Shown here piece after piece: positions 1 through 64,000 of a stretch of 64,000 nucleotides of DNA. Both the position numbers and the translations under genes were made by a program. Source of the stretch: Ranitomeya imitator (lineage: Eukaryota). The first letter of the stretch is position 1. Each line of letters starts with the position of its first letter. The notes below the pieces were generated by a model. The model made no database searches, was not told the origin of the DNA, and saw nothing but the letters and a program-made list of their open reading frames with translations. The stretch covers positions 187,674,001 through 187,738,000 of the forward strand of contig NC_091283.1 of assembly GCF_032444005.1 (NCBI RefSeq), read 5' to 3'.

Positions 1-180
1 CCTCCGTACTGTGGTTCCTGTATGGTCCGCAGTCTGATAATGACTGATAACAACTCCCAGCATCTTCTTACCATTGTTAAAAATATACTGAGAGTTGTAG
101 GTTCATGAGATACAAATGTATATGAGCCTGACTTGGCATTACAACTGATTGCTGTATTAAGGTTTGTGATATTGACATGC

Positions 181-1260
181 TCTTATAGTGGTTTGTGATT
201 TATTCATGTACTGATGGTCGTTCTGCTGACGTATTCACGTACTGAAGGTGGTTCTGGTGACGTATACAGCTCTGGCAAAAATTAAGAGACCACTGCAAAA
301 TGTTCAGTTTGCCTGATTTTTCCCTTTATATGTATATTTTTTAGCTAAATGTAAATTGTTATTTTATTCTATAAACTTCTGACAACATGTCCCCGAATTT
401 CCAAGCAATAAATTTTATATTTTTTTCTGACAAAGAAAAGTGGTCAAAATTAAAAAAAAAAAAAACACATTTTTTTCAGACCTAAAAAAATGCAAAGAAA
501 ACAAGTTCATAATCATTTATAAAGAATAATGCTAATGTTTTAACTCAGGAAGAGTTCAGAAATCAATATTTTGTGGAATAACCATGATTTTAATCACAGC
601 TTTCATGTGTCTTGGCATGCTTTCCACCAGTCTTTAACATTGCTGCTGGCGCAAAAATTTAAGCAGTTCTTCTTTGTTTGATGGCTTGTGACTATCCGTC
701 ATCTTCTTGATTACATTCCAGAGGTTTTTATTGGGGTTCAGATCTGGAGGTTGGACTGCCCATGACACGGTTTTGATGTGGTGGTCTCTTAATTTTTGCC
801 AGAGCTGTACATGTACTGATGATGGCACTGGCGAATTTATTTACTGCATGTGGTGCTCGTGACATATTCATGTACTGATTATGGTTTTGTTGATGCATTT
901 ATGTACTGATGGAGGTTCTTATGACATTAATATACTCATGGTGATTCTAGTGTTGCATTCATGTACTGATGGTGGTTCTGGTGATGCACTTACCTACCGA
1001 TGGTGGTTCTAGTGACCTATTTATTTACTGATGATGGCTCTGGAAAATATATATGTACTATTGATGTCTCTGGTATTCTATTTATGTACTGATGATGATT
1101 TTGGTTTTGTATTCATGTACTGATGATGATTCTGATGATGAATATATCACCAGGACAGCCATTGCTGCATGAATACGTCAAAAGAACCTCCATCCGTACA
1201 TGAGTACGTCACCAGAAGCACTATCACTGTACAGGAATATGCCACCAGAACCACTATCAG
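181..1260. repeat. Degenerate ~31-bp minisatellite (ATTCATGTACTGATGGTGGTTCTGGTGACGT-like), interrupted by a Tc1 derivative; units after ~1141 are reversed
   Basis: CATGTACTGATG/GTTCTGGTGA recurs from 181 to 1140. The reverse-complement forms (GTACATGA, CACCAGAACC) occur at 1141-1260. Confidence 0.6.
267..807 (-). mobile_element. Internally deleted Tc1/mariner element (541 bp)
   Basis: Perfect 27-bp TIR CAGCTCTGGCAAAAATTAAGAGACCAC at 267-293 and 781-807. TA target duplication at 265-266 and 808-809. Transposase C-terminal remnant (W..QPPDLNPNKNLW) in ORF 634-828. Confidence 0.9.
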
Positions 1261-1689
1261 TTTTGTTGAAAACTGTATTTGTCGCATGGCGGGCGTAAAA
1301 ACCATCAGCTGCATCTCTTTATCTATAATAATAGCTGTTTAGTTTCCATTAGGATATCCGCCAAATGATGGACACCTTAATTGAAACCAAATAGTCCCCA
1401 TTATATTTAAGCTATATTAGGTTCCATGACCTTCCTTGGGTCTGAAACATATATAGGATGTCAAGGATGAATATCGCTATATGTCCCTTGTATTGTGTAA
1501 ATGGTCAGTAAATAATGAACTATTCTATATCTAATTTTGAAAACACACCCCCTGTTGAGCCTCACCCCTAAAATAAACCACGTTTTATTTTTCTTTTGCT
1601 GGATATTTCTGGGAGAAAAAGGTAACATTTCTAGTGTACATGGTCGTCAGAGAGGGAGAGGGGTGGTGTTAGGGAACCTGTTACTTAAG

Positions 1690-3157
1690 TCTTTCGACCC
1701 ATTCCTTTACTTGAGGGATGAGGGTTCAGACCGGACATTCAGCGTCTCCCACTCACACAACACCTCCTCACCTCGCCCCCTTTCTGTTGGTGTCCCCCAA
1801 GGTTCAGTTCTGGGACCCCTTTTCTCTTCCATCTACACCTTTGGCCTGGGACAGTTCATAGAGTCCCATGGCTTTCAGTATCATCCCTGTGCTGATGACA
1901 CACATATCTACCTCTCTGGATCCGATATTACCTCCTTACTAACCAGAATCCCAAAATGCCTGTTGGCTATTTCATCCTTCTCCTCCGCTAGATTTCTAAA
2001 ACTTAACATAGACATCTCACTCAAATTCCCCAAGAGAGTAATCCATCAAAGTCAATGGTGGCTCAGCACGGTGGCTCAGTGGTTAGCCTTGCAGTGCTGA
2101 AGTCCTGGGTTCATATCCCACCCAGGACAACATCTGCAAGGAGTTTGTATGTTCTCCCCGTGTCTGTGTGGGTTTCCTCCGGGTACTCTGGTTTCCTCCC
2201 AAATTCCAAAGACAAACTGATAGGGAATTTAGATTGTGAGCCCCATCGGGGACAGTGATGATAATGTGTGCAAACTGTAAAGTGCTGCGGAATATGTTAT
2301 CGCTATATAAAAATAAAGATTATTATTGTTATTTAATGGTTGCTCGCTCTCCCCAGTACCCCCAACTCGCTGCCACGGGGAAACCCTTGACTCTGATCTC
2401 TCCTTCAAACCACATATCCAAGCCCTTTCTACTTCATGCCGACTCCAACTCAAAAATGTTTCCCAAATCTGCACATTTCTTTATCAAGAATCTACAAAAA
2501 CACTAGTGCATACCCTAATCGTCTCCCGCCTTGACTATTGCAACCCTCTGCCTTGTGGCCTCCCTTCTAACACTCTCGCACCCCTTCAATCTATCTTAAA
2601 CTCTACTGCCCGACTAACCTCCCCCCCCTCCGCTATTCCCCGGCCTCCCTCCTCTGTCAATCCCTTCACTGGCTCCCCATTACCCAAACACTCCAGTTCA
2701 AAACCTTAACCTTGGCATACAAAGCCATCTACAACCTGTTTCCTCCATATATTTGCAACCTAGTCTCCCGATACTTTCCTGCACGCAACCTCCAATCCTC
2801 ACAAGATCTCCTTCTCCACTTCTCTTATCTCCTCTTCCCACATTTGCATAAAAGATGTATCCAGCGCTTCACCCCTACTCTGGAACTCTCCTCAACATAT
2901 CAGACTCTCACCTACCATCGAAACCTTCAAAAAGAACCTGAAGACTCACCTCTTCCGACAAGCCTACAACCTGCAGTGACCACCGATTGACCAAACCACT
3001 GCACGACCAGCTCTATCCTCACCTACTGTATCCTCACCCATCCCTTGTTGATTGTGAGCCCTCGCGGGCAGGGTCCTCTCTCCTCATGTACCAGTTGTGA
3101 CTTCTATTGTTTAAGATTACTGTCTCCTTTTTATTATGTATACCCCTCCTCACATGT
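1690..3157 (+). mobile_element. 5'-truncated L2-type LINE (RT C-terminal part and 3' UTR), interrupted by a SINE
   Basis: [10 protein letters not shown] and degenerate YADD (CADDTHIY) in ORF 1537-2100. SRLDYCN motif in ORF 2326-2709. L2-type tail GATTGTGAGCCCTCGCGGGCAGGGTCC near 3050. Confidence 0.85.
2057..2332 (+). mobile_element. tRNA-derived V-SINE with L2-like tail
   Basis: Box A/B-like head (GGTGGCTCAGTGGTTAGC ... GGGTTCATATCCC). V-domain GGAGTTTGTATGTTCTCCCCGTGTCTGTGTGGGTTTCCTCCGGG. Tail GATTGTGAGCCCC ending in AATAAAGATTATTATT. Confidence 0.8.
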
Positions 3158-3290
3158 TCTATTGCATCAACTAGAGATCTGCCATGATCGAGCAACTTAT
3201 AAATAAAGGATTATAGAAATCTATGGCAGTCATCCAGGCCTGTTGACAAAGGTGATGCTCAAGAGCAATATCTATCACCGAGCCCCACTC

Positions 3291-3377
3291 CATACAGCCA
3301 ACCAATTCCAGCCCTGTGCTGATGAGGGCCTAAAGCCCGAAACACGTGTCCACAGGTAGGAATTGGTTGGCTGTGTA
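3291..3377 (+). ncRNA. Type I hammerhead ribozyme motif
   Basis: CTGATGA 3319-3325; stem II GGGC/GCCC with CTAAA loop; GAAA 3339-3342; palindromic stem III ACACGTGT; GTC cleavage triplet 3348-3350; stem I CCTGTG/CACAGG extended by 16 perfect pairs (3294-3309 with 3359-3374). Confidence 0.9.
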
Positions 3378-4249
3378 AATTTAGAAACTAATCTGCAGCA
3401 TTGCACGCTTGGCGGTTCCAAGCGCTGTGGATTAGACAGGGGTGGAAAGAGATGATTTGCATAGCTCCGCCTACTGCAAAGGATTCTGGGTAAACCTGCT
3501 ATTCTTTGTATTATGCTGCTTGCAAGTACTTTCCGTTTCAGGAAAGCATCCACTATGTATTTCCTTTAAGTAGAGGGTTTTTCGGTCTCTTTCGTCCCGC
3601 TACATTTAGCCCAACTTGGGTCTCTCCCTAAGGTGGCTAGCATATATGTATATCTATCACATAGGCGGCCTATGTAGCTGATATAAGGCTCCTGGAAATA
3701 GGGCCCAAACTTACCTGGCCTTATCAACAGGATATATTAAAGGGATGAAGTGCAAGAACCAAATGCCTCCTGTTCAAAAGGATTAGAGGTGTCAACCAGT
3801 CCCAGATGGAGGGGGTCATTTAATTTAATTGCTATTGGACTCCCTTTCCTCTGTGCACATCCATGTGTGAGTGCAGATTATGTTGGGCCCTCATTCTCCA
3901 GCTTTGCTAATGCAATTTCTATTCTTCAAGTGTTAACTCCAACAAAAACAAGCAGAAATATACAACATTACCAAACCAAAGCAATGGAAATGCAGAATGG
4001 AATGTCTCCACTGGACAAATAAACCCATGTCCTGATTTGCATGATTGAAGGGACAAGTCTGACATCAGTTAATGAGTCGGCAGGGGGCAGAGGGGGCTTC
4101 CTGCTCTTGTGATATAGCTGGAGATTAAACAGACCCTTATTAATGCCATCTTGGTATAATAACGATTCACATTCAATATGTAGAACCTAAAAATACGCAG
4201 ACCTGTAATGATAGGGGTTTAGATTCTCATTGTTCGTTTTTTTTTTTTT

Positions 4250-5184
4250 TACCATGTTCACTAAATGCTGAACCTGACCTGCCATTATGATTCTCCCGGT
4301 CATTTCGAGTTTGTAGATACCAAACATGTATTTTTTTATTTAAGTGGTGAAAAAAAATCCAAAGTTTGTATTTAAAAAATAAAGCACCTCTTTCTGAAAC
4401 CTGTAGCTTCAACATTTTTCAGGGTCTGGGTGAGGGCTTATTGGCCGAGTTGACGTTTTTATTGATAGCATTTTGGGATACATACACTGTTTTGATCATC
4501 TAGTATTGCATTTTATTGCAACGTTGCAGCAACTAAAATAACATTATTCTGGCGTTATGATTTTTTTTCTCCATACGCTGTTTACCGATCGGATTCATTC
4601 TTTTTATATTTTGATAGATCGGGCATTTTTGAACTCGGCGATACCAAATATGTGTTGTTGTTTTTTATTGTTCTATTTTGAAATAAGCAAAAATGGGTTA
4701 ATTTGAACTTTTCATTGTTTTTTTTTAAATTTTTTAAACTTTTTTTTACTTTTTACTTGATTCAACAATGGGAGACTAGAAGCTGCGATCATCTGATTGT
4801 TTGTGTTACACATAGCGGGGCTATGAGCTCCAACCACTGGGCGGCGCTTATAGCAGTTCAGCAATGACAACCACAGGGGTCTACGCAGACCCTGGGTTGA
4901 CATGCCAACCCATTGGCGCCCCGTCACATGATTGCGGGGTGCCGATGGGCAGAGCTAAGACGCATATCCAATTTGCGCATGTTAAATTCCGCTGTCAGAG
5001 ATTGACAGCAACATTTAACTAGTTAACAGCACAGGAGGATCGCGATTACACCCGCTGCTGTTAAGGGTACATGACAGCTGATCACATCAGCTGTCATGTG
5101 CTGGAAAGGATGCGGGCTCAGCATCGGAGCCTGCACCAAAGAGGGGGAAGCGACCTATGATGGATATACTCGTTAAGGGATTAA
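4250..5184. mobile_element. Partial non-autonomous TTAA-type DNA transposon (piggyBac/Kolobok-like)
   Basis: Ends in CGTTAAGGGATTAA at ~5171-5184, resembling the TTAACCCCTT/AAGGGGTTAA terminus of common anuran elements. The left terminus was not found. Confidence 0.45.
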
Positions 5185-5352
5185 TATTTGGTACAGAAAC
5201 CTTTGTTTGCAATTACAGAGGTCAGACGTTTCCTGGAGTTCTTGACCAAGTTTGCACAACATTGGTCAACATTTGAGTTTCAGCTCCCTCCAAAGATTTT
5301 TTTCAGGTCTGGAGACTGGCTAGGCCACTCCAGGACCTTGAAGTGCTTCTAA

Positions 5353-6056
5353 AGGTACCTTCACACTAAACGACGCTGCAGCGATCCAGACAACGATCCG
5401 GATCGCTGCAGCGTCGCTGTTTGGTCGCTGGAGAGCTGTCACACAGACAGCTCTCCAGCGACCAACGATGCCGGTAACCAGGGTAAACATCGGGTTACTA
5501 AGCGCAGGGCCGCGCTTAGTAACCCAATGTTTACCCTGGTTACCATCCTAAAAGTAAAAAAAACAAACGCTTCATACTTACCTCCCGCTGTCTGTCCCCG
5601 GCGCTCTGCTTCTCTGTACTGGCTGTGAGCACAGCGGCCGGAAAGCAGAGCGGTGACGTCACCGCTCTGCTTTCCGGCCGCTGTGCTCACAGTGAGTGCA
5701 GGAAAGCACAGCGCCGGAGGACAGACAGCTGAAGGTAAGTATGAAGCGTTTGTTTTTTTTACTTTTAGGATGGTAACTAGGGTAAACATCGGGTTACTAA
5801 GCGCGGCCCTGCGCTTAGTAACCCGATGTTTACCCTAGTTACCAGCGAACACATCGCTGAATCGGCGTCACACATGCCGATTCAGCGATGTCAGCGGGAG
5901 AGCCAGCGACCAAATAAAGTTCTGGCCTTCTAGCCCCGACCAACGACATAACAGCAGGATTCTGACCGCTGCTGCGTGTCAAACTGAACGATATCGCTAG
6001 CCAGGATGCTGCAACGTCACGGATCGCTAGCGATATCATTTAGTGTGAAGGTACCT
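5353..6056. mobile_element. Palindromic PIF/Harbinger-type MITE
   Basis: TIR AGGTACCTTCACACT / AGTGTGAAGGTACCT, flanked by TAA and TTA. Long internal inverted repeats. Same family as 26171-26897 and 26996-27735. Confidence 0.85.
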
Positions 6057-6677
6057 TTACTGAGCTACTCCTTAGTTGCCCTGACTGTGTGTTTTGGGTC
6101 ATTGTCATGCTGAAAGATATCTTCAATGCTCTTACTGAAAGAAGGAGGTTTTTGGCCAAAATCATGCAGTACATGACCCCATCCATCCTCCCTTCAATAT
6201 AGTGCAGTCTTCCTGTCCCCTTTCCAGGAAAGCACCCCCAAAATATGTTTCCCCCACCATGCTTCACGGTAAGGACGGAGTTCTTGCGGTTGTACTCATC
6301 CTTCTTCCTCCAAACACGGCGAGTGGAGTTGATACCAAAAAGTTCTATTTTGGTCTCATCTGACCACATGACCTTCTCCCATGCCTCCTCTGGATCATCT
6401 AAATCAATGGCAAACTTCAAACTAGCCTGGACATGTGCTGGCATAATGTTTGAGACTGTGAACCCAGCTCTCTTCATATCATTGACCAGGTCTTCCCGTG
6501 TAGTTCTGGACTGATTGCTGGCCTTTCTCGAATCATCCTTACCCCATGAGCCAAGACCTAGCATTGAGCCCCAGACCGAGGAAGATTGACAGTCATCTTG
6601 TGTTTCTTCAATGTTCTAATAATTGTTCCAACAGTTGTTACCTTCGCATCATGCGGCTTGGCTATTGTCATGTAGCC

Positions 6678-7486
6678 TGTTATGATAAGGCAATTCAGCA
6701 CCACAATGGACATAGAAGTCAAAGCACATACAGTGATCTGACAATAACCCAAAAACATAGAACGAGCGTGGGAACTCTGCTGACCGCAATCCCTAATCCT
6801 CTCCAACCACACTAGAGGCAGCCGTGGATTGCGCCTAACGCTCCCTATGCAACTCGGCACAGCCTGAGAAACTAGCTAGCCTGAAGATAGAAAATAAGCC
6901 TACCTTGCCTCAGAGAAATACCCCAAAGGAAAAGGCAGCCCCCCACATATAATGACTGTGAGTTAAGATGAAAAGACAAAAGTAGAGATGAAATAGATTT
7001 AGCAAAGTGAGGCCCGACTTTCTGAACAGAGCGAGGATAGGAAAGGTAACTTTGCGGTCAACACAAAACCCTACAAACAACCACGCAAAGGGGGCAAAAA
7101 GACCCTCCGTACCGAACTAACGGCACGGAGGTACACCCTCTGCGTCCCAGAGCTTCCAGCAAGCAACAAAAAAACAAAACAAGCAAGCTGGACAGAAAAA
7201 AACAGCAAACAAAATAGCAAAGCAGAACTTAGCTATGCAGAGCAGCAGGCCACAGGAACGATCCAGGAGGAAACAGGTCCAATACTAGAACATTGACTGG
7301 AGGCCAGGATCAAAGCACTAGGTGGAGTTAAATAGAGCAGCACCTAACGACTTCACCACATCACCTGAGGAAGGAAACTCAGAAGCCGCAGTACCACTCT
7401 CCTCCACTAATGGAAGCTCACAGAGAGAATCAGCCGAAGTACCACTTGTGACCACAGGAGGGAGCTCTGCCACAGAATTCACAACA
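6678..7486 (-). mobile_element. Solo LTR (809 bp)
   Basis: Termini TGTTATGA...TCACAACA. GTAGCC is duplicated on both sides (6672-6677, 7487-7492). It interrupts the Tc1 transposase. Confidence 0.85.
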
Positions 7487-7731
7487 GTAGCCCATCCCAG
7501 CCTTGTGCAGGTCTACAATTTTCTCCCTGTTGTCCTTAGACAGCTCTTTGGTCTTGGCCATTGTGGAGAGGTTGGAGTGTGATTGAGTGTGTGGACAGGT
7601 GTACCGTATTTTATACAGGTAACGAGTTCATACAAGTGCAATTAATCCAGGTAATGAGCGCAGAGTAGGAGGCTTTTTACAGAAAAACAAACAGGTCTTT
7701 GAGAGGCAGAATTCTTGCTCGTTGGTAGGTG

Positions 7732-8189
7732 TGTTATGTCCCATGAATGAGACATTTTACAGACTGTCCTGTACATTTTACATGTCGTATTACAGTTCTC
7801 ATGTTGTTTATTGTTGCTATGTGTTCCTGTGTTTTGCATAGCTGAAATCCTCCCTTTCCATGAAGTTTGTCCCTTCTGTCTCCCTGTCTCCCTCTGCTGA
7901 GTGTCATGTCACTTCCTTCTTCTTCTCCGTGTCTCAGTCTCCATCTTGGCTTCATTAGAGGCACATGTGCTTTCAGCTTGTCTCAAGAAAGTCTTTTTTT
8001 TCCTGCTGCGGCTGTTTATGCATTTAACAAGAATTCTTAAAGAAATCAAGGTCTCTTCTGGATTCTTCATAACATGTGTGCCGGCAGCTGAGTTAAGCTA
8101 TCTGCGAACGTGACCAATTGTAAGTAAGGTTAAGAGATTCAGCATCTCACAGAGCCATATTTGTAGCCAGAGGCCTCGGGGACAGAATA
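7732..8189. mobile_element. Solo LTR-like element (458 bp), TG...TA ends
   Basis: 5-bp duplication AGGTG at 7727-7731 and 8190-8194. Imperfect inverted termini TGTTATGTCCC / GGGACAGAATA. Confidence 0.7.
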
Positions 8190-8294
8190 AGGTGATCAAA
8201 TACCTATTTCATACAATAAAATGCAATTTTTAGATTCTGTCTCTCACAAGTGAAGCGTATCTATGATAAAAATTACAGACCTCTGCATTCTTTG

Positions 8295-11200
8295 TGTTAG
8301 GGCTAGCGGAACGCACCAAGTAATAGGGTGATAGATACAAGGTGCGTTCGCAGCCCGGGGTCCACCGGGCAGAGATACCTGCTGCAAGTAATGGCGGATG
8401 AACACTGAGCTCACACGTAGGTTAAACTTCACCCAGTGTGAAATGAAAGCGAACTCTGCTGCCTCACAGAGTCGCACTGTACACAGGGACTAAAACCGTA
8501 ACTGAAAGTTGTTCTTGCTCTGGAACTCTTCTGTGCTAACCGCACACATGAAGGAACCAGATGCTAAGCTAAGGCTAATTGCCCCCACTGACGCTTGCTG
8601 CCTGCCTGAGTGTACAGCCCCAAAGCTAAACAGACTCACACCACTTACAGTATATACAGTGTGGTAGAGTATCCGCTGGCAACTGCCAAACACAAATGAT
8701 TCTAGCGCATGGCCGTGTGGCCATGCAAACCTTTTATAGCTGTAGCAGTTCAGGACCTTCCTAGTGGACCAATAGGAGCTGCTACAGGACCTGAGCGTGT
8801 GACCTCCGACCTCCAATGAGAGGTCTTCCCTTGGGCATGCTCAGGAGGAGAAAACCAGGACTTAGTCCCAGGAGCGCCTGCTCGCCGCCAAACAGTACTG
8901 GTTATAATGTCTGGACCTGGAAGGGCAGCAATAACCAAACGTGCAGTATCTGTCCAAGCCAGGGGCTGGGACCGATGTCTCTGCTGAGCAGACTCCACTG
9001 CGACCGGAGAAGAATGGGAGACTGCAGTGGACATGGCTCGAGAATCCCCATGTGCAGTGGTAGGAACTCGATGCCTAACATTGCCCCCCTCCTAGGGCCC
9101 CCCTCCTTGTGCCTCGCTACGCTCAAAGGCCGCAATGAGCAGCGGAGCCCGAATGTGCTCCACAGGCTCCCAGGTTCTATCCTCTGGGCCGTGGCCCTTC
9201 CAATCCACCAGTATTTTTTGCCACTTACTACCTTGCACCCCAAGATAGAGTTCACCTCGTACTCATCTGTGGACGAACCTGATGTCCCCGCAGATGACTC
9301 AGAAAACCGGGACATATAGACGGGCTTTAAGAGGGACACATGAAAGGTGTCAGTGATACCTAGGCGTGGAGGAATAGCCAAACGGTAGACCACAGGGTTG
9401 ACCTGTTCCAGAACCTTGAAAGGGCCCATGTGGCGAGGCGCAAACTTAATGGACTCAACTTGCAGCCTGGTGTTACGGGCGGAGAGCCACACTAAGTTGC
9501 CAGCAGCAAAGGTCGGAGCGGGGCGCCGGTGTGCATCGGCAGAAACCCTCATTCTCCTTGGAGGCCTGGATGGCATCCTGTGTGCGGTCCCAAATGTCAT
9601 GTGCCTCCACCGCCCAGTCTGCCACCCTAGAATCGGTGGATGACACGGGCATGGGCACAGGGACTCGCGGATGCTGGCCGTAATTAAGGAGAAATAGTCT
9701 GACCGGTAGAGTCGGCTACGGCGTTGTTCAAAGCAAATTCCGCCCAAGGTAACAAAGATGCCCAGTCATCCTGCCTGGCGGAGACAATATGTCGTAAGTA
9801 TGTGACCAGAGTCTGGTTGGCCCTCTCTACCAACCCATTCCTCTTGGGATGGTATGCAGAAGAGAGATTCAGCTCAATGCTGAGTAAACGACAGAGCTCT
9901 CTCCAGAACCGAGACGCAAACTAAGGACCCCGGTCACTGACAATTTTGTCAGGCATGCCATGTAGACGAAAACATGTTTTATGAACAACGCCGCTGAGGC
10001 CCGTGCAGAAGGTATCCGTGGTAGCGAAACCAAGTGCACCATTTTAGAAAAATGGTCAGTGACTACCCAGATAACTGTGCAGCTACGAGACTTGGGTAAG
10101 CCTACCACGAAGTCCATCCCGACCATCTCCCAGGGCCTGTCTGCCACCAGCAGGTGTAAAGTAGCCCAGCAGGCCATTGCCGAGGAGACCGATTCTTGGC
10201 ACAGGAGACACACGCCCGAATATAGTCCCCGATGTCACGGGCCATATGCGGCCACCAGTACGTCCTCGACAAAAGCTCAGATGTCCTCTTGGTCCCAAAA
10301 TTTCCACCCACCCTGGACGAGTGAGGCCAAGAGAGAACCTCCGGTCGCAAATTAGATGGAACGAAAGTCTTGCCTGGGGGCACAGACTCTAGCGAAACCG
10401 GAGCCACAGTTCTCAGGCTCTCCGAATGGACAATAAGCCCAGGCTCCTCCTCCTCTGATGACACTAAGGAGCGGGAGAGAGCGTCGGCATGAGTGTTCTC
10501 CCCGGAAAGAAAATGATTTATCAACATCGGGGTAAAATGGGAGCGCCAGCGAAGTATGACTTGATAGAGAGGAAGGGCTTGGAGACCTCCTCCGACCACA
10601 ACTTGGGATTAGCTCCCTTCTTAGGGAGGGCAACCAGAGGAGCTACCAAAGTTGAAAAGTGGGGAATGATCTGGCGATAATAGTTGATGAACCCCATAAA
10701 GCGCTGCACCGCTTTGAGAGAATGGGGTTCCTGCCAGTCCATCACAGCCTGTAGCTTGGCGGGATCCATAGCCAATCCTTGGGCGGAGATGATATAGCTC
10801 AGGAAAGGCAAAGGCTCAAACACACACTTCTCCAACTTGGCATAGAGGGAGTTTGCCCGTAGGAGGTCGAAGACTTTGCAAACATCTCTCCGGTGGGAGT
10901 CTATATCTGGAGAGTAGATGAGAATATCATCCAGATAGACTACAACCGAGGTGGAGAGCATATCCCGGAAGATATCATTCACAAAGTCTTGGAAAACGGC
11001 TGGGGCATTACAGAGCCAGAAGGGCATCACCAGGTATTCATAGTGCCCATCCCTGGTGTTAAAAGCCGTCTTCCATTCGTCCCCCTCACGGATGCGAATC
11101 AGGTTGTAAGAACCCCGCAGATCTAGTTTAGTAAATACCCTTGCTCCCCGAAGCCTATCAAAAAGCTCAGATATCAGGGGCAATGGGTACTTGTTCTTAA

Positions 11201-13485
11201 TGGTGATGGCGTTAAGACCCCTGTAATCTATGCATGGACGTAACTCTCCATTCTTCTACACGAAGAAGAAACCAGCCCCTGCAGGTGACACTGACTTCCT
11301 AATGAATCCTCTTGCCAGATTCTCCTGGATGTACTGAGACATTGCCTTCGTCTCAGGGAAAGACAACGGGTAGACTTGACCCCGGGGAGGCACAGCACCA
11401 GGCAAGAGTTCAATAGGACAGTCATAGGGGCAGTGAGGCGGAAGGGTCTCCGCAGCCCTTTTGGGGAACACGTCCGCATAGGGTCAATATTGCTTGGGGA
11501 GACAGGAAAGTTCTGCGGGTACCTCAGTAGTAGCAACCTGAACGCATTCCCTCTGACATCTACCCCCACAAGATTCACTCCATCCCAAAATTCTGCCTGT
11601 GGACCACTCAGTATGAGGGGAGTGGTACCGTAGCCAAGGTATTCCTAACAGGACCTCATGAATTCCCTCAGGAATGAAGAGCAGAGATATAATCTCCTGA
11701 TAAGATGGCGACATGGATAGAGTAAATGGGATCGTCTGGTGTGTTATCTGTGAGGGCAGTGTCAACCCATTCACCACTTATACGGTCACTGGTTTGGCGA
11801 GCATCACCAGGGGTATTGCATGTCGTTGGGCGAAGATGTCCTGACTGCCGGCAGACATGACAGACCTTGAGTGCACGAGCGGTCCGGGACTTAGATCCCA
11901 CTCGTGACACCTCCATGGCCTCATGTGACTCGGGCGCCTGGACTGGAGATTCCAAAGGTTTGGCGAAGGTGGGAGCCAGCCGAAACCTCTGCCTACACTG
12001 GGCTCGCACTAACCTCCTCTCGCTAAAACGGAGGTCAATGCGAGTGGATACACCTATTAGCTCCTCCAGTGTGGTGGGAATCTCCCTAGTGACCAAAGCG
12101 TCCTTCACATGGTCAGCTAGCCCCCTCCAAATACAGGGATGAGGGCTTTATCCGACCACTCCAGCTCAGATTCTAACGTCCGGAAGTGGACGGCAAAATG
12201 GCTGACCATGGAGGAGCCCTGAGTCAATGCCAACAGTTGGAGTGCCATATTATGGGTGACTCGAGGTCCCAAAAAGATCTGTTTCAGAGTGCTTAAGAAC
12301 AGCGGAGCACTCTGCACCACATGATCACCACGCTCCCACAGCGGCGTAGCCCACTCCAACGCCCTGTCCGACAGAAGAGATATAACGAATCCCACCTTTG
12401 CCCGCTCTGTGGGAAAACGTGCAGCCAGGAGCTCGAGGTGTATTGTGCACTGGCTCATGAAACCCCTACAAGATGCGCTATCACCAGAGTATTTATCTGC
12501 CAGCGGGAGGCGAGATAAGGTCGGAACATGGGTGGGAGTGGACAAACGTGCTGCAGCCACACTTGCAGCCTGAGCAACTACGGCGGAAACATCCACAGCT
12601 GAGGTTGTGCGCTCGAGAGCCGCCAACCTGCCCTCCAGCTGCTGGATGTACCGCAGCAGTTGCTGTTCGTCCGCCATTATTAGCCAGACCCTGGCGCTAG
12701 TATACTGTTAGGGCTAGCGGAATGCACCAAGTAATAAGGTGATAGATACGAGGTGCATTCGCAGCCCGGGGTCTACCGTGCAGAGATACCTGCTGAAAAG
12801 TAATGGCGGATGGACACTGAGCTCTCACATGGGTTAAACTTCACCCCGTGTGAAATGGAAAGAGCTCTGTTGCCTCACAGAGTCGCACTGTACACAGGGA
12901 CTAAAACCCTGACTAAAGTTGTGCTTGCTCTGGAACTCTTATGTGCTAACCGCACACATGAAGGAACCAGATGCTAAGCCAAGGCTAATTGCCCCCACTA
13001 ACGCTAGCTGCCTGCCTGAGTGTACAGCCCCAGGGCTAAACAGACTCACACCACTTATATACAGTGTGGCAGAGTATCCGCTGGCAACTGCCAAACACAA
13101 ATGATACTAGCGCATGGCCGCGCGGCCATGCAAACCTTTTATAGCTGTAGTAGTTCAGGACCTTCCTAGTGGACCAATAGGAGCTGCTACAGGACCTGAG
13201 CGTGTGACCCCTGACCTCCAATGAGAGGACTTCCCTTGGGCATGCTCAGGAGGAGAAAAGCAGGACTTAGTCCCAGGAGCACTTGCTCGCCGCTGAACAG
13301 TACTGGTCATAATGGCTGAACCTGGAAGGGTAGCAGTAACCAAATGTGCAGTATCTGTCCGAGCCAGGCGCTGGGACTGACATCTCCGCTGAGCAGGCTC
13401 CACTGCGGCTGGAGAAGAATGGGAGACTGCAGCGGTCATGGCTTGAGATTCCCCCTGTGCAGCGGCAAGAACTCGACGCCTAACA
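8295..13485 (-). mobile_element. Ty3/Gypsy chromovirus (Tf1/sushi group) provirus, defective
   Basis: LTRs at 8295-9080 and 12706-13485 (TGTTAGG...CCTAACA). Flanks CTTTG/TTTTG. gag (ORF 12117-12677) with CX2CX4H knuckle; RT with YLDD (ORF 10521-11183); integrase (WEMVGMDFVVGLP, GPFKV); chromodomain (EYEVNSIL). Polypurine tract just inside the 3' LTR. Frameshifts and deletions present. Confidence 0.95.
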
Positions 13486-14104
13486 TTTTGTAGGTGGGAA
13501 AACTTGGAAGATTGGCAGTGTGTCAAATACTTATTTTCCCCACTGTAAACAAACAATAATTTACGGGTGGCGGTAACTTTTCATTTGTGTTCATATTTTC
13601 AAGAACTAGGGCCACTATATGCAAGTAATTACTCATACCCAAACACTGGCACTAATTCCACCAAAAATACATGTTTTATGGCATGTGGTTGGTAAAGGAT
13701 TTCTATGGATGGCATGGCAATGCTCCTAATTTCAAAGACTATCAATGGCCATTCTTGTCTTTGGACTACAAGTGAAATATCAAGAAATCTGATGAGGCTC
13801 TCAGGCTTTCACCACTCCAATACCAGTCAAAATGAGAGGATACAGAGAAGACATTACATAAATACCATTATTACGTAGATCTTATGGTCTGGTGTCGCTC
13901 CTTTTAGACCCCCATACATTCATCTGACTCTCCCATACACAGGAATCTCTATGCCTTTAGTGGCGGCTTATCTCTTTGAGCAAATTAAAGATTGGCAGTC
14001 TGAAATCAGACATACAGGATCCCTAGAAATATTGAAAAAACATCCAGCTCCCACAATCCATTAAAATTGAGATGGCTTTATTGAATAAGACACTGGCGTA
14101 GAAA

Positions 14105-14146
14105 TGCAACGCATTGTGGATCACTTATGATCCTTTTTCATAGCAT
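14105..14146 (-). other. Decayed hammerhead-like motif in a Penelope-like repeat remnant
   Basis: The minus strand reads ATGC-TATGAAAAA-GGATC-ATAAGT-GATCC-ACAATGCGT-T-GCAT. Stems I and II are intact, but both core segments carry about 3 substitutions each. Confidence 0.35.
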
Positions 14147-15872
14147 GAAGTACACACAATTACATTTAAATATATATACTGGATCCTTAGCTCCCCCAAT
14201 ATTACTTTTCGGGGTCTCACATACAGACACGGTTGTTTATTGGATAGAGTGCACTATGCGTATATTGCTAATATAATACGCTGTGGACCTTCCACACAGA
14301 AAATCTGATTTGTGTCCACCCCATGTGAACATACCCTAAAGAGAACTTTCCATCCACTGTCTTTCTGTACATGGAAATCTCTATGGAATGGCAAATAAAG
14401 CAGCCGGACCCGTGCCCTGGCACCATGGGTGGACACCAATATTTTAATAGTGCATTAATAAAGGGACACATAAGGGTCACCCCAAAAATCTCAAGAGAGT
14501 AACAGACAATAATATTTTCAGGTTTATAACCATCTCCAATCAGAAAATGTATGTACAAATATATGGGGGTCCCATGGCTGCTTAGAGGGTCTGGCGTGGG
14601 ATTAGATAGTGTTGTGATAATAGGGGCTACTTTTGATTAAAATGCTTTAAGAGGATTGGGGGCATTCTCCGCATAAATAGGCAGGGGTCATATGTTAAAA
14701 AAAACTGACTACCTTCTGTAGTTTCTTTAAAAAAACAAGCAAACAAACAAACTGTCCTTTACTCACCCTCCCAGAGTCTCTGCCACTGCCCACGGTGTCT
14801 GTGATTGTCTGCAGCGCTGACATCACGCTGACAACGCTGCAACTAATCAATGAGCTCAGCAGGTTGTGAGGAAGAGCCATTGAGCTCAGTTATGTGTTGT
14901 CTGCGCTGCAGATGCTAAAAGACACAGGTAGGAGCGATGGAAAATCAGCATTGTACCTGGGGAGGGTGAGTAAAGGACAATTTAAAATACTTTTTCAGGG
15001 GAAGAGGAATTTTCTGAAACTGGTAAACCCCTCTATGATATAATGTACAATTTCTGAAATAAACTTCTAATAAAAGTAGGCAAGTAAGCTTCAACCATGT
15101 GATGGTGTCACTGAAGGTTTTGGCTGTGTGGTTGCACATTTTATAGATGGCCATGGGAGGTTCACTTGATGTTTGATCTCCTCACTGTGACAACTGTTCT
15201 CAGTCCATAGTGAAGATATGGCTGAAGATCCAAGACCCATCACCTTCTCATGTCATACACTAGCCCAGTTGGCTCATTAAGTCACACTTGCTGAATTTGG
15301 TCCTTGGACACACATGGGTGAGGGTTTGGCAGCAGATGGGTTTGCGGAAGTGGTAGCTTTCACACCTCGCCTTTGTTGACTGCTGCAGATTGTGGCCTCC
15401 AGAAGGATCTGATCTGGATGTTGTTAGTGAGGAGGCTCCTACAGATGTTCCTGATTCCCCTTATCTCCAGCCTGGCATGTGTGTGTCCTCCTAACAAATG
15501 CCAGAGAACCCTCAGAAGATTACAAACCTGACAGTTACATATCTTGCATATCCATCACCCACTGATAAGAGCTGACAGATGATCTGCAGGGTCCATCACA
15601 GGCCTGTTTTGTTAAGCTAGCCAAGCAAATGGTGGCCAGAGACAAGGAGATTATCTGGAGGATAACACAGAATTACCTTCCAGCAGAATGATATATCAGC
15701 CAGACCTCCAAGAAGTCACCATCACTTTAATAAGATAGGCCTAGGTCCTGAGACTGTGTGCCATAACAGGGCTTATGAATGTCAAAAATGGAGGGTCAAA
15801 AGCCCACCATACACTAAGTATGGCTGTCCACTGAAAGATGGTTTGTTATATAGGTCACCTCGTACATTGCTT

Positions 15873-16197
15873 ATGCCTGTTTCACGAGAAAGAGAGAGAG
15901 AGATCGAGAGAGATTTTTTTCCAGAATAGAAAATGCATGATTTGTGTAAAAAAACAGATTCGATCATTTCACCTCACGTTTCATACATTTGTCGCCGGAC
16001 AGAGAAAACATTCCTCTATACGTTTTCTCTGGCTGCCGGAAAACTAATTTTGGACGGATTCGGCAAAAAACGGATGAAACGTGAGGCCACTAGGCGCAAT
16101 CCGGCGCTAATACAAGTCTATGATAAAAAAACGAATCCGGCAGCAACTTTTGCCTGATCCATTTTTTTCAAAATATGCCTGATGTGTGACAGGGGCC
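15873..16197. mobile_element. Degenerate Harbinger-type MITE
   Basis: TTA-flanked imperfect TIRs (TGCCTGTTTCACG / GTGTGACAGGGGCC) with internal CCGGC/GCCGG inverted blocks. Confidence 0.5.
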
Positions 16198-16493
16198 TTA
16201 TATCCGGTTTGAGCAGATTTCAGCTGATCTATGGGGGGTGCCAGATGTAATCAATTATTAAGTAGTAGACAACCCCTTTAACCTGGTCATAGAAGCAAAC
16301 GTTATAGGAACAAGAATAATGCACGCAATGACAATGCGGCTCCAAAACCCATCCTCCATGTGGTCGAGCACTTGGAAACAATCACAACCACACGTACTGG
16401 CCTGTTTTTCAATATGGCCATCTGAATCCAACTTTACAGTACTGCTCTGTAAATACCGACATTGGGCTGATATTTGAAAAAAATTATGTACCG

Positions 16494-16504
<11 letters not shown>

Positions 16505-16558
<54 letters not shown>
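16505..16558. repeat. (TA)n microsatellite
   Basis: About 27 TA units read directly. Confidence 0.95.
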
Positions 16559-16559
<1 letters not shown>

Positions 16560-18025
16560 TAGATGGTGGCCCGATTCTAACGCATCGGGTATTCTAGAAT
16601 ATGCATGTCCACGTAGTATATTGCGTAACTACGTAGTATATTGCCCAGCCACGTAGTATATTGCCCAGCCACGTAGTATATTGCCCAGCCACGTAGTATA
16701 TTGCCCAGCCACGTAGTATATTGCCCAGCCACATAGTATATTGCCCAGTCAATTAGTATATTGCCTAGCCACATAGTATATTGCCCAGCGACGTAGTATA
16801 CAGCAGAGCCACGCAGCATACGGCACAGACACGTAGTCACATAGTATACTGCCCAGCCACATAGTATATTGCCCAGCCACATAGTATATTGCCCAGCCAC
16901 ATAGTATATTGCCCAGCCACATAGTATATTGCCCAGTCACGTAGTATACAGCACAGAGCCACGTAGTATACAGCACAGACATGTAGTCACGTAGTATATT
17001 GCCCAGCCACATAGTATATTGCCCAGTCACGTAGTATACTGCCCAGCCACATAGTATATTGCTCAGCCACATAGTATATTGCCCAGTCACGTAGTATACA
17101 GCACAGAGCCACGTAGTATACAGCACAGACATGTAGTCATGTAGTATACTGCCCAGCCACATAGTATATTGCCCAGCCACATAGTATATTGCCCAGTCAC
17201 GTAGTTTAGTGCCCAGCCACATAGTATATTCCCCAGCCACATAGTATATTGCCCAGCCACATAGTATATTGCCCAGCCACATAGTATATTGCCCAGTCAT
17301 GTAGTATACAGCACAGAGCCACGTAGTATACAGCACAGTCGTGTAGTATATTGGCCAGTCACGTAATATGCACCATATCCCTGTTAAAAAAAAAAGAATT
17401 AAAATAAAAAATAGTTACATACTCACCTTCCGGATCGAAGCGGCCGGTTACCGATGCTCGTCGCGCACTCCAATCTGAAGAGTGCATTGCGGTCTCGCGA
17501 GATGATGACGTAGTGGTCTCGCGAGACTGCACGTCATCATCTCGCGAGACCGCGAAGCATGGAGCGGTCACCGTGGCGTCGAGAGGAGCATCGGTAACCA
17601 GTCGCTTCGATCCGGGGGCCAACCGAGGGTGAGTATGTAACTATTTTTTATTTTTTTATTATTTTTAACATTAGATATTTTTATTATTCATGCTTCATAG
17701 GCAGCATGAATAGTAAAAACTTTGTCACACAGGGTTAATAGCAGCATTAACCGAGTGCGTTACACCGCGGTCAACGCTGCCATTAACCCTGTGTGACCGC
17801 TGACTGGAGGGGAGTATGCGGGCGCCGGGCACTGACTGCGGGGAGGAAGGAGCGGCCATTTTCTTCCGGACCTCACCCATCGCTGATTTGTCGTGGCTGT
17901 TTTGCCGCGACCAATCAGCGACGTGGATTTCCATGACAGACAGACGCCGTGACCAATGAATATCCGTGACAGACAGAAGGACAGACAGAAAGACAGAAGT
18001 GACCCGTAGACAATTATATAGTAGA
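16559..18025 (-). mobile_element. Non-autonomous Helitron with internal 20-bp minisatellite
   Basis: The minus strand starts A|TCTACTATATA and ends with hairpin CCCGAT/ATCGGG (16570-16575 with 16584-16589) followed by CTAG|T. No target duplication; inserted between A and T. CACGTAGTATATTGCCCAGC array at ~16610-17355. Internal inverted repeat at ~17415-17645. Confidence 0.85.
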
Positions 18026-19555
18026 TACTGCTCAAAAAACAAAGGGAATACAAAAATCCCACATCCTAGATATCACTGAATGAAATATTCGTTGTAAATC
18101 TTTATTCGTTACATGGTGGAATGTGTTGAGAACAATAAAACCTAAAAATGATCAACGTAAATCACAACTAATATCCCACGGAGGTCTGGAGTTGGAATGA
18201 TGCTCAAAATCAAAGTGGAAAATGAAGTTACAGGCTGATCCACCTTCAATGGAAATGCCTCAAGACAAGGAAATGATGCTCAGTAGTGTGAATGGCCTCC
18301 ACATGCCTGTATGACCTCCCTACAACGCCTAGGCATGCTCCTGATGAAGCGGCGGATGGTCTCCTGAGGGATCTCCTCCCAGACTTGGACTAAAGCATCC
18401 GCCAACTCCTGGACAGCCTGTGGTGAAAAGTGATGTTGGTGGATGTTGCGAGACATGATGTCTCAGATGTGTTCAATCGGATTCAGGTTCGGGGAATGGT
18501 CGAGCCAGTCCATATCTTCAATGCCTTCATCTTGCAGGAAAGGCTGACACACTCCAGCCACATGAGGTCTGGCATTGTCCTGCATTAGGAGGAACCAAGG
18601 GCCAACAGCACCTGCATATGGTCTCACAAGGAGTCTGAGGATCTCATCTCGGTACCTAGTGGCAGTCAGGCTACTTCTGGCGAGCACATGGATGGCTGTG
18701 CGGCCTCCAAAGAAATGCCACCCCAGGATGTTGCAGGCAGCAGATCGCTCTCCACGGTGTCTCTAGACTCTGTCACATCTGTCACATGTGCTCAGTGTGA
18801 ACCTGCTTTCATCTTTGAAGAGCACAGGGTGCCAGTGGCGAATTTGCCAATCCTGGTGTTCTGTGGCAAATGGCAAGCATCCTGCTTGGTGTTGGGCTGT
18901 GAGCACAACCCCCATCTGTGGACGTCGGGTCCTCAGACCATCCTTATGGAGTCAGATTCTAACTGTTTGTGCAGACACATGCACATTTGTGGCCTGCTGG
19001 AGGTCATTTTGCAGGGCTCTGGCAGTGCTCCTCCTGTTCCTCCTTGCACAAAGGCTGAGGTAGCGGTCCTGCTGCTGGGTTGTTGCCCTCCTACGGCCCC
19101 CTCCATGTCTCCTGGTGTACTGGCCTGGCTCCTGGTAGCGCCTCCAGCCTCTGGACACTACGCTGATAGACACAGCAAACCTTCTTGCCACAGCTCGCAT
19201 TGATGTGCCATCCTGGATGAGCTTCACTACCTGAGCCACTTGTGTGGGTTGTAGAGTCTGTCTCATGCTACCACGTGAAAGCACAGACAACATTCAAAAG
19301 TGACCAAAACATCAGCCAGAAAGCATTGGTACTGAGATGTGGTCTGTGGTCCCCACCTGCAGAACCACTCCTTTATTGAGGGTGTCTTGATAATTGGCAA
19401 TAATTTCCATCTGTTGTCTATTCCATTTGCACAAGAGCACGTGAAATTGATTGTCAATCAGTGTTTCTTCCTAAGTGGACAGTTTGATCTCACAGAAGTT
19501 TGATTTACTTGGAGTTATATTCTGTTAAGTCTTCCCTTTATTTTTTTGAGCAGTG
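18026..19555 (-). mobile_element. Tc1 element with degraded transposase (1.5 kb)
   Basis: TIR TACTGCTCAAAAAACAAAGGGAA / TTCCCTTTATTTTTTTGAGCAGTG followed by TA. HTH ORF 18952-19293 ([14 protein letters not shown]...). DDE remnant QDNARPH...SPNLNPIEH in ORF 18463-18687. Confidence 0.9.
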
Positions 19556-19566
19556 TATACTGTATA

Positions 19567-20804
19567 TGGAGCGCCCCCAGACACAGGGCCACAGGTTACT
19601 CGGTAACGGTCCTCTCTGTCTCAGTTCTGGGGTTGTCACGGTGGTGGGACCCGGTCCGTGACCCTGCTAAGGGGCGTCCAATGAAAAGGTTGATAGTAGT
19701 TTGTCAAGGGTTCGTGACGCCACCTGTGGTGTTCGGTCAGGGCGACCGATGCTGCTTCGGGGTCCGCTGGGGTGATGGAATAGCAGCTAGATGGTGTACC
19801 CTCCCACAGGTGAAGTGTATCCCCAGGGCCTCCCAGTAGTGTAGGTGGCGATGGTGTGAGGTGCAGTTAATAACGAGGACACAGGGTTGCAGTCTCTTTA
19901 CCTTTTACTGAAGACTTCAGGATCCTCAATCCAGAGCACGGTTAACAGAGCTGTCTGAGACCGGCCGGTCCGAAGGCACATCCAGAGTTCCGTTTGCAGG
20001 TGGATATCGTTGCCTACCACTAGCGCCTGTGTGTTGTAGTGCTTCCCTGCTGAGCATTCAGGATAATCCTCACAACTTCTATTCTCGTTCGTTCCAGTTC
20101 TTTCTATTCTCCGTCCCCCAGGTTTGTTATGGCTAGGACGCACCCGTTTGACGGGAAGGCTCGGAGCTCTTCCGGGAGCCTAGAGATGCCCCTCTCCACG
20201 CGTTGCCCCCTATGTCTGCTTAGGTGATGTAAGGTAGACAGCCAACCTATAATTAACTGTCCTGCGGTATTTGAAGTAAGGCATAAAGTCAGTTACTTCC
20301 TCGGTGTTCCGGGCACCGGCTACGCGCCTCAGTAGGATGTTGCCGTTCTCCGGGCAAGACTCCTACTGGCTCTCCTTTGTGCTTGATCTCGTTTCTGACT
20401 GTCCACAATATCCTTCACTTCGTGTCCTTTCTTTAGATGCCGCCGCAGGTAGCGCAGGCCCAGCTCTGTAACGTTCTATCCTTGTCGCTAGGTGCCTGCC
20501 AGGTTCCCACGCCTGACAGGGACACCCCTGAATCTTCCCCCGCAACACCACCTGCCATGGGATGTTGCCTGGACAAAACCCAGTCAGCTTCTCTCTAACT
20601 TCCTATCCAACCCCCAGTTTTACCAGTATGAGGAGTGGCCTAATAAATAAAACCTTTTTCTCCCCCTAGTGGCCGGAGTGTGAAGTGTATTGTGTGCTGG
20701 TGATACCTGGTCAGATGAACTCCTTTAGTGCCATCAGACGTACCATCACTCCCCTTAGTGGCAGAGCGATACTACTGCAACGACCAGGTCTCTGGGGCGC
20801 TGCA
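19567..20804. mobile_element. Solo LTR (1238 bp)
   Basis: Inverted termini TGGAGCGCCCCCAG / CTGGGGCGCTGCA (TG...CA). TATA on both flanks. Confidence 0.75.
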
Positions 20805-20829
20805 TATATATTTTATATACACATGCATA

Positions 20830-21248
20830 CAGTGGGGAAAATAAGTATATGATACTCTGCCGATTTTGCAAGTTTTTCCACCTACGAAGAATGGAGAGGT
20901 GTGAAATTTTTATTGTAGGTGCATTTCAACTGTGAAAAACAGAATCTAACAATGGAAAAAAAAAAGAAAATCACATTGTAGGATATTTTTTAAATAATGA
21001 AATTGCATTTTATTTCATGAAATAAGTATTTGACCAGCTACCAACCAGCAAGAATTCTGTCTCTCACAGATCTGTTAGTTTTTCTTTAAGAAGCCTCCAA
21101 CTCTGCGCTCATTACCTGTATTAATTTCACCTGTTGATCTCGTTGCCTGTATAAAAGACACCAGTCCACACATTCCATCACACTCCAACCTCTCCACCAT
21201 GGCCAAGACCAAAGAGTTGTCTAAGGACACCAGGGACAAAATTGTAGA
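20830..21248 (+). mobile_element. Tc1 5' end fragment
   Basis: TA followed by CAGTGGGGAAAATAAGTAT TIR, the same family as the 13545 terminus. Start of transposase ATGGCCAAGACCAAAGAG ([17 protein letters not shown]). Confidence 0.85.
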
Positions 21249-21820
21249 TTTTTCATCAACGGTCACCAGTATGTCATCGATGTTTCTTTTTTTTTTTACA
21301 TCTGTATAGCATCCATTTTTATAGACCAGCAATTTAAAATATGATAAAAGGCCAAATACAGGTTGTTGTATGTTAATAATTGCAATGTAAACGTAAAATG
21401 TAGATGTCATATGCATGGTATCCATTTGGTATCTGTTCTTTTGATGCACCCATTGAATTTAATGGGTGAATCTGATCCGAAAAGAGCAAATCAGAGTAGT
21501 GCGTGGTGTCATTTTTTTTTAAATGCGGTCTGTCAGTCTGTGGGTAAAAACCTTCCTGTGAACAGTACCCTTGTCTTGCATCGGTCTGTGTGCTCTATGT
21601 ATGCGCTCTCTGGTGTACAAGGATATATTCTGCTCTTCCGAATGAGCCCACAAAGTAGAGAGGTAGATAGGAGCTAAAGGGGCACACAGTGTCCATTGAC
21701 GTTCTTGTACTAGCAAACATTGGACCCTTTACATGACGTGTGAACAATTCTTTGGAGCATGAGTCTGGGGTATACCTATAGGGGTGGCACATAAGACATT
21801 GGTAGGTGGGTGCCCTGTTA

Positions 21821-22136
21821 GGCTACGTTCACATTTGCGTTGTTGGGCGCAGCGTCGTCGACGCATACCGACGCATGCGTCATGCGCCCCTATCTTTAAC
21901 ATGGGGGGCGCATTGACATGCGCCGGTATGCGTTGTATTGCGTTTTACGACGCATGCGTCAATTTGACGCACCAGACAGGGCGCGGAGAACGCTACTTGT
22001 AGTGTTTTCCCTGCGCCAAAATTCATGACCATTACTATTTTATGTCAACGCATGCGTCAAAACACGCAGCGTTGTGTATTGCGTTGTTGGTTGCGTCGAC
22101 GACGCTGCGCCCAACAACGCAAATGTGAACGTTACC
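21821..22136. mobile_element. Harbinger-type MITE (316 bp)
   Basis: About 45-bp TIR GGCTACGTTCACATTTGCGTTGTTGGGCGCAGCGTCGTCGACGCA. TTA duplication at 21818-21820 and 22137-22139. Confidence 0.9.
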
Positions 22137-24060
22137 TTACAGACGCAGCGTTGGGGCTCAATTACTTCCTGCATTCCTGAAGAAGACCTGGCACCGGCAC
22201 CAGCACGATTTGCCGATTTATCCGAATTTTGCTGTATTTATTTTTTTCTTAGATTTATACAGTGGTCTTAAAATAGTTGCAAGTAATGAGTATCTGGGGG
22301 GATTTTTCTCTCCAGCTGGGGATTTTGTTTGAACTGAGAATTTTTAGAAACTACTTCAAAGTACCCAGCATTTTCTCCTTCAGCAGGGGAGATCTGGAGC
22401 TGTGACTGAAGATCCTGGGAATGATTTAATTACCAGATAAGAGATCCTGGACCCCATCTCTTATCTGCCTTGTCTGCAGCATTGCTCCCAGAGATCATGG
22501 TCTGCAGATTATAGGAGTTTTTAGCATATGGCTTTCAGATTGTAGCAGTCGGCCTCCTGTACTCCACAGTTTTCCCTAAAGAAGACATGATATGGTTTTG
22601 CAACTTTAGGGCTAAAACAGCAACTTTTTGGAATTTTAGGTTACAAGGTTATGCTGCAAGTAATCATTATGGTCCCATTGCAACAAAACAGTTTGCAGAA
22701 ATCCAAACTTTCTGTATTTCAGTGCGACCACAATCATTTTCATTTGTTGCGATTTTAGCAATTAGAAATTATCGAATTTTTTACATTTCAAATTTGCCTG
22801 CCTCGTTGATCTTTTCCCCACAAATTTTATTAATACATTTGCTGCAAACTGCTCCTAAAAGGTGTGGGTAACACTCTGAGGTCCTCTAGGACTGTATGTA
22901 TCCAACCCATTTCAAGCTCTTTAATGAAAACAGTCTCAGTAATATCAAAGTAACCTCCACATATTGCATACAGCTGTAGTAAAAGGGATATTATCATTAC
23001 TTCCCTGCTGTTTTTTTCTGAGTTATTTTGTTTTGATAAAATGATAACTGCAAGGGATTATGGGAAAGCCCGCCCAGCCGAGCCCCCAGTCATGTGAGCC
23101 TTCTCTGGCTCATGCAATCCTCTACATTGGGCATTTTTGCCTATTTTACAAATTTGGCGAAGTTACCAGAACCTACACTAATTCAATTCGCATTAAAACA
23201 ATTTGCTCATCCCTAATTGTGATCTCAAAGAGGTTTGAAGAAATTTTCTGAAATTTGTCAGTGCGCCAGAGTAATAAGATACACAGAACTCCCGTTTTGG
23301 ATCATCTCCAGTGATCCCTGCCAGTCCCGCACGTGATCACGTACATCACTTACCAATCACTGACCACCACAGTCATGTGTCGTACATGGTCCTATCATAA
23401 GAAGATCCTAGCAGTGTAGATGACACTTGGTAAGCCTGTGCCCAGGTAGAGATTTGGCCCAGAAACTACATCATGATCTCATGACCCAGATTATATTGCA
23501 GTAAAAGTCCTTTAATCCACCATCAATGACACATAATGGGTGGAGGATAACCAAATATTAATTCAGTCAATAGTGATAGAAAAGTGAAAAGAAACTCTAG
23601 AAAAAAAGACTATAACTCAACTTATTATAAAAATGAAACAGGTTAGTGAAAATCTAGAAATTATATAGATTTATTATGTAGATTTATTCATTTACATACT
23701 ATATCAAATGTATGCTAGCATTAAAAATGGTGGCATGTGGTATCATTGGTAATTAATTGGCGGCTTCGGGCAATGCTTTTTCACTGGGTCTCAATATGTC
23801 GACTTTTATCCTCTGTTCTCACCTCTTGAACCAAACCTATACGGCTATATATACAATGATTAGCTGTGGAAGGGGAGGACTAAGTGCTAACAAGCCACCC
23901 AGTATGGCTACAACCAATGCACTCAACCTAAACCAGCCAAACCTTACCCTACCTGCCAAATATCCTGATATTGCCGCACACTTTGGGGACATTCCCACAG
24001 GTGAATATAAAAGAACCTGGCACTTAACTTAAATGCGTGTGGCTTTAAAAATATATTGCG

Positions 24061-24111
24061 TAGTACCAACAAAACGTTTCGGTCTTATTCAACCTTCTTC
24101 AGTTACGTACT
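24061..24111 (-). ncRNA. Minimal type I hammerhead ribozyme motif (variant with extra A)
   Basis: Minus strand: AGTACGTAA-CTGAAGA-A-GGTT-GAATAA-GACC-GAAAC-GTT-TTGTTGGTACT. Palindromic AACGTT stem III, GUU triplet, bulged stem I. Confidence 0.55.
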
Positions 24112-24450
24112 TAGAGTAAAATTGCGTGTCGCTTTGTGCATATGTCCAGTGGGTATGGTTAGAGTCACTGGGGTACCGGTGCCCTGCTCATGGGGTGGGC
24201 TGAGAGCTGTTGCCGTCCGGAGCTTGTCAGTGCCGTGTCCACCGCTTGTCAGTGCATGTGCCGGAGTCCCACAGGTGAGGCTTAAATATCCCCATTGTGG
24301 ACTTTAAATAATTGCTGAGTATGCTTTAACTTCCAGCAATATGTCCATCATATGTACCCAAGCATTGTATTTTGGTATCAATCGAGACAAGAAGTATATC
24401 CAAATTTTGGTAAGTTCACACTATTGCCATGCTCACGCATCTGTCTTTTT

Positions 24451-27400
24451 CTAAACCTCCCGAATCTTCATTTCCACATGCTTGTATGAGTAGTTATGCC
24501 CTTTTCCAGTAAACCAGTTGATGCCATCCCCATAAGAAGTGTGTGCTCCTAGGTGGTATAATCCATTGAGGTTTGCCCCGTGACAGTTGCTATACCACCA
24601 GCCTCCTTTATAGAGTAGGGAACAACTACCCTCGTAAATGTCGTTGTCCTCATCTTTAGTACTAAACTTGATGTTGCTTAGACCTCCGATGGAATCTCCT
24701 GCAAAATTGTAAAGACGGACATGTCAAATATTAGAACGGCTTGTCATATACTAAACGATCATCTTTATAGAAGCAATGACCTACATAAAAGTGTGAGGAC
24801 TCCATAGCAAAGGTCAAAATGTCCCACCTGGCCTCAGGACAGAAGGGCTTTTCCTTCGCTTAGCGCATCACACCTACAGTACAATTTTCAACCCGCCAGT
24901 TTATTAATACTACAGTTCCTTTGGAAAGTCCAGTTTTACATGGAGTTAAACCAACTTTCAAAAAGGACATTTTGGCCAAATTGCTTCTCACCTGTGTTGA
25001 GGAGAGCCATAAGATCAAATACTTAATTAACCCCAAGACATAAGAGATTGAGAGAAGCGACCCATAACGTGTATTGTTTGATCTTACATAAGTTTTTTTA
25101 GATGAAAGTAAGACACTAAAGATGGCTGCCATTTCCTGTATCAGAGAGCCATTTGGCTGCCTGGCTGGTATCCAAGATGACGCCCACCCTGGTGACCTCA
25201 TGGATCCACCCACAGTGACGCCCACCTTGATGACCTCATGGACCAACCCACCCTGATGACCTCATGGATCCACCCATGGACTTGCTCATTGCCCAACCCA
25301 CTAACCAATGGAATGCATCCGATCACTCCCATTTTAGAGCTAACCGAGCCCCCTTACAGGGGATATATAAATCTGTGTCTTGCCTGAATAAAGTCTCTTT
25401 TTCCCTTGCAGCTGGGCCATAGATTGATCATGGAGAGTTTACATATGACTGTGTGTTGTTATATGTTTATTTCTTTGGTGCGCACCTGATCAATATCCAT
25501 TAGGCCAGGAGTAGGCAACTTAAGTGAAGTGAACATTTTATTAAATTGTTCAACCTAATAATTTAATATCCATTAGGCCAGGAGTAGGCAACTTAAGTGA
25601 AGTGAACATTTTATTAAATTGTTCAACCTAATACCTGCAGTTCCTTCCTTAAAGGCTCCAATTAATAACTCATATTTCTTAGATTCATCCAAAACTTTGA
25701 AGCTTGCATACTTGGCGAACACCTTTTTACCTTCAAAATCTTGTAGATCAATGCGTAATTCCCATGTTCCTTCATAGAGAAAGATAATTTAGAAACTGGA
25801 GGCTAATAACACAAAGCATTGAAGAATTTGTCCAATACCAAACCCATTCAGAAAACATAGAGGAGTCCATAAAAAGTGAACCATTCTAGGTAACGTTACC
25901 TGGAGCCGAGATCTGGTGTCTTCATAAGGATAGGAACCTATACTCAGGTCAGCTCATCTATTCCTGGTCTTATGACAGGAGGGGGTTGAAGGTGATATCT
26001 TTTGCTGCAATAGCTAAATTATTTGTATAGAATGCTTAGGCCTCCATAGTTTTTAGATGTGACCTACAAGAGGTGGTGAGGGATCTTCAGAATAGTGAGG
26101 TGGTTTTAAAATGAGTCCAACTTTGGCTGGATGTTGACCACCAAGACTCTTCTCTAACTTTTTTTACTTAAGGCCCCTTCACATTTAGCGACGCTGCAGC
26201 GATACCGACAACGATCCGAATCGCTGCAGCGTCGCTGTTTGGTCGCTGGAGAGCTGTCACACAGACCGCTCTCCAGCGACCAACGATGCCGGTAACCAGG
26301 GTAAACATCGGGTAACTAAGCGCAGGGCCGCGCTTAGTAACCCGATGTTTACCCTGGTTACCATGCTAAAAGTAAAAAAAAAACAAACAGTACATACTTA
26401 CCTACAGCCGTCTGTCCTCCAGCGCTGCGATCTGCTTCTCTGCTCTCCTCCTGTACTGTCTGTGAGCCGGAAAGCAGAGCGGTGACGTCACCGCTCTGCT
26501 TTCCGGCTCACAGCCAGTACAGGAGGAGTGCAGAGCACAGCGCTGGAGGACAGACGGCTGTAGGTAAGTATGTACTGTTTGTTTTTTTTTACTTTTAGCA
26601 TGGTAACCAGGGTAAACATCGGGTTACTAAGCGCGGCCCTGCGCTTAGTTACCCGATGTTTACCCTGGTTACCAGTGAAGACATCGCTGGATCGGTGTCA
26701 CACACGCCGATCCAGCGATGTCTCCAGGGAGTCCAGCGACGAAATAAAGTTCTGGACTTTATTCAGCGACCAACGATCTCCCAGCAGGGGCCTGATCGTT
26801 GGTCGCTGTCACACATAACGATTTCATTAACGATATCGTTGCTACGTCACAAATAGCAACGATATCGTTAACAATATCGTTATGTGTGAAGGTACCTTTA
26901 GAGTTTTTTTCTTAGATTCAGGGGCAGATGATAAATAAAACAAATAAAGAAAAACAAGGTCAACTAGTCCATGACAAACGATAATCAACCACTTAAGGTA
27001 CCGTCACATTTAGCAACGCTGCAGCGATCTAGACAACGATGCCGATCGCTGCAGTGTCGCTGTGTGGTCGCTGGAGAGCTGTCACACGGACAGCTCTCCA
27101 GCGACCAACGATGCCGAAGTCCCCAGGTAACCAGGGTAAACATCGGGTTACTAAGCGCATGACCGCGCTTAGTAACCCGATGTTTACCCTGGTTACCAGT
27201 GTAAATGTAAAAAAAAAAAAAAAAAACACTACATACTTACATTCCGGTGTCTGTCGCGTCCCCCGGCGTTCAGCTTCCCTGCACTGTGTAAGCGCCGGCC
27301 GTAAAGCAGAGCGGTGACGTCATCGCTGTGCTTTACGGCCAGCCGGCGCTCACAGTCAGTGCAGGGAAGCAGAACGCCGGGGGACGCGACAGACACCGGA

Positions 27401-30400
27401 ATGTAAGTATGTAGTGTTTTTTTTTTTTACATTTACACTGGTAACCAGGGTAAACATCGGGTTACTAAGCACGGCCCTGCGCTTAGTAACCCGATGTTTA
27501 CCCTGGTTACCAGTGAAGACATCGCTGAATTGGCGTCACACACGCCGATTCAGCGATGTCTGCGGGAGATCCAGCGACGAAATAAAGTTCTGGCCTTTCT
27601 GCTCCGACCAACGATGTCACAGCAGGATCCAGATCGCTGCTGCGTTTCAAACACAACGAGATCGCTATCCAGGACACTGCAACATCACGGATCGCTAGCG
27701 ATATCGTTGTTAAGTTGTTCAGTGTGAAGGTACCTTTATGGACCTTTTAACCTTGGATACACAGTATGAGTCGACAAATCAATAAGGAGATGATCCACAG
27801 GTTTCTCGTTACCTGTTGAGGTTACATGATGAATATTTTCATTCCCAAGCCAAAATTCATTCAGCCGACTTCCAAACCCTTTCTTATAAGCATCCCAGGT
27901 ACGGAAGAAGTCCACCGACCCATCCCAACGTCTTTGTATGACCTAAAGCAAGAAAAAGACCAGATTATTTGGCCAGGACTACTGTTTCCGGACATACAGT
28001 ACAGACAAAAAGTTTGGACACACCTTCTCATTTAAAGATTTTTCTGTACTTTCATAACTATGAAAATTGTACATTCAAACTGAAGGCAACAAAACTATGA
28101 ATTAACACATGTGGAATTATATACTTAATTTCAGTTGTTTCACACTTTTTTGTTATGTCTTATATTCTAGGTTCTTCAAAGTAGCCACCTTTTGCTTTGA
28201 TGATTGCTTTGCACACTCTTGGCATTCTCTTGATGAGTTTCAAGAGGTAGTCACCGGGAATGGTCTTCCAACAATCTTGAAGGAGTTCCCAGAGATGCTT
28301 AGCACTTGTTGGCCCTTTTGCCTTCACTCTGCGGTCCAGCTCACCCCAAACCATCTCGATTGGGTTCAGGTCTGGTGACTGTGGAGGCCAGGTCATCTGG
28401 CGTAGCACCCCATCACTCTCCTTCTTGGTCAAATAGCCCTTACACAGCCTGGAGGTGTTTTTGGGGTAATTGTCCTGTTGAAAAATAAATGATGGTCCAA
28501 CTAAACGCAAACCGGATGGAATAGCATGCCGCTGCTAGATGCTGTAGTAGCCATGCTGGTTCAGTGTGCCTTCAATTTTGAATAAATCCCCAACAGTGTC
28601 ACCAGCAAAGCACCCCCACACCATCATACCTCCTCCTCCATGCTTCACGGTGAGAACCAGGCATGTAGAGTCCATCCGTTCACCTTTTCTGCGTCGCACA
28701 AAGACACTGTGGTTGGAACCAAAGATCTGAAATTTGGACTCATCTGACCAAAGCACAGATTGCCACTGGTCTAATGTCCATTCCTTCTGTTCTTTAGCCC
28801 AAACAAGTCTCTTCTGCTTGTTGCCCTTAGCAGTGGTTTCCTAGCAGCTATTTTACCATGAAGGCCTGCTGCACAAAGTCTCCTCTTAACAGTTGTTGTA
28901 GAGATGTGTCTGCTGCTAGAACTCTGTGTGGCATTGACCTGGTCTCTAATCTGAGCTGCTGTTAACCTGCGATTTCTGAGGCTGGTGACTCGGATAAACT
29001 TATCCTCAGAAGCAGAGGTGACTCTTGGTCTTCCTTTCCAGGGGCAATCCTCATGTGAGCCAGTTTCTTTGTAGTGCTTGATGGTTTTTGCCACTGCACT
29101 TGGGGAAACTTTCAAAGTTTTCCCAATTTTTCGGACTGACTGACCTTCATTTCTTAAAGTGATGATGGCCACTCGTTTTTCTTTACTTAGCTGGTTATTT
29201 CTTGCCATAATACAAATTCTAACAGTCTATTCAGTAGGACTATCAGCTGTGTATCCACCAGACTTCTGCACAACACAACTGATGATCCCAACCCCATTTA
29301 TAAGGCAAGAAATCCCACTTATTAAACCTGACAGGGCACACCTGTGAAGTGAAAACCATTCCCGGTGACTACCTCTTGAAGCTCATCAAGAGAATGCCAA
29401 GAGTGTACAAAGCAGTCATCAAAACAAAAGGTGGCTACTTTAAAGAACCTAGAATATAAGACATAATTTCAGTTGTTTCACACTTTTTTGTTAAGTATAT
29501 AATTCCACATGTGTTAATTCATAGTTTTGATGCCTTCAGTGTGAATTTACAGTTTTCATAGTCATGAAAATACTGAAAAATCTTTAAATGAGAAGGTGTG
29601 TCCAAACTTTTGGTCTGTACTGTATAATAGATTATAATAGATCTAGTCAAGGCAATGTAGTCTACTAGAAGGCTATAATTTTTTTTTACAAACAAGGGTC
29701 CTTGCCCACCAAAAAGAAAATCTCCTATAGGAGAACTACAAAGGCGTCAATTGAGTGGAGTAAATTCAAGTTCTTGGGGCAAAACTTGTAACAGGGTCAC
29801 CACCTATTATTATTATTTATTTATATAGCACCATTGATTCCATGGTGCTGTACATGAGAATCATAAGCCATTTATTGTACTGTTGTCGTCTTATATGGCA
29901 GAGGGCCCTTTTGTTCCTTTTAGACATTAGGATCCATGTTTGACTGAGTCCTTAATAGCCCAATTAAAGGAGACGATACATTCGCAATGGATCTGGACTT
30001 TCCAGAAAAATCTTCTGATTGTGGCTTCCACTGACGCTGTAAATACTTACAATCCATCCCCCTTCATCTGTGTCCATATCACACAGGACCTTCAGAGGCT
30101 GGCTGCCATCTGGGTATATCGTGTACCAGTCACTGAACACTGACCCCTGATTGTGTACTTCTTTGCAGCTCCTGGCAGCTATGAGACATATAAATACAAA
30201 TTAATTCAAAGGTGTCTAGTAAAATCACATTCAAACACCCCTTTAGGGCATTTTGAGTGATGGAAGTGCTGAATGTAAGTCCGCAAGGACAGGGTCCTCT
30301 CCCCTCTGTACCAGTCTGTTATTGTAAATTTGTTTACTGTAGAAGATATCTATAACTCTGTATGTAACCCCTTTCTCATGTACAGCACCAAGGAATTCAT

Positions 30401-33400
30401 GGTGCTATATAAATAAATAATAATAATAATAATAATAAAGTTAACTATGAATCATTATCTGTTGGTCTAAATGGAGAACAGTTATAAAGTGCACTCAGGA
30501 GGACCCTGCGAGTCCATGCACATAAGCAACCATGAGTTTTCTGGGACATGTGTAATACTTCATTTTCCCTGCGGGTGTGCTGTAGAGGAACTGCACACTT
30601 GCTGAGAGGTTCCATCACAAATTGCAAGTGATAAACCTAAAACAGACAATCCTTTTTAGTCTTATGAAAGACTAAGGATAGACATATCCACTGGCGAGGG
30701 TAGCTTGCCTGTTACTAAAACCTCTCAAAGACTATATTTTAGAATTTTCTTTTTCTTCTTGATGCAAGTTGATTAATTGTTTAATTTGAGGACTAGCATT
30801 TTGGAAATTACAGACTTTGGACTGATGGGGGAGAGTAGAAGTTCAGTTCTCGTTGAGACATCTAACTTACCGTATACTGGCTCACTGATCCCACTTTCTC
30901 CTTTCTCTCCTATAAGAAAAATATATATCAGGGCAGTTGTCACTTCATCCCCCACAGGGCCCATTTTCCAGAGCATAAAATATACTTTTCCTAAACTTGT
31001 TGTAGACTGTCTAGAGGATTGACATGTACATGTTTACATGATTTTTCAAGACCTACTACAACATTGCCCAAACGTTACCTATGTATTGAAATATCAAAGC
31101 CTCTTGTTCCATTGCTACACAACACTCTTCCTTCCTCTTTTTGTGATTGTGTCCATGATATTGCCTTCTACAGCAGCCGTATCAGCAGCTATGGGGTCAT
31201 CATTTTGTCAAAGAATTGCCCAGGCTTCATAGATATGCTGTTTCTTTGCTTTTTCCTTCTCATTTTTTTTCCTGGTGGCTCATTTTGTAATGCATCATGT
31301 ACTCAACGTAGCCATGTGCTGATGCTGTATGGTGTACTCAACAGAGCCATGTGCTGATGCTGTATGATGTACTCAACAGAGTCATGTGCTGATGCTGTAT
31401 GATGTACTCAACAGAGCCATGTGCTGATGCCGTATGGTGTACTCAACAGAGCCATGTGCTGATGCCGTATGGTGTACTCAACATAGCCATGTGCTGATGC
31501 TGTATGATGTACTCAACAGAGCCATGTGCTGATGCTGTATGATGTACTCAACAGAGCCATGTGCTGATGCTGTATGATGTACTCAACAGAGCCATGTGCT
31601 GATGCTGTATGGTGTACTCAACAGAGCCATGTGCTGATGCTGTATGATGTACTCAACAGAGCCATGTGCTGATGCCGTATGGTGTACTCAACAGAGCCAT
31701 GTGCTGATGCCGTATGGTGTACTCAACAGAGCCATGTGCTGATGCCGTATGGTGTACTCAACAGAGCCATGTGCTGATGCCGTATGATGTACTCAACAGA
31801 GCCATGTGCTGATGCCGTATGATGTACTCAACAGAGCCATGTGCTGATGCCGTATGATGTACTCAACAGAGCCATGTGCTGATGCCGTATGGTGTACTCA
31901 ACAGAGCCATGTGCTGATGCTGTATGATGTACTCAACAGAGCCATGTGCTGATGCTGTATGGTGTACTCAACAGAGCCATGTGCTGATGCTGTATGGTGT
32001 ACTCAACAGAGCCATGTGCTGATGCTGTATGGTGTACTCAACAGAGCCATGTGCTGATGCTGTATGATGTACTCAACAGAGCCATGTGCTGATGCTGTAT
32101 GATGTACTCAACAGAGCCATGTGCTGATGCTGTATGATGTACTCAACAGAGCCATGTGCTGATGCTGTATGGTGTACTCAACAGAGCCATGTGCTGATGC
32201 TGTATGATGTACTCAACAGAGCCATGTGCTGATGCTGTATGATGTACTCAACAGAGCCATGTGCTGATGCTGTATGATGTACTCAACAGAGCCATGTGCT
32301 GATGCTGTATGATGTACTCAACAGAGCCATGTGCTGATGCTGTATGGTGTACTCAACAGAGCCATGTGCTGATGCTGTATGATGTACTCAACAGAGCCAT
32401 GTGCTGATGCTGTATGATGTACTCAACAAAGCCATGTGCTGATGCTGTATGATGTACTCAACAGAGCCATGTGCTGATGCTGTATGATGTACTCAACAGA
32501 GCCATGTGCTGATACTGTATGATGTACTCAACAGAGCCATGTGCTGATGCTGTATGATGTACTCAACAGAGCCATGTGCTGATACTGTATGATGTACTCA
32601 ACAGAGCCATGTGCTGATGCTGTATGATGTACTCAACAGAGCCATGTGCTGATGCTGTATGATGTACTCAACAGAGCCATGTGCTGATGCTGTATGGTGT
32701 AATCAACAGAGCCATGTGCTGATGCTGTATGATGTACTCTACAGAGCCATGTGCTGATGCTGTATGATGTACTCAACAGAGCCATGTGCTGATACTGTAT
32801 GATGTACTCAACAGAGCCATGTGCTGATGCTGTATGATGTACTCTACAGAGCCATGTGCTGATGCTGTATGATGTACTCAACAAAGCCATGTGCTGATGC
32901 TGTATGATGTACTCAACAGAGCCATGTGCTGATGCTGTATGATGTACTCAACAGAGCCATGTGCTGATGCTGTATAGTGCCCAACGAGTACATGAGGACT
33001 ATTTCAGAACTGTAACCCCTCTTTGCGGACAACGTATAACAGATCAATACTGCATGGAAATCAGTCTCCAATGTCTCAATTTTTTTATGTTGGAAACTGA
33101 GATATGTGGAGATGCAGTGGAGTCCTCATAGTAAAGAGCTGCATCAGCTATCCATGAGCCACACCAAACAGCTATTCACATAGCCTTCTACAAAAATGCC
33201 ACATAATTTAGAACAAAGTGATCTGATGCTTAGGTAAAACCCCATTACCAAGATTGAGGATCCATGGTGAGAAGTTCTTAAAATTGAGCAGTGGAATTAA
33301 AATGTGACCCACGTCATGCTCTAAGTTACCGAAACAGGAAGGATTCTCTGAATTCCATATTGCATTACTCACACTTTTGTTCTTACAACTATCACAAGTT

Positions 33401-36177
33401 CTTTACTAACCCTTTTGGCCAGGAGGTCCAACCTTCCCTGCTCCACCTGCAAATCCTTTTTGTCCTGGAGACAAATAGCATAACATTAATATAGCCTGAT
33501 GTACATGGAGAACAAGGGCCTCTTTTAGTTTCTACTTGACACCACCAGCACCATTCTGCTTGATAAACTGCTGATCGCGGGGGTCCAACTGCCAGGACCC
33601 TCACCGCTCCTAAGAAATGCGCTCTGAATGCCCCCCACATTGGAATGTAATGGTGGTCACGCATTTGTATCAGCACGCTTTTCATTCTCTATGGGACTGG
33701 ACGGAGATAGCGATGTACCCTGCTGTCTTGGCAAGTCCTATAAACAATTAATGAACCTGTGACATGCATGCGTGGTCATTGCTCCATTCTAACAGGACAT
33801 TTCAGAGCTCTATTTTCAGGACCTTGGTCCCAGTGTTCGAAATCCCATGGATCAACAAATTATGACCTCTGCTATGAAAGTAAAAGTTGACAAATTTGGA
33901 ATTACCCTTTAATCCCAAAAGAACCCACAATGGCTACCTCTATGATACATATGTTCAGTTATTGAAAATGTGGTTGAGTGCTTTTACTGATTCATTATCA
34001 AACAAATACCAATATTTTATAGATACTTACTGGTGGCTACAATATAGGACCTATCAGTGGTGGACAAAGGCAGTAGAGGGTCCTTTGCAACAACAGTATA
34101 TGAGCCCCTTTGTGTCAGTGACAAAAGTTGCTTTCTGTTTCGGAGGTGGAAGTGGCCCCCTGATCTCTGGGCCCCTCTGCAGCTGCATAGGTTTCATCAA
34201 TGGTGAGTCCTCTCCTTGGGGCTAACCTGTATAACCCATAGACTTTCATCAATATTCGCTTGGTACTAACCTTTCTCTCCTGGTGGCCCAACATCTCCTT
34301 TTTGACCTGGAAGTCCAGGATGACCAGGACAGCCTCGAAGAATTGACAGTTTATCTGAATCCCCAATCCCTAAAATTTTCACTTCTGTCGGTAAAAAAAA
34401 AGTTACATAAATGTATAATGTAACACGAAACCATGCTAACGTGTAATAAACATTTAAATAAATATGAAATGAAGACCAATCATCCATACAAGTCAACGGC
34501 CAGGAACCACTCAACTGTATAAGGAGTAATGATGAACGCTGCCTAATGAGTAATGATGAACACAGCCTAAAGAGTAATGATGAACACAGCCTAAGGAGTA
34601 AGGATGAACACAGCCTAAGGAGTAAGGATGAACACAGCCTAAGGAGTAAGGATGAACACAACCTAAGGAGTAATGATGAACACAGCCTAATGTGTAAAGA
34701 TGAACACAGTCTAAGGAGTAATGATGAACACAGCCTAATGAGTAATGATGAACATAGTCTAAGGAGTAATGATGAACACAGCCTAATGAGTAATGATGAA
34801 CACAGCCTAATGAGTAATGATGAACACAGCCTAAGGAGTAAGGATGAACACAGCCTAAGGAGTAAGGATGAACACAGCCTAAGGAGTAAGGATGAACACA
34901 GCCTAAGGAGTAAGGATGAACACAGCCTAAGGAGTAATGATGAACACAGCCTATGGAGTAATGATGAACACAGCCTAAGGAGTAATGATGAACACAGCCT
35001 AAGGAGTAATGATGAACACAGCCTAAAGAGAAATGATGAACACAGCCTAAGGAGTAATGATGAACACAGCCTAAGGAGTAATGATGAACACAGCCTAAGG
35101 AGTAATGATGAACACAGCCTAAAGAGAAATGACGAACACAGCCTAAGGAGTAATGATGAACACAGCCTAAGGAGTAATGATGAACACAGCCTAATGAGTA
35201 AAGATGAACATAGTCTAAGGAGTAATGATGAACACAGCCTAAAGAGAAATGATGAACACAGCCTAAGGAGTAATGATGAACACAGCCTAAGGAGTAATGA
35301 TGAACACAGCCTAATGAGTAAAGATGAACATAGTCTAAGGAGTAATGATGAACACAGCCTAATGAGTAATGATGAACATAGTCTAAGGAGTAATGATGAA
35401 CACAGCCTAATGAGTAATGATGAACACAGCCTAAGGAGTAAGGATGAACACAGCCTAAGGAGTAAGGATGAACACAACCTAAGGAGTAAGGATGAACACA
35501 GCATAAGGAGTAATGATGAACACAGCCTAAGGAGTAATGATGAACACAGCCTAAGGAGTAATGATGAACACAGCCTAAGGAGTAATGATGAACACAGCCT
35601 AAAGAGAAATGATGAACACAGCCTAAGGAGTAATGATGAACACAGCCTAAGGAGTAATGATGAACACAGCCTAATGAGTAATGATGAACACAGCCTAAGG
35701 AGTAAGGATGAACACAGCCTAAGGAGTAAGGATGAACACAGCCTAAGGAGTAATGATGAACACAGCCTAATGAGTAATGATGAACACAGCCTAAGGAGTA
35801 AGGATGAACACAGCCTAAGGAGTAATGATGAACACAGCCTAAGGAGTAATGATGAACACAACCTAAGGAGTAATGATGAACACAGCCTAAGGAGTAATGA
35901 TGAACACAGCCTAAGGAGTAATGATGAACACAGCCTAAGGAGTAATGATGAACACAGCCTAAAGAGAAATGATGAACACAGCCTAAGGAGTAATGATGAA
36001 CACAGCCTAAGCAGTAATGATGAACACATCCTAGGCAGTAATGATGAACTGCTCATTATCACTTGCTGTCAGCTAAAACTATGTATAAATATATAATAAG
36101 TACTCACCAGGACATGTCTGATCACTCCTACAGATCTCAAAAACCATTCCAAGCAAAAGTAATATTGCCATAAACAT
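24451..36177 (-). CDS. Ficolin paralog B (signal peptide, collagen-like stalk, fibrinogen C-terminal domain), 8 exons, 305 aa
   Basis: Exons 36108-36177, 34271-34384, 33411-33464, 30871-30909, 30051-30178, 27813-27942, 25635-25769, 24451-24698. All GT-AG; total 918 nt with no stops. [26 protein letters not shown]...RGCPGHPG...[10 protein letters not shown]...EFWLGN...STKDEDND...[15 protein letters not shown]. Confidence 0.92.
24995..25633 (+). mobile_element. Solo LTR-like element inserted in the ficolin B exon 7 donor
   Basis: CCTG duplicated at 24991-24994 and 25634-25637. TG...TA ends. TATATAAA at ~25365 and AATAAA at ~25387. The terminal 69 bp are duplicated (25492-25560 and 25565-25633). 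Confidence 0.75.
26171..26897. mobile_element. Palindromic Harbinger-type MITE
   Basis: TTA duplication at 26168-26170 and 26898-26900. TIR AGGCCCCTTCACA / TGTGAAGGTACCT. Confidence 0.85.
26996..27735. mobile_element. Palindromic Harbinger-type MITE
   Basis: TTA duplication at 26993-26995 and 27736-27738. TIR AGGTACCGTCACA / TGTGAAGGTACCT. Confidence 0.85.
27997..29622 (-). mobile_element. Full-length Tc1 element with long (~270 bp) TIRs; transposase frameshifted
   Basis: TA duplication at 27995-27996 and 29623-29624. TIR begins CAGTACAGACAAAAAGTTTGGACACACCTTCTCA. Transposase lies in three ORF pieces (28771-29208, 28535-28756, 28160-28510) with [11 protein letters not shown] and SPDLNPIE. 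Confidence 0.95.
29805..29860 (-). mobile_element. L2-type 3' tail fragment
   Basis: Reverse complement of TTCTCATGTACAGCACCATGGAATCAATGGTGCTATATAAATAAATAATAATAATA. Confidence 0.7.
30270..30436 (+). mobile_element. L2-type 3' tail fragment
   Basis: GAATGTAAGTCCGCAAGGGACAGGGTCC ... CATGTACAGCACC ... GGTGCTATATAAATAAA(TAA)n. Confidence 0.75.
31296..32975. repeat. 35-bp minisatellite, ~48 copies, ficolin B intron 3
   Basis: Unit GATGTACTCAACAGAGCCATGTGCTGATGCTGTAT, highly homogeneous. Confidence 0.95.
34522..36050. repeat. 24-bp minisatellite, ~63 copies, ficolin B intron 1
   Basis: Unit AGGAGTAATGATGAACACAGCCTA. Confidence 0.95.
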
Positions 36178-36250
36178 GACGGATTCAAAAAGTGTATACT
36201 GGTCTTCTGGACGGCACAGGCACTTTCTAAATAAATTTGTAGACCTGCAC

Positions 36251-36259
36251 ATTTATACA
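36251..36259 (-). promoter_or_regulatory. TATA-like box, ficolin B
   Basis: TGTATAAAT on the minus strand about 75 nt upstream of the ATG, at a position similar to the ficolin A TATA box. Confidence 0.45.
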
Positions 36260-37142
36260 CATACCTCTTGACCTCTACTGTTAATTCTAAGAGCACTGTA
36301 CTAGACCTGTAAAATATTTCCCTAGAGACTGGATGGGCCTTAATTATTTACTTAGCAAATTAACTCATTCTCTCCAATGGTTGGGTGTTCTAGCAGAAGT
36401 AGTCGATAATTTACAGCAATCAGCAGGGTAAATCCAAACAAAAACTTCTTGTGATCACATTGGTGGAGTCTGTAATCTCTAAGTGCTGCTGCTATCCCAT
36501 CATTTTAGAAATTCCACCACTGCCATTTTTTTAAAAGTTTCCAAGATGTGTCTGGAGATCTCTATTGTCTGGATGTCCGCTACTGTGACTACCTCTACTA
36601 CTGTGATTTTTTTGCAACAGAGTGTTTTTGGTTTTACTGTGCTTTTTTGTGTTTTCAAGTCTCTTGGTGGTGTGAACATGTCTCTACGGGCTTGTTCACT
36701 GTGCGCGCAGCTCATGTGTTCTGGTTTTACATTATTGTTTTCTTGTGTCCACAAGACTGGGGAGGCCTCCACCCCTCTTTTTTTTGAGCTGTGCGCACAG
36801 GAGCCGTTCTGTCCAGCGTGTCCACATGGACATTCCTTTTCTGAATCCTGCTCATACAGTTATTGTACATATGACCAGGTTTTAAATACATCAGATAGGG
36901 ATTACATACATTAGCTAGGACTGCTCTGATACGGGTATACCTTGACGTTTGGTAGAGCGGCTTAATATACATTTTTTGCAAAAAACGTATCAACCAAATA
37001 CCCTGTTTTTTCCATCTTTTTACCAGCACTTGCTGTCCACTGTGATTTTTTTGCAACAGAGTGTTTTTGGTTTTACTGTGCTTTTTTGTGTGACTACCTC
37101 TTGTAGTGAATTAATCTTCCTCCTTGCTCTACTGTAGGTAAT

Positions 37143-37332
37143 TGGTCCTCTGCTGCTTAAAGTACCTGCGCAGGCTTTCCTTGGTCCTCTGTTTCTTGAA
37201 GTACCTGCCCAGGCTTTCCTTGGTCCTCTGTTGCTTGAAGTACCTGCCCAGGCTTTCCTTGGTCCTCTGTTGCTTGAAGTACCTGCCCAGGCTTTCCTTG
37301 GTCCTCTGTTGCTTGAAGTACCTGCCCAGGCT
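37143..37332. repeat. 39-bp tandem repeat, ~5 copies
   Basis: Unit GGTCCTCTGTTGCTTGAAGTACCTGCCCAGGCTTTCCTT. Confidence 0.9.
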
Positions 37333-38459
37333 TTTGGGCTGCTTTCTAGTCTCTCCTTTTGTGGCATTTTTAGTTTTATCTAGTTTTGTACTTTTGATCC
37401 ATCGCAGACTAACAGCACCACCCTTAAATTAACGTTGTCCATACACATTAGACAACAGTTAGGGTGACCGCTATCTCTCCAGATTCCCTCTTTCATGCTT
37501 TCATGGGAACACCAGGGTCGGCAGAGCGTTCTTGTGCTTCCTTTGGGTAAAATGAGCTAATAGCCCCCATAGATATTGGATGCCAAAATAGACATATTCA
37601 GAATATTTATGTCTGGTGTCATTGGAGGCCATAAGAGTGGAGGAGGTAATGGTACGGATCTATGACATTCATTGGCTCTTATGGGGATCGGGTTGTCTCA
37701 TCGATTTATATACAATGTGTGCCATGTTATATTACGTACTGTATTACAACCCCTGGTAAAAAATAATGAAATGGCTTCACTTCAAGGATGGTCACACAGT
37801 TTGTTTTTTTTTTCATGGATTGACACAATGGAGAAGATGAATAATTTTTTTCTCCATCTTCTCATCAGTCAAGAAAATCAGAGCACATCCTGATCAGAAT
37901 TTGATCACTGTGTGAGTTGCATAATTCTCTCTTTGATGTGAAAATATATGGCCTAATGATGAGCAATATTTTGCATCAACTTTGTAGAATTTTTGTAGAA
38001 TGTACATTGTCCACATGAATTCTGGGCCACTGTGGTTACATCAGTAGAAGGGAGGATAGGTCTCCGTTAATATGTCTGGGAGAACCAAATGCATAGGCCA
38101 CTATTTACGAGAACTACAAACAGAAGGTCTATGTCAAAGGTGTTACTATTGGCCTTCTGGTGGGACACCAGGCACTGGATGCCAGGAGGTGCCAATAAGC
38201 CACTCTGCATTAGCCAGGGTATGTAGATACAGGGCTTTAGCAGAAAAAAATATATTTTTGTCCCAAATTAAGGAAAGCCTACTGCCAGAAACCAATATCC
38301 CGTACTCTGCTGGTCTACCACATCCATACCTAAAGGGATATTTAGCAACATACAAATATAAAATTAATTTAAAATAATCAAAATTACTAATGTAACAGTG
38401 TTGAATATTATACCATGTTCTCTGTTGCAGATTGTCAGCTTCCAGCAGAATCATCAGTA

Positions 38460-38830
38460 GTCAGAAAATTATGCTGAAAGCTGAAAATCTGCAACAGGTT
38501 TTGTTCCAGACTACATTTCTTTATCTCCCTGCTTTGTTTTGTCTTCTTTCTCCTGTAATCTTCCATGTTGCATCGATGAAGATAATGGTCGCAGTATGTG
38601 CCAAATAAAACAATTTATTCTCCCTCAATGTCAGAATACTGATTATTCTGCTGAAAGCTAAAAATCTGCAACAAGATATGTTCTTAACTATATTGTATGA
38701 CCTCTCTGGTTTGTTTAGTCTTGTTCTTCCTGTAATATTCCATGTTGTGATGGTGCAAGTAATGGTTTACCATGGTTTTTCCCACAATATCTGAGTGCTG
38801 ATGATTCTGCTGAAAGCAGTAATTTGCAAC
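38460..38830. repeat. Degenerate ~160-175-bp tandem repeat (2-3 copies)
   Basis: GCTGAAAGC..AA..TGCAACA recurs at ~38473, ~38650 and ~38810. CCTGTAAT..TCCATGTTG occurs twice. Confidence 0.55.
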
Positions 38831-39316
38831 AGCCTCAATGTCAGATTCCCTCATCAAGCATCACTTACTCTTTCATTCCAAGAAAGGCAGAGTGCTTCCT
38901 CCTCTTCTCCGTCAATGATGTTCTTGAAGGAGACAGGTAGGAGAAATGACTAGATTTGCTAATGAACAATGTCAGATACAAAAGCAAGAAATGATTCTGC
39001 ATCAATTAAAAAAAAACAAAAAAAACAGAAAAAATCCTATATAATATACCGTAACTTTTATTCCTATAATTAAGAACAACATGCAAATTTAGTGGAGGAT
39101 AAAAAGTATATATATGCTATAAAGAAGAGGGGTTGTGACCTGTGATTGGATTTTTAATATATCCCTGAAAACTTATGAGTACACTGGGATGGTTGAGGGA
39201 TTGCGCACATTTACATTCCCCTTTGTATGTGTTTTGGTACCTATCTAGATTCTTGAAAAATCCATACAAATATTTGGAAATTCACAAATTTCTGGGTCAG
39301 AACCTCTGTGATTATT

Positions 39317-42300
39317 TCAAATTGCCCTGATCTTCATTTCTGAATGCTTGAACGAGTACTTAGATCCTCTTGCAGTAGTCCAGATAATACCCATGGCACT
39401 GTGTGTCTGTTCTCCTATGTGGTATAACCCATTAAGGTTTGCTTTGTGACAGTTGTTGTACCACCAGCCACCTTTAAAGAGTTCGGAACAACTCATCCCA
39501 TAAATGTCATTGTCTTGATCTTTAGTACTGAACTTCATGTTGTTTAGATCTCCCATGGAATCACCTGCAAAACAACAGAGACATCGGCTAGTCATGCACT
39601 AATTACTCAGGTTTTACATCTACTGACTTTATGCTATGAAAACTTTACTATATACAGTTAGTGACCTACATAGAAGAAAGAGGGACCCGTAACAAAGATC
39701 AACATGTCCCCTATTCCCAAATTATGGTTTTACCATCAATGACAGAAGGGCTTTTCTTTTGTTTAGCCCACCACACCCTTCCATGAATCAACATTTTTCC
39801 TCCGGAGAGTCCTGCACAGGTTCCCCCCACATCCCCTGTAGACCTACTACTTGCAGTAACCCAGCATATTGGAGGTAATTTTGGATTCCAAGTTAAACCA
39901 GTTCACGTGAAAGACTTTTTGCCCAAATTGACTCTCACCTGCGCTTCCTTCCTTAAAGGCTCCAAGTAATAACTCATATTTCTTAGACTCATCCAAGACT
40001 TTGAAGCTTGCATACTTGGCGAACACCTTTTTACTTTCAAAATCTTGAAGGTCCACACGAAATTCCCACGTTCCTTTAGAAAGAAATATATACACAGGAA
40101 CTTTAGAAAATGGAAGGTATAATGGCTTAAAAAAAACTATAGCAATAAACTTGTCTAAAAGTGGTGGGCATAGGTCACAGCATTTGGGCTAGCCCCTCTG
40201 TTCCTTCTTATGACCCATAATTGACTTGAGAAGTATAAACCACGACTTAAGGAGATGTTGAAACAGATAACGGTCAGCCCGACAAGGGTTTGGCCATTAG
40301 CTATCTTATGTATTGTAACATTGCTACTCACTTGATCTGAGGTATCACAGGAACCGTTTCTATATAAAGTCCGACTGGTTTATTTCAGTTCTCAGAAATC
40401 ACATCACAGGATGACTTAGAGCCTCTGTCCAGCACAAAGTGAAACATAAAGTAACACATCCATACAATAGTGCTGGTCATCCCGCCTAGCTTAGAGTCTA
40501 GCTTCTTAGTCCTTTAGGAAAGGCATTCAATCCAGGAGATCTGCACACCTCCATACACACTGACATCTTTGAGACAAACAGGTCTCATTTTACAAAGAAA
40601 ACCACACCCAGGTGTGGAGAGATCATGAGCAGCCATTTCTCCCAACTTTTCAGCTGTTCACAGTTAACCTGTCATGGCCGATTAATCCCTTTTAGTCCTA
40701 TATATACTAAATCATTACTACAGGTTTATCTCCCATCCACTAGGTGTTAGACAGCCACCTTACACTATGTTCCACTTCTACACTACTTAGTTATTGGGTC
40801 TGACCTACAAGAGATGGTGACTCTCCACAAGAGAAGGTCCATAACAAAAATACAGACAACTAAAACTTAGAGTATCTAAACCTTTTTTTTTCATCATTGA
40901 TCAGCCTTTCCAAAGCTGTGAATCTGGGTAATATACTCTATTACCTTATTTTACTTCCTACACTTTCAAATGCCATACTAAAAGTCCTGTTTTACCTGCC
41001 TAGTTCATGTTCTTTTAGAAGCTGCTTTGAACTGCTGCTCTATCAAATATCCATACCCGAACATTATATACAAACACTCTTAATGTCTGAGCATGGGGAA
41101 GGGGAGCAGAGAAGGCAGCGAAGGGTGAGTGCTAGTAAAGAGTGTTTGAGGGGCGTCTTCAAGAGCATGAAGTAGGCAGTTAAAACAGCACTTCCAGCAT
41201 CAAGTTTGAGAGTGAAGGAAGCAAAATAAGTTAATGGAGTATATTACAAAAAAAAATCATAACTTTGCAAGGGCTGATCAATGAATCAATAAAATCGGAG
41301 AGTTACTAGTTAGGTTTAAGCTCTACTTTCCCATTCAATGAAACATGGACAGATGATAGAGCACATATCCTTAAATAACAGAGGACCAGATAATCTAGTC
41401 CAGCCTCTTATCGACCCTTTTACTTTGGATGCACAAAACAGGTCACGTAATAACCAGAAAAAAATCAATCAAGAAATCATCATTACCTGTGGAAGTTATT
41501 TGATGAATATTTTCATTCCCCAGCCAAAATTCATTCAACCGATTTCCAAACCCGTTCTTATAATCATCCCATGTGCGGAAAAAATCCACTGATCCATCCC
41601 AACGTCTCTGTATCACCTAAAACAGTAAAAAGACCGGAAATGTTCGAGTCATGACAACTTATTGGGGGCAAGTAGGAATAGACCTCGTCTAGACCAAAAA
41701 GTCCATAAAAAAGCTACCACTATCCTAAAAACTATACGGGCCCGATAACAAAAACAGAGTTGCAAGGGCCTTGGTACAACTGCTACCTCTGCACCCATAT
41801 TGCTGCACCCCTGCTACCAGTCAATAGGAAAAGATACTATTGAGATGGGTCCAAAGTTTCCAGAAAAACCTTCTCATTGTGATGTGTATACTTACAATCC
41901 ATCCCCCTCCATCTGTGTCCATATCGCACAGCACCTTCAGAGGCTGGCTGCCATCTGGGTATATGGTGTACCAGTCACTGAACACTGACCCCTGATTCTG
42001 TTCTTCTTTGCAGTTCCTGGCAGCTATAACACATATATAACAATAAAACTTCATATAAAGGTGCCGACTGCTTTAGAAAATTATTTTCCAACAATCTTAA
42101 AGGGAACCTGTCACCCCGTTTTTTCAGATTGAGATAAAAATACTGTTAAATAGGGCCTGCGCTGTGCGTTACAATAGTGTATGTAGTGTACCCTGATTCC
42201 CCACCTATGCTGCGAAATACATTACCAAAGTCACCGTTTTCACCTGTCAATCAGGCTGGTCAGGTCAGGTGGGCGTGGTGACATCACTGTTTCTTCCCCA

Positions 42301-45139
42301 GCTTTCCGTTGGTGGCGTAGTGGTGTGCGCATGTCCAAGTGCCGAATCCACTGCGCGCAGGTGAAGAAAAAGCGCGCGATCTGCGCTATTACCCTTGTCA
42401 TCGGTGGGGGCGGCCATCTTCCTGAGGCCGCGCGTGCGCACATGGAGTGCTCTGCTGCACGGGGCTTCAGGAAAATGGCCGTGGGATGCCGCGTGTGCGC
42501 AGATGGAGATCGCGGCGGCCATTTTCCCAAAGCCGAGTTTGCATCTCAACTTCAGGAAAATGGCCACCGCAATCTCCATCTGCGCTCGCGCGGCATCCCG
42601 CGGCCATTTTCCTGAAGCCCCGTGCAGCAGAGCACTCCATGTGCGCACGCGCGGCCTCAGGAAGATGGCCGCCCCCACCGATGACAAGGGTAATAGCGCA
42701 GATCGCGTGCTTTTTCTTCACCTGCGCGCAGTGGATTCGGCACTTGGACATGCACACACCACTACGCCACCAACGGAAAGCTGGGGAAGAAACAGCTATG
42801 TCACCACGCCCACCTGACCTGACCAGCCTGATTGACAGGCAAAAACGGCGACTTTGGTAATGTATTTCGCAGCATAGGTGGGGAATCAGGGTACACTACA
42901 TACACTATTGTAACGCACAGCACAGGCCCTATTTAACAGTATTTTTATCTCAATCTGAAAAAACGGGGTGACAGGTTCCCTTTAAGGGCATTTTGAGTTA
43001 ATAGAGAGTTGAGCCATGACCCGGGATTCAGAACCCTTTTAGTCAAAGAGAAAAAATGGGTGCAAATAATACTCAGGAGGACCCCACATCTGTGAACACA
43101 CAGACAAACCATAAAGTAAAACAAACCCTGAGTGCAGTACTTCATTTCCCCTGTGGGAGTGCTGTGGGGAAAGTAGAACACTTGCTGAGAGGTTCCTTCT
43201 CTGTGTGATCAACTTATTGTCAGAAGAATCCTTCTGATAAGAGGAGATTGGCTAAAGAAGACAATATTTTTTTTAAATTCCATGTATAACTTTGTGAGGC
43301 ATAGACCGGTCATTTCCTTTAGTTGCTTCACAGCTTTCGAAGCCTAAAACAGTTTGAAAGAAGTTACAAAAGAAGGAACATGTGTACAGCTAGTCCGTTT
43401 TGACATTGCTGTGCATGTGCTTATTATTTTTTTGACGTGTTTTTAGCTCTTTATCAGGTGGGCGCCAGAAGGAATCCGCCTAAAAAAACTATTTAGAGGC
43501 ATTCATATATGGTCAACTTGGGATATCATAGAATCCTAGAATGTCAGAGTTGGAAGGGACCTCCAGGGTCATAGTGTCCAATGCAGGATTCACTAAACCA
43601 TCTCAGACTTCCATTGAAGGAGAACTCACCACCTCTCGTGGCACCAATGGGCTAAAGAGAGTTTTCTTTTTTGTCTTTTGTTGTTAGTTTTCATGGTTTT
43701 ATTTTTTTATTCTGTTGCTGCTTAGTGACTAGTATTTTGGACAATTCAGATCTAGAATAGATTGTGGAGCAGCAGAAGACATTGAGTTCTCATTTAGACA
43801 TTTAACTTACTGTATGCTGGCTCAATAACACCACTTTCCCCTTTCTCTCCTAAAAGAAAAATATATAAATGTATAAGAAACTTTATAAGAGCAGTTTTTA
43901 TCCACCACAGCTTTCCAGGTTTGCTACAACAGTGCCCATAAATAAGATGTTTGCTGAAATATCAGGGCTTCTTGCTCTAGCTCTGTCCACATGACGGCAG
44001 CCATGTTAGCAGCTATGGGGTCATGATTTTGTCACAGAGTCACCCAGGCTTCATCACAATGCTGATTCTTTAATCGTTCCATCCTTTTTTGTTCCTGGTG
44101 GCTCCTTTTATGAAGCCTCATGTACACAACAGAGACAGGGACCGATGCGGTATGGAGGCACAAAGTTCTGGACTCACCTGTTTTCCCTGGAAGTCCAACG
44201 ATTCCTGCAGGTCCCATTTGTCCTGGAAAATAAAAAAAGCAATATTTATACACAGTGAAGTGGACCCAATAGCCAAGATTAAAAAATTAGGCCATTTTTA
44301 GGTTTTGTTTGAAGGCATCACATCCCTGAGAAGGGTCTCGCCCTTTAATAAAAAGGGGAGACGACCAATCTAGGGCCCGGTAGAAGCCACATGGGCTTTC
44401 TCTATGGCAGGTATGCACATGTATAGTAAATCAAAGGGGTCTAGAATGATAAAACATTTGGAAATATTCAATAAATATTCATTGGAAACTACAATATAGG
44501 ACTAACCCACACAACCCATAAACTGTAATAGTTATTCTCCATGTGCCAACCTTTTTCTCCTGGTGTCCCAACGTCTCCTTTCTGACCCGGATGACCAGGA
44601 TGACCAGGGCAACCTCGAAGAATTGACAACTTATCCGACTCTCCAATCCCTAAAACTTTCACTTCTGTTAGAAAAAAAATTTGTTACAAAAAATCTATTG
44701 ACTATAGTAATGCAAATATGTAATAGACATGTTTTTTGTAAGGTTATAGCTGTGGTCACACAGTCTGATTGCATTTTGTTTTTCCTCCTATGAATTGGTA
44801 AAAAGTGCTGCATTTTTTCTTTTAACTATTTTGGAATCATTTATTTTCCAAATATCATACAATTATAATGTGTAGTTATGGCATTAAAAGTAATGATATC
44901 ATGCTCAATAAGACCTACTGCCAGGAAANNNNNNNNNNNNNNNNNNNNNNNNNNNNNNNNNNNNNNNNNNNNNNNNNNNNNNNNNNNNNNNNNNNNNNNN
45001 NNNNNNNNNNNNNNNNNNNNNNNNNNNNNNNNNNNNNNNNNNNNNNNNNNNNNNNNNNNNNNNNNNNNNNNNNNNNGGACTGATCGCTGCTACAGAGACC
45101 AGAAACAATTCCAAGCAACAGTAGTACCGAGACACACAT
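39317..45139 (-). CDS. Ficolin paralog A, 8 exons, ~302 aa (end of exon 1 falls in the assembly gap)
   Basis: Exons 45077-45139 (runs into the Ns), 44551-44664, 44178-44222, 43811-43849, 41896-42023, 41487-41616, 39939-40073, 39317-39564. GT-AG junctions and continuous frame. [21 protein letters not shown]...RGCPGHPG...TARNCKE...[15 protein letters not shown]. Confidence 0.9.
42101..42981. mobile_element. T2/Kolobok-type palindromic MITE (881 bp)
   Basis: TTAA duplication at 42097-42100 and 42982-42985. TIR AGGGAACCTGTCACCCCGTTTTTTCAGATTGAGATAAAAATACTG. Near-perfect fold-back across the whole element. Confidence 0.9.
43525..43643 (-). mobile_element. CR1-type LINE 3' end fragment
   Basis: CATAGAATCCTAGAAT tail repeats followed by GAGTTGGAAGGGACCTCCAGGGTCAT, the reverse of a CR1 3' end. 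Confidence 0.65.
44929..45076. other. Assembly gap (148 N)
   Basis: Run of N. Confidence 1.
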
Positions 45140-45217
45140 GATGGCCTCAAGAGATTAGATCCGTCTTCCAGAACTCCACCAAAACTTCCCGAATAAGTTT
45201 GTAGCTAAGACCTTCCC

Positions 45218-45226
45218 TTTTATATA
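45218..45226 (-). promoter_or_regulatory. TATA box, ficolin A
   Basis: TATATAAAA on the minus strand about 80 nt upstream of the ATG. Confidence 0.6.
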
Positions 45227-45558
45227 GTTCGTGTGACCCCTAATGTTCCTCCCTGGGGAGCCGCACTCTCCCAGCCCTGTCCGTCTGAAATATTTTCCAA
45301 ATATGGTACACGAGCCTCAATTCTGATAAATCTAACGCACACCCTCCAATGATTATTTTAGTAGAAATTCTTGGCCACGTACTGGGATCAGAAAAAGAAG
45401 TCCGGGCAAAAACATCTTCGCGTGATCACGTTGGTGGAGTCTGTAATGGTGGTGATATCTCTGAGCCCGGAGTAAATAGATTTGGTAGTCTCATAATTTA
45501 GTAAATTGGTGGATGTTGTAATATTTTAGATAGATTATTAAGTGGTTTTCTTCTTTAA

Positions 45559-46067
45559 AGGAAAACTGTTGGCAGATTTTTGTTATGTAATCTGAGAGCA
45601 ACATGATGTAGGGGCATAGACCTTGATTCCAGTTAATTGTCCCTTACTGGCTGTGTTTTGAGGTTTCAATACAATCAGTGTTTTATCAGGAGGAGATTAT
45701 CACTGCCGGACTAGGTGTCCTGTGCCTCCTGGTCCAGCCCAGTCTCGGCCACTGATGAGCAGCTCAGTTCCTATACAGTGTGCACAGAAAGCAGCCTATC
45801 AGTGGTGAGGGCGGGGTTATACACAGAAAGCAGCCTATCAGTGGTGTGGGTGGGGTTATACTCAGAAAGCAGCCTATCAGTGATGTGGGCGGGGTTATAC
45901 AGAGCTCAGCATTCTGAGCTCCGCTAGATCTGCAGTAGAGAAAACTGTGATTGTATCACAACTGCTGCACTCAGTAAACTAAGTGACACATCGCTGCAAT
46001 CAGGGTCTCTGCCTCTACATCATCCCGCTGTCATGATACATAACAAAAACCTGCTGACGGATTCCCT
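45559..46067. mobile_element. T2/Kolobok-type MITE with internal ~40-bp repeat
   Basis: TTAA on both sides. Imperfect TIR AGGAAAACTGTTGGCAGATTTTTGTTATGT / ACATAACAAAAACCTGCTGACGGATTCCCT. Confidence 0.7.
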
Positions 46068-46724
46068 TTAAGCACGTCCACCTAGAGTCTCAGTCATATG
46101 CTGCTTGAGTGCCTGTCCACATTCCAGTTATGGCTTTCTCTTGAACTTTGGTTTTGCTCTCACTTTGGCTTTTTTTTATTCTAGTAGCGGGATATTATTG
46201 GCAGATTTCACTCTTGTTGTTATTTTAGCCTTTTTTATGTCATCATGGAAAAATAGTCCAGATTCCTTCCATGGCCCGGATTGCTGAATAATTCAGAAAG
46301 TTCTTCTTCTCACCATATATCATATGGACAAATGTTACACACAGAATTCTGTTGAACTTATCTTTTTCCTTCTACATCTGCTTCTAATTCAGATTGTACA
46401 TCCACAGATCTAAGAATCTACAATAACCAGGACCCCAAGACACTATAAAAGGGCGGTCTTGAACTTTATTATTAATGACCGCTACTTAGGTCACCTGGCC
46501 CTCCCCACCGATCAGTAATTAGCCCTGTGTCTGGGTTGAGCAGTGCGGCCGTTGCTTTCTTGTTTCCTGCCTGTTGACTAACGCTCAGCATCTACGGCCT
46601 TTCTTTCTCCCAAGACCCTCCATTCCTCCTCTGCATCCTCACGGGTGCCATCCTCTGGCGCAGTACATGCCTGCTGCTGGCGGTGTCACCATTAGCATAG
46701 CTACCAAGGGGGGGGGGGGGGGCA

Positions 46725-49492
46725 TGGAGGGGGTATGCTTTCTAATGTATGGACCATGGGGAGGTATGCTTTATAATGTACGGACCATGGGGGGTATGCT
46801 TTATAATGTATGGACTGTGGAGGGGGTATGCTTTATAATGTACGGACCATGGAGGGTATGCTTTGTAATGTATGGACCATGGAGGGTATGCTTTATTATG
46901 TATGGACCGTGGAGGGGGTATGCTTTATAATGTACGGACCATGGGGGGTATGCTTTATAATGTATGGACTGTGGAGGGGGTATGCTTTATAATGTACGGA
47001 CCATGGGGGGTATGCTTTATAATGTATGGACTGTGGAGGGGGTATGCTTTATAATGTATGGACCATGGAGGGTATGCTTTGTAATGTATGGACCATGGAG
47101 GGTATGCTTTATTATGTATGGACCGTGGAGGGGGTATGCTTTATAATGTATGGACCATGGAGGGTATGCTTTGTAATGTATGGACCATGGAGGGGCTATG
47201 CTTTATAATGTATGGACCATGGAGAGGGTATGCTTTATAATGTATGGACCATGGAGGGGGTATGCTTTATAATGTATGGACCATGGAGGGGCTATGCTTT
47301 ATAATGTATGGACCATGGAGAGGGTATGCTTTATAATGTATGGACCATGGAGGGTATTCTTTATAGTGTATGCACGATGGGGGGGTATGCTTTATAATGT
47401 ATGGACCGTGGAGGGGGTATGCTTTGTAATGTATGGACCATGGAGGGTATGCTTTATAGTGTATGCACCATGGGGGGTATGCTTTATAATGTATGGACCA
47501 TGGAGGGGCTATGCTTTATAATGTATGGACCATGGAGGGGGTATGCTTTATAATGTATGCACCATGGAGGGTATGCTTTGTAATGTATGGACCATGGAGG
47601 GTATTCTTTATAGTGTATGCACCATGGGGGGGTATGCTTTGTAATGTATGGACCATGAAGGGGGTATGCTTTATAATGTATGGACCATGGAGGGGCTATC
47701 CTTTATAATGTATGGACCATGGAGGGGGTATGCTTTATAATGTATGGACCATGGAGGGTATGCTTTGTAATGTATGGACAATGGGGGGTATGCTTCATAA
47801 TAATGTATGGACCATGGGGGGTATGCTTTATAATGTATGGACCATGGAGGGGGTATGCTTTATAATGTATGGACCATGGAGGGGGTATGCTTTATAATGT
47901 ATGGACCATGGAGGGGGTATGCTTTATAATGTATGGACCATGGAGGGTATGCTTTATAATGTATGGACAATGGGGGGTATGCTTCATAATAATGTATGGA
48001 CCATGGGGGGTATGCTTCATAATAATGTATGGACCATGGGGGGTATGCTTTATAATGTATGGACCATGGAGGGGGTATGCTTTATAATGTATGGACCATG
48101 GAGGGTATTCTTTATAGTGTATGCACCATGGGGGGGTATGCTTTGTAATGTATGGACCATGGAGGGGGTATGCTTTATAATGTATGGACCATGGAGGGGC
48201 TATGCTTTATAATGTATGGACCATGGAGGGGGTATGCTTTATAATGTATGCACCATGGAGGGTATGCTTTGTAATGTATGGACCATGGAGGGTATTCTTT
48301 ATAGTGTATGCACCATGGGGGGGTATGCTTTGTAATGTATGGACCATGAAGGGGGTATGCTTTATAATGTATGGACCATGGAGGGGCTATCCTTTATAAT
48401 GTATGGACCATGGAGGGGGTATGCTTTATAATGTATGGACCATGGAGGGTATGCTTTGTAATGTATGGACCATGGAGGGGGTATGCTTTATAATGTATGG
48501 ACCATGGGGGGTATGCTGTATAATGTATGGACCATGGGGGGTATGCTTTCTAATGTATGGACCATGGAGGGGGTATGCTTTATATTGTATGGACCATGGG
48601 GAGTATGCTTTATACTGTATGGACCATGGGGGGTATGCTTTATAATGTATACACCATGGGGGTTTGCTTTGTAATGTATGGACCATGGGGGGTATGCTTT
48701 ATAATGTATTGACCATGGAGGGGGTATGCTTTATAATGTATGTATGGACCATGGAGGGTATGCTTTTTAATGTATGGCCCATGGAGGGGGTATGCTTTAT
48801 AATGTATGGAAAATGGGGGTATGATTTATAATGTATGGACCAAGGAAGGGGTATGCTTTATAATGTATGGACCATGGGGGGTATGCTTTATAATGTATGG
48901 ACCATGGGGGGTATGCTTTATAATGTATGGACCATGGGGGTATGCTTTATAATATATGAACCATGGGGGTATGCTTTGTAATGTATGGGTCATGGAGGGG
49001 GTATGCTTTATAATGTATGGACCATGGAGGGGGTATGCTTTCTACTGTATGGACAATGAGGGGTATGCTTTGTAATGTATGGAACATGGAGGGTATGCTT
49101 TAAAATGTATGGACCATGGGGGGTATGCTTTATATTGTATGGACCATGAAGGGGGTATGCTTTATAATGTATGGACCATGGAGGGTATGCTTTATAATGG
49201 GGGGTATGCTTTATAGTGTATGCACCATGGGGGGGTATGCTTTATAATGTATGGGACCATGGAGGGGGTATGCTTTATAATGTATGGACCATGGAGGGGG
49301 TATGCTTTATAATGTATGGACCATGGAGGGGGTATGCTTTATAATGTATGGCCCATGGGGGGGGGGGTATGCTTTATAATGTATGGACAATGGGGGGTAT
49401 GCTTCATAATAATGTATGGACCATGGGGGGTATGCTTCATAATAATGTATTGACCTTGGGGGGTATGCTTTATAATGTATGCACCATGGGGG
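46725..49492. repeat. ~31-32-bp G-rich minisatellite, roughly 85-90 copies
   Basis: Unit TATGCTTTATAATGTATGGACCATGGAGGGGG with variable G-run length. Confidence 0.95.
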
Positions 49493-49494
49493 GG

Positions 49495-49865
49495 AGACAT
49501 GGACTATCCTGCACTGCAGTCCTTCTTCAATGTTTCTGTGCCGTCCACGTCCAGGGAGATTAGCTGCAGAGCCGGGAGTTGTAAACTTCTTGATTATACT
49601 GTGGGGAGTCTGAATGAGCATCTTATGCTTGAAACAAAGTTGTTTACCCACAATATCGGAAAGCCGCCAACAATTTTGTCCGGTCCATTTTTGAGGTTGT
49701 ATGAAATTATGTCCAATTTGCCTATTTTTGTGTTGTTCCAATACACACACGTGAAATAAACATGTGTATGACAAACATGTGTGACTGCAATCATTTTCTG
49801 GGAGACCTACATAGATCATCAACTGGAACAATTTCACAGGGGTCAACACTTTCGGCCATTACTGT
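49495..49865 (-). mobile_element. Tc1 5' end fragment
   Basis: Ends ...AACACTTTCGGCCATTACTG followed by TA. HTH remnant (SIIKKFTTPGSAANLPGRGRHR) in ORF 49307-49849. Confidence 0.75.
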
Positions 49866-50503
49866 ATGTGGTGGCTGATTTTCCTTCCGAACCTGTAGCT
49901 GATGGACATTTGGGACATTTTTCGGATTGCAGCTTAATTGGCATAAATCTGATCTCTCCGCCCTCCCTTCAGATTATATTAGTTCATCAACTTCCAAAAT
50001 CCCATCAGCTCACATCCAGGCCGCATCTGCCTCTGACACGTTGGGTACATGCACTCGTCTTCTCTGGCAGATTCCTCTCAGAAAACGCTAAAAAGAACGA
50101 ACCTATGTATTTCTATGTAAAAACGTCCTGCTGTGCACAGGTTCAGCCTTTTGTGCATTTTTTTAACTGTTTTAGATTATGAGATTTCTGTAAAATCTTC
50201 CCATAAGGTGAGGCTGCAGGGGTAAAAACAAATCGGGTCATTCTGCGATGACACATTCCCTTTAAGGAACGGAGGGAACAATAGTCTGGGCAGTGCAGCG
50301 ATCCCGTTGGATATCACCTTTGGGGTATACAGAGGTGGTCACTAAAATTGTGTGACGTCCCATGGCATCCTGTGCTATGGAGGTATAAGGGGGCACATTG
50401 AGGGTCCAGATTATACACACATGGGCCAGTGCTGGTTACAATGCCGCCATAATTACTTGATTCTGGACCATTAATACATTAAGTCAAAATGAATGAAAAT
50501 GTT

Positions 50504-50509
50504 TTTATT
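50504..50509 (-). terminator. Poly(A) signal of hsd17b10
   Basis: AATAAA on the minus strand about 240 nt after the stop codon. Confidence 0.65.
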
Positions 50510-50747
50510 TTTTTGAAACACAAAACTGTATTTTTGCCTCGTTCTTCATGTTGGACCCTAGGCTACAATCACGGACAGATCTTCTTCCAGGTCTGTAGAA
50601 GAAGATCCCGGGCACGTTCTTGGCATCACAGACCCCTCGGGGGCAGTACTGCAGTCTATTAGGACATCCCCCGCTGCTCCTGTGTGCCGGCGGACGGTAA
50701 GGACGGGGTTCGGGGCCTAAGTCTTCTCCTGCGCGGTGCCCACGTCA

Positions 50748-56409
<5,662 letters not shown>

Positions 56410-56439
56410 GATTCCCCGAAACCCTGGAGGAGCAGTCAA

Positions 56440-56552
56440 CCAATCATCTATCAGCAGTCTGTAAGACTTCAACCAATCACAACGGCGAACGATACAGTGG
56501 GCGTGAACTTTTCCTCCAATGAGATCGGCGGTGTAGTAGGCAGTCAGCCAAT
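56440..56552. promoter_or_regulatory. Four CCAAT boxes in the hsd17b10 promoter
   Basis: CCAAT at 56440, 56473, 56516 and 56548, spaced 33, 43 and 32 bp, immediately upstream of the ATG. Confidence 0.7.
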
Positions 56553-57026
56553 AGCAGAGAAGCTCTCCTGCAGCTAACTGTTAAAGGCATCACGTTACTA
56601 TTTAGCCGAGATAGAACTTTTTGTACGGTCTTAAAGGCAAAGCGTATTTAAAGGAGACCGTCAGTGACGGCGTGCTGCTCTCCAGGGCTCTGACTACACG
56701 GTGCACCTCAGGCTACAGAGCAATGACAGCAGGAGGGAGGAGCTGCCAGCAGCCGTGACTGACACACTTTACTGTGCACCATTGTTCTTTCATATCCATG
56801 GTATTACGAGGGCACTGTGTGGCGCTAGCACCATGTGGTGGTGTTCTCTGGGCAGTGTATGACACCAGTAACGGTGCAGTAAGTGTCGGTGTAATGTGGG
56901 CACTATATGGCAGTGATATCTGTAGCCCATGTGGCGGTGTGATTTGGGCGCGGTATGGCGCTAATACCTATACACCAGGTGGCGGTATTATATGGACCCT
57001 ATAGCTCCATCTACACCTTCAGCCCG

Positions 57027-57445
57027 GGACATTCAGCGTCTCCCATTCACACACCACCTCCTCACCTCGCCCCTTATCTGTCGGAGTCCCACAAGGTTCA
57101 GTTCTAGGACCCCTGCTCTTCTCCATTTACACCTTTGGCCTGGGACAGCTCATAGAATCTCATGGCTTTCAGTATCACCTCTATGCTGATGACACACAGA
57201 TCTACATCTCTGGACCAGATATCACCTCCCTACTAACCAGAATCCCTCAATGTCTGTCTGCTATATCATCCTTCTCCGCTAGATTTCTGAAACTTAACAT
57301 GGACAAAACAGAATTCATCATCTTTCCCCCATCTCACGCGACTCCCCCAACGAACCTATCCATTACAGTAAACGGCTGCCCGCTCTCCCCAGTCCCACAA
57401 GCTCGCTGCCTCGGGGTAATCCTTGACGCTGATTTCTCCTTCAAA
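57027..57445 (+). mobile_element. L2 LINE RT fragment (5' piece)
   Basis: GGAGTCCCACAAGGTTCAGTTCTAGGACCC ([10 protein letters not shown]) and TATGCTGATGAC (YADD). Closely similar to 1735-2020 and 2340-2410. Confidence 0.85.
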
Positions 57446-58208
57446 TGAGGGACATTATTACAGGATGGGGGCAAGGTCTTCTTTGTGTGGAGTCCGGCTG
57501 TGTCTGGCAGCTCCCAACAATCTTCTGCTAGATGCTTACTTTGTACTGACGTTTGAGAATGTCAGTGCAGAGTGCAGTGTGGCCGCCTGGGTGTTTAAAG
57601 TTTATGGGCAGCCGAGAAATTGTTAAGGATGCACCAAGATGTGCCAATATTTAGAGGCATTTAAACCAACACAAATCAGTTTAAAGGTCGCCGTACACAT
57701 TAGACTAAAGTCATCCGAACTGGCCGACAGGCTAATATATGTGGGGGGTCTCCCGACCCTCATACCTCCTGTTAGAGGAGAGAAGGATTATACATGTTGG
57801 ATTTCCAATGGCCGATTCTTTTTTTCCCGTTCTGAGATAAGACACGGCCAGAGGAGTGTGGCAGCAGCTCTTGTGGAGAACATAGGCGGGTGCGAGTGTG
57901 CTGATGTATGGGGATGTCAGGAGGGATATCTTTCAGCCCAACAATCATTCCATCAAGAACTATCCAGGACGGGTATATGAAAACCTGTCTTAATAAATTT
58001 GCCCCCGATGACTTCTATGGAGAAGCCCTGTAAGCACGCTCTGTGTTCTATGCAGGGGTCACTGTGCAGGGAGGGTGGAGGAGGTGATCTGTGACCGTCT
58101 TCTCTTATGAATGGTGGATCCTCCTGTCAGTGGCAGCTTCACGTTGTAGATTACATGTAGGAGTCGATTTACACTGAATACAAACGCGAGACTCTGTCCA
58201 CAGTGGTC

Positions 58209-58214
58209 TTTATT
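58209..58214 (-). terminator. Poly(A) signal of ribc1
   Basis: AATAAA on the minus strand about 70 nt after the stop codon. Confidence 0.65.
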
Positions 58215-58284
58215 GATAAATGATAGTGGTCTACTATACACCCGATCCTTGCTATATAAATGCTTCCCTGAGCTCAGGAGACCG

Positions 58285-61153
58285 TCAGCGGCTGACAGTG
58301 TTGAACTGACTGTGGTAGTGAGCAGTGGGGTTGTTGGTGTAAACCACATTATCCAGATACTCTTGGCTAGAAAAGAAGAAGAAAATAGGTACATTGTACA
58401 TGTGCACTTTAGATGCTTTATATTTATCAGTGGAAATCCTCTATATGTCGATAGAAAGCTGACAATCAGTGGTGGGGTTGGACTAGAAGGCACAAGACAC
58501 CTAGTCCTGTAGTGATAATCTTCTGCTGATAAAACACTGATTGTATTGACAGCAAAACACAGCCTAGTAAGTGACACATTGCTGGAATCAGGGTCTCAGC
58601 CCCTATATCAGATTACATAATACTCACTGTGCCCTCTGCTCCCGGCTCAGCTGCTGGTTATACCCGTCCAGCCGTTTCCTCGTTTCTCTGCTGAATTCCT
58701 GTTCTTGCTGTTCCAAGTTCATGGCGGCACGCGCTGCCAGTGTTCGCTGCCTTTCCCACTCCGTGTTCAGCTGCTTCTCCTCTTCCTTCAGCCTCTGAGA
58801 ACATCAAAATGGGATTATGGTAAAGCAGCATTAGGGTCCATCTGCAGCACGAGGGGATATTCCCAGTGCAGACACTTGGCGATTTCCAGAGCCTATAGAA
58901 GTGAGTGGAAGGAGGCCGGCATGTGTGGTCGCCTCTGCCTTCCTGGCAGTGAAAGACGGGGCGATCCTGAATGGAGGAGCTGCATGTATGAGCCATCTGT
59001 GGGATACAGTGTGGACTTCTGGGGTGTGGGACCGCTGCGCAGGATTTCGGACGGTACCTGCTTCTCTTGGCATTGCTGCTTCTGAATATCTAAGATGGCT
59101 CTGAGCTGCTCCGGACTCATCCCCTTCCAACGATCCGGCACAACACGGTGCAGCCCGAAGGCGCTGACGGCAGCGGCGGGGTTCTCCGTCAGTAGGTCTC
59201 CGCTCAGGTGGTTGTAGATCTCCGCTAGGTTGTTGTCTTCCTCCTCCTCCTTGTGTCGTCTCCTTCGCTCTGACACCTCCAGGGCCTGGACCAAGAGGAA
59301 AGGGTCAGGGGCGCTCCAGTATGTCCCCGCCCACGAGGAGCGTCCGCACCACTCACCAGGGCCTGATTGAAGTGATCGGTGGCCATGAGCACTGCCTTCC
59401 GGCACTCGCCCTCCATCCGGCTGAGGTGTTCGGCCCTCTCGTCCAGCTCCACGCGTTTGCTGTCATGTAGGTTATCTGCAGCAATGAATGAAGACGTCAG
59501 ACTGACAGATACAGATCTTATTACAAAGAGCAGGGCGGCCCCTTCATCCCCGGACCACCCTCTAACCTGCATACGTTTGCTGCGCCTCCCTCCTCTTCCT
59601 CTCGTCCATCTGCCCCGTCAGCCATCTTTTGGTCATATCAGTCTGCATCTCTCTCCGCTTCTTCTGGCCCAGGTCTTCTCCAGCAAACCTCTGCAGGCCG
59701 GCGGCTCCACATCTGGGGTCGTCGTCGCTGACTCGGGCCGGCCGCTCCTTCTTCAGGGCGTCCGGGTCGTACAGGTCGTATTCCCTCCGGGTCTCGGGCT
59801 TCTGATGTTGCTCCCTGTAGTTCTGGACGGCCCGGTGCAGATCACGGCACAGTTTCTGCTCGCTCTGCTCCAGCATCAGAGCCACTTTATCATCGCGTTC
59901 TCTGTCTGCATCTGTGGGGCCAGGAAGATAACAAAAAGGTTAAAGGATCCCTCCCCATACTTCTTCTGGAAACAGCGCCACGTGTCTCCATAGGTTGTGT
60001 CTGGTACTGCAGCGTGGCTACATTCACTTCAATGGGGCTGAACCCACAGAGATCCTGCATTGGGGCCTCAGTAATATTTACCACTCGCCTCCTCCCGAGC
60101 CTTCTCCGTCCTCTCCATCGTCTTCCTCTCCTCCACCTGCTTCTCCAGAGCATCCACATCCACCTACACAAGGAGGCCGTGACATGTAACGGCAGCCCGT
60201 GACCGCATGTAACGGCAGCCCGTGACCGCATGTAACGGCAGCCCATGATCGCATGTAACGGCAGCCCGTAACCACATGTAATGGCAGCTCATAACCACAT
60301 GTAACGGCAGCCCGTGACCGCATGTAACGGCAGCCCATGATCGCATGTAACGGCAGCCCGTAACCACATGTAATGGCAGCTCATAACCACATGTAACGGC
60401 AGCCCGTGACCGCATGTAACGGCAGCCCGTGACCGCATGTAACGGCAGCCCGTGACCGCATGTAACGGCAGCCCGTGATCGCATGTAACGGCAGCCCGTG
60501 ACCGCATGTAACGATAGCCCGTGACAGCATGTAACGGCAGCCCGTGACCGCATGTAACGGCAGCCCGTGACCGCATGTAACGGCAGCCCGTGACCGCATG
60601 TAACGGCAGCCCGTGATCGCATGTAACGGCAGCCCGTGACCGCATGTAACGATAGCCCGTGACAGCATGTAACGGCAGCCCGTGACCGCATGTAACGGCA
60701 ACCCGTGACCGCATGTAACGGCAGCCCGTGATCGCATGTAACGGCAGCCCGTGACCGCATGTAACGATAGCCCGTGACAGCATGTAACGGCAGCCCGTGA
60801 CCGCATGTAACGGCAACCCGTGACCGCATGTAACGGCAGCCCGTGACCGCATGTAACGATAGCCCGTGACAGCATGTAACGGCAGCCCGTGACCGCATGT
60901 AACGATAGCCCGTGACAGCATGTAACGGCAGCCCGTGATTGCATGTTAAGGCAGCCATAACCACATGTAACGGCAGCCCGTGACCGCATGTAACGGCAGC
61001 CCGTGACCGCAGACCCCGCCGGACCCCCACACTCACCCCGATGCTGCGGAACTTGGCATTGAAGATTCGGCTCTGCCGTTGCTGTTCCTTGTTTCTTCTC
61101 CTTTCAATGGCGGCGACTTCCTTCACGTCTAAGGGGAGATCCAGCTTATACAT
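58285..61153 (-). CDS. ribc1: RIB43A domain with coiled-coils protein (ciliary microtubule inner protein), 7 coding exons, 379 aa
   Basis: Exons 61037-61153, 60082-60163, 59567-59911, 59357-59475, 59058-59285, 58628-58794, 58285-58366 (1140 nt, all GT-AG). MYKLDLPLD...[13 protein letters not shown]...[11 protein letters not shown]...GEDL...DLLTENP...[10 protein letters not shown]...YTNNPT...QFNTVSR. Assigned to RIBC1 rather than RIBC2 because it is adjacent to hsd17b10; the family call is firm, the paralog call less so. Confidence 0.88.
60180..61010. repeat. 23-bp minisatellite, ~36 copies, fills a ribc1 intron
   Basis: Unit CATGTAACGGCAGCCCGTGACCG. Confidence 0.95.
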
Positions 61154-61207
61154 GGCTGCCGGGTGGGGGAGGAAAGGAAATGTCACCGTATACTACTGAA
61201 CAATGGG

Positions 61208-61552
61208 GAACTACAAGGCCCAGCAGAGCTAGACTACAATGGAAGCCTCTGAAAGCCAACTGCAACTGATGTGGAACTACAAGGGTCACCCTACGGAGGG
61301 GAACCACAAGCCTCAGTATGCCTACTCCATAACTTAAGAACCATATGTCTCAGCATGCCTTCTACACACCCAACGAAGAACTACAAGTCTCAGCATACTG
61401 ATACACCTGGTGACGAACTACAAGTCTGAGCATACCTACTACACACCTGGCGAAGAACTACAAGTCTCAGCCTGCCTACCACACACCTGGTAAAGAACTA
61501 CAAGTCTCAGCATGCCTACCACATACCTGATATGGGACTACAAGTCTCAGCC
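61208..61552. promoter_or_regulatory. Array of eight ACTACA motifs resembling the ZNF143(Staf)/THAP11 element
   Basis: ACTACA at 61210, 61233, ~61276, 61380, 61417, 61457, 61497 and 61537. Most continue as AGTCTCAGCAT(G/A)C, against the consensus ACTACAnnTCCCAGnATGC. Confidence 0.5.
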
Positions 61553-61615
61553 AGTTACTTATAGATTGTATGCTATCAGACTGCACGTCCTGGAGATCAG
61601 TCACCAGCAACATTA

Positions 61616-61875
61616 GTTGCTATAGCAACGGACCGTACCACTATTCTCCTCCACAGGCAAGAAAGCAAAGTAAATGGAGGGAGAGGAGTGTAACGGTTAC
61701 TGGATTTCTGAACAGGATCATGTATACTTACAGACATCATTTTGGCCCCGTACACATGCTCTGTGGCAGTGACCTCCTCTCTCCCCCCTTTTCCAAAGAC
61801 CAATGGAATGGTCCTCTGTCCCGGAGCTGCTTGTCACGTGACCTGTGTAAACTGATGCATTGTAACTATAGCAAC
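61616..61875. promoter_or_regulatory. RFX X-boxes and an E-box upstream of ribc1
   Basis: Perfect palindrome GTTGCTATAGCAAC at 61616-61629, GTAACTATAGCAAC at 61862-61875 and GTCACGTGAC at 61833-61842. A candidate non-coding exon donor GTAAGT lies at ~61726-61731. Confidence 0.7.
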
Positions 61876-62403
61876 GAAAAGTAGCCCTCTCCACTGTCCA
61901 ACACCCAGTGTCACGATATGAGGCAACATAGCCTCCTGGTGTAATGAACACGACACTGCGCCCTCCATAGACCACCATGCTGGCCTTCTCTATTACACTG
62001 TATGTTCCCGGCCTGGAAACGCTGTGAGCTGGAGATTTATTGGTACCACTTTGGGGCACATAGGATACAACTGGCCCTGGTCCTACAGCCACCGGCCCCG
62101 TGTTCAGAGATACAGCCGGCACCGGCCCCGTGCACAGAGATACAGCCGGCACCGGCCCCGTGCACAGAGATACAGCCGGCACCGGCCCCGTGCACAGAGA
62201 TACAGTCGGCAGCGGCCCTGACCTGGATGCTGGACCAGAGACCCTGGAATCCATCTGCTCATCTCTAGACCCAACCATCCTGGATACAGAGGACAGTCTT
62301 CGATTCAGGTCTACACCCTGCAGTCTCGGGCATCTGCTGAATGTCCCTCACTACCACCGCCCCTCTGACATCTCCTCCTGGCAGGGGAGAAAGAAATGGT
62401 AAT

Positions 62404-62989
62404 GGCCCTGTCCTTCAAACCGCACATCCAATCTCTCGCCACCTCATGTCACCTCCACCTCAAAAATATCTCCAGAATTCCGTCCTCAACCCTCAATCTA
62501 CTAAAATGCTTGTGCACGCCCTCATCATCTCCCGCCTCGACTACTGCAACATCCTTTTCTGCGGCCTCCCTGCTAACACCCTCGCACTTCTCCAGTCCAT
62601 CATTAACTCTGCTGCCTGACTAATTCATCTCTCTCCTCGCTACTCCTCTGCTTCCATCCTCTGCAAATCTCTTCATGGCTCCCATTCCCTCAGCGTATAC
62701 AGTTCAAATTGCTAATACTGACCTACAAAGCCATCGATAACCTGTCTCCTCCATATATCTCTGAACTAATCTCCCGATATCTTCCCTCACGTGACCTCCG
62801 GTCCTCCCAAGACCTCCTTCTCTCCTCCACACTTATTCGCTCCTCATCCAATCGCCTCCAAGACTTCTCCCGAATATCCCCCATCCTCTGGAATTCTTTG
62901 CCCCAACACGCCCGACTATCAACCACATTCGGATCCTTCAGACGGAACCTGAAAACCCATCTCTTCAAGAAAGCCTACAGCCTGCACTG
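62404..62989 (+). mobile_element. L2 LINE fragment (3' piece)
   Basis: [11 protein letters not shown] in ORF 62341-62619 and ...LKTHLFKKAY* in ORF 62709-62990. Confidence 0.85.
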
Positions 62990-62993
62990 ACCC

Positions 62994-64000
62994 CAGGGCC
63001 GCCATCAGGGCATTACAGCCGTGACTGGCGTATGGGGCCCGGTGAGCAGGCTGCGGCAGCAGCGGCAGGCTGAACCGGGCCCTTAGCGGCGGCCGGCGCT
63101 ACAGCTGTTTAACACTATTGACGTGCGGGCCCGCGCCCGCATGTCAATAGTTAACAGCCGCAGTGTGCAGGTCGCCGGCGAGTGCACGTGCAGCTGCGTG
63201 GAGAGAGCAGGAGCGCGGCAGGTAAGCAGAACTTTTTTTTATTTTTCTATTGAGAGCGGCGATCCGGGGGAGGGGGGGGGGGCCCCAGGGCAGTAAAGCT
63301 GGACACAGAGGGGGCAGAAAGCTGGACACAGGGGGGGGGGAGCAGAAAGCTGGACACGGGGGGGGCAGAAAGCTGGACACGGGGGGAGGGGCAGAAAGCT
63401 GGACACGGGGGGAGGGGCAGAAAGCTGGACACGGGGGGGGGGCAGAAAGCTGGACAGGAGGGGGCAGAAAGCTGGACACGGGGGGGGCAGTAAGCTGGAC
63501 ACGGGGGGGGCAGAAAGCTGGACACGGGGGGGGCAGAAAGCTGGACACGGGGGGGGGGCAGAAAGCTGGACACGGGGGGGCAGAAAGCTGGACACGGGGG
63601 GCAGAAAGCTGGACACGGGGGGGCAGAAAGCTGGACACGGGGGGGGCAGAAAGCTGGACACGGGGGGGGCAGAAAGCTGGACACGGGGGGGCGGAAAGCT
63701 GGACATGGGGGGGCGGAAAGCTGGACACGGGGGGGGCAGAAAGCTGGACACAGTGGGGGCAGAAAGCTGGACACGGGGGGGGGGCGCAGAAAGTTAGACA
63801 CGGGGGGGGGGGCAGAAAGCTGGACACAGATGGGGCAGAGTGCTGGACACAGATGGGGCAGAGTGCTGGACACAGATGGGGCAGAGTGCTGGACACAGAT
63901 GGGGCAGAGTGCTGGACACAGATGGGGCAGGATTGGACACAGATGGGGCAGAGTGCTGGACACTGATGGGGCAGAGTGCTGGACACAGATGAGGCAGGAC
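62994..64000. mobile_element. Probable hAT-type non-autonomous element with internal ~22-bp G-rich minisatellite (63290 to window end)
   Basis: Starts CAGGGCCGCCATCAGG. Internal palindrome at ~63110-63155. Array of GGGGGGCAGAAAGCTGGACACG. The right end lies outside the window. Confidence 0.55.

What the first reader, a model, noticed from the sequence alone, without database searches (positions are those of the whole stretch)
24061..24111. Hammerhead ribozyme motif in sense orientation in the predicted 3' UTR of a lectin (ficolin B) gene
Seen: about 340 nt downstream of the ficolin B stop, on the coding strand, lies CTGAAGA-A-GGTT(GAATAA)GACC-GAAAC-GTT with a bulged stem I and a palindromic AACGTT stem III. 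I find no AATAAA or ATTAAA between the stop and this motif; the first AATAAA signals (23683-23688, 23670-23675) lie beyond it, whereas paralog A has ATTAAA about 160 nt after its stop. The motif sits in a block with a partial ~275-bp direct repeat (CCCACAGGTGA...CTTAAAT...GTGG.CTTTAAA at ~23994 and ~24267). Known: minimal hammerheads with palindromic stem III are typical of Penelope-like elements and cleave as dimers, and rodent Clec2 lectin mRNAs carry 3' UTR hammerheads that reduce expression. Inference: a retroelement-derived ribozyme may have entered an innate-immune lectin mRNA, where cleavage would remove the poly(A) tail, possibly only at high transcript concentration.
Basis: partly seen in the sequence, partly recalled or inferred. 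Interest (0 to 1): 0.8.

Follow-up and report, generated by a model that had tools for sequence, protein, structure and literature searches.

The report
Minimal hammerhead relic in lectin UTR
The 3' untranslated region of a poison-frog ficolin-like lectin mRNA carries, in sense, the complete core of the "minimal" hammerhead ribozyme typical of Penelope-like retroelements, but assembled transcripts run uncut through it and lone copies of this ribozyme type are known to be nearly inactive, so it is most likely an inert retroelement relic.

Summary
It has both catalytic boxes, a G10.1-C11.1 pair, one extra base between A9 and G10.1, and C15.2-G16.2 with no loop 3. These are the hallmarks of the Penelope-like-element (PLE) "min-HHR" (PMC4209133). 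Chance is unlikely: 40 Mb of random sequence gave 0 matches with the G-C pair.

Transcript contigs from three studies show that the 3' UTR runs from the stop (24453-24451) to about 23657-23631, just past the only two AATAAA signals. The motif is therefore in the mature mRNA, in sense.

The proposed regulatory cleavage is not supported:
- Contigs bridge the cut site without a break.
- Only one copy is present, with no tandem partner.
- Helix III can form only between two molecules, with a predicted Kd of about 60 µM.
- The best predicted dimer buries A13 and A14.
- Single min-HHRs show no detectable cleavage in vitro.

Rfam finds nothing, but it also misses a complete min-HHR used as a control.

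One contig in run X1 shares 57 nt or fewer ending at the cut site. It then continues with sequence that would make a much better helix I, which hints at a more intact family copy elsewhere.

The scan has already noted many hammerhead retroelements elsewhere in this genome. Verdict: a new member of a known kind, of low to moderate interest.

The parts
24454..24697 (-). Last coding exon of the ficolin-like gene (Fibrinogen_C domain). The stop TAG follows at 24453-24451.
   Evidence: Pfam PF00147, E = 1.2e-23. A spliced joint skips 24698-25633 with GT..AG on the minus strand in run X10.
23657..24450 (-). 3' UTR as assembled from RNA, about 794 nt. The 3' end lies near 23657 (X13) or 23631 (X5).
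   Evidence: Contigs: X1 23782-24701, X13 23657-24024 and 24026-24701, X5 23631-23814 and 24000-24252. There is no cover over 23000-23563 or over the intron at 24786-24973.
24062..24111 (-). Minimal type I hammerhead motif: helix I 5' strand, CUGAAGA, extra A, helix II (4 bp, 6-nt loop), GAAA, C-G, U, U17, helix I 3' strand. Predicted cut between 24073 and 24072.
   Evidence: Sequence; descriptor scan; hammerhead-constrained fold -8.7 against an MFE of -13.1 kcal/mol.
24071..24080 (-). Palindrome GAAACGUUUU/AAACGUUU. It would form helix III only between two molecules. The most stable dimer uses 8 or more bp and covers A13, A14 and U17.
   Evidence: RNAcofold and duplex energies.
23670..23688 (-). 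Two AATAAA poly(A) signals (23688-83 and 23675-70) inside a 13-nt x 2.2 tandem duplication.
   Evidence: Hexamer scan; TRF; contig ends just downstream.
24267..24278 (-). Upstream copy of the exact 12-mer TCACCTGTGGGA, a possible target-site duplication.
   Evidence: p about 0.008 locally. The 12-mer also occurs at 19813-19802, so the support is weak.
23993..24004 (-). Downstream copy of the same 12-mer, 274 nt from the first. The two copies bracket the GC-rich segment and the hammerhead.
24109..24135 (-). 27-nt imperfect direct repeat, copy 1, directly upstream of the hammerhead.
   Evidence: Local alignment against 24046-24022: score 25, p about 0.004.
24022..24046 (-). 27-nt imperfect direct repeat, copy 2, 89 nt downstream of copy 1.

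Best explanation
This is a decayed, solitary copy of a Penelope-like-element or retrozyme-type minimal hammerhead (min-HHR). It now lies, in sense, about 340 nt into the roughly 800-nt 3' UTR of a ficolin-like gene. It is transcribed as ordinary UTR sequence and the mRNA is polyadenylated about 415 nt beyond it. The motif keeps the full catalytic core, but it lacks what this ribozyme class needs to cut: a second copy nearby to build helix III, and probably a retroelement protein. It also has a short helix II and a weak, bulged helix I. It therefore does not cleave the mRNA to any meaningful extent.

Shown: the motif, its position in the mature mRNA, and uncut molecules. Inferred: the retroelement origin and the inactivity.
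For: Fit to the min-HHR kind:
- The core and three emergent min-HHR features are present: a base between A9 and G10.1, the G10.1-C11.1 pair, and palindromic 15.2-16.2 without loop 3 (against PMC4209133).
- Chance rate is at most about 0.2 per Mb for the loose descriptor, and 0 in 40 Mb with the G-C pair. About 9000 min-HHRs are reported in Xenopus tropicalis.
- Complete min-HHRs with the same boxes (CUGAAGA-A-GGUU...GACC-GAAAC) occur in unrelated metagenomic, eukaryote-like DNA: L003, L015 and L007, with helix I of 4-5 bp.
- An X1 contig shares 57 nt or fewer ending at 24071. Its continuation would give a far better helix I (-18.4 against -6.8 kcal/mol; 7 of 500 shuffles as good), which suggests a family copy elsewhere.

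Position in the mRNA, and no sign of cutting:
- RNA contigs from three studies cross the cut site and reach the AATAAA region.
- There is no tandem or second copy.
- Dimer Kd is predicted at about 6e-5 M, in a non-catalytic register.
- The hammerhead fold lies 4.4 kcal/mol above the MFE, against 1.2 for the canonical control at 3301-3373.

Literature:
- Single min-HHRs are inactive in vitro.
- Xenopus retrozyme copies that overlap exons lie mostly in 3' UTRs.
Against: - Family membership could not be shown. There is no other copy in the window, no hit in the scan's index, and no frog genome is searchable here.
- Helix II is 4 bp, shorter than the 6-8 bp described for PLE min-HHRs.
- There is no PLE ORF or pseudo-LTR nearby.
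- The possible target-site duplication is only a 12-mer, and it also occurs a third time in the window.
- Contigs cannot measure partial cleavage, so a low level of cutting is not excluded.
Confidence: 0.62

Rival explanations
1. It is a chance match. The two boxes and the short complementary runs arose by chance in AT-rich UTR sequence, and there is no ribozyme ancestry.
For: - No Rfam hammerhead model scores it, even at E<=10 in 101-401 nt.
- Folding is no better than shuffles, z = -0.22.
- No relative was found in the window.
- Helices I and II are short and contain G-U pairs.
Against: - The descriptor with G10.1-C11.1 gave 0 hits in 40 Mb of random sequence.
- The extra base after A9 and the C-G palindrome are class hallmarks that were not selected for.
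- Rfam also misses a complete min-HHR, L003, so its silence means little.
- An independent contig shares the motif and would give a significantly better helix I.
Confidence: 0.12
2. It is a working regulatory ribozyme. The motif cleaves the ficolin mRNA and removes the poly(A) tail, either as an RNA dimer or with the help of a Penelope-like-element protein or another chaperone. That would tune lectin expression in the way proposed for the Clec2 3' UTR hammerheads.
For: - The catalytic core is intact and in sense in a real 3' UTR.
- A PLE hammerhead has been shown to be protein-assisted.
- Clec2 provides a precedent.
- The X1 contig junction lies within 2 nt of the predicted cut.
Against: - Uncut RNA was assembled across the site in three studies, including libraries in which only the distal UTR is represented.
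- It is a single copy.
- The predicted Kd of about 60 µM is orders of magnitude above mRNA concentrations (the concentration comparison is my estimate), and the favoured dimer is non-catalytic.
- Min-HHRs cleave poorly even as dimers.
- No conservation data are available.
Confidence: 0.07
3. The hammerhead did not insert into a UTR. The relic lay in downstream intergenic DNA and came into the mRNA when the gene lost a proximal poly(A) signal and began to read through to the AATAAA pair at 23688-23670.
For: - Paralog A uses ATTAAA about 160 nt after its stop.
- The two UTRs are homologous only for the first 95 nt or so (z = 5.5).
- B has no canonical hexamer before 23688.
Against: - Beyond 95 nt no homology is detectable, so loss of the signal cannot be shown.
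- The 12-mer direct repeats bracketing the block would fit an insertion instead.
Confidence: 0.3

Closest known systems
Minimal hammerheads (min-HHR) of Penelope-like elements (Cervera & de la Pena 2014, PMC4209133)
   Same: - Type I topology with CUGANGA and GAAA boxes.
- An unpaired base between A9 and G10.1, and a G10.1-C11.1 pair.
- Palindromic 15.2-16.2 with no loop 3, so helix III can form only between two copies.
- A short helix I.
- Most genomic copies are solitary.
- Abundant in frogs.
   Different: - Helix II is 4 bp instead of 6-8.
- No pseudo-LTR or PLE ORF is nearby.
- No demonstrated consensus family.
- It sits in an expressed 3' UTR.
Amphibian non-LTR retrozymes / newt satellite-2 hammerheads (PMC7229834; preprint 10.64898/2026.07.22.740005)
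   Same: - Type I hammerheads with a weak helix III that need dimers.
- Very common in this frog genome, according to earlier notes of this scan.
- Exon-overlapping copies in Xenopus lie mostly in 3' UTRs.
   Different: - No 170-400-bp tandem unit here.
- Those hammerheads keep a 1-bp stem plus a palindromic tetraloop and loop-loop contacts, and they score with Rfam models. The example at 3301-3373 does so.
Discontinuous hammerhead in rodent Clec2 3' UTRs (Martick et al. 2008, as reviewed in PMC6155905)
   Same: A hammerhead in sense in the 3' UTR of a lectin-family immune gene, upstream of the poly(A) site.
   Different: - Clec2 is a type III motif split by a 150-1500-nt insertion in helix I.
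- It has stable helices, is active as a single molecule, and is conserved among several mammals.
- None of this is shown here.
CChMVd hammerhead with an extra base between A9 and G10.1 (De la Pena & Flores 2001, cited in PMC6155905)
   Same: It shows that an extra base at this core position is compatible with catalysis.
   Different: It is a viroid type III ribozyme with full helices.

Membership tests
PLE minimal hammerhead (min-HHR) | Catalytic boxes C3-A9 and G12-A14, A15.1/U16.1, and H17 that is not G | tested here: met
   CUGAAGA, GAAA, A..U, U17 at 24102-24073.
PLE minimal hammerhead (min-HHR) | Unpaired base between A9 and G10.1, and a G10.1-C11.1 pair | tested here: met
   A at 24095; G 24094 pairs with C 24081. 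The feature list comes from PMC4209133.
PLE minimal hammerhead (min-HHR) | Palindromic 15.2-16.2, with no loop 3 or a palindromic one | tested here: met
   C 24076 and G 24075 are adjacent, forming the ACGU palindrome.
PLE minimal hammerhead (min-HHR) | Enlarged helix II (6-8 bp) | tested here: not met
   Only 4 bp including one G-U, with a 6-nt loop.
PLE minimal hammerhead (min-HHR) | Belongs to a genomic consensus family with covariation, or lies in a PLE pseudo-LTR | tested here: inconclusive
   - No copy in the window, and no PLE ORF nearby.
- One X1 contig shares the motif and would give a better helix I.
- The frog genome is not searchable with these tools.
PLE minimal hammerhead (min-HHR) | A second copy close by, so that a dimer can form | tested here: not met
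   No tandem or nearby copy of this motif. The only other hammerhead in the window is a different type, 20.7 kb away on the other strand.
PLE minimal hammerhead (min-HHR) | Self-cleavage at H17 | not testable with these tools
   Only contigs were available. They bridge the site, which shows that uncut RNA exists but gives no rate.
Rfam hammerhead families (clan CL00010) | Score against the covariance models | tested here: not met
   - No match at gathering score or at E<=10.
- Control 3301-3373 scores 30.1 bits with HH9.
- A complete min-HHR (L003) is also missed, so the test is insensitive for this subclass.
Non-LTR retrozyme | Tandem units of 170-400 bp, each with a type I hammerhead | tested here: not met
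   No tandem array. Only a 12-mer and a 27-mer direct repeat are present.
Clec2-type 3' UTR hammerhead | Discontinuous type III motif, active as a monomer and conserved in orthologues | tested here: not met
   - The topology here is contiguous type I with no intramolecular helix III.

The most novel reading that the evidence does not exclude
A Penelope-type minimal hammerhead has been co-opted as a conditional switch in an innate-immune lectin mRNA. It would stay silent on its own and cut off the poly(A) tail only when a retroelement protein or RNA chaperone is present, for example when PLEs are de-repressed. That would couple lectin output to transposon activity. The X1 contig junction within 2 nt of the cut site would then be a trace of cleavage followed by ligation to another RNA.
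Probability: 0.04. Interest if true: 0.75.

Novelty: new member of a known kind. Interest (0 to 1): 0.27.

Why it matters
If the motif were active, it would be the first vertebrate case outside mammals of a hammerhead controlling an immune lectin mRNA, and the first assigned cellular role for a PLE min-HHR. As it stands, it is a documented example of something recently reported statistically in Xenopus: hammerhead-bearing retroelement fragments that survive in genes are found mainly in 3' UTRs. It also shows that an intact catalytic core in a mature mRNA is tolerated when the ribozyme depends on a partner copy. A practical point follows for screening: Rfam models do not detect this subclass, so an empty Rfam result should not be taken as evidence against a min-HHR.

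Tried and rejected
- **Rfam.** Searches at gathering score and at E<=10 found nothing. A complete min-HHR control is also missed, so this does not count as evidence.
- **Hammerhead on the + strand.** I looked next to the TCCCACAGGT repeats, which resemble helix I of the 3319 hammerhead. No core boxes are present, so I rejected this.
- **Other copies in the window.** BLAST at word sizes 9 and 7 found none. The 11-mer hits at 54153 and 8497 are unrelated.
- **X1 loose end as a spliced downstream exon.** A GT follows 24071 on the minus strand, but the 30 loose letters are absent from the whole window. This is unlikely, not excluded.
- **Paralog A as an 'empty site'.** Homology stops about 95 nt after the stop codon.
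- **Repeat family through an overlapping ORF.** The 83-aa ORF at 24056-24304(+) has no homologue.
- **Orthologous UTRs through the last-exon protein.** The best hit is only 73% identical and its UTR is unrelated.
- **The scan's own index by sequence.** The search came back blank.
- **Fold-back element at 53296-54071 as a hammerhead source.** It shows no hammerhead signal.

Full report
**The observation**

- C3-A9 is CUGAAGA at 24102-24096, followed by one extra A at 24095.
- Helix II is GGUU/GACC (24094-24091 with 24084-24081) and closes a GAAUAA loop.
- G12-A14 lie at 24080-24078. A15.1, C15.2, G16.2 and U16.1 lie at 24077-24074. U17 is at 24073.
- The predicted scissile bond is therefore 24073|24072.
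- Helix I is three pairs next to the core, then a small internal loop, then five more pairs (AGUAC with GUACU). It ends at 24111 and 24062.

The gene context also checks out.
- The stop codon is at 24453-24451, so the motif begins 340 nt downstream.
- The last exon is a Fibrinogen_C domain. Its nearest named relatives in other frogs are 'ficolin-like'.
- The only AATAAA hexamers are at 23688-83 and 23675-70. There is no ATTAAA, and the weak AATACA lies at 24371-66.
- Paralog A (last exon 39562-39320) has ATTAAA about 160 nt after its stop.

**Is it more than chance?**

I wrote a descriptor for the loose class: CUGANGA, 0-1 extra base, helix II of at least 4 bp, GAAA, a Watson-Crick 15.2-16.2 pair with no loop or a palindromic 2-4-nt loop, U16.1, and H17.
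- In 40 Mb of first-order Markov sequence with the window's composition it matched 9 times. It matched 0 times once G10.1-C11.1 was required.
- The window (128 kb counting both strands) holds two matches. Both have the G-C pair and a helix I of 4 bp or more. One is this motif. The other is a canonical hammerhead at 3301-3373(+).
- Even allowing for the several hundred windows already read in this genome (754 carry notes), well under one chance hit of this quality is expected.
- True minimal hammerheads number about 9000 in Xenopus tropicalis (PMC4209133).

**What kind it is**

My first reading was that the extra A and the missing loop 3 were defects. The literature reverses that view. Cervera and de la Pena defined the PLE 'min-HHR' as a type I hammerhead without helix III or loop 3. 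They list four features that emerged unselected:
- a base between positions 9 and 10.1;
- a conserved G10.1-C11.1 pair;
- palindromic 15.2-16.2;
- membership of consensus families.

The candidate has the first three. It departs from the class in helix II, which is 4 bp rather than 6-8. The fourth feature could not be tested.

Rfam finds nothing at gathering score or at E<=10, while the canonical hammerhead at 3301-3373 scores 30.1 bits with HH9. This negative is not informative, because a complete min-HHR from a metagenome contig (L003) is also missed.

That contig came from a pattern scan for the candidate's own boxes, which returned 15 loci. Three of them (L003, L015, L007) are complete min-HHRs with a helix I of 4-5 bp and correct helix III positions, in ORF-free, eukaryote-like DNA. 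The same core variant therefore recurs in genuine members of the class.

**Is it in the mRNA?**

Yes. I laid contigs of four runs on 23000-25800. Three observations show that these runs are spliced RNA:
- They give no cover over the intron at 24786-24973 or over the intergenic stretch 23000-23563.
- One joint skips 24698-25633 with GT..AG on the minus strand.
- The X1 contig continues 48 nt past the exon edge into sequence that is not adjacent in the genome.

| Run | Contigs on the UTR |
|---|---|
| X1 | one 968-nt contig covers 23782-24701 with no mismatch |
| X13 | 23657-24024 and 24026-24701 |
| X5 | 23631-23814 and 24000-24252 |

The UTR therefore runs about 794 nt, to just beyond the doubled AATAAA. 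That doubling is a 13-nt tandem duplication. The motif stretch is held by 16 runs from 6 studies of the same species.

**Does it cut?**

Nothing here says so, and several points argue against it.
- Contigs from three studies bridge 24073|24072 by 47 nt or more on each side. One of them is from a study in which the distal UTR was assembled but the coding exon was not.
- There is one copy only, and helix III cannot form within one molecule.
- Predicted dimerisation of a 96-nt segment is -6.0 kcal/mol, which gives a Kd of about 6e-5 M. By my estimate, mRNAs are present at roughly nanomolar concentration or below.
- The favoured dimer pairs the longer palindrome AAACGUUU, which buries A13, A14 and U17. 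By contrast, the control hammerhead is predicted to form the textbook double hammerhead.
- The hammerhead-competent fold of the monomer lies 4.4 kcal/mol above the MFE, against 1.2 for the control. The region folds no better than shuffles.
- In the literature, a single min-HHR showed no detectable cleavage, and dimers or trimers cleaved only weakly. A lizard PLE hammerhead cleaved only with its own protein, and RNA-seq showed no ends at its site.

Contigs cannot exclude a low level of cleavage.

**Surroundings**

- The motif lies between two imperfect 27-nt direct repeats 89 nt apart (24135-24109 and 24046-24022, p about 0.004).
- It also lies inside a pair of exact 12-mers 274 nt apart (24278-24267 and 24004-23993, p about 0.008).
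- The 12-mers could be a target-site duplication around a 262-nt insert. The same 12-mer also occurs at 19813-19802, so I give this little weight.
- The two paralogs' UTRs are homologous only for the first 95 nt or so. I therefore cannot tell whether the relic inserted into an existing UTR, or whether the UTR grew over it after a proximal signal was lost.

**An unexplained lead**

In run X1 a second contig matches the window only within 24071-24127. It then continues for 231 nt with sequence that is absent from the window. The break lies within 2 nt of the predicted cut, and the run of U makes the exact point ambiguous.

I joined the window's 24127-24071 to the 30 reported letters and folded the result. 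The hammerhead-constrained fold improves from -6.8 to -18.4 kcal/mol, with a long helix I. Only 7 of 500 shuffles of those letters do as well.

This suggests a second, more intact family member elsewhere in the genome. It also suggests that the ficolin copy lost its native helix I strand at or near the cut site. Earlier notes of this scan describe retrozyme junctions exactly on cut sites in this genome. I did not check those notes, so they are leads rather than support. The inference assumes that the other copy has the same upstream strand, which I could not see.

**Comparison and verdict**

The motif works like, and most probably is, a PLE-type minimal hammerhead. It is not a retrozyme array, and it is not a Clec2-type discontinuous ribozyme. 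A 2026 preprint already reports that Xenopus retrozyme copies overlapping exons lie mostly in 3' UTRs.

This is a new member of a known kind. The proposed origin is probably right. The proposed regulatory cleavage is unsupported and mechanistically unlikely.

Noticed in passing
window 3301-3373 (+): Canonical type I hammerhead: CUGAUGA, a 4-bp helix II, a C-ACGU-G helix III and a very long helix I. HH9 scores it at 30.1 bits (E = 1e-5 locally), below Rfam's gathering score of 52. It is predicted to form a textbook double hammerhead as a dimer.
   Followed up: partly
window 24071 (run X1): A transcript contig shares 57 nt or fewer of the motif. It then diverges within 2 nt of the predicted cut into 231 nt that are not in the window, and the new sequence would pair well with the strand upstream of the core.
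   Followed up: partly
Other copies of this family are therefore strongly transcribed.
   Followed up: no
window 28160-29208 (-): ORFs in an intron of the ficolin-like gene look, by eye, like Tc1/mariner transposase remnants. No family search was run on them.
   Followed up: no
window 26100-27700: Several direct and inverted copies of a short repeat give near-identical small ORFs (MFTLVT...RVNIGLLSA). It looks like a MITE-like family nested in the intron.
   Followed up: no
window 54180-54300: Tandem repeat of a unit of about 29-30 nt (CCCCAGCTTCCTTCACTAGCC...), directly after the fold-back insertion at 53296-54071. That insertion shows no hammerhead signal in Rfam.
   Followed up: partly
window 23660-23688: The poly(A) signal is doubled by a 13-nt x 2.2 tandem duplication. 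Contig ends at 23657 and 23631 suggest that both may be used.
   Followed up: partly
L003 121-149, L015, L007 (metagenome contigs): Complete Penelope-type minimal hammerheads with the same core boxes as the frog motif, in ORF-free contigs. They presumably come from host or other eukaryote DNA in metagenomes.
   Followed up: partly
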